A stretch of 63,028 nucleotides of DNA, filler included, from Collodictyon triciliatum (lineage: Eukaryota), in assembly GCA_043381765.1 (NCBI GenBank). It is 55 parts of 55 records of this genome, joined end to end, with 100 filler letters (N's around TTAATTAATTAA, not from the genome) between each part and the next. Parts side by side here need not be neighbours in the genome. Positions count along the whole stretch, not along the records: positions 44,830 to 45,874 come from JBHJMP010012549.1; 54 more parts are not named here. One strand, given 5' to 3'. The position numbers and the translations under genes were made by a program. Positions within the stretch are counted from its first letter, which is position 1, and each line of letters starts with the position of its first letter. Of the stretch, positions 1-63,028 are shown piece by piece. The notes beneath the pieces are model-generated. The model did no database searches, was not told where the DNA came from, and saw only the letters and a program-made list of their open reading frames with translations.

Positions 1-11182: not shown

Positions 11183-11964
11183 CTATGTATATATTATCAT
11201 TATATATCTAGTCCTGTAGCGTGTAATTTGGATTGACGCATTAAAAATGATAATAAATACTATTATCCAGAAATAGAAATTAATTGGTTAAATTCTCTGA
11301 AAATTCGGCTCTGCACAACGACATATGTCATCATAGCTTCGCTTGGCGCGGCTGTGTTTTTCTCTGTGATGGTTGATTTATTTTTATCATCAACAGGATG
11401 GCTTATTGAAGAGGCATNNNNNNNNNNNNNNNNNNNNNNNNNNNNNNNNNNNNNNNNNNNNTTAATTAATTAANNNNNNNNNNNNNNNNNNNNNNNNNNN
11501 NNNNNNNNNNNNNNNNNAAACAAAAAAACAAAAAAACAAAAAAAACAAAAAAACAAAAAAACAAAAAAACAAAAAAACAAAAAAACAAAAAAACAAAAAA
11601 AAACAAAAAAAAACAAAAACAAATACCAATCCGTCCCGCAACCAAAGAAAAAAAACCCACTTATTTTAGATTTTAAACAGATAACAAAACGAGTGATAGA
11701 GCAGCAAGCTCAATGGAAAGATGGCAAAGCGCGGGTAAAGTGGCTGCTGGTGTGAGCGAGCCTCTGCGTTCTCCGCCGAAAGAGACACCAACCCTGTGAA
11801 CTTTTCCTGATCGCCACTGAACGTATTATGTCCTCTTCTTAAGGGCAACAGAACAGACTAATAATTATATTAATTGATTATATGTCTTTACAACAAATAT
11901 GTGATAGTTCTGTGGAGACGAACTATAGTATTAAGAGTATAAGAGGGTAATTCATAATTTCCAG

Positions 11965-12016
11965 ATGTATCAAGATAACTTTTCCTTTATTCCAATCGAA
12001 GATGCTTCAGGACAAT
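11965..12016 (-). mobile_element. Decayed copy of the 27-nt micro-retroposon with degenerate TSD
   Basis: tttt-cctttattccaatcgaag has 3 mismatches to the 18-nt body. It is flanked by atgtatcaagataac and atgcttcaggacaat (10/15 identical). Confidence 0.5.
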
Positions 12017-12668
12017 TAATTATACTCATTGTATTAAAAATATAGTTACTGTGACAAAAATTTTATTACTTGGAAATAAATTAAACAATATAAACGGTTT
12101 ATACTATAATTTCCACAAATAAATAGCTGATGAGTGGCTTTTATGTTCCTTTCACTTTTGTTTCCGTGCGGCTCGCTGTCCAGTCATGATCGTCGCAAAG
12201 TTACGCTCAGTCACAAATCCCCGTAAAGACCAGCGACGCAGCTACAAGAATGCAGATGCTCTCTTCTTTTCTTCAAGGGAGCCATTCAAACAGTTCCAAT
12301 CTTAAGAGATATGTGCTGCAAAGTAACAACCGCGGTGCACAAACGAACGAGGGCCTTTTGTTTCTTTTCTCGACAGCACAGGCCAATGCGTACCACGACA
12401 TATCATTCTTAAGCGTTCATTCTTGCTCTTTATCTATGCCTTTAACTAAGATCTTTGAGAGGGATGGCCTCAACATCTTGCTCTTTTCGGAGTTCTCAAC
12501 CAAGTCCTGATCTATTACAGTAGAGGAGTTATCTTACCAAAAAAAACCAAAAAAAAAAAAAAAAACAANNNNNNNNNNNNNNNNNNNNNNNNNNNNNNNN
12601 NNNNNNNNNNNNTTAATTAATTAANNNNNNNNNNNNNNNNNNNNNNNNNNNNNNNNNNNNNNNNNNNN

Positions 12669-13719
12669 TTGTAGACAACATGCCCGAACTTGGCTTTGAC
12701 TTTCCCTTTGAGCTCCTCCTGCCTCTTACGCTAAAAAAAAATACATTATTATATATGTCAAAAAAATCAAAAAATCAAATAAACGTAACATAATTACTCG
12801 AAAACGAAACCATAAGTTTAAATCAATTCTTTACCGCCTCTTCGCTTTCAGCTTGCAACAGCTTTCTTTCTTCCTCACTCTTGGCATGTTGGACAGCATA
12901 GTGCTCATCGCGGAGGTAAAAGAAGGCGCGGCTGCACGCTGGTTTGTCAATCAGACAAGCGTACTGAATCTGGATAAAAATATAATTTAGAGAATGATTT
13001 GTTTAATTTCTCTATTGTAATTACTCATAAAGAGATATAGAATAAAATTTAGAATTGACTTCACCTCGTATTCAGTCACACTCAGCCCAGGCATTCCGTC
13101 GATGAATGGGAAGCGGCTGTTGGTTTCACTGCGCCATTCCACCCAGACATCCTTTATGGTGGCATCAGGCTTGGTATTCAGCAGCTCCTCAAGGCGGGCT
13201 TGTTTGTTCAGCTCCGTTTTGTTCTGGTCAGGAATCCAGCCGTAACGCGCACCGAGGGAGCACACAAAGTATGGGCATTTTCTGATTGAATCCAAACAGC
13301 GAATCACAACCTTTGAAAGCAACGGGAGAAAATTGAAGTTTATTATTTTATAAAATGCAGTATATTCTAAAAATTTTCAAAAAATAATGTTAATACTGTG
13401 ATTACCCATCCCTCGCTACTGTCCACAGAAGTCAGTCCCCAGCGCAAATCGATAAAGACAAGGTCCACTCCCAATGATTTCGCAAGTCTCTTCAATCTGG
13501 CATAAAATTTATATTGTTAGGAGAATAAAAACATCAAATTATCATTCCTTATTATAGATTTATTTTATTAATGTATGTATTAAACCAACTTAGGGGCTCC
13601 ATTCTTGAAAAATTCGTCTCTTTCTTGCTGCATGTCACGGAAAGTCGAGGAAAGGAAAACACGGATGACACGCTCGTCAAAGACAATGAGCGGCAATGGT
13701 GTTGGTGTCACATATCTTT
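12669..13719 (-). CDS. DUF4062-domain protein (NPHP3/TEP1/NACHT-TPR-like N-terminus), multi-exon fragment
   Basis: Exons read IRVFLSSTFRDMQQERD / LVFIDLRWGLT / VVIRCLDSIRKCPYFVCSLGARYGWIP..SVTEYE / IQYA..RAFFYLRD, the canonical motif series. Confidence 0.9.
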
Positions 13720-13820
13720 NNNNNNNNNNNNNNNNNNNNNNNNNNNNNNNNNNNNNNNNNNNNTTAATTAATTAANNNNNNNNNNNNNNNNNNNNNNNNN
13801 NNNNNNNNNNNNNNNNNNNC

Positions 13821-14870
13821 GAGTGGTTTTTAAAAGCTGAAAACTTTGAAAAACTGAAGCAACTCGCACAACAAGGCTCAAAGGAGGCTCTCAATGTTTT
13901 GAAAGAAATGGCTGATATGAAAGAATATGGAAGATACAAATATCCAAAAGCTGTTTCTATTATTGCTGAATGCTATGAGAATGGATGGAGTGTTGAGAAG
14001 GACACTATACTGTCTCTTAAATGGGAAATATTTGGTGGAAAGACTGAAAACTTAGAAAAACTGAAGCAACTCGCACAACAAGGCTCAAAGGAGGCATTCA
14101 ATGTTTTGAAAGAAATGGCTGATATGAAAGAATATGGAAGATACAAATATTCAAAAGCTGTTTCTATTATTGCTGAATGCTATGAGAATGGATGGGGTGT
14201 TGAGAAGGACACCGAGAGAGCTATAGAGTGGCTTGGAAAAGCTGAAAACTTTGACAAACTGAAAGAATTAGCAAAACAAGGCTCAAAGGAGGCATTCAAT
14301 GTTCTGGAAGATATGGCCGAAATGAAGTTATATGGGAGATATATATATCCACAGGCTGTTTCTATAGTTGCTGAATGCTATGAGAAGGACACTATACTGT
14401 CTCTTAAATGGGAAATATTTGGTGGAAAGACTGAAAATTTTGATAAACTGAAGGAACTCGCACAACAAGGCTTAAAAAAGGCATTCAATGTTTTGAAAGA
14501 TATGGCCGAAATGAAGTTATATGGGAGATATATATATCCACAGGCTGTTTCTATTGTTGCTGAATGCTATGAGAATGGATGGGGTGTTGAAAAGGACACT
14601 GTATCATCTCTTAAATGGAAAATATTCAGTGGAAAAGCTGAAAACTTTGACAAATTGAAGCAACTCGCACAAAAAAATGCAAACCCATGTGAGTCAACTA
14701 ATCTCCCAGGTGAAACTCATGCGAATGCCTCCGAGCTTGCCAAAGCCATATCTGAGCAACGAGACCGACAGTATGGAAATAATGCCGATAAAAAAAGAGC
14801 TCTTCGCATAATCAAGCTATTCATGAAGGAACAAACCGCTTGGGATGAGAGCTTGGATGAACTCACTGCA
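13821..14870 (+). CDS. Sel1-like repeat protein fragment, about four near-identical 65-69 aa units, open at both ends
   Basis: Repeated A...IAECYENGWGVEKD...A.EW..KA and LAQQGSKEA motifs. No introns in 1050 nt. Confidence 0.85.
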
Positions 14871-14970
14871 NNNNNNNNNNNNNNNNNNNNNNNNNNNNNN
14901 NNNNNNNNNNNNNNTTAATTAATTAANNNNNNNNNNNNNNNNNNNNNNNNNNNNNNNNNNNNNNNNNNNN

Positions 14971-15500
14971 CAGGATAGCACTGCGGTCGGACAGCGCAGA
15001 ATAGACTGTTTTAAGTTTCTTGAACCACGCATGCAAGTCCCTTGAGCAGAGGAAGCGATCGATTCTGCTCCACGTGAAGCCGCTTTTAGTATTTCTTCTA
15101 CACGTTGCTCCTAGAGAGTGAGGATTGAGCGTTTTTCAAGGGTCTTTCAGTTTGTGCCTGATTGTCCAGTCGACGAAAGGTTTGTCCTTGCGTGTCGAAG
15201 ACCCAGACCACTCGGTGCTGGCATCAATAAGAGCGTTGAAGTCTCCACAGATGATTATACGTTTCGCAGACTCCATCTCCTTGGAGATAAGCTCATACCC
15301 GTGTATTCTAGTGTTTGAACCTGATTTTTGGAGCGACATGTATGTCGTCATTTGTAAGGGGACGTCCTTTTATTCTGCCATAGGCTTGCTTTATGATTCT
15401 CAATCTATTAACGAGTCGACGGACTCGTTAAATATCCCCTGGACAAAGGGTTCAGGGGAGGTTTCTGAGAACGTTCCTGGAGCGTTCCACGGTGGTTCTT
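14971..15500 (-). mobile_element. Decayed APE endonuclease domain of a non-LTR retrotransposon
   Basis: Minus strand has IIICGDFNA, SRIDRFLC and LSDRSAIL (SDH motif) in the right order, with stops and frameshifts. Confidence 0.8.
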
Positions 15501-18500
15501 TGGACTGATTCTAAGAACATACTTGGAGAATTCCGAGATGGGTCTTAGAATCAGATCAGAGGTTCCAAGGACGCACTTGGATGTCCACTTGTTACATAAA
15601 CTCTCACTTCACGATTCTACGTTGATAGAAGCCTTTAGCCTCTATTCCTTTTCTGTGTGCAAAATTTACCAGTAGTATACTTTAAAAATCGTCGTATCAA
15701 ATAAACGTCATTAAGAATTCCAAAGAATAAATTCAGAGACTTTTAATGAAAAAATTTGAAATAGGTTCACTTATATTCTTCCTTTCAATTTTGTGCAAGT
15801 TGGTGGGAGTGCAATAAAAATATTAATAATTTATCTCCTATGATGGTATAAATTCCATCATCTTGTTCACATAGCTCATGACTTTGGGAATATCATAGAA
15901 TCTTCTGTCTCTTTAAACGCCATGTACGGAAACTGTAGTTTCCGTGCCATAACAGCATAGCAGTCAACAATACCTGGTGGTCTCTTTGGATTCATTGGTG
16001 TGACATCATGTATTTCTACTNNNNNNNNNNNNNNNNNNNNNNNNNNNNNNNNNNNNNNNNNNNNTTAATTAATTAANNNNNNNNNNNNNNNNNNNNNNNN
16101 NNNNNNNNNNNNNNNNNNNNTTTTTTTCTTTTTTTCTTTTTTTCTTTTTTTCTTTATCCTGCGACTGGATCTGACTCGACAGTTTTGATTATGCTGCGAA
16201 TTGGTTTGGAGCTGTTGGCCTGAATCCCGCATTTGGTATGAGTAGACAAACAGAAAATCAGTCTATCTTGTTCTGGAATTTACCTTTTCGCTTTCTATGT
16301 GAAGCGGCTGCTCAACTTTGCCACTCATCCCAGATTCCTTTTGACGTCTTTCTCATTATTATTTGATTTTTTATTATTACTATTAGTATTATTGCTAGTA
16401 TTTGTATAAGTATTCGTATTATTATTATTATTGTTATGATTATGATGATGATTACGATGATTATGATGATTATTTGATTTACTATTCGATATATTATTTC
16501 AAAACTAATTATTTTGTTCTTTTTGTATTCTCTCTGTATTCTTTTCTTGTTTGTTCTTTAATACTTGATTATTTATTTTTTGTTCCTTGGGTAGTTGTGC
16601 GGCTGAGGCTCAAATTATCGATGCTCGCGCACCCACGCCGGATGGCAATCATAGCCGAAGCAGGCTGCCTTTAGTCCTGTTGGGACTGGAGCTCGTTCTG
16701 GATATTGATGAGGTCTTGAATTTGGCGCACATTGCCAGAGGATATGAGCCAATCCTATGCAAAAAGAGGCATTTGTAAGGAGAAAAACATCGGCTTTGCC
16801 ACGATACCAAGGATGTGTAGGCAAAACATCGCTACATATGTTCTTTTCCAAGCAGGAGTAGGGTATCGCCAGATCCAAATTGGAATAATGGGCTGAATAG
16901 TGGAGTATCATCGCAATACCTGGAATTGTGTTTCTATGATTCCTTGAAGTCTGCTCTGCGCCCCAGGATCTAGACTAGACTCCTTCAACAGATTTTTGAC
17001 CGATGCGACTGGTATTCACACATCCAGTATCCACATTTGTTATGTAATCGAGGCAATATATGGCAAAATAACAGAGGGTTTGTGTGGTATACATGTTTAC
17101 ATTTAATTGTACTCCAATCACTGTCTTCAGAGTCTCTTCATAGAGCGGGGGGGGGGGGGGGGGGGGGGGGNNNNNNNNNNNNNNNNNNNNNNNNNNNNNN
17201 NNNNNNNNNNNNNNTTAATTAATTAANNNNNNNNNNNNNNNNNNNNNNNNNNNNNNNNNNNNNNNNNNNNTTGTTATTGTTATTGTTATTGTTATTGTTT
17301 TTGTTATTGTTTTTGTTATTGTTTTTGTTATTGTTTTTGTTATTGTTTTTGTTATTGTTTTTGTTATTGTTTTTGTTATTGTTTTTGTTATTGTTTTTGT
17401 TATTGTTATTGTTTTTGTTATTGTTATTGTTTTTGTTATTGTTTTTGTTATTGTTATTGTTTTTGTTATTGTTATTGTTTTTGTTATTGTTATTGTTTTT
17501 GTTATTGTTATTGTTTTTGTTATTGTTTTTGTTATTGTTTTTGTTATTGTTATGTTATTGTTATGTTATTGTTATGTTATTGTTATTGTTATTGTTATTG
17601 TTATTGTTATTGTTATTGTTATTGTTATTGTTATTGTTATTGTTCGATGGTGACGATGAATGGATAAATGAAATACATGTGTTAGGGCATATTATTCTGA
17701 TAAAATTCACGCTTTATTGTTATTAGCACTCAAGTCTTATCTGAATTCAATAGCATCGCCTAAAATCTATGAAAATGGAGAACCACTCCAGACCACTTCA
17801 GGGTCAGGATAGTGTCCGCATATTTTCTAACAATACCCGCGGTCTGTCCTATTCCCTTCCTGTTCTTGGAGGAATCGACGAGGTTGTCATTAATCCTTCT
17901 TCTTTTTTATTTGTGTGTATATTTCACAAGTTTTAATGGACAAATGTTCCGAGTATTCGCTGAGATTATGTTCTTTTCATATCATATTACCAGTTTGAAA
18001 TGAGTATGATATTACCCACCAAAGAGAGAGAATCAATCGAGAATCACGAAGAAATAGATGCCGAAGACCCTACGTTTCGAATTTACACATGGATAATGAG
18101 GTACATACTTTCAGAACGATGCTAAAAATTTTCCATACACTACATATATATTTGATTGAATATGTGCGCTCCTTTACAGATTATTTTGTAGACCTTGAAT
18201 GATGGAAGGATTTACTTTACTTTTACTTTTACTTTTACTTTTACTTTTACTTTTACTTTTACTTTTACTTTTACTTTTACTTTTACTTTTACTTTTACTT
18301 TTACTTTTACTTTTACTTTTNNNNNNNNNNNNNNNNNNNNNNNNNNNNNNNNNNNNNNNNNNNNTTAATTAATTAANNNNNNNNNNNNNNNNNNNNNNNN
18401 NNNNNNNNNNNNNNNNNNNNAGAAAAAGGAAAGAATAAAAATAAGAAAGGAAAAGAAAGATAAAAATGAGAAATAGGGGTTGAAATAAAAAAGAGAAGAA

Positions 18501-18526
18501 AGATATGTGTTTTTTTTTTCTTTTTC

Positions 18527-18615
<89 letters not shown>

Positions 18616-20721
18616 AAAAGGAAAGAATAAAAATAAGAAAGGAAAAGAAAGATAAAAATGAGAAATAGGGGTTGAAATAAAAAAGAGAAGAAAGATATGT
18701 GTTTTTTTTTTCTTTTTCTTTTTTAAAAAAAAACACAGGGAATGGCGAATAATCAGACAGGAGGAAAGAACAAAGGATTTTTCAATATTTCGATGAGAAA
18801 CGCCGCCCTCTTCTTCGAAGTGGATTCTCCGTACCGGGAGGAAGTGGGAGAGAAAGACGAGCGAATCATCACATTTCCAAAGACCGTGGCTGCGCGTGGT
18901 TATCATGGTGTGTAAATATCGATGGATTCATTCGCATGATGATTGGGTTTGGCCGACATATTAGTTTGATTGAAAATGATCATATTCTTATTAATACATA
19001 CACTAATTTGTTCATCTAGTTATTTCCTCATCAATAAATAAAAAATAAATCAATAAAAAAAATTAATAAAAAAATTAATAAAAAATCAATAAAAAAATCA
19101 ATAAAAAATTAATAAATAAATTAATAAATTAATAAATTAATTAATAAATAAAAAATAAAAATAAACAAATAATAAACAAATAATAAACAAAAAATCAATA
19201 AAAATCAATAAAAATCAATAAAAAATCAATAAAAAATCAATAAAAAATCAATAAAAAAATCAATAAAAAAATCAATAAAAAATCAATAAAAAAATCAATA
19301 AAAAATAAAAAATAAATAAAAAATAAATAAAAAATAAATAAAAATAAATAAAAATAAACAAACAATAAACAAACAATAAACAAACAATAAACAAACAATA
19401 AACAAACAATAAACAAACAATAAACAAACAATAAACAAACAATAAACAAACAATAAACAAACAATAAACAANNNNNNNNNNNNNNNNNNNNNNNNNNNNN
19501 NNNNNNNNNNNNNNNTTAATTAATTAANNNNNNNNNNNNNNNNNNNNNNNNNNNNNNNNNNNNNNNNNNNNGAATGTTTCGACAAGCATTTGCTGGGTAT
19601 GGAGAGAGGCTTCCTTTCGGTCGGGGTGGCTGGGCAGGTAAGGAAGGCGGGCAAAAAGTTGTCCTTCTGAGGAGCTGAATACACAAGGAGTTCGTGAGAG
19701 GGGTGTATGTTTTTTTCTTGATAAATATTTTATTTTATTTTCCTTGTTTTTTTTTCTCGATAAATATGTGTATAAGCAGTCGGTGCTATGGGCGTGTGTG
19801 CTTAGCGAGTTAATTGCAGGTTAGGCTGGCTTGGCATGAGATTTTCTTGTTTCTGTTTGTTGGCGGTTTGTGGGGCTCTGCTTGTGAAGTTGCGACTGGC
19901 GTTTATGAAGCCAGCGTTAGGTGATCACAACACACACACGTCAATGCTGCTGGGATGAACGGATCTGCTGCTCCAGCTTTATTCGCGCACCCGACTGTTG
20001 AAAACATGGACTTGTGGGTTTTCTTGTTCAGGTGAATCGACTTTAGATTGTGGTGCATTTCGTTCTACGGAACGCACCTGCGTGGAACAATCGTTTTAAT
20101 CACGTTTCTTAGAATGTTCATGTATGTGCAGAATAATACACAATTTTTGATAAATAAATGAGGCTTTTCAATTAGTATGATTAAATATGGGTTGGATTGA
20201 ATATTATTTATATGTGGAATTTATATAAGAATTTAATTTATACCGCAATAGTAACCTGGTTAAGCAACATAGATACTAATAATAGTGATATTAACACTTT
20301 TAACACATATATAGGGATTACGAAGCTTTATACCGCCGTGCCCTCGAAAGATTGAGACTTTGTGATTGCCCTGATACACACCACCTTTTCTCATGTCCGC
20401 ATTAAGTGCGATGGCATTTCCACCAAACACCAGGGAGTAACTAAGAACCACTTAAAAATTAATGGATAATTGTCGGCAAAACTAATGCACAGCAAATTTC
20501 TTCAGCTTCTTTTTCCCCTTGATTAATGGGTGATGTTTTTATTTTATTCTATTTAATTAGTGTGCACGACCACCGATAATACCAGTGCCGTGTGCGGCTA
20601 TTGTTCCAAAAACTCTTCGACNNNNNNNNNNNNNNNNNNNNNNNNNNNNNNNNNNNNNNNNNNNNTTAATTAATTAANNNNNNNNNNNNNNNNNNNNNNN
20701 NNNNNNNNNNNNNNNNNNNNN

Positions 20722-20786
<65 letters not shown>

Positions 20787-22148
20787 CTTTTTTTTCTTTT
20801 TTTTCTTTTTTTTCTTTTTTGATTTCCGTTGCATTATGTTGTGACAGAATAAGAAAATAATGAAGTACTATTCGCAGTCTGGCGACACCTTGGTATCTGT
20901 TGATGCCCAAGCGAGAACAGATTCTTCGAGATGCCGTCGGGCTCATTTAACGTCCGCCCTCGTCTGCCAAACCAATGCGGGACTCAACAGGAAACCCGGC
21001 TGGGTTCGGCTGGCCTGGTGTAATATATACCGTACCCTTCCCTGCGGAGATCTGCAAACCTCAACCCGACGTCATTTTGCCCAAAATTTCAACACCATCT
21101 CCAAACCCCTGTCGCGAACCTGGCAAAGCTGAGGGAAGTGGATGCGGCTTTCTCAAACCCGACCGAATGACTGAATACGACGAAATAACACAAGACTGTT
21201 TCAGTTTGTCCTCACTTCTTTGTCTTTTTTCTTTTGTCTTTTGTCTTTTGTCTTTTGTCTTTTGTCTTTTAGAAAGGATAGACCAGCAGCAATCCTTTAA
21301 GCAAAGTACCCCTTTCGAGTGGATCGGCAGGTGGATCTGGGCAGATGGACACTACCTTTGTTTGTCAGTTAAAACAGTTTGCTGTTCGTGACGACTCAAA
21401 CGGCTTAGCGGAAGCACTTCACCGTTTTAAAGTAACAAAAGGTTGGGAAACGAATGCCTAGGAGAAATATAGACTTTGCCTCATAATGCTTCCTTGATAC
21501 TCGTTTTCTTTATATGGCCTGCTTTTATTATTATTATTCTTATTATTATTATTCTTGTTATTGTTATTCTTGTTATTGTTATTCTTGTTATTGTTATTCT
21601 TGTTATTGTTATTGTTATTGTTATTATTATTGTTATTATTATTGTTATTATTATTGTTATTATTATTGTTATTATTATTATTATTATTATTGTTATTATT
21701 ATTGTTATTATTATTGTTATTATTATTGTTATTATTATTGTTATTATTATTGTTATTATTATTGTTATTANNNNNNNNNNNNNNNNNNNNNNNNNNNNNN
21801 NNNNNNNNNNNNNNTTAATTAATTAANNNNNNNNNNNNNNNNNNNNNNNNNNNNNNNNNNNNNNNNNNNNTTTGTTTTTTTTGTTTTTTGTTTTTTGTTT
21901 TTTGTTTTTTGTTTTTTGTTTTTTGTTTTTTGTTTTTTTGTTTTTAGTTTTTTGTTGGCTTTATGGTGCATTTTCTTTTTGATAAACATAGACAAGTACA
22001 AATCATGAGACGAAAAAGGAATCGAATAGCTGAATAGAAAACACGAAAAATATTTCTGTTTAAATAAAAAAAAAAAGTGAAATAGCTAGGCGCAGATTAT
22101 GATGAGGGTGTGTGTGCATCTCTGTATCTCAAGCATTTTATCAAAACC

Positions 22149-22705
22149 TGATGAACAGAACTGAATCAAGAAAGGCCATCCTGGCAGAAAAGCATACAAG
22201 TGTTCTGATGTATATCCCATCTCTGCGATGTGTATGAACAACATTGCATCCCACTTGATAAATGGCTTCACAAGCACCTTGTTATAGAGTTGACATATAT
22301 CGTGAACAGTGGACTTATACTCAACAAATATATAAACATGTGTGAGACTGTGAAAGGAAAGAGACAAAAACAAAGGAAAGAACGAAAGAACGAAAGAACG
22401 AAAGAGGAAGTATCAGTCGTCTTTTCTTGTACAGTTTGATTGTATTTGCAGGTACGGCAGACCAGTACCTGCGCGAAAGACTCTGAATTATGCAATCCTT
22501 CCTCAAATAAGAGATCGCTGCTTCGATCAAAGTCGGGGAGGGAATGGTCGGAAAACACAGCAACACATAATAGAAACACTCTCGAGAAAACCATCCAAAA
22601 AGCCACAGTGCCGAAGCCTCCAATCTGAGACGACCCCGTCGTAGAAAGCGAACTTATGGCGAAGGGATATGCACGGAACTCTGTCGCAGTGCTACCTGAA
22701 CTCAT
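22149..22705 (-). CDS. PIGV: GPI mannosyltransferase 2 (PIG-V/GPI18), first two exons
   Basis: FSRVFLLCVAVFSDHSLPDFDRS, then an intron, then KWDAMLFIHIAEMGYTSEHLYAFLPGWP (WD..F..IA..GY..E...AF.P..P signature). Confidence 0.88.
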
Positions 22706-22824
22706 GCTATGCTTACAGACTGTTTTTTCTGGCACGGACAAAAGTTCTTGTTTGTAGTTGCTGTTTGTTCACTGGGAGGTTCTATGTGTAATTGTATAAA
22801 GCCATAAATACTGGGTGGAGTTTA

Positions 22825-22919
<95 letters not shown>

Positions 22920-23019
22920 NNNNNNNNNNNNNNNNNNNNNNNNNNNNNNNNNNNNNNNNNNNNTTAATTAATTAANNNNNNNNNNNNNNNNNNNNNNNNN
23001 NNNNNNNNNNNNNNNNNNN

Positions 23020-24020
23020 AGACCTACAAAGGCTGTGCGTTATGCCGGACTGCGACGAAGTCTGCCTCACACAAGACCTACAAAGGCTGTGCGTTATGCC
23101 GAACGTCGACGAAGTCTGCTTCACGCAAGACCCACAAAGGATCTCCACTATGCTGAACGTCGACGAAGTCTGCCTCACACAAGACCCGCAAAGGCCCTCT
23201 ACTATGCCGAACGTCGACGAAGTCTGCCTCGCACAAGACCCGCAAAGGATCTCCACTATGCCGGACTGCGACGAAGTCTGCTTCATACAAGACCTACAAA
23301 GGCTGTGCGTTATGCCGAACGTCGACGAAGTCTGCTTCACGCAAGACCCGCAAAGGATCTCCACTATGCCGAACGTCGACGAAGTCTGCTCCACGCAAGA
23401 CCCACAAAGGCTGTGCGTTATGCCGGACTGCGACGAAGTCTGCTCCACACAAGACCCGCAAAGGCTGTGCGTTATGCCGGACATCGACGACGTCTGCTTC
23501 ACACAAGACCCGCAAAGGATCTCCACTATGCCGAACGTCGACGAAGTCTGCCTCACACAAGACCCACAAAGGATCTCCACTATGCCGAACGTCGACGCAG
23601 TCTGCTTCACACAAGACCCACAAAGGCTCTGCACTATGCCGGACGTCGACGAAGTCTGCTTCACACAAGACCCACGAAGGCTCTCCACTATGCCGGACTG
23701 CGACGAAATCTGCTTCACGCAAGACCCACGAAGGCTGTGCGTTATGCCGGACATCGACGACGTCTGCTTCACACAAGACCCGCAAAGGATCTCCACTATG
23801 CCGGAAGACGACGCAGTCTGCTCCACGCAAGACCCACAAAGGATCTCCACTATGCCGAACGTCGACGAAGTCTGCCTCACACAAGACCCGCAAAGGCTCC
23901 ACTATGCCGGACGTCGACGAAGTCTGCTTCACACGAGACCCGCAAAGGATGTGCACTATGCCGAACGTCGACGAAGTCTGCTTCACACACGAAGACTGCA
24001 AAGGCTCTCCACTATGTCGA
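23020..24020. repeat. 54-bp tandem minisatellite, about 18 copies, open in several frames
   Basis: Unit actatgccgaacgtcgacgaagtctgcttcacacaagacccgcaaaggatctcc (MPNVDEVCFTQDPQRIST on +; CVKQTSSTFGIVEILCGS on -). Units degrade toward the right edge. Confidence 0.95.
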
Positions 24021-36690: not shown

Positions 36691-36790
36691 NNNNNNNNNN
36701 NNNNNNNNNNNNNNNNNNNNNNNNNNNNNNNNNNTTAATTAATTAANNNNNNNNNNNNNNNNNNNNNNNNNNNNNNNNNNNNNNNNNNNN

Positions 36791-36931
36791 AGGGATATGC
36801 GCCCTCCCATCCCGATATTGTGTCCGCCTTCTTATCACTCTCTCATGGTGGAATGTTGGGACGGGTCGCCCAGAAATCGGCCCAGTTTTAAGGATGTGCT
36901 GACTCGTCTCCCACAGATGTCAAGCGATTAG
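36791..36931 (+). CDS. Protein kinase (TKL-like) C-terminal end, subdomains X-XI
   Basis: RDMRPPIPILCPPSYHSLMVECWDGSPRNRPSFKDVLTRL..*. Confidence 0.88.
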   Translation, partial: RDMRPPIPILCPPSYHSLMVECWDGSPRNRPSFKDVLTRLPQMSSD

Positions 36932-37547
36932 CATCCGCACAGTGGAGATAGAACTGATGGACCAAACACAATTCTGACTCCATTGATTGCTGCCTATCTA
37001 CATCACATCACATCACATCACATCACATCACATCACATCACATCACATCACATCACATCACCATCGATAGTATACGCTATGCCTGATAAAGTTAGTCTGC
37101 TTTCTTCGATAAACTTACCCAATCACGACATCAGTGAGTTCTATCCCGTGAATTACTTTGCCAGTCATCTCCCAAGAATTAATGATAAGAAACAACAATG
37201 CAAAATAATCATAATTATGTATCGACTAGCTGTTCTCTTCCTCACGCTCCAACAAAAGATGTGGTTTGGATGGTATGCAAGAGCTTTTCTCTACATATTC
37301 CTTGTTCCTTCCTTCATCTTCATTTTTTTCGTTTATTAAACGAGTTCTTCATGGGTTTTTGGGATATCTATTAGTATCCGTATTTCTCATTAAGATGACT
37401 TTTTCCATCACCGGTTTGCTTGGCGTGCTTCTTGGCGATTTCGTAGTCGTAGTCCTCCTGTATATATAAGGAGATGCATTGCGATTATCTTGAGCTGACA
37501 ATACCAAAAATACAGCGGTAATGCAGAAGTGATAGAGAAGCTCTCCC

Positions 37548-37578
<31 letters not shown>

Positions 37579-38478
37579 CTGTTGCTGAACGATGTTCCAG
37601 TTGGGCTCATATTTTGGCTTCTTTTGGACTTGTGGCGAGGGTTTCTGCGCAGATTACATGACCCATGAGTTTTGTTTCTTAAAACCATCGGTAAGAACCG
37701 AGTTTAGTGAACGCTAATGCTTATATTTTTATGTATGTATGTATGTATGTATGTATGTATGTATGTATGTATGTATGTATGTATGTATGTATGTATGTAT
37801 GTATGTATGTATGTATGTATGTATGTATGTATGTTGTGCCACAATAGTATGTATGNNNNNNNNNNNNNNNNNNNNNNNNNNNNNNNNNNNNNNNNNNNNT
37901 TAATTAATTAANNNNNNNNNNNNNNNNNNNNNNNNNNNNNNNNNNNNNNNNNNNNTCTTAATGATTCTTTTACCACCTTTAAAGCAACAACTACACTTGC
38001 TCATAGGGATACGGATTCTCTGGATATTGCCTACCCTTGGCCCTCGAGTTTTTTTTTTTATCGCAAATAAACTAGTCATGCACCTCATCTTTCTGGTTGT
38101 AGGTGGTCTCTGCAGCGACCATTGTATTTATTCGTTTATATTTTTTTTGGCATATATGCATATGCTCCCTAATTTCAGACTCTCGACATATCATCTGCTG
38201 ACCCGTCTACTCTTTTGTATTTGGCTGGAATGCAATCATACGCCCCACGCCCACAAAAAGGTGTTCTAATCACTCTCCCATGATTCATTTCTAGATGATG
38301 ACATTTGTTCAGTATACAACTGTGCGACAGAATGGTTTGCTTGTTGGTGGCGTGGCTGCTTTCTTCCACTTTACGCTCCCCTTTTACCTCAAAATCGCGT
38401 ATGGCTCCTCTGCTCATCACATTTAATTGCGCAAAGAGCAAGAGAAAAAAAAAAAGCGAATCACAAGTTCTACTGAAC

Positions 38479-38510
<32 letters not shown>

Positions 38511-39101
38511 CTCATAAAACAAAAAATATAAAATTAATCTCACAAAATACACAAGTTCAACTATAGGATGTAAAACCTTGAATATGCAGCGCATATATGC
38601 AAAGTCTTGTTATCACAATTAGATTCATTTATTATTATGATTCTGTTTCGTCCATCTCAAATGCCTTTACAGCAAACATATGCCTTTGAAAAAAGCATGA
38701 CCAATTCTATCCAAAACTTAGAAGAAGCCCGTGAGAAATTAATTAAAAAATGAATCTAGTGTAAAAAAAAAAAACCCCTGTTTCAAATTGATGGCGAATT
38801 AAAAAGAGAAGGGAGAGAGTTTGTGTGAAGAATAGAGAACAAAATATGCAAATTCATGACTGATTGTGAATTGGTTCTTTCGAGTGGTCTTCTATCCTCC
38901 TCTGTTTGTGCAATGATGACTCCAAAGCGAACTGAAGAATCAAGTGGTGTGCACGTTCCCCAGAGTAAATCTGTGGCGATGCGTGTCGGAATGATGGGAA
39001 TNNNNNNNNNNNNNNNNNNNNNNNNNNNNNNNNNNNNNNNNNNNNTTAATTAATTAANNNNNNNNNNNNNNNNNNNNNNNNNNNNNNNNNNNNNNNNNNN
39101 N

Positions 39102-40147
39102 ATCCGACTGGAGTTCTTACTGACTCAGACGATTTTAGTCCGCGTCCTCCATCACGCATCCATAATCAAGAGAAACAACCAGCTGATCAGACAGCCACTG
39201 AGGCCGAAACAAACCAGAAAGTATGTCGATATTATCCAAAAAAAAAAGGGACTATTTTATTTAAACTTTTTTTAAACTTTCCATCAAGTTTCTTTGATCA
39301 GTTCGTACACCAAATAAATGATATTCATACTTTTAATATATATATCACGTGTGCAATCAGATCGAAAATGAGGTTTACGAGGAAGGCGAAAAACGGCCGA
39401 CAGAAGCTCTTGTCCACTCAAGCGCTAATGATAGTCATGGTACAGAATTACATCTTGAACCAGTCTCAATCCCAGTTCCGGAGCCGATATCAGTTCCATC
39501 ACTCGATGTCGTTCAACTGCAGAGCAACACAGGCACCGAAGTTGTTGAAATCCCACAAGGGGAAATCGCAGAAACACAAACAAATATAAACCCATTAACA
39601 AGGAAGCCGCGCCAAATGGAAAACACTCAAGTCGGTTCTGGTGTGGGCTTTCATCCACAGTCATCGGAAGGTGTTTTGGGACAAGAGAGGTATCCCGGGA
39701 GCTCGCTTCCTCTCTCGCTGCAAGTCCAAGGTGGATTCGGATTGGCTCAGCAAGAAGCTATTCGCTTCCAAAACGCACTCGCATTTGACATTGAGCAACT
39801 GAAGGAATTCGTTATGAGGTTTCATTTTGAAATACTCATGTTTCCTTTATATATTTATATATATATCGCCATGATTCATATCATTCTCTAATATTTTGTA
39901 GATTGTGTGAACAATTAATGTAATTTTGTTTGGTTTATGAGCAGAACATTCCCAGTTTGAATTGTACTGAAATGTCTCCACTCCTCTGATGCATACACAG
40001 AACTCATTTTACTCTGGTTGTGATTCTCAAAAAATCTTAATAGACCGGGACCAAACACCCTTTTCGAATGTACTATTCGAAAACAAAAAATCGATGGGCA
40101 TACGGCGTATACTTTGTATGATGAAGTAAACAACAAGTATCTTCTGA
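39102..40147 (+). CDS. Tubby-like protein fragment: disordered acidic N-terminus plus start of the Tub domain
   Basis: Splicing ATG AG|gt..ag|A CCG gives IEQLKEFVMRPGPNTLFECTIRKQK..AYTLYDEVNNKYLL, which resembles the Tub domain start (L.EFV.RP.P....C.I.R.K...Y.L......FLL). Confidence 0.7.
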
Positions 40148-40247
40148 NNNNNNNNNNNNNNNNNNNNNNNNNNNNNNNNNNNNNNNNNNNNTTAATTAAT
40201 TAANNNNNNNNNNNNNNNNNNNNNNNNNNNNNNNNNNNNNNNNNNNN

Positions 40248-41151
40248 AATGGAATCGCTCTATCTAAGAATTGGAGGAAACATCGCTAGCCTCCAAGATT
40301 CCCAACCTCCCCAAGCCGATGATAGCCCACCAAGCTCTCCTTTAAACCATGGAGAGGACGCCGAGGAAAGGGAAGACTAAGCCAACTCGGTAACAGAATC
40401 GGGAAACAGCATAATGGCACCCAGCAAACCGCTGTCACCAGCCTCCTTAGATGTCATGGCTCCTGGAACCACCCAAGAGACTCTTTCTTCAGCAAGTACT
40501 ACACAATCCATAAGAAGCAACATCCCAGACTCGGGATTGGAAGAACAGCAGTCCATCCAACCTGTCGTCACCATAGAAGGTTCTGCTGAAGAAGAAAGTG
40601 AGCACCTTGAAGCTTCGAGAACGACAAATGACTCCTCAAGTACTGTTTATGGGAGCAGACCTGCTGTCGAAACTCTTGCGACTCCCCAGCGAGAAACCCT
40701 TCCTATCCAAGAAAAAGAAACGTAGACGAATATAAAACACCGGTTACTCATCTTGCAATCACTAGCGCCAAAAAAGACCGAAACCGTCGAAGATAAAGCC
40801 TTGCCCGATGAAAAGAGAGTGAATCAGTCAAGTACACCACCGAATATAGCGAGCCAGAAAGCAAGCCAGAATGAAAGCGGAAACATGGGTGGCTCTGCCT
40901 ACCGCGTGGATGAGGGAGAAAAATTGGAACCGAGGGTTTCTAGTGACCAACAGAGTGCATACCCCAACACACCAGCTACAAAGGGGGTGCAGCCAAAAGC
41001 CCAAGACCATACGACAAATCCTGGCCGAACCGCGAGCAATCATAACACCGGCCGAATGAAGGATAACTCGAATAAACCATCCCACTCTGAGCAACCCAGC
41101 TTCAGCGGAGAGGGCCAATCACCGGAGGCTACGGCCTCCAAAAGCCAATAG
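40248..41151 (+). mobile_element. LINE ORF1 C-terminal low-complexity region with two in-frame stops
   Basis: One S/T/P/E/Q-rich frame interrupted by TAA at 40378 and TAG at 40723, ending 7 nt before the APE start codon. Confidence 0.65.
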
Positions 41152-41158
41152 ACTACTA

Positions 41159-41293
41159 ATGCGTTTTAACGTTCTGTCGTGGAACGTCCGGGGGATTAAC
41201 GACCCCCAAAAAAGAAAAGAGGCCCTAAACACTGCTCTTTTCTCTCATGCAGATATCATCTGCCTCCAAGAAACATGGCTCAGCCCTGATAAT
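41159..41293 (+). mobile_element. LINE ORF2 start, APE endonuclease (L1/Tx1-like)
   Basis: MRFNVLSWNVRGINDPQKR..ADIICLQETW. Confidence 0.93.
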
Positions 41294-43059
41294 NNNNNNN
41301 NNNNNNNNNNNNNNNNNNNNNNNNNNNNNNNNNNNNNTTAATTAATTAANNNNNNNNNNNNNNNNNNNNNNNNNNNNNNNNNNNNNNNNNNNNTTTCTTT
41401 TATCTTTTCTTTTATCTTTTCTTTTATCTTTTCTTTTATCTTTTCTTTTATCTTTTCTTTTATCTTTTCTTTTATCTTTTCTTTTATCTTTTTTCTTCTT
41501 TTTTCTTCTTTTGATTTGATTAATGATATGTATCATATATTTTGACAATACCGCTCCTCTCTCTTCCCGTCGATGATTCGCTGAACCTTGTCGATATTTT
41601 CCTTGAGCATATCGAGTTTTCTCTGGAAGTAGTCGGATGCGCCTTTAATATCCTGTGAGTGTGATTCAACCGAAGCATCATGTGAATACATGGCAGATCA
41701 ATCGAAGCTGCGACTTCACTGTATGGATCTTCCAGAATCAAAGTATCACAAGGGAATAGGAAAAGATTGAGAATATGTAACCTTATCAGCATAATATCCT
41801 GTGCCGATATCAACAATCACTGTGTTAGTTTTGACGAGTTTGCCGGGAACATAGAGCTGCAATCAAGCGAAGTTTTGAGGTGTTTCTTACTTTTAATTAC
41901 ATCTAAGCTGGTTGGTTCAAATGAAAACATAGACATGATGGTAATAATTGATGCGCTTACTGAGCTAGTCAGAGGAACGAGAATCTTGGTTCCTTTGATG
42001 AATAAGTGATTGGAAAAATGAAGCTGAAATAAAACCAAGTAGCATGTTATGGGTGAAAAAAAAGTAAGATACCTTCGTTTTCTGGTGTCAGAGTTTTGAG
42101 AGCATCTTTGGAGTCCACAAAGCGGTTGTGCGCAAGGCCGAGTTGGTTCAGTGAGAGAGTCAACCCCTCCAGATCCTGCGGTGTTATTTTGAGTGTTTTG
42201 TTTTATATTTGCCATTATTTTCAAGAATAGCCACAGCATCACATAGCAAGGCCAGCGGAAATAAACAAATATATATATAAACACTTGCGAAAGTGAAAAG
42301 AAAGGTACAGTTTTAGTGAACCAGAGTTACAACAGTATTAAAAAAAAAGACTATAAGCTCAACAACAACAACAACAACAACAACAACAAAAAAAAAAAAA
42401 AAAAAAAAAAAAAAACGAAAAAAATAATAAGTAGATTTTNNNNNNNNNNNNNNNNNNNNNNNNNNNNNNNNNNNNNNNNNNNNTTAATTAATTAANNNNN
42501 NNNNNNNNNNNNNNNNNNNNNNNNNNNNNNNNNNNNNNNAATATTTAGACGGTTTGCATCTTAGAAGTAGTTTCATTCCTTCTATATCTCTACATCTAAG
42601 CTGGCTTGATATGTCATTTTCAATAGTTCGTTTTGTACTGTGTCGGATTATAGGTTTCCATTATAATAGAGTAAGAAGTGAAATGAATAGTTAAAGGGAT
42701 AGCTAAGCTGGTGGCAGCTTCTGTCTTACCTGCTATCGAAGAGTTATGGATTGTGGAGTATGAATGACAGATAATGGGCAAGATAGTTTTATGGTTGATA
42801 GGACATGAATGTAGATTACAAATATATCGTTAAAGAGTTAAACTATGATTTCAATATTCTGTTACACACATATTTTTATTCAATTGATTGCATACTTCAC
42901 AAGATTCATTCATTAAAATAATGAGAAAAGAGTGTGTCATAGAAAACAAATGCATGTAAAAGAGATTATTATTAAGATGCCACCGACCGAAGCAAGTCAG
43001 TGATAGCGAGCTGGTCAGGTAGGCGACTCCACTGGTTTAAATATTGCTTGTGTGCTGAA

Positions 43060-43584
43060 GAGCAATTTGATCAAGTCTTTGCCATCGAGAATTGCGGAGG
43101 GTCAAGTGTGTCTGACAGGATTTGGTTGTTCAATCGAAAGGAAACAAAAAACGGAGCTCTGTGTGATGTAATATAACGTGAGTGCCATTCCCCTTTGTTG
43201 TTTGGGGCGAATGTAGCTGGGGTTGTGTCTGTGGAGTGAAAAAATCGATACAAAATATCGCCGCCGACACCCTACAAAAAGTCAAAACATCAACGATGGG
43301 GAGAAACACTGGGCATCACCCACACCCTGCTCACCGCAAGCTGGAGACAAGCACGAATCCGCAAGTCCTTCCAAATCACTGCTCTCTAATGCTTAATATC
43401 ACCAATAGGGAGCTATGGATAGGCACACACGCGGCAAAAGCTGGCAAAGTCTCCCAACAATGCACACTTCGCAGCAACGGTGATGAATCCATTGAGCACA
43501 CATTTATGCAATGTCCCTTCGCTCAAAACCTGCGCGAAACAGCCGGTGAGATTCTTCGACTGACACTCAAGACGGCTGCGGCTG
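43060..43584 (+). mobile_element. Decayed LINE ORF2 3' fragment with inverted 5' segment (about 43060-43245 on minus; 43246 onward on plus)
   Basis: Both parts align to consecutive parts of the 34501-35339 ORF but on opposite strands. Confidence 0.85.
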
Positions 43585-43684
43585 NNNNNNNNNNNNNNNN
43601 NNNNNNNNNNNNNNNNNNNNNNNNNNNNTTAATTAATTAANNNNNNNNNNNNNNNNNNNNNNNNNNNNNNNNNNNNNNNNNNNN

Positions 43685-44729
43685 ATGGATTCACGAGAGA
43701 ACAAGTCTGGCAAATGTTTTTCTGTTGGATTTCAGCAAAGATGTCGAGGATTTCAACATCGATATGAAGGGATTTAATGTTTCGGATGTTGAAAATGCGA
43801 ATGCCTTGGAGAATATTGGCAGAACAAATTTTGAGCTTAAAAGGTAATTTCTCTATTATAACAAAATCGAATATTTGATTAATACTTGTAAAACCCTACA
43901 TATTTGTTAACTAATGTGCATGCATTTAGATTGGACCAAGTAGTTGAATACTTCCAAAAGGCAGCTGCTATCAGAAAGGAGACACACACAATCATATCAC
44001 TGAAAGACACCCATCAGATTGACAACATTATCCGATTCATGAAGGATAAGAAAGAGGATGAATTAGCCAGTCAGCTTTACAGAACGCTGATTCATTTATT
44101 CAGCAAGCTTTACTCCATGGATTATCTTGGAATATGGAACAGCTGCGAAGATATTGACAAGATTTACATGGAACTGAAGCAGCATAAAGAAGCAGTGGCA
44201 TTCTGGACTGAGATGAGAGACAGATTCGCTGATAAAGTCGGATGGATTCACGAGAGAACATTAAATTCATGCGAATACTTGTCGGTTCATTCAAAGGAAA
44301 TTGGAATCAACAAAGAGCCCGTGGAGTTTACAAGAGTCAAGGAATTCATCAGTGAAACTCTTGATGATGCAAAACTGGATGAAGAATGGAATTGTGAGCT
44401 AATCATCGCATCGTTATTCAGAATTGTCTACATGTCAAAGACTGATGAAAGCAAATCAAAGGCTGCATCTGATGCAATCACACTTTTGAATTTCATGAAC
44501 GTTTCGTTCGGTGGGATGGATTTATCAAACATCAAAATTCCGCATGCAAATCTCAGTAACTCAATCGTTGATGGTGCAATCTTCACTGGTGCCAACTTGG
44601 ATGGCGTTGATTTCACGAATTCGATGCTTGGTGATTGCATTTTTGATAATGCGCATATGAGTAATGTAAAATTCGGAATTCTGAATGATAAATTGGAAGG
44701 CCATACAAGTGATATCATGAGTGTTTGCA
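43685..44729 (+). CDS. Pentapeptide-repeat plus WD40 protein fragment (architecture typical of NACHT-pentapeptide-WD40 proteins)
   Basis: AASDAITLLNFMNVSFGGMDLSNIKIPHANLSNSIVDGAIFTGANLDGVDFTNSMLGDCIFDNAHMSNVKFG followed by LEGHTSDIMSVC. One intron at about 43844-43929. Confidence 0.85.
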
Positions 44730-44829
44730 NNNNNNNNNNNNNNNNNNNNNNNNNNNNNNNNNNNNNNNNNNNNTTAATTAATTAANNNNNNNNNNNNNNN
44801 NNNNNNNNNNNNNNNNNNNNNNNNNNNNN

Positions 44830-44969
44830 TCTTTGTTCTTCTTCTTGGCCTCGGTTGCCTTGGGCTGGATTTTCGCGAGGTGGGCCTTCTGCTTTTCAGA
44901 TACGACGCGTTTGGACTTGGGTTTTTTTTCTATGGTATCCATTTCGTTTTCGGAATCGCTCATATCCAT
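44830..44969 (-). CDS. Small acidic-then-basic virus-like protein, 3'-partial
   Basis: MSDSENEMDTIEKKPKSKRVVSEKQKAHLAKIQPKATEAKK. It starts 28 nt from the divergent penton ATG. Confidence 0.6.
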
Positions 44970-44997
44970 CCAAAGAAAATAATTTCTGAGTTAATAC

Positions 44998-45762
44998 ATG
45001 GAGAAAGCTTATTGCCTTCACGTTGATAGTGCCAATAGATCAAGCGGCATTATATCAGACTTTAATTTTGCCACAACACAAAACAGATATGTTGCATCCT
45101 CAGTCAGGGTCGCACTTGAAAGTATTCAAATTCTTTATGCCGTACATAATGTTACGAGTGCCAATAATGAATTAGCTTTTCTTTGTAGTGTCAGCGGCAG
45201 CCCTGTTTCTTACAATATTTCACTAGAAACTGGCTTGCAAACAATCAATGAAATAGTCAGTGACATCCGAACAAAAATGAACGCGGCAACAGCGTCCCAG
45301 TCAACCAATGCAGTTGTTTCTGTTTCAATTCTTACTGGCAAGCAAAAGATAGCAATCAAAGGAGACGGTGCAAGTATTTCATATGAGCTGTTTGTGAATT
45401 CGTCAACGTGTCGGGACCTCATAGGACTGACGGCTAATTTAACATTCAACACTAGTTTCGTTGAGCTGCAGAATATGGTCAATGTTCGTCCGTTTGATTA
45501 TGTGTATTTGGTCAGCCCGAATGTCCAGAGTTCGAGTTTTGCCAGTAACATAGGCGGCAATGGCATCATCGCAAAAATACCGCTGAGTGTTGGTTCACGG
45601 TACTCTAGCTACTTTGAGGTGAATGACAATATCCTAGAGAATCTGATGGACTGCAGTTATATTCCGTTCAGCTGGAATTTCCGGCTGGTTGATAGACTGG
45701 GGAATACAATCAATCAACTTATGGACTATTCTTTTACATTGCGGATTATTCCAGATTTTTAA
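44998..45762 (+). CDS. Polinton-like virus/virophage-type minor capsid protein (penton, single jelly-roll), complete, 254 aa
   Basis: LHVDSANRSSG..SDF; VALESIQI...HNV...NN.L; I.LETG..TINEIV; LIGL; N.VNVRPFDYVYLVS; IIAKIPL; FRLVD..GN.I...DYSFTLRI. Intronless with minimal intergenic gaps. Confidence 0.85.
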   Translation: MEKAYCLHVDSANRSSGIISDFNFATTQNRYVASSVRVALESIQILYAVHNVTSANNELAFLCSVSGSPVSYNISLETGLQTINEIVSDIRTKMNAATASQSTNAVVSVSILTGKQKIAIKGDGASISYELFVNSSTCRDLIGLTANLTFNTSFVELQNMVNVRPFDYVYLVSPNVQSSSFASNIGGNGIIAKIPLSVGSRYSSYFEVNDNILENLMDCSYIPFSWNFRLVDRLGNTINQLMDYSFTLRIIPDF

Positions 45763-45776
45763 ATCTTGCCTAAAGT

Positions 45777-45874
45777 ATGGGTTTTTTCATAACAGAAGAA
45801 AAGGAACTACCGGAATTTTCCAATCAAGACGCAAACAAAGTATTAAAAGTCGATCCGAGCGGGGTTTATCTACA
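45777..45874 (+). CDS. Start of a downstream viral ORF, possibly a fibre-like protein
   Basis: MGFFITEEKELPEFSNQDANKVLKVDPSGVYL begins 14 nt after the penton stop. LP....D..KVL.V...G resembles a motif of viral fibre proteins. Confidence 0.45.
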
Positions 45875-47317
45875 NNNNNNNNNNNNNNNNNNNNNNNNNN
45901 NNNNNNNNNNNNNNNNNNTTAATTAATTAANNNNNNNNNNNNNNNNNNNNNNNNNNNNNNNNNNNNNNNNNNNNATTATTATTCAAACAATTGCACGATT
46001 TTAATAGGATTCAATATGATGAAACAGGTATATGTTATGTATATCAGGAAATTAAATCTATAATAAAATTATGAATAAAACATGTTATCAAGGAAAAATA
46101 TGTCAATCATTTGCTTACATTTTTCACATTTCGTATATAAATATTGATAAAGTAAAGAAATAATTAATAAATTAGTTGTTCAATCATGTTCTCTTTATAA
46201 AGGCTTCTTAATGCACAAAACATCCAATATTTTAATTAAACGACCAAAAATATATCATACATTTAATTTGTTTTTTCAGCATTCCAAAATTGGATGAGCG
46301 GATTATATGGTGTTAAAAATCAAGAAGTGGTTAATGACTTGTAATTTTAATATCTTATCGATTGTTATATTGATTACTCATGAGATTTATGGGAATAACA
46401 TTAAAATTAAAATGATATATAAGATAATTAATTTAAGTGCAAGTATTAATATATTATTCATCAGATGAATATTGTAAAATATAATTTCATAAGATATTGT
46501 TTACCAGAATCAGTGATATCCTGTGAAAAATTGCTTTATTTGTTGAACATTTATCTTAATATTCCTCTAAATGGAAAAATATAAATACCAAGAAATTCCA
46601 AAAAAAATTAATCAAGCTATTATTAATTATTCATTATCACAATGTGCATATTCGTCGAGATACACTGATTCAATTAGTTTATTGCTTCCGTATAATATTT
46701 ATACATATAATTAATCAGACAATCATAACTTTATAATAGTCATATTATTAGATAACTTACTTTGATATAACGATAAAATAAGTGCTGTTCGCTTGACTAT
46801 ATCGAATGAATATCATACAGGAGCAAACAGAAATATTTCCTTTAGAACATGTATTTCGATAGAATCTGATAGAAATTAAAATTATGATTTAATGTAACTT
46901 GGCAAATTGTCTTTCAGTTAACTATATTATTGATTATATATAAAATATTTTAACCCTTGAAGTATAACCGTCTATGTACAAAATAGGGGCTCAAGCGATG
47001 AACTACATCCTAATATTCANNNNNNNNNNNNNNNNNNNNNNNNNNNNNNNNNNNNNNNNNNNNTTAATTAATTAANNNNNNNNNNNNNNNNNNNNNNNNN
47101 NNNNNNNNNNNNNNNNNNNATTCACCTGTTCACTGCAATTCTTTTTGTTTTGTTCTCTTTTCTTTTGTTTCTCTTTTCTTCTCTTTGGTTTCTTGTTATG
47201 TTTTATTTTCATTTGTTTAATTTTTTTTCTTATGTTCTGCTTTATTTTCGTTTGTTTTATTTTTTTTGTATCTAATTTCATTTTGTTTTTGTTTTTCTTT
47301 TCAATCTTTTATTATAT

Positions 47318-47505
47318 TCCTTTTAATTTGCGCGACATAGTAAAGGATTTGGTATCGAATATATGGTCATTGCTTGCATGGACGCTTACTGGTGTCAGTT
47401 TGGCACGGAGAATCGGGCTGTAATCAAGAACTGTGTACTGCGCATTGGCCTGTAGGCTGGGTCTTGTGCTTGCATGAGAGAGGCAAGGTCAGGTTTAATC
47501 TCTTC
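47318..47505 (-). mobile_element. Second copy of the putative LINE 3'-end repeat, followed on minus by an A-rich tract
   Basis: Homologous to 4302-4511. Confidence 0.55.
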
Positions 47506-50500
47506 GATTTTATTTTGTGTAGACATTCTTTTATATGCTAGGTTTCTACATATGGTTTGCTTCACGTGTATGTATCCCTGGAGAAATAAGCATGCTTGTC
47601 TAATCTCAGTTTGTAGCCTACAGCCAACTTTGTAACGTTAATAGCGATTCGAAATTCAGTGATGCATTATATCCAACAGCGCATATATTTGGTGACATGT
47701 CTCACGAAGTCACCCCGTTTCTTTATTTGAAAATTACTTGCATTCCTGTGAATGTGTTTCTCTGTCTCTTATGAGATTACTTTCTTTTCCCTCTATGTCA
47801 CCCTCACTAGTTGTATTTTTTTTATTCGACTTTTTTTTTTTTGTTTACCAACCACGATATCTAAAGCCACAAAAGCAAATTTTTCCCTGATTGTCTTCCA
47901 CAGCTCACAAATTTATTTCCTCATAAGCCTTTGCCAAAAGCAAATGTACTATGCTTAGTCCTTTCCAGAATGATATGACATTTAAAAAGCTCATTGAAGT
48001 ATGAACAACATATTGATAATGCATGGACGAGATATTGGTTTTGTTGCACACGTCCTTGATGCTTAATGGATTATTTGGTTATGTATTGGTCTTGCTGCTT
48101 CATTTGAACGGTACGTATCAAGGTTGTCCTGTGTCTATTTGCCACTCTTTTCTTTTTTGCTTGNNNNNNNNNNNNNNNNNNNNNNNNNNNNNNNNNNNNN
48201 NNNNNNNTTAATTAATTAANNNNNNNNNNNNNNNNNNNNNNNNNNNNNNNNNNNNNNNNNNNNCGCAACGCTTTTAATTATGAAGCGATATGGTACAAGC
48301 TTTAAAATGCCTTGTCCTTTGTGCAATACTTTTTCGCATGGGACAGTTGACGACATCCTTGGCTTTCGGTTAACAAATGGCACTTTTTCTGTATTGCTAT
48401 TGATACAGCATGTTCATCCGGTTGCAAAGCTGTCTGCAATCTACTTGCATCGTATCTTGTGTTTTCAAGTCTCTTGAGTTTGAAAGGTCAAAGTGTCTCA
48501 TAACTTCTGCTTCAACATGTAAATCACAAACACGGTCTCATTCACGAATAAATCAGGTGGTTACCCTTTGGTCAGTTTTTGTCTCTCAATTTTATAATAG
48601 TCAGCTATTTCCTGCCATCTAGTCCTTTCAAATTGGCCATGAGCCAAAATAAATAATAAAATGCTTACCATTTCGATTGAATGTCAAATCACCCACAATA
48701 TTCAAATAAGCTATCAGAGATGAAGCCTGCTGCTTTTGTAATGCTCGATGCGAATGCACATGCCTTTCACTGAGCTGCACAACATATGTGCTTTCTTCAC
48801 CTCGGCATTGTTCAAAGTATATCTAAATCGCCCTGCATTGTGACACAACTTGAGAACCATATTAAAAGAGCACAAAGTCCATCGCTTGACATGTTACTTC
48901 GTCTGCTGGAAAAGGTCTCTTGCCAATTTTATTTTACAGATGATAAACGGATGAAAATAAGGTGGTAGCCGCACAAAACTACAAACAGTACATCGGTTTA
49001 ATATGGAACTCTAAACATCCCCACCCGTTCAACTTCAATCCCTAATCCCTGAAACCTTTCCTCGCTTGTTTGCTTCGCCTCTTCTCGGAATTGCAGTAGC
49101 TTCGGTATGCTTCTATCTCTGCCTCCTAGAACACTTCTCAAATCGGCGTCGTGGAAAAGGACATATCTTTCGTGTAATGCGAGAGCTTCTCCGTACTTCT
49201 GTCCATATTGACTCGATGCGTTATAACAACAAATAAGCGCCTACAAGTTTAGAAAAAAAGTGTCACTCCCGCTGATTGAACATCGGATATCTCTCATAAA
49301 TACTGTATGNNNNNNNNNNNNNNNNNNNNNNNNNNNNNNNNNNNNNNNNNNNNTTAATTAATTAANNNNNNNNNNNNNNNNNNNNNNNNNNNNNNNNNNN
49401 NNNNNNNNNTTTTAAGCCACTCAGCTACTCTGCGCTTTGGCTGGAAAACATGTATTCTCGACAGATCTCTGCCTCTCAGAAGCGTTTATTTTTTTCATTT
49501 CATTTCATTTCTATTTTTTGTATGCTAGTTTAACTGCAGACAAGTGGAGGCTTTGTTGAGTCACGAAAATAAAACCGGATTATGAAATATAACCTAATAC
49601 CAATCTCAGGGCAAAATAAGAGTAAAAAACGAACTCATGCTTTTCCCATTTTTTTCTAACAACCCTGAGAACTCTATCCTTTTCGCATCTATCGCGCCTT
49701 TTTTTCTGTGTTGAGGGGACTCCACTTAGTGAGTTAGATAGTTCGACATGTTGCGAGCGAAAGTCCAATAGCTGTATCCTCTTTGATGCACTGCAGCCTG
49801 CTCATTGCGAGGAGAAAAAAGAGGAAAAGCGCATAAAAAGCGATGTGCACATTAATTACCACTTTTGAATCATCGATTATCTAGCAGAATCAAAACCAGT
49901 CGCGTTGAGTATTATATAGAGCAGCCGAAGTTAGGGAAGAGACTCACGTGTATATCGAACTTCAAAGTTTCATGTCATATCTGCTCGCGCTTTCATACAA
50001 GTTACCACTTCACCAAACTTAGCTGCGTTTAAAGCGAAAAGTGTCATATTCCTAGTTATTTACTTGAACGCAGAAGACGAAGACACAAAATGTCGTATTG
50101 AAATTGTTAGGGAATGAAGACCTTGCTGATTCTCTTGCGTTGTTTTGTTTTCAAGTAGGGAATGCTTTCAACCGAAAACAAAGAACCAACACTATACCAA
50201 TCATATGCTCTGCTTCTCTTTGGGGCTGTTGTATCGCTCTGTGCGTCTCAGAGACTTTTCGTGTGCTCTGTTTGCTGCTCAACAAGTATCTTGTCTTGCT
50301 CTTAGCTCTCTGTATCTTCCAAGGACAAAGCTCTTTCTTTCTTGCAAGACTGTTTGAATAAAAAGATATTGATGGCTTGTTCATCCTGACTTGGAAAATA
50401 TCGTGAATCCTAAGCAAAGTCCCAATAGTTGCCAGAATCGTGTTGAAGTATATNNNNNNNNNNNNNNNNNNNNNNNNNNNNNNNNNNNNNNNNNNNNTTA

Positions 50501-51697
50501 ATTAATTAANNNNNNNNNNNNNNNNNNNNNNNNNNNNNNNNNNNNNNNNNNNNTTGTTTCTTTGTTTCTTTGTTTCTTTGTTTCTTTGTTTCTTTGTTTC
50601 TTTGTTTCTTTGTTTCTTTGTTTCTTTGTTTCTTTGTTTCTTTGTTTCTTTGTTGATACGCATGTTATTTTTGATTAACACCCGTGGTCCAACATTCATC
50701 TGCACCCACTAACCGTGCCAACAAAATAAATACCTTTTTGAAACAAAAGGTCACCCCGCCCATTTTTAAGGCACTTCATTTGCATGACACGGGTATGAAT
50801 CATACGGAATACCTTTTATTTGCATGGCTAGTAAGCAACTCCCGACCGATTTTCAGAATGTTAAAAGAGAGAGAAAGGAATGCTCTCATGCGCACCCACC
50901 ATGTTGAAACTAGCTCTGATGCTGGCATTGGGAACAAGTCCGACTTTGGCGGAGATTACTAACGGATATCGTACGCGCCAGCGCAGAAAGAGAATGGCGA
51001 TCCTTTGCATACTTTATTGATTTTGACTGTCTTGGGGTTGTTTGGCTTTTCTTGATTTGTTCGGCATAGCTTCCTTTTATGTTTCTTGTTTCTTGTATTT
51101 TGGAGAATACGTGCGGTGTTAATTACGTTTGTGTACTCTGTCTTCCCAATAAGCCAAGTATACAAAGAAATTTTTATTGATGCCAGATAATAGCCCAAAA
51201 ATGCATATGTAACTATATTTAGATCGATTGAAAATATAAAATATATATTCCAATTATGATATATTCGTTTCACACCAAATGCAAATCGGCTAATTTCTGC
51301 GAATTTTCCATTTCTCGAATTCGCTTCCTGTGCCCATGGCAAGCAAACGCGAAGGGAATGTCTACAAACGTCCCGCTGGAGAAATGGATTACTTCGACGA
51401 GGGAACGTGAAAGGGAGGCTCGTTCACCCGGCTTGAGGGATCAATCAAGCAAATAGAAAAAAACAAAAAACAAAAAACAAAAAACAAAAAACAAAAAACA
51501 AAAAACAAAAAGCAAAAAGCAAAAAGCAAAAAGCAAAAAGCAAAAAGCAAAAAGCAAAAAGCAAAAAGCAAAAAGCAAAAAGCAAAAAGCAAAAAGCNNN
51601 NNNNNNNNNNNNNNNNNNNNNNNNNNNNNNNNNNNNNNNNNTTAATTAATTAANNNNNNNNNNNNNNNNNNNNNNNNNNNNNNNNNNNNNNNNNNNN

Positions 51698-51790
<93 letters not shown>

Positions 51791-51968
51791 AAGAAAAAAA
51801 GAAGAAAAAAAGAAGAAAAAAAGAAGAAAAAAAGAAGAAAAAAAGAAGAAAAAGTAATCCTCACTTGGGCAGTTCCTCTCCGCAGTCTTTTTCCCGCAGG
51901 TCAGATCATACTCAACAACAAGTGACATTCAGCCAAGCCAAGCACCGCATAAAAGCCAAGAAGCTAAG

Positions 51969-52601
51969 ATGGGAAAGCTCGACCTTGACCTTGCCATGGA
52001 AGCGTGGCGCGATGTGGACTGGGTTGTGCGCATCAACCAGACGCACGAGTTTCTCACCTCCACGAAGCTCAAATCCTCGTCCCGCCACCACATCGTGGAG
52101 TCCACCGACGCAATCACCATAGTCTACTTCGTCCCCAGCGAGTGTTTCGTCCCAGAAGATCACCAGCCGGACAGCGATCTCTCTTCGGATCCAATGCACG
52201 ACGCGCCCAACCAAGCAGACTTGCAGAGTCCGAGTCCGTCCCGGTTCTTGCGAGGCAACTGGACGGGAAACCCGCAAACAGCCGACCTTTCTGGGTCTCA
52301 TTCCGAGCCCGAGGTGCCGAGCTTCCAAGTTGGCAACAGGCTGATTCCTTATCCAAGCGAGGCTGTTGTTGTGGACTTGTATGCCGTGCACATGTATTCT
52401 CATGTGCATGTAAAGAGCCGCTCCATTCCACTACAAGGCGGCCGGGCTTCTTTTGAGGACGCTACCATCGAGCCCAATCACCATGTGTGCACAGTTCGCA
52501 TCCACTTGCATCGAAACGAGGTTATCTCTGCCATGAAGGGTGAGCAGCTTCCTCCGGTAGTTCCTCACTTGGATGTATCTGAGATTCTTACACATGATGA
52601 G
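51969..52601 (+). CDS. Long exon of a hypothetical protein
   Basis: More than 200 open codons with coding-like composition, ending at a GAG|GTGTGT donor before AT-rich sequence. Confidence 0.55.
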
Positions 52602-52700
52602 GTGTGTCCTTTATATATTTGAGAATTTTTATGGCACCCATTATTGTATTTTTATGTTAACCAAAAAACAAAAAAACAAAAAAACAAAAAAACAAAAAAA

Positions 52701-52741
<41 letters not shown>

Positions 52742-54272
52742 NNNNNNNNNNNNNNNNNNNNNNNNNNNNNNNNNNNNNNNNNNNNTTAATTAATTAANNN
52801 NNNNNNNNNNNNNNNNNNNNNNNNNNNNNNNNNNNNNNNNNCAGATGTCCTCCCACCAGAGGAGTGCATCTGCATCTGTGTCTGTGTTCCAAAGACCCAC
52901 CTCCACGGCCGCCCACACGCCGGAGCAGACTGGAACAAAGCGGGAGCGCACCCTCAACAGCAACGAGAGTACCCACTCCAACGAGCACAAGTATCGTGAA
53001 GGCATGTTTTCCAACCACATCCGTACACGCGGTCAGTCTCTCACCGACGTTGTCTCGCCCGTGGTCAAGCTGAACATGCCGCACAGAGAAGCTGCCACAA
53101 CCACGCAGCCACGCAAGAATCAGGATTCGCCCTGCAGGCAGGGGAGTCCGCCATACGCAAGTGAAGCCGGTAACTACGAACCGGACCAGCCACACGGCGA
53201 CACAAAGGCCACGGACGTGTCTGTGGAGGAGGGTTACGCCTCCGCCTCTTCCTTTTAATTCGCCCAGTGTGGCCCGGCGCTCTGCCTATGAGCGCATTGG
53301 GGGACTAACGTTCCCCATCTTGAAGGGTGGCTCAAAGAATCTTTCTTTCCCTTCGCCCCGGAGGATTTGCGATATATTTGGTTTTTAGACACATATCGAC
53401 CTTGGCAGCTCCCTCAGTCATTCAGGACCGATTCCTGAAGATGCCATTCAAGAGGGAGGGGAAATGTCGCTCACTTTCACAACCCGTCGAGTGTCAAAAC
53501 AATTTGAAACCAAACATCCTTTCGTGGATACCTCGCATCAGTCCTGACCTCCTCTATGGGTATACCGACCATCATACCCATACCCTACCCCAAACGAACC
53601 CATTAACAGACTCCCTGAGCCGGGAGACTGCAGGCAGCTAACACCTCATGACACGTGAGTCCTAAATAGCTGACCAAATCCACTTGCAAGACCTGCGGTA
53701 ACAAAGCCAAAACTCCCGACCTTGGTTGAGAGAGACACCAGGGAGTGGAAGCTTATAGCCACAGGTTTTTTGCAAGCAAGAGGGAGAAATCCCTTCGACA
53801 ACCCCTACTGAAAAGACCCTAATACGGTCTGGAAGGAGGTGAGTCAACCATGCAGAGAAGTCCTCTTTGCACTCGACCTAGTGCTTATNNNNNNNNNNNN
53901 NNNNNNNNNNNNNNNNNNNNNNNNNNNNNNNNTTAATTAATTAANNNNNNNNNNNNNNNNNNNNNNNNNNNNNNNNNNNNNNNNNNNNCCGGTGAATTTC
54001 CAAGGAAGCACAAGCACACAAGTTCTGCACAAGTCGTCTTCTCTGAAAAATCCGCCGGCCTTTGCGGGATATTTAATGTCGTCTTGTTGAAATCCTTACT
54101 TCTCTTTTTTTATTCACAAAGTACTTTCTGATCTCTGTGTGCACAACCCTACCATTCTGACTCGAGTTATTCTGACCTGTGTGATTGTCAAGTCCACTTA
54201 TAAAACAAATAAATGATGTGTATTGTATTGACACCTAGCCAGTCTACCCATATATACACAGAATTTGTCCAG

Positions 54273-55031
54273 ATGTCTGACTATCTCACACCTGCCCAAG
54301 TGGATGCGCTTTTGGAAGAAGTCCGGAAACTTTCTTACTTTCCAATTGCTGATATTGCCACTCTAAAAAGCTCCACATATCTGCATCTCTGTTACAAGAA
54401 TCTGTCATCTGTGCCGCCTGGTGTTTTCTTGTTGACTGGTCTGAAAGAATTGGGTCTTAATTCCAATCAGTTGTCATCGCTACCTGCACAAATATCGTGT
54501 TTGACTGGTCTCAGTGTGCTTGATGTTCATAACAATCCGGTATGTTTTTATTCATATATTATATTACTATTTATGTTTAAAAGAAAGTGACTGACAACGA
54601 TACACACAGATGGAGGAGCTTCCAGCACAGATCACAGCGCTCACAAATCTGAAAAGACTACTCATCGAATGGGAGGGCACACAAGCCATAAAGAGAGCCC
54701 CGCGTGGCATCTCAAATCTCCCCTGCTGGAACAACACAGAGAAACCTTGGTCTCAGATGACATTGAACTTTGCCGACACCCTCCGAAAGCTGCAGCTCTA
54801 CGACCCCGTAAGCACACATCCACCCCAACCCCCACATACACAACACAGGACACAACTAACATAACCCTAGGTCGATACCGCAGAAGAAGCTAGAAAAGCT
54901 GAAGAAGCTAAAAAAGCTGAAGAAGCTAAAAGAGCTGAAGAAGCTAAAAAGGCTGAAGAAGCTAGAAAAGCTGAAGAAGCTAAAAAGGCTGAAGAAGCTA
55001 GAAAAGCTGAAGAAGCTAAAAAGGCTGAAGA
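54273..55031 (+). CDS. Leucine-rich repeat protein with (K/R)AEEA(K/R) charged helix repeats; introns 54540-54609 and 54808-54870
   Basis: LTGLKELGLNSNQLSSLPAQISCLTGLSVLDVHNNP/MEELP. Both introns are GT-AG with CTGAC or CTAAC branch sites. An 18-bp coding repeat runs to the contig end. Confidence 0.9.
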
Positions 55032-55131
55032 NNNNNNNNNNNNNNNNNNNNNNNNNNNNNNNNNNNNNNNNNNNNTTAATTAATTAANNNNNNNNNNNNN
55101 NNNNNNNNNNNNNNNNNNNNNNNNNNNNNNN

Positions 55132-56176
55132 CAAATCTATCAATGTTTGTTCTAAGATTATTGTTAAATGCGGGCCGTGCAACTATTGCCTGTGTCTCAG
55201 CACCTACGGCACCGAAATTTACATAGTTCACTCTTGAAGGATATTCAGCTAGCACATTTCGAGTTATTTGCACTTCTCCCGTTCCTTCAGTGGGTAATGC
55301 ATCAAAATCACGTTCTTGACGATATCCTGGTGGCCCTGATTGTGCGGCCCGATTTAGTACACCAATAGTCCTAGACTTTGTCCCTGGTGTCATCGGTTCA
55401 CCAGTTCTATTTATACTCACTCTACTATATTTTTTAGTATTACTACTTTCTCCTTGCATATAATCACTAATATTTTTATTTTCAGTTTGTATATTTTGAC
55501 TCATAGTAGTTGGATATGCACTACCTACACCTATTTCTTGCCTTACAATTTGTGGAGTGCCTACTCGTTGATTTTCAGTTTGTATATTTTGACTCATAGT
55601 AGTTGGATATGCACTACCTACACCTATTTCTTGCCTTACAATTTGTGGAGTGCCTACTCGTTGATTTGCAGTAGCAACATTATATTTATCAAGTAACTCT
55701 GAATAGCCTCCAATTATTTCATCATATTGTTCTGTTAAAGTTGCATTAGCTTCAGTTAATTCCATAATTTGTTCATTAAATGCTTTAATATCTTCATCAT
55801 TTCGTTGAATTCTAATTTCCAGTCCTTCAATTGTTTTTTGTAATTGTTCATTTGTTTTTTGTAATTCAATATTTTTGGCATTTAAATCTACATTGCGGCT
55901 ATCCGTTTGCTGCTTTTCTCTCGTTAACTTTTCATATTGTTCTTTTGCAGTTTCTAAATCTGATCTGAGTCTATTTCTTTCAGCAACTGTTACACTTGTA
56001 TTTCTTTCAAATTCTGCCAATCTTGAATTTGCCGTTACTAATTGTTCATTGAGTGTTTCGGTAGCTTTTTTAATTGCTTCTACATTTTCTGCACCTGTTG
56101 TATTTTGTTGTTTTAAAAGTCTGACATTACTTTCACTACTAGCCAAGTCTCGTTGTAATTGTTCTTTATCTCTCTG
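55132..56176 (-). CDS. Intronless coiled-coil protein fragment (348 codons, open at both ends) with an exact 31-aa duplication; possibly viral
   Basis: Heptad-rich first 190 aa, a 93-bp perfect tandem duplication at 55478-55663, and strongly AT-ending codons. Confidence 0.75.
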
Positions 56177-56518
56177 NNNNNNNNNNNNNNNNNNNNNNNN
56201 NNNNNNNNNNNNNNNNNNNNTTAATTAATTAANNNNNNNNNNNNNNNNNNNNNNNNNNNNNNNNNNNNNNNNNNNNGCAAATGATGATGATGTTGTTTTT
56301 GTTGTTGTTTTTGTTGTTTTCTGGCGAACTTAGCAGCCTGCTGTTTTGTGTGATCGCAAAGCCACTTCCTTATAGCCGGAGCAGGAGACACCAAAAAAAA
56401 AAAAAAAAAATCACGCGGACTCGAGGAAGGCACTTTGCAGGAGAAAAAAAAAGAGTTTACCCCAAGAGAAACTGATCCTGCTGATCTTCTTTAGGCACTT
56501 AAAGCTGCAACAAAAGCG

Positions 56519-56923
56519 ATGGAGTATGTTGACCTTAGGTTTGAAAGCGAAGCAAGCGAGCCCTCAAGCGACGTGGCTATTATCGAGGATCGAACAAACA
56601 GGGCTCAACGTTTCCCTTCACAAGCGAGCATTTCTAACTCGGGAGACTCTGTGTTCCAGACAGAGCCGCCTTTTCGAGATCCTATTGCAAACCCAGGCCA
56701 CGTCTCAGTTGAGAGCCCAGAAGAGTCCGAGGCAGAAACAGAAGGATCGGCAGATGACGACGAGAGCGAAGCTACCACTTGTGTTATTTGCCAGAATCCA
56801 TGGACGAATATCGGAAGGCATCGTGTTGTCAGCCTTCCTTGTGGGCATCTATTTGGCTCTTCTTGCATAGAGATTTGGCTAGGAAAGTCGAAGCCAGGTC
56901 TTTGTCCTACATGCGGCGAACAA
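56519..56923 (+). CDS. RFWD3: RFWD3-like RING E3 ligase, first exon
   Basis: TCVICQNPWTNIGRHRVVSLPCGHLFGSSCIEIWL..CPTC. The WTN.G.HR..L.CGHLFG pattern is characteristic of RFWD3. Confidence 0.8.
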
Positions 56924-57643
56924 GTAGATTTCTTTTCCTATTATTTTTTAAATCTTTATTTGCTTTTTATTGTCATGTTTCCTTCAAAGATTTGCTCATC
57001 TCGATTGCATTTTTTTCCAATTAAAGTTGTAATTTCTATGTGGGGTTGAAACTACGCCATGCATGACTATTTAAAATACAATCTATATTGTTTTCATGAT
57101 TTTACTCTTTCTTTTTTTATTGTTCACTCTTTTATTAATTTAATCCTTTTCTTTTATTTTCCTTTTATTCTTTTATTCTTTTATTCTTTTATTCTTTTAT
57201 TCTTTTATTCTTTTATTCTTTTATTCTTTTATTCTTTTATTCTTTTATTCTTTTATTCTTTTATTCTTTTATTCTTTTATTCTTTTATTCTTTTATTCTT
57301 TTATTCTTTTATTCTTTTNNNNNNNNNNNNNNNNNNNNNNNNNNNNNNNNNNNNNNNNNNNNTTAATTAATTAANNNNNNNNNNNNNNNNNNNNNNNNNN
57401 NNNNNNNNNNNNNNNNNNAAGAGAAAGAGAAAGAGAAAGAGAAAGAGAAAGAGAAAGAGAAAGAGAAAGAGAAAGAGAAAGAGAAAGAGAAAGAGAAAGA
57501 GAAAGAGAAAGAGAAAAGAAAAAAAGAAAAAAAGAAAAAAAGAAAAAAAGAAAAAAAGAAAAAAAGAAAAAAAGAAAAAAGAAAAAAGAAAAAAAGAAAA
57601 AAAGAAAAAAGAAAAAAAGAAAAAGAAAAAAGAATCTTATCAC

Positions 57644-58212
57644 CTTTGATTTCCAAAGAGCCAAACCAGCATGGGCTGCCATGGATTGCAGAAAGGTTTC
57701 ATCCTCGCGGTGAAAAATTCCAAACTGCTTGTTGAGAGTCTGAATAACTGCCAAAATTTGGCCACTAAAGAGCGATTGGAAATAAATTTTTCTGAATCAG
57801 TCTCAAACACTTTAAAAAGTAATTCAAAAGAGAGGTGATAATTATTTAATCAATTAAAAACAGAAAAGGGGCTATCATTTTTTTCCAGTTGGGTATATCT
57901 GTATTTTTTTTTCCTTTATTCGATTCAAAGAGTTGGGTATATCTGTATATTTATTTGACCTTGGTGCACGAACAGGAACGCAAAGAATGGAACGGGTTCT
58001 GAATCCTGTAGCTTTGTCTGTTGCAGGGTCAAAACGCTCATCGTCGTAGGCGCTGAAGGGTTTAAGTCAATATCCAACCTTTTTTATGTTTGCATATTAT
58101 TCTATGTAAGGTATATCAGCAGGAATTCACTTCACAATAATATCTATGTGTGTAACACGCACTTTGGGATGTTGACCACTTCCCCTGTCCTGGAAACATG
58201 ACCGACGATACC
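57644..58212 (-). CDS. GAF-domain protein (PDE/cyclase-type), three exons
   Basis: [16 protein letters not shown] / [27 protein letters not shown] / [16 protein letters not shown] (NKFDE motif). Confidence 0.92.
57887..57948 (-). mobile_element. 26-nt poly(A)-tailed micro-insertion (57905-57930) with perfect 18-bp TSD, inside a GAF-gene intron
   Basis: agttgggtatatctgtat [T8-cctttattcgattcaaag] agttgggtatatctgtat. Confidence 0.85.
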
Positions 58213-58562
58213 CTAAGAGTTCATATGATGAGAAGAGAAAATTGGTTGGATAAACCGAGCTCGTACGATAACGAAATGGTTGCATAAAATGAAGAATACA
58301 CTTTTTTTTTAAAAAATAACAATCAAATAAACAAGTAAACAGACAATTAAACGAATAAGCGAATAAACGAATAAACGAATAAACGAATAAACGAATAAAC
58401 GAATAAACGAATAAACGAATAAACGAATAAACGAATAAACGAATAAACGAATAAACGAATNNNNNNNNNNNNNNNNNNNNNNNNNNNNNNNNNNNNNNNN
58501 NNNNTTAATTAATTAANNNNNNNNNNNNNNNNNNNNNNNNNNNNNNNNNNNNNNNNNNNNAT

Positions 58563-58653
<91 letters not shown>

Positions 58654-58789
58654 TTGAAGTCTGCAAAGTCAAAGACATTCAAGTAGGCATATAATTTTTA
58701 CGATAGTTGGACTTCTGATCAGGAGATACGGCAAATATGAAAGAAAACATGTAATTCAGATAGTGAAAATGAAACTATTTCATTCTCAC

Positions 58790-59404
58790 CTTGTATCCAC
58801 TCTCGAGAATAATTTTTCCTTCTGGAGTTAAACACGGAAGTGTGCACTGCTCGAAAAACTTGAGGTCAGCCCCATCCAGCCCGAAGCAGTTTGATTCTCG
58901 GTGGAACTTTTCCACAATTTCTGTTTGCCCAGGCGAGGTCATAATATAGAGGGGTATCGACCCTGTAGGCTCTATGAAAAAAGAAAAACCAAAGAGAGAC
59001 ATGAGCCATCGACTACATGAGCGGAAGTTTTGAAGGAAACTGACAAAACGAATATCTGTATCAATAAAGTAATCTATTTTAAATTTTTGCTTCGTGAGTT
59101 GTAAGTAAATGTCGCACTAACCAGTTCTAGAGTGAGTCTTTTTGTAATATGCGATGGCCAGCTCCCGCAATTTTACTATCCGCTCTGCTTGTATTTGGAA
59201 CAGAGATTTCCCAGAGGGCAGCCCAACATCTTTCAGATTTTTAAAGTGAAAGGATGATTAAATTATGCTTTCATGTCGTTATGAATAATATATCTGAAAA
59301 CTTTCAGGCTAAAAGCAATGTTCGTCAGATAATTTATTTCAGAACATACGAATACCGACATACCTAGCATTCCTTTCGGAAACCCGACTCCAAGTCGTGT
59401 TGCC
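58790..59404 (-). CDS. UAP1: UDP-N-acetylglucosamine pyrophosphorylase fragment, three exons
   Basis: [13 protein letters not shown] / [18 protein letters not shown] / [30 protein letters not shown]. Confidence 0.93.
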
Positions 59405-59518
59405 TTTTCATTACATGTTTGTAGAAATAAGAAGAAGAAAAAACACAGATGAAACGAAATATTTTCGTCGGATTTTTTTTCAACTTTCATGCAAACCCAT
59501 GAAACAAAGAGGATATTA

Positions 59519-59578
<60 letters not shown>

Positions 59579-60049
59579 AACCACACCCACACACACACAC
59601 ACNNNNNNNNNNNNNNNNNNNNNNNNNNNNNNNNNNNNNNNNNNNNTTAATTAATTAANNNNNNNNNNNNNNNNNNNNNNNNNNNNNNNNNNNNNNNNNN
59701 NNAAAAAAAAGAAAACAAAAGAAAACAAAAGAAAACAAAAGAAAACAAAAGAAAACAAAAGAAAACAAAAGAAAACAAAAGAAAACAAAAGAAAACAAAA
59801 GAAAACAAAAGAAAACATAAGAAAACATAAGAAAACATAAGAAAACATAAGAAAACATAAGAAAACATAAGAAAACATAAGAAAACATAAGATAACATAA
59901 GAAAACATAAGAAAACATAAGAAAACATAAGAAAACATAAGAAAACATAAGAAAACATAAGAAAACAAAAGAAAACAAAAGAAAACAAAAGAAAACGAAA
60001 GAAAAATATAGAAATCCAAGGTGTCAACAAACAAGGTGGATATGAATAC

Positions 60050-60475
60050 GAACTTTCTACAAGGTAAATTCTCAGCCTTAGCAGGGCGCATATTTTTTGT
60101 GTTGATAGATTGCATAGCTCCTAGGGTATTGCGAACGACAGCAACACTCCCGTGGAGATGTAGTTCAACGACGTTCTCACCAGTAACGCTGTTTGGTTCT
60201 AAAAAGATATATATTGAAATAATGGCTCATCATAATTCACATTTATCGTGATGAAAAATGATCAATTATGGAAACAAAATCACCTCGCCGTACATGAGTA
60301 TATTTTCAAATAAAACATCAGAAATATGCATGAAGTAAACATACTTTTCGAGCTTCTTGACCGGAAATACGGATTACAGCCACGCCACTTCTTCCTTGGG
60401 GCGTTGAGAGCGCATATATAGTGTCTTTCTGCTCGAAAAACGGTTCATAGTGGGCGAGAATTTTTTTTCCGAATC
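60050..60475 (-). pseudogene. MnmE/TrmE (GTPBP3/MSS1)-like tRNA-modification GTPase N-terminal fragment, apparently incomplete
   Basis: DTIYALSTPQGRSGVAVIRISG, then PNSVTGENVVELHLHGSVAVV..MRPA. The intervening ~35 residues are missing and the GEFTRRAF motif is degenerate. Confidence 0.7.
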
Positions 60476-60844
60476 TATGTTTTCAAAACTTGTGGAAACT
60501 TGCTTCTCCACTTCATTAATGTTGAAGAAAACCGTATCTCTTTTAACTTTTTTTTTGAAAAAGGCGAGTGAATATAAGAAAAAAAAGGAAAAGAAAAGAG
60601 AGAAAAGAGAAAAAAAGAGAAAAAAAAGAGAAAAAAAAGAGAAAAAAAAGAGAAAAAAAAGAGAAAAAAGAAAAGAAAAAGAAAAAGAAAAAGAAAAAGA
60701 AAAAGAAAAAGAAAAAGAAAAAGAAAAAGAAAAAGAAAAGAAAANNNNNNNNNNNNNNNNNNNNNNNNNNNNNNNNNNNNNNNNNNNNTTAATTAATTAA
60801 NNNNNNNNNNNNNNNNNNNNNNNNNNNNNNNNNNNNNNNNNNNN

Positions 60845-61886
60845 GAAGCCGTTCAGACCGACCCACAGAGATATCAAAAAGGACAAAGGCTTCTTCACAG
60901 ACACGGCCGTGGTGAAGCTTCTTTGTCATAAGAACCAGCTCCCTGCAAAGTTTACGGTCAAGGGCAAAAAGTGTCCAAAGCATCCTCAAAGAGTGTCCAC
61001 CAATTGCAAATAACGAACGACAAGTAAAAGCCCCCCAAAAGAATACACCCGCCAAGCAGACAAGCAGCAACAGCGTCAAGGAAGCCAAGGCCAGGAAACA
61101 ACAGATTCCACAAGACTCACAATAGATACGCGCATACAGCGACAGCGACGATGACATGGAGGGAAATCTCGGTTCCTCTTCAGAATCCTCGCACTCGAGC
61201 CCTCCACCGCCAACGCCGGACAAGCCCGTACATTGCAAGACCCAAGAGCAGCGCATCTCCAAACCCCGAAAGAAATCCCCCCTAAACTACCCATTCAGAC
61301 TGGCGTGAATATGGATAACATAGGAGACATCAAGGTAGTCTTTGTTACATATCCGGAAGGATACTCCAAAGCGAAGGCAACACAAGAACCAGCGCCCACC
61401 AAAGATAGTCCGTTTACGCTTGCCCCAGCCTGTCGCACTGAGAGCCAAGGAGCAAGAGCAAACAGCACAAGTCGAATCCAAGCTTGGAACTTCACATACC
61501 ATAGACAGTCCGAGCAAGCAGGAGTGTATGTTTCTAAAACTACAATCGCATATCCATACTCTGGTTAAGCAAAGTCCACTGCCGGCTACGCATGGTTCCG
61601 AAACCAGGGGACGGTCAAGCATCACTTCCGATAATACCAGACAAACAACGATGTATCGCTTTTTGTCAGAGTCGCCGAGCAAGAAACGCAAGGAAAGTGA
61701 CCCGTTGTCCCTTCAAAAGACTAATCCAGTGGAATGAAATAGGATGTAAACCTTTGTCTGAGATAGACGGTTGAAAGGTCTTATCGGAATCGATTTGAGA
61801 AGTAACTGCCATGTGCGTACTTTCATCGACCCGACAACTTTATCCGCTCTTCTGTCAGTCCCGAATACAACCAGAAATCGCGTTGG
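60845..61886 (+). mobile_element. Possible decayed LINE ORF1 end and ORF2 start
   Basis: Intronless frameshifted S/T/P/K-rich frames like those at 40248-41151, followed near 61733 by a corrupted MKIGC.N-like start. Weak. Confidence 0.25.
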
Positions 61887-63028
61887 NNNNNNNNNNNNNN
61901 NNNNNNNNNNNNNNNNNNNNNNNNNNNNNNTTAATTAATTAANNNNNNNNNNNNNNNNNNNNNNNNNNNNNNNNNNNNNNNNNNNNTTTTGTTTTTTGTT
62001 TTTTGTTTTTTGTTTTTTGTTTTTTGTTTTTTGTTTTTTGTTTTTTGTTTTTTGTTTTTTGTTTTTTGTTTTTTGTTTTTTTCTGTGAGACTGAACGACT
62101 TTGGGTTGAATGACGGATTTGACGCAGGCGAATTGATTGTGGCACTGTAACCTCTCCTTTTTATTTCCTTGCTCTTTTTGATGATTTTTTTTTTCACGTA
62201 TGGTGCGGCAGTGACAAAGAGAAGCGTGTAGCATGAAATGGGCGGTGTTTCGGGGATGCTCAATCACGCAACACAGAATATCCGTGCGCTTCTTTGGTTT
62301 TTCTTTTCAGGGTCTCCCTCTCCATTTTCGAGAAACAAAGGACATGACTCAGTGTTGCCCAGGGCAGCGGCTGAGTTGCGTGGCTTTTTGGCACGCCTGG
62401 GAGCTTAAAATCTTGGTTGGCTGGTATTAAATACAACGCTGCGCCATGATATTCCGACCTTATGAGAATTATTGGGGTTGGATTATCGGCCTTATTCAGC
62501 CCAATGGCGCCCTTGTTAATTCTGAGGATTACACGCCTTCGAGCATTCAGACATGCCAGTACCTGTGAAACAGTGGCGCACTCTCAGGTGTAAGTCATCG
62601 CAAAACACACTGACTCACGTTACATCGAAGAGGCTTTTGTCAGCCCGATAAGAGACGGCCATTAGATTTTGGTTTGAAGGATGGCTACTCCCCTGGTGCC
62701 TGTTAGCTAGAATTGTAGTAATGTAAGTAAATATTATATATAAAATAGATGTATAATCGCTAATATGTCATCCCATCGCATCAAAATATAGCTATATTAT
62801 ATTTTCCACACATAGATTGCCGGCGACTATTATCCACTATCCGGCAAATCCTTCTCTTAAAATAGAACGTATCCGAGTGCTCATTCTCTGGTTTCCACAG
62901 ACAAAGGCAAAGACAAAGACAAAGACAAAGACAAAGACAAAGACAAAGACAAAGACAAAGACAAAGACAAAGACAAAGACAAAGACAAAGACAAAGACAA
63001 AGACAAAGACAAAGACAAAGACAAAGAC

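Follow-up and report, generated by a model that had tools for sequence, protein, structure and literature searches.

Polinton-like viruses (PLVs) form a supergroup of small dsDNA viruses of eukaryotes whose capsids are of the double-jelly-roll type. A complete PLV genome is approximately 14-40 kb and is bounded by terminal repeats, and the protein at the five-fold corners of an icosahedral capsid is the penton. In described PLVs, of the Tetraselmis TsV type and Gezel-14T/PgVV, the genes for the MCP, mCP, A32 ATPase, and a tail-fibre-like protein are clustered, according to the available portions of two reports (10.1101/2022.07.28.501842; 10.1101/2025.10.09.676808), and the locus described here is similar. 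Fibre genes are likewise a described component of PLV structural modules in the accessible text of three sources (PMC12220804; 10.1101/2022.07.28.501842; 10.1101/2025.10.09.676808).

The window, that is, the whole stretch of 63,028 nucleotides that was analysed from the Collodictyon triciliatum assembly GCA_043381765.1, consists of 55 unlinked contigs of 1,042-1,065 bp each, separated by spacers of the form N44-TTAATTAATTAA-N44. Positions 44830-45874 correspond exactly to one whole contig of 1,045 bp. A preliminary description of this contig had noted a compact module of three ORFs, for a basic protein, a penton, and a fibre-like protein, and that observation was confirmed overall. We consider the contig to be a fragment of a PLV structural-gene module with near relatives in freshwater metagenomes, at a probability of roughly 0.8. 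Its features were as follows.

44832..44963, minus strand: basic-protein gene, 5' part, cut by the contig end; 44 codons from the ATG at 44961-44963
44964..44997, no strand: divergent intergenic region, candidate bidirectional promoter; 34 nt (28 nt from the first ATG)
44974..44987, no strand: near-palindrome AGAAAATAATTTCT, made of two inverted, overlapping TTTCT motifs
44983-44987, plus strand (penton), and the complement of 44974-44978, minus strand (basic protein): TTTCT motif copies, each starting 15 nt before its own ATG
44998..45762, plus strand: complete predicted penton (minor capsid protein) gene; 254 aa, single jelly roll with an inserted domain at approximately residues 49-161
45762..45766, plus strand: AATCT variant, starting 15 nt before the ATG of the downstream gene and overlapping the penton stop codon
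45777..45874, plus strand: putative fibre- or spike-like structural gene, first 32 codons, cut by the contig end; 737-807 aa in relatives

The complete 254-aa ORF ran from ATG to TAA on the plus strand (44998-45762). It was uninterrupted, and Tandem Repeats Finder returned 0 repeats on the contig, in agreement with the earlier statement that introns and microsatellites were absent. The divergent ORF had its first ATG at 44969 on the minus strand, 28 nt from the penton ATG, and was open to the contig end at 44832 (46 codons); the co-directional ORF started at 45777, 14 nt past the penton stop, and continued for 32 codons to the other contig end. All three ORFs were syntenic in 8 further metagenomic loci. 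Between the contig and L003, the closest long relative, 55 differing codons were synonymous and 31 were non-synonymous. Judged from sequence, the three ORFs are real genes and not chance ORFs. No sequencing run contained at least half of the contig's sampled words; the best, a freshwater metagenome, contained a fraction of 0.30. The contigs recovered from the runs were short fragments from relatives, and uncovered parts of the contig carry no information. One contig from an RNA library matched only positions 45755-45874, a match that may be DNA carry-over and is not proof of transcription.

Eight relatives of the 254-aa protein at 39-91% identity were found among 576 candidates, and a family of 53 representatives at E ≤ 1e-3 was found among 1.84 billion proteins. 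The profile of this family matched PBCV-1 P1v1 (8h2i_bG; E 1.2e-19), PBCV-1 P1 (6ncl_a6; E 9.2e-9), and the EhV-201 penton (8rbs_K; E 1.3e-3). Pfam family DUF5901 matched 14 of the 53 aligned members (E ≤ 0.01; best 9.1e-9). The query itself matched 0 Pfam families at E ≤ 1, so that it lies below the DUF5901 threshold; by sequence comparison it is a distant DUF5901 relative and not a scored member. A literature search on DUF5901 found no papers. The 254-aa protein gave only E ≥ 0.053 against PHROGs, and a phmmer search of the PDB returned only a flagellin (E 0.38). Scans of viral contigs, with the single protein and with alignment A1, returned no relative; these used peptide patterns different from those of the successful metagenome scan and are weak evidence. 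Neither IMG/VR nor the phage records yielded a close sequence relative with the scans used. There was no clear contrast in conservation between the jelly roll and the insert.

The 254-aa protein modelled as a jelly-roll penton (AF2; pLDDT 87.9, pTM 0.74), the point on which the preliminary description had staked its penton reading. Foldseek matched this model to the mavirus penton (E 2.8e-10), Sputnik 3j26_N (E 3.2e-8), and adenovirus penton bases (E approximately 1e-6), with a probability of 1.00. VIA-align Z scores were 17.4 for PBCV-1 P1v1 (245 residues), 15.2 for P1, 13.6 for mavirus, approximately 13 for adenovirus, and 11.5 for Sputnik; including the EhV-201 vertex protein, the range was 11.0-17.4 over 233-246 residues (134 for the short P1). 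In BFVD, the second-best match was a protein of Tetraselmis viridis virus S1 (E 4.7e-15, TM 0.73), and the matches also included the minor capsid proteins of mavirus and Qinghai Lake virophage. Taken together, the sequence profile and the predicted fold strongly support a capsid vertex (penton) protein with a jelly-roll base and an inserted domain, pentamers of which would close the MCP lattice. This provides a firm functional label for a family that is blank in Pfam, PHROGs, and direct PDB sequence searches.

The full-length basic protein is approximately 115 aa (112-116 aa in L003, L004, and L010). Its basic character was borne out by a pI of 9.5-9.7 in the three full-length relatives tested. 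The alignment comprised 22 rows, including L010 and 20 further database homologues, none of them named. No Pfam, PHROGs, or PDB match was found for the protein, and the 22-sequence profile gave only E ≥ 0.12 against the PDB. The protein may be a virion- or DNA-associated assembly factor that is co-produced with the ATPase.

Genomic context was read from relatives 83-87% identical in DNA, the window itself showing only 1 kb. The metagenomic relatives were 12.9-16.4 kb in length and carried the three genes in the same order. Their gene order was integrase, primase-helicase, packaging ATPase, and basic protein and, divergently, penton, the ~800-aa protein, a ~1,350-aa coiled-coil protein, a ~115-aa protein, and MCP. 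L003 and L010 each encoded rve, DUF5906, Pox_A32, a penton homologue, and a 533-aa protein. The Atlas model of the 533-aa protein aligned with double-jelly-roll clusters at TM 0.65-0.71, with PF21738 reaching the bar for naming; its Atlas neighbours were mixed, with Capsid_N, DJR-like_dom, and Sputnik_MCP domains in minority shares of the clusters. The 533-aa protein is thus predicted to be a double-jelly-roll MCP, a fold call taken solely from the Atlas. No match for the MCP was found by phmmer against the PDB (L010 MCP), by a four-sequence profile against the PDB, or by tblastn against phage records. In L003 and L010, therefore beyond the 1-kb contig of the window, the penton was encoded together with a predicted double-jelly-roll MCP and an A32 ATPase.

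In the relatives the three genes are accompanied by a double-jelly-roll capsid gene and by genes for an A32-type ATPase, an rve integrase, and a primase-helicase. We read this layout as that of a PLV, a small dsDNA genome in which MCP, mCP, and A32 ATPase are combined with a replication and integration module that varies. The preliminary description had proposed a PLV or virophage genome, and the gene context of L003, L004, and L010 supported that proposal. The ~1,350-aa coiled-coil protein may have a parallel in the large Smc-like protein of Tetraselmis PLV maps, as far as the available part of the source describes them (10.1101/2025.10.09.676808). The contig is an ordinary fragment that leaves the picture of PLVs unchanged, and two orphan families, those of the basic and fibre-like proteins, are now tied to the structural module of the penton.

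The gap between the two divergent genes had been described as a possible bidirectional promoter of only 28 nt. An in-frame ATG at 44967-44969 adds 2 codons to the basic-protein ORF, and the basic protein of the relatives begins MSDSENEM, which corresponds to the second ATG of the window at 44961-44963. Because the relatives start at this second ATG and the motif spacing fits it, the true gap is probably 34 nt and not 28 nt. The near-palindrome had a single exact match within the window. It was kept in L001-L006, L009, and L010, even where the penton was only 38-41% identical. The divergent gap was 28-40 nt in 8 of the 9 loci examined, and in L003 it contained a 231-nt insertion with the motif present on both sides of the insert. 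At the site of the window's AATCT variant, L003 had AATCT and L004 had TTTCT. Across 25 genes of L003, L010, and L011, WWTCT started exactly at -15 in 11, compared to 6 occurrences in the other 40 upstream positions together (binomial tail 1.5e-18, for a position picked after inspection of the data). The carriers were the basic-protein, penton, fibre-like, ~115-aa, and MCP genes. The motif was absent from the rve, 187-aa, and primase-helicase genes, and the ATPase and coiled-coil genes had no clean motif.

Conservation and the position-locked motif therefore upheld the promoter proposal; the gap, probably of 34 nt, is a supported candidate for a minimal bidirectional promoter. A short element, made up of an A/T-rich run and TCT and ending 10 nt ahead of the ATG, would activate the structural genes in concert, and two inverted, overlapping copies of that element in the gap would serve the basic-protein and penton genes. 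A literature search on polinton-like viruses with a bidirectional promoter found no papers, supplementary files with possible promoter logos being outside its scope. The WWTCT-N10-ATG arrangement is a concrete handle on the timing of structural genes and possibly on the polymerase, of the host or of a giant virus, that reads it.

WWTCT could be an initiator-type element of host RNA polymerase II, or another signal near the start codon, instead of a promoter read by a helper giant virus or a signal of a temporal (late) class. The constant spacing of 10 nt to the ATG is consistent with an initiator that leaves a very short leader, and nuclear replication and a lytic cycle are described for at least one PLV isolate in the accessible part of one source (10.64898/2026.06.19.733378). 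However, only structural genes carry the motif, the integrase, 187-aa, and primase-helicase genes being without it, and because of that confinement it looks like a temporal class. We regard a host initiator or other start-codon signal as possible, at somewhat below even odds. For comparison, mavirus-type elements and CroV have a common late motif, TCTA, with A/T flanks, in the portion of the source available (PMC8547959), and PgVV differs in having the mimivirus early motif AAAATTGA, not the motif of the contig, according to the available text on that virus (10.1101/2022.07.28.501842). A bolder proposal is that a position-locked promoter of only 5-8 nt governs the entire structural module in this freshwater PLV lineage, two inverted, overlapping copies of it forming a 34-bp bidirectional promoter, possibly read by the late machinery of a helper giant virus. 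We find this proposal doubtful. If the helper's late machinery does read the motif, the lineage would depend, in the manner of a virophage, on a freshwater giant virus as yet unknown, and searches for the motif could lead to that partner.

Only the first 32 codons of the downstream gene lie on the contig. This 32-residue fragment was 97% identical to L003 and L004 and 69% identical to L010; identity was 69-100% across relatives, even where the penton was only 38% identical. Conservation of the N-terminus extended to approximately residue 62 (alignment A4). The homologues were mosaic, with a highly conserved N-terminus and shuffled distal modules. Residues 486-605 matched phage capsid-spike and tailspike domains at Z 7.6-9.8, a middling level. 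The nearest language-model neighbours in the Atlas were phage tail-fibre-like clusters (score 0.92), which we treat as a lead only. There was no PDB phmmer match for the 807-aa protein, and 13 fibre-like homologues matched no Pfam family and, in PHROGs, gave only one match (1 of the 13), to an unnamed PHROG. A complex prediction with 2 penton copies and residues 1-66 of the fibre-like protein scored 0.00 in both runs, which were made without alignments or controls and are uninformative on binding.

A fibre-like gene, as originally proposed, is therefore plausible on the mosaic homologues, the conserved N-terminus, and the phage-spike-like domain, and it is not proven. The ~800-aa protein could instead be another structural or surface protein, such as a secreted adhesin or a protein that decorates or cements the capsid; it has no match among fibre families, and its structural matches are middling and cover only ~120 residues. 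However, the gene directly follows that of the penton and has its own -15 motif, and an invariant N-terminal module with shuffled distal modules also argues against a non-fibre role. The composition (S, T, G, N, and A at 46-52% of residues) and a monomer that could not be folded (807-aa model, pLDDT 46, confident only at residues ~495-600 and ~668-795) are typical of trimeric fibres, and the top five structural matches of residues 486-605 were all phage spike, tailspike, or baseplate proteins. We therefore hold a non-fibre protein to be unlikely. As a trimeric vertex fibre or spike, the downstream protein would be anchored to the capsid by its conserved N-terminus of ~60 residues, and binding to the host surface would fall to its shuffled middle and C-terminal modules.

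The element could also be a true virophage (Maveriviricetes, as mavirus and Sputnik are) and not a PLV. The penton model matches the mavirus and Sputnik pentons, one Atlas neighbour cluster of the MCP carries Sputnik_MCP in 29% of its members, and the motif of an A/T-rich run plus TCT is similar to TCTA, the late motif of mavirus-type elements and CroV, as given in the available part of the source (PMC8547959). In contrast, by sequence the penton is related to chlorovirus P1/P1v1 and not to virophage pentons, the replication gene is a DUF5906 primase-helicase, and the best BFVD matches include the Tetraselmis PLV protein. Virophages encode a maturation protease, and none was seen in the loci of the contig's relatives; no cysteine protease was found among the ORFs of at least 80 aa in L003 (10) and L010 (11) at Pfam E ≤ 0.01. 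A search for terminal inverted repeats in L003, L004, and L010 found none, and because no locus was shown to be complete, the missing protease is weak evidence. These data suggest that a PLV fits better than a classical virophage, the loci being incomplete, and we consider a virophage quite improbable. A fragment of a giant virus (Nucleocytoviricota) is hardly credible, for although the best solved relatives are chlorovirus pentons and the contig's relatives match DUF5901, which is also found on giant-virus proteins, L003, L004, and L010 hold integrase, primase-helicase, ATPase, penton, fibre-like gene, and MCP within 13-16 kb, and this set is of PLV density and gene content.

Other contigs of the window had been named for comparison with this PLV fragment. 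A link to the MCP contig at 6916 was not borne out, since its MCP fragment shares just 25-29% identity with the MCPs of close relatives of the penton; because of this low identity we assign the 6916 MCP to a different lineage. The contig at 55132, on the other hand, matched the element type of the penton contig. The draft assembly behind the window thus contains fragments of at least 2 different PLV lineages. Among the 55 contigs, 6916, 31060, and 55132 were the 6th, 13th, and 18th nearest to the penton contig in trinucleotide and GC composition, a measure that we rejected as a lineage test since, at 1 kb, it fails to distinguish viral contigs from the rest. Contig 31060 could not be tied to the element, as its ORF matched nothing in the PLV loci, Pfam, PHROGs, or the PDB.

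Among solved structures, the best fold matches of the penton were PBCV-1 P1 and P1v1 (6NCL chain a6 and 8H2I chain bG). The jelly-roll base is common to all, and P1v1 also aligns across the inserted region of the penton. However, PBCV-1 is a 330-kb giant virus, P1 has 170 aa (PDB record) and is without the insert of ~110 residues, P1v1 has 530 aa and is twice the length, and identity to P1 and P1v1 is 13-20% in structural alignments. The pentons of mavirus (6G41, 6G42) and Sputnik (3J26 chain N, which we take to be the Sputnik penton) also combine a jelly roll with an inserted domain and are of similar size (287-362 residues), and their Z scores of 13.6 and 11.5 span 242-243 residues, but they are only 8-15% identical and have no sequence-level match. 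The adenovirus penton base is approximately twice as long, and no fibre-tail motif was recognised in the downstream protein here, for which penton binding is only putative. Nevertheless, the penton base matches in fold at Z 12-13 over 242-246 residues, its crown domain ("ADDobody") resembles the penton insert (Z 8.1), and the position of the penton gene beside a fibre-type gene parallels the adenovirus partnership of penton base and fibre.

The stretch at 44830-45874 is exactly one contig of 1,045 bp. The 63-kb window holds 55 contigs of 1,042-1,065 bp each, ordered by length and separated by spacers of 44 N, TTAATTAATTAA and 44 N. Because these are separate contigs, the sequence adjoining the penton contig in the window is not its genomic context. 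Two unlinked contigs carry zf-RVT domains of LINE-type retroelements (34501-35339 and 43182-43584; E about 5e-6), and further contigs encode a RING finger, Sel1 repeats and pentapeptide repeats; from such contigs, the assembly is mostly eukaryotic DNA. The preliminary description of the penton contig as three ORFs without repeats was correct, as the ORF coordinates were confirmed and Tandem Repeats Finder found no tandem repeats on it.

Features of the penton contig
44967-44969 (first ATG) to beyond the left contig end, minus strand: fragment of the divergent basic-protein ORF, its first ATG 28 nt from the penton ATG
44974-44987: AGAAAATAATTTCT, at the centre of the gap between the divergent ORFs, the single exact match in the window
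44998-45762, plus strand: complete penton ORF, 254 aa
45762-45766: AATCT, the -15 motif of the fibre-like gene
45777 to beyond the right contig end, plus strand: fragment of the co-directional fibre-like ORF, 14 nt past the penton stop, 32 codons present

Judged by sequence comparison, the three ORFs are genuine genes. Of 576 candidates, 8 were related to the penton (39-91% identity), and in a library of 1.84 billion proteins 53 representatives reached E<=1e-3, 9 of them <=1e-10. A metagenome scan with the penton reduced 408 pattern matches to 11 loci (L001-L011), and 9 loci matched the contig at the DNA level. The closer DNA matches (75-87% identity) spanned much or all of the contig, including both flanking ORF fragments. 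Between the penton and its homologue in L003, 55 of the 254 codons differed synonymously and 31 non-synonymously. The relatives came from freshwater and lake metagenomes, with part of the contig contained in 20 entries from 17 studies. The best share of the contig's sampled words in one metagenome was 0.30, and the sequencing-run contigs that aligned to it were short pieces of related genomes.

Searched singly, the 254-aa protein had no match in Pfam, PHROGs or PDB. We therefore aligned 53 sequences of the family, namely the query, P0001-P0008 and 44 of the 52 other library representatives; P0010, P0012, P0014, P0016, P0030, P0043, P0044 and P0052 were left out as fragments or for odd lengths. 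The profile of this alignment matched PBCV-1 P1v1 (E 1.2e-19), PBCV-1 P1 (9.2e-9) and the EhV-201 penton protein (1.3e-3), with a cohesin at E 0.77 in fourth place. Pfam DUF5901 was matched by 14 of the 53 members. An AlphaFold2 model built on the alignment had a mean pLDDT of 87.9 and a pTM of 0.74. Foldseek against PDB placed the mavirus penton first (E 2.8e-10, TM 0.63), followed by Sputnik chain 3j26_N, adenovirus penton bases and PBCV-1 P1v1. VIA-align gave Z 17.4 for P1v1 (245 residues), 15.2 for P1, 13.6 for mavirus, 12-13.3 for adenovirus penton bases, 11.5 for Sputnik and 11.0 for EhV-201, with unrelated jelly-rolls scoring below 6. The best named match in BFVD was a protein of the polinton-like virus (PLV) Tetraselmis viridis virus S1 (E 4.7e-15, TM 0.73), and adomavirus LO5, the mavirus minor capsid protein and many giant-virus proteins were also matched. 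The claim of a penton had been staked on a jelly-roll penton model, and that model matched the pentons of PBCV-1, mavirus, adenovirus and Sputnik; on profile and predicted fold, the 254-aa protein is a penton. Residues of approximately 50-160 were skipped in the profile alignment to the short P1, and by themselves matched the adenovirus penton-base crown domain (Z 8.1) and flagellin-type domains (Z 7.6) in VIA-align. The penton is thus predicted to consist of a jelly-roll base carrying an inserted domain, like the pentons of mavirus and adenovirus.

The type of virus was read from three long relatives with one common layout, L003 (14.8 kb), L004 (12.9 kb) and L010 (16.4 kb). Domain names in L003 and L010 are Pfam matches.

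Gene layout of the long relatives
rve integrase (E 7.5e-12 in L003)
Protein of 760-790 aa carrying DUF5906, which is the helicase portion in primase-helicases (1.7e-16)
Pox_A32 packaging ATPase (2.4e-9)
Basic protein of approximately 115 aa, on the strand of the ATPase and 6 nt upstream of it
Penton, then a 737-807-aa protein, divergent from the basic-protein and ATPase side
Coiled-coil protein of 1,188-1,368 aa (convergent), then a protein of approximately 115 aa and a 533-aa protein

The Atlas model of the 533-aa protein matched double-jelly-roll clusters at TM 0.65-0.71, PF21738 (DJR-like_dom) reached the naming bar of the tool, and its feature neighbours in Atlas were mostly Preplasmiviricota. 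No protease was seen among the Pfam matches of L003 and L010. No terminal repeats were found in the three loci, which are thus probably incomplete. The gene set agrees with that of PLVs in sections 6 and 7 of 10.64898/2026.06.19.733378. The same source places the capsid modules of some PLV groups near those of giant viruses, and the sequence-level link of the penton to chloroviruses would fit this. With integrase, DUF5906, Pox_A32, penton and double-jelly-roll proteins in the relatives, the PLV reading is supported, and the contig is supported as a fragment of a PLV structural module.

Three other contigs had been proposed for comparison. The contig at 31060 showed no tie to PLV loci, Pfam, PHROGs or PDB, and at about 1 kb composition gave no help in linking contigs. 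The contig at 6916-7967 encodes the C-terminal residues (approximately 340) of a double-jelly-roll major capsid protein (MCP), open to the contig start. That this MCP and the penton contig belong to one element was not borne out: with the MCPs of L003 and L010 it shares only 25-29% of residues, against 57% between those two, and the penton shares 88% with its L003 counterpart. The MCP is therefore of a different PLV lineage, and the assembly holds at least 2. The minus-strand ORF of the contig at 55132-56176 is a piece of a coiled-coil protein of approximately 1,350 aa of the same PLV type as the penton contig. Its DNA is 88% identical to the coiled-coil gene of L004 over 481 nt; the protein is 46% identical overall, near-identical in the first 150 or so residues and diverged in the remainder. 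On this sequence similarity, the contig plausibly derives from the penton's own element or from a sister. Tetraselmis PLV maps in the available text of 10.1101/2025.10.09.676808 include an Smc-like protein.

The fibre-like fragment matched the N-termini of the 807-aa (L003) and 804-aa (L004) proteins at 97% identity and that of the 737-aa L010 protein at 69%, where penton identity is down to 38%. The 20 homologues are mosaic: residues 1-62 are common to many, blocks such as 94-303 and 296-418 reappear at shifted positions, and a C-terminal region (approximately 485-790) is common to another subset. Between 46% and 52% of residues are S, T, G, N or A. Neither the protein nor its homologues matched Pfam or a named PHROGs family. 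The monomer model of one relative was poor (pLDDT 46) except for two beta-rich C-terminal domains; poor monomer models are common for proteins folding only as trimers. Residues 486-605 matched a Klebsiella phage baseplate protein (Z 9.8), a Pseudomonas phage capsid spike (8.4), an Acinetobacter phage tailspike (8.1) and CBA120 tailspike TSP4 (7.6-7.8), a range that the tool rates middling. The closest Atlas feature clusters were phage tail-fibre-like (0.92), which is a lead only. The motif G..G..L[ST].[DN]G....W occurred once or twice near the N-terminus (residues of approximately 49-64 and 76-115; P0062-P0076) in 12 of 16 homologues checked, and phage tail-fibre N-termini carry similar motifs. 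Phage-like fibre genes are known from the structural modules of published PLVs, and the Gezel-14T product occurs in virions; the gene therefore probably encodes a vertex fibre or spike, in which a conserved N-terminal part would anchor to the capsid and interchangeable parts would bind receptors (available text of PMC12220804; 10.1101/2022.07.28.501842; 10.1101/2025.10.09.676808). In one freshwater metagenome, summed contig depth was maximal at 45775-45809 (47, compared to 2-27 elsewhere). This peak over the first 35 or so nt of the gene fits a 5' module common to many related genomes, but is only a hint, as summed depth mixes organisms.

The basic-protein family had 22 homologues at E<=1e-3, none of them named, and no match in Pfam or PDB. 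Relatives are 103-125 aa long (pI 9.5-9.7 in three tested) and have in common an acidic N-terminus, a near-invariant core SEKQ..HL.KIQPKATEAKKKNKE and a C-terminal LFR that is also conserved. Judging from the charge of the protein, the -15 motif of its gene and the place of that gene directly before the packaging ATPase, it may have a DNA-associated or assembly role, the weakest element of the whole reading.

Most relatives of the basic protein begin MSDSENEM, which corresponds to the second ATG in the window (44961-44963); the first ATG, which L006 and two database proteins also have, seems to have been gained recently. The initial reading took the 28-nt gap as a possible, very small bidirectional promoter; with the conserved start, the gap is probably 34 nt. 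AGAAAATAATTTCT is kept in L001-L006, L009 and L010 between variable flanking bases, and consists of two inverted TTTCT motifs, each beginning exactly 15 nt before the ATG of its own gene, so that the gap is 10 + 14 + 10 nt. A -15 motif also precedes the MCP gene, the gene of approximately 115 aa before it, and the fibre-like gene (AATCT in the window and L003, TTTCT in L004). We counted motifs in L003, L010 and L011 (3 divergent loci of the 11), using non-overlapping ATG-started ORFs of at least 100 aa with 45 nt upstream. WWTCT began at -15 in 11 of 25 genes and had 6 occurrences in total at the other 40 positions (binomial tail 1.5e-18); the position was picked post hoc, yet 41 tries leave this far from chance. 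The integrase, 187-aa and primase-helicase genes were without the motif, and the ATPase had only a TTTCG/TTTCC variant within the preceding coding sequence. Given the conserved pairing, the locking at -15 and the placement at structural genes, we conclude that the motif is a candidate promoter-type element of structural genes, and a predicted bidirectional promoter is a fair description of the gap.

Two further arrangements were seen. The distant relative L011 has a second palindromic pair, TAGAAATATTTCTA (3644-3676), between divergent 467-aa and 114-aa genes, so overlapping, inverted motif copies recur at a different pair of genes. The gap in L003 is interrupted at approximately 5887-6103 by an insert of 231 nt, which has 21-nt internal inverted repeats (90% complementary, 142 nt apart) and is flanked by a 24-nt direct duplication containing the promoter motif, so that one motif copy lies on either side. 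The insert resembles a small MITE-like element that left each gene with a copy of its own.

Overall, the initial observation was confirmed and its interpretation supported, the penton gene being well supported by profile and fold matches. A PLV structural module is itself of a known kind; what the analysis contributes is a label for each of three orphan families, plus a promoter-like motif that is sharply fixed in position and directly testable. A literature search returned no paper combining "polinton-like" with "bidirectional promoter". In the available text of 10.1101/2022.07.28.501842, PgVV has an early motif, AAAATTGA, that is unlike the -15 motif of the PLV relatives. The latter resembles the TCTA motif with A/T flanks that, in the available text of PMC8547959, is common to mavirus-type elements and CroV late genes.
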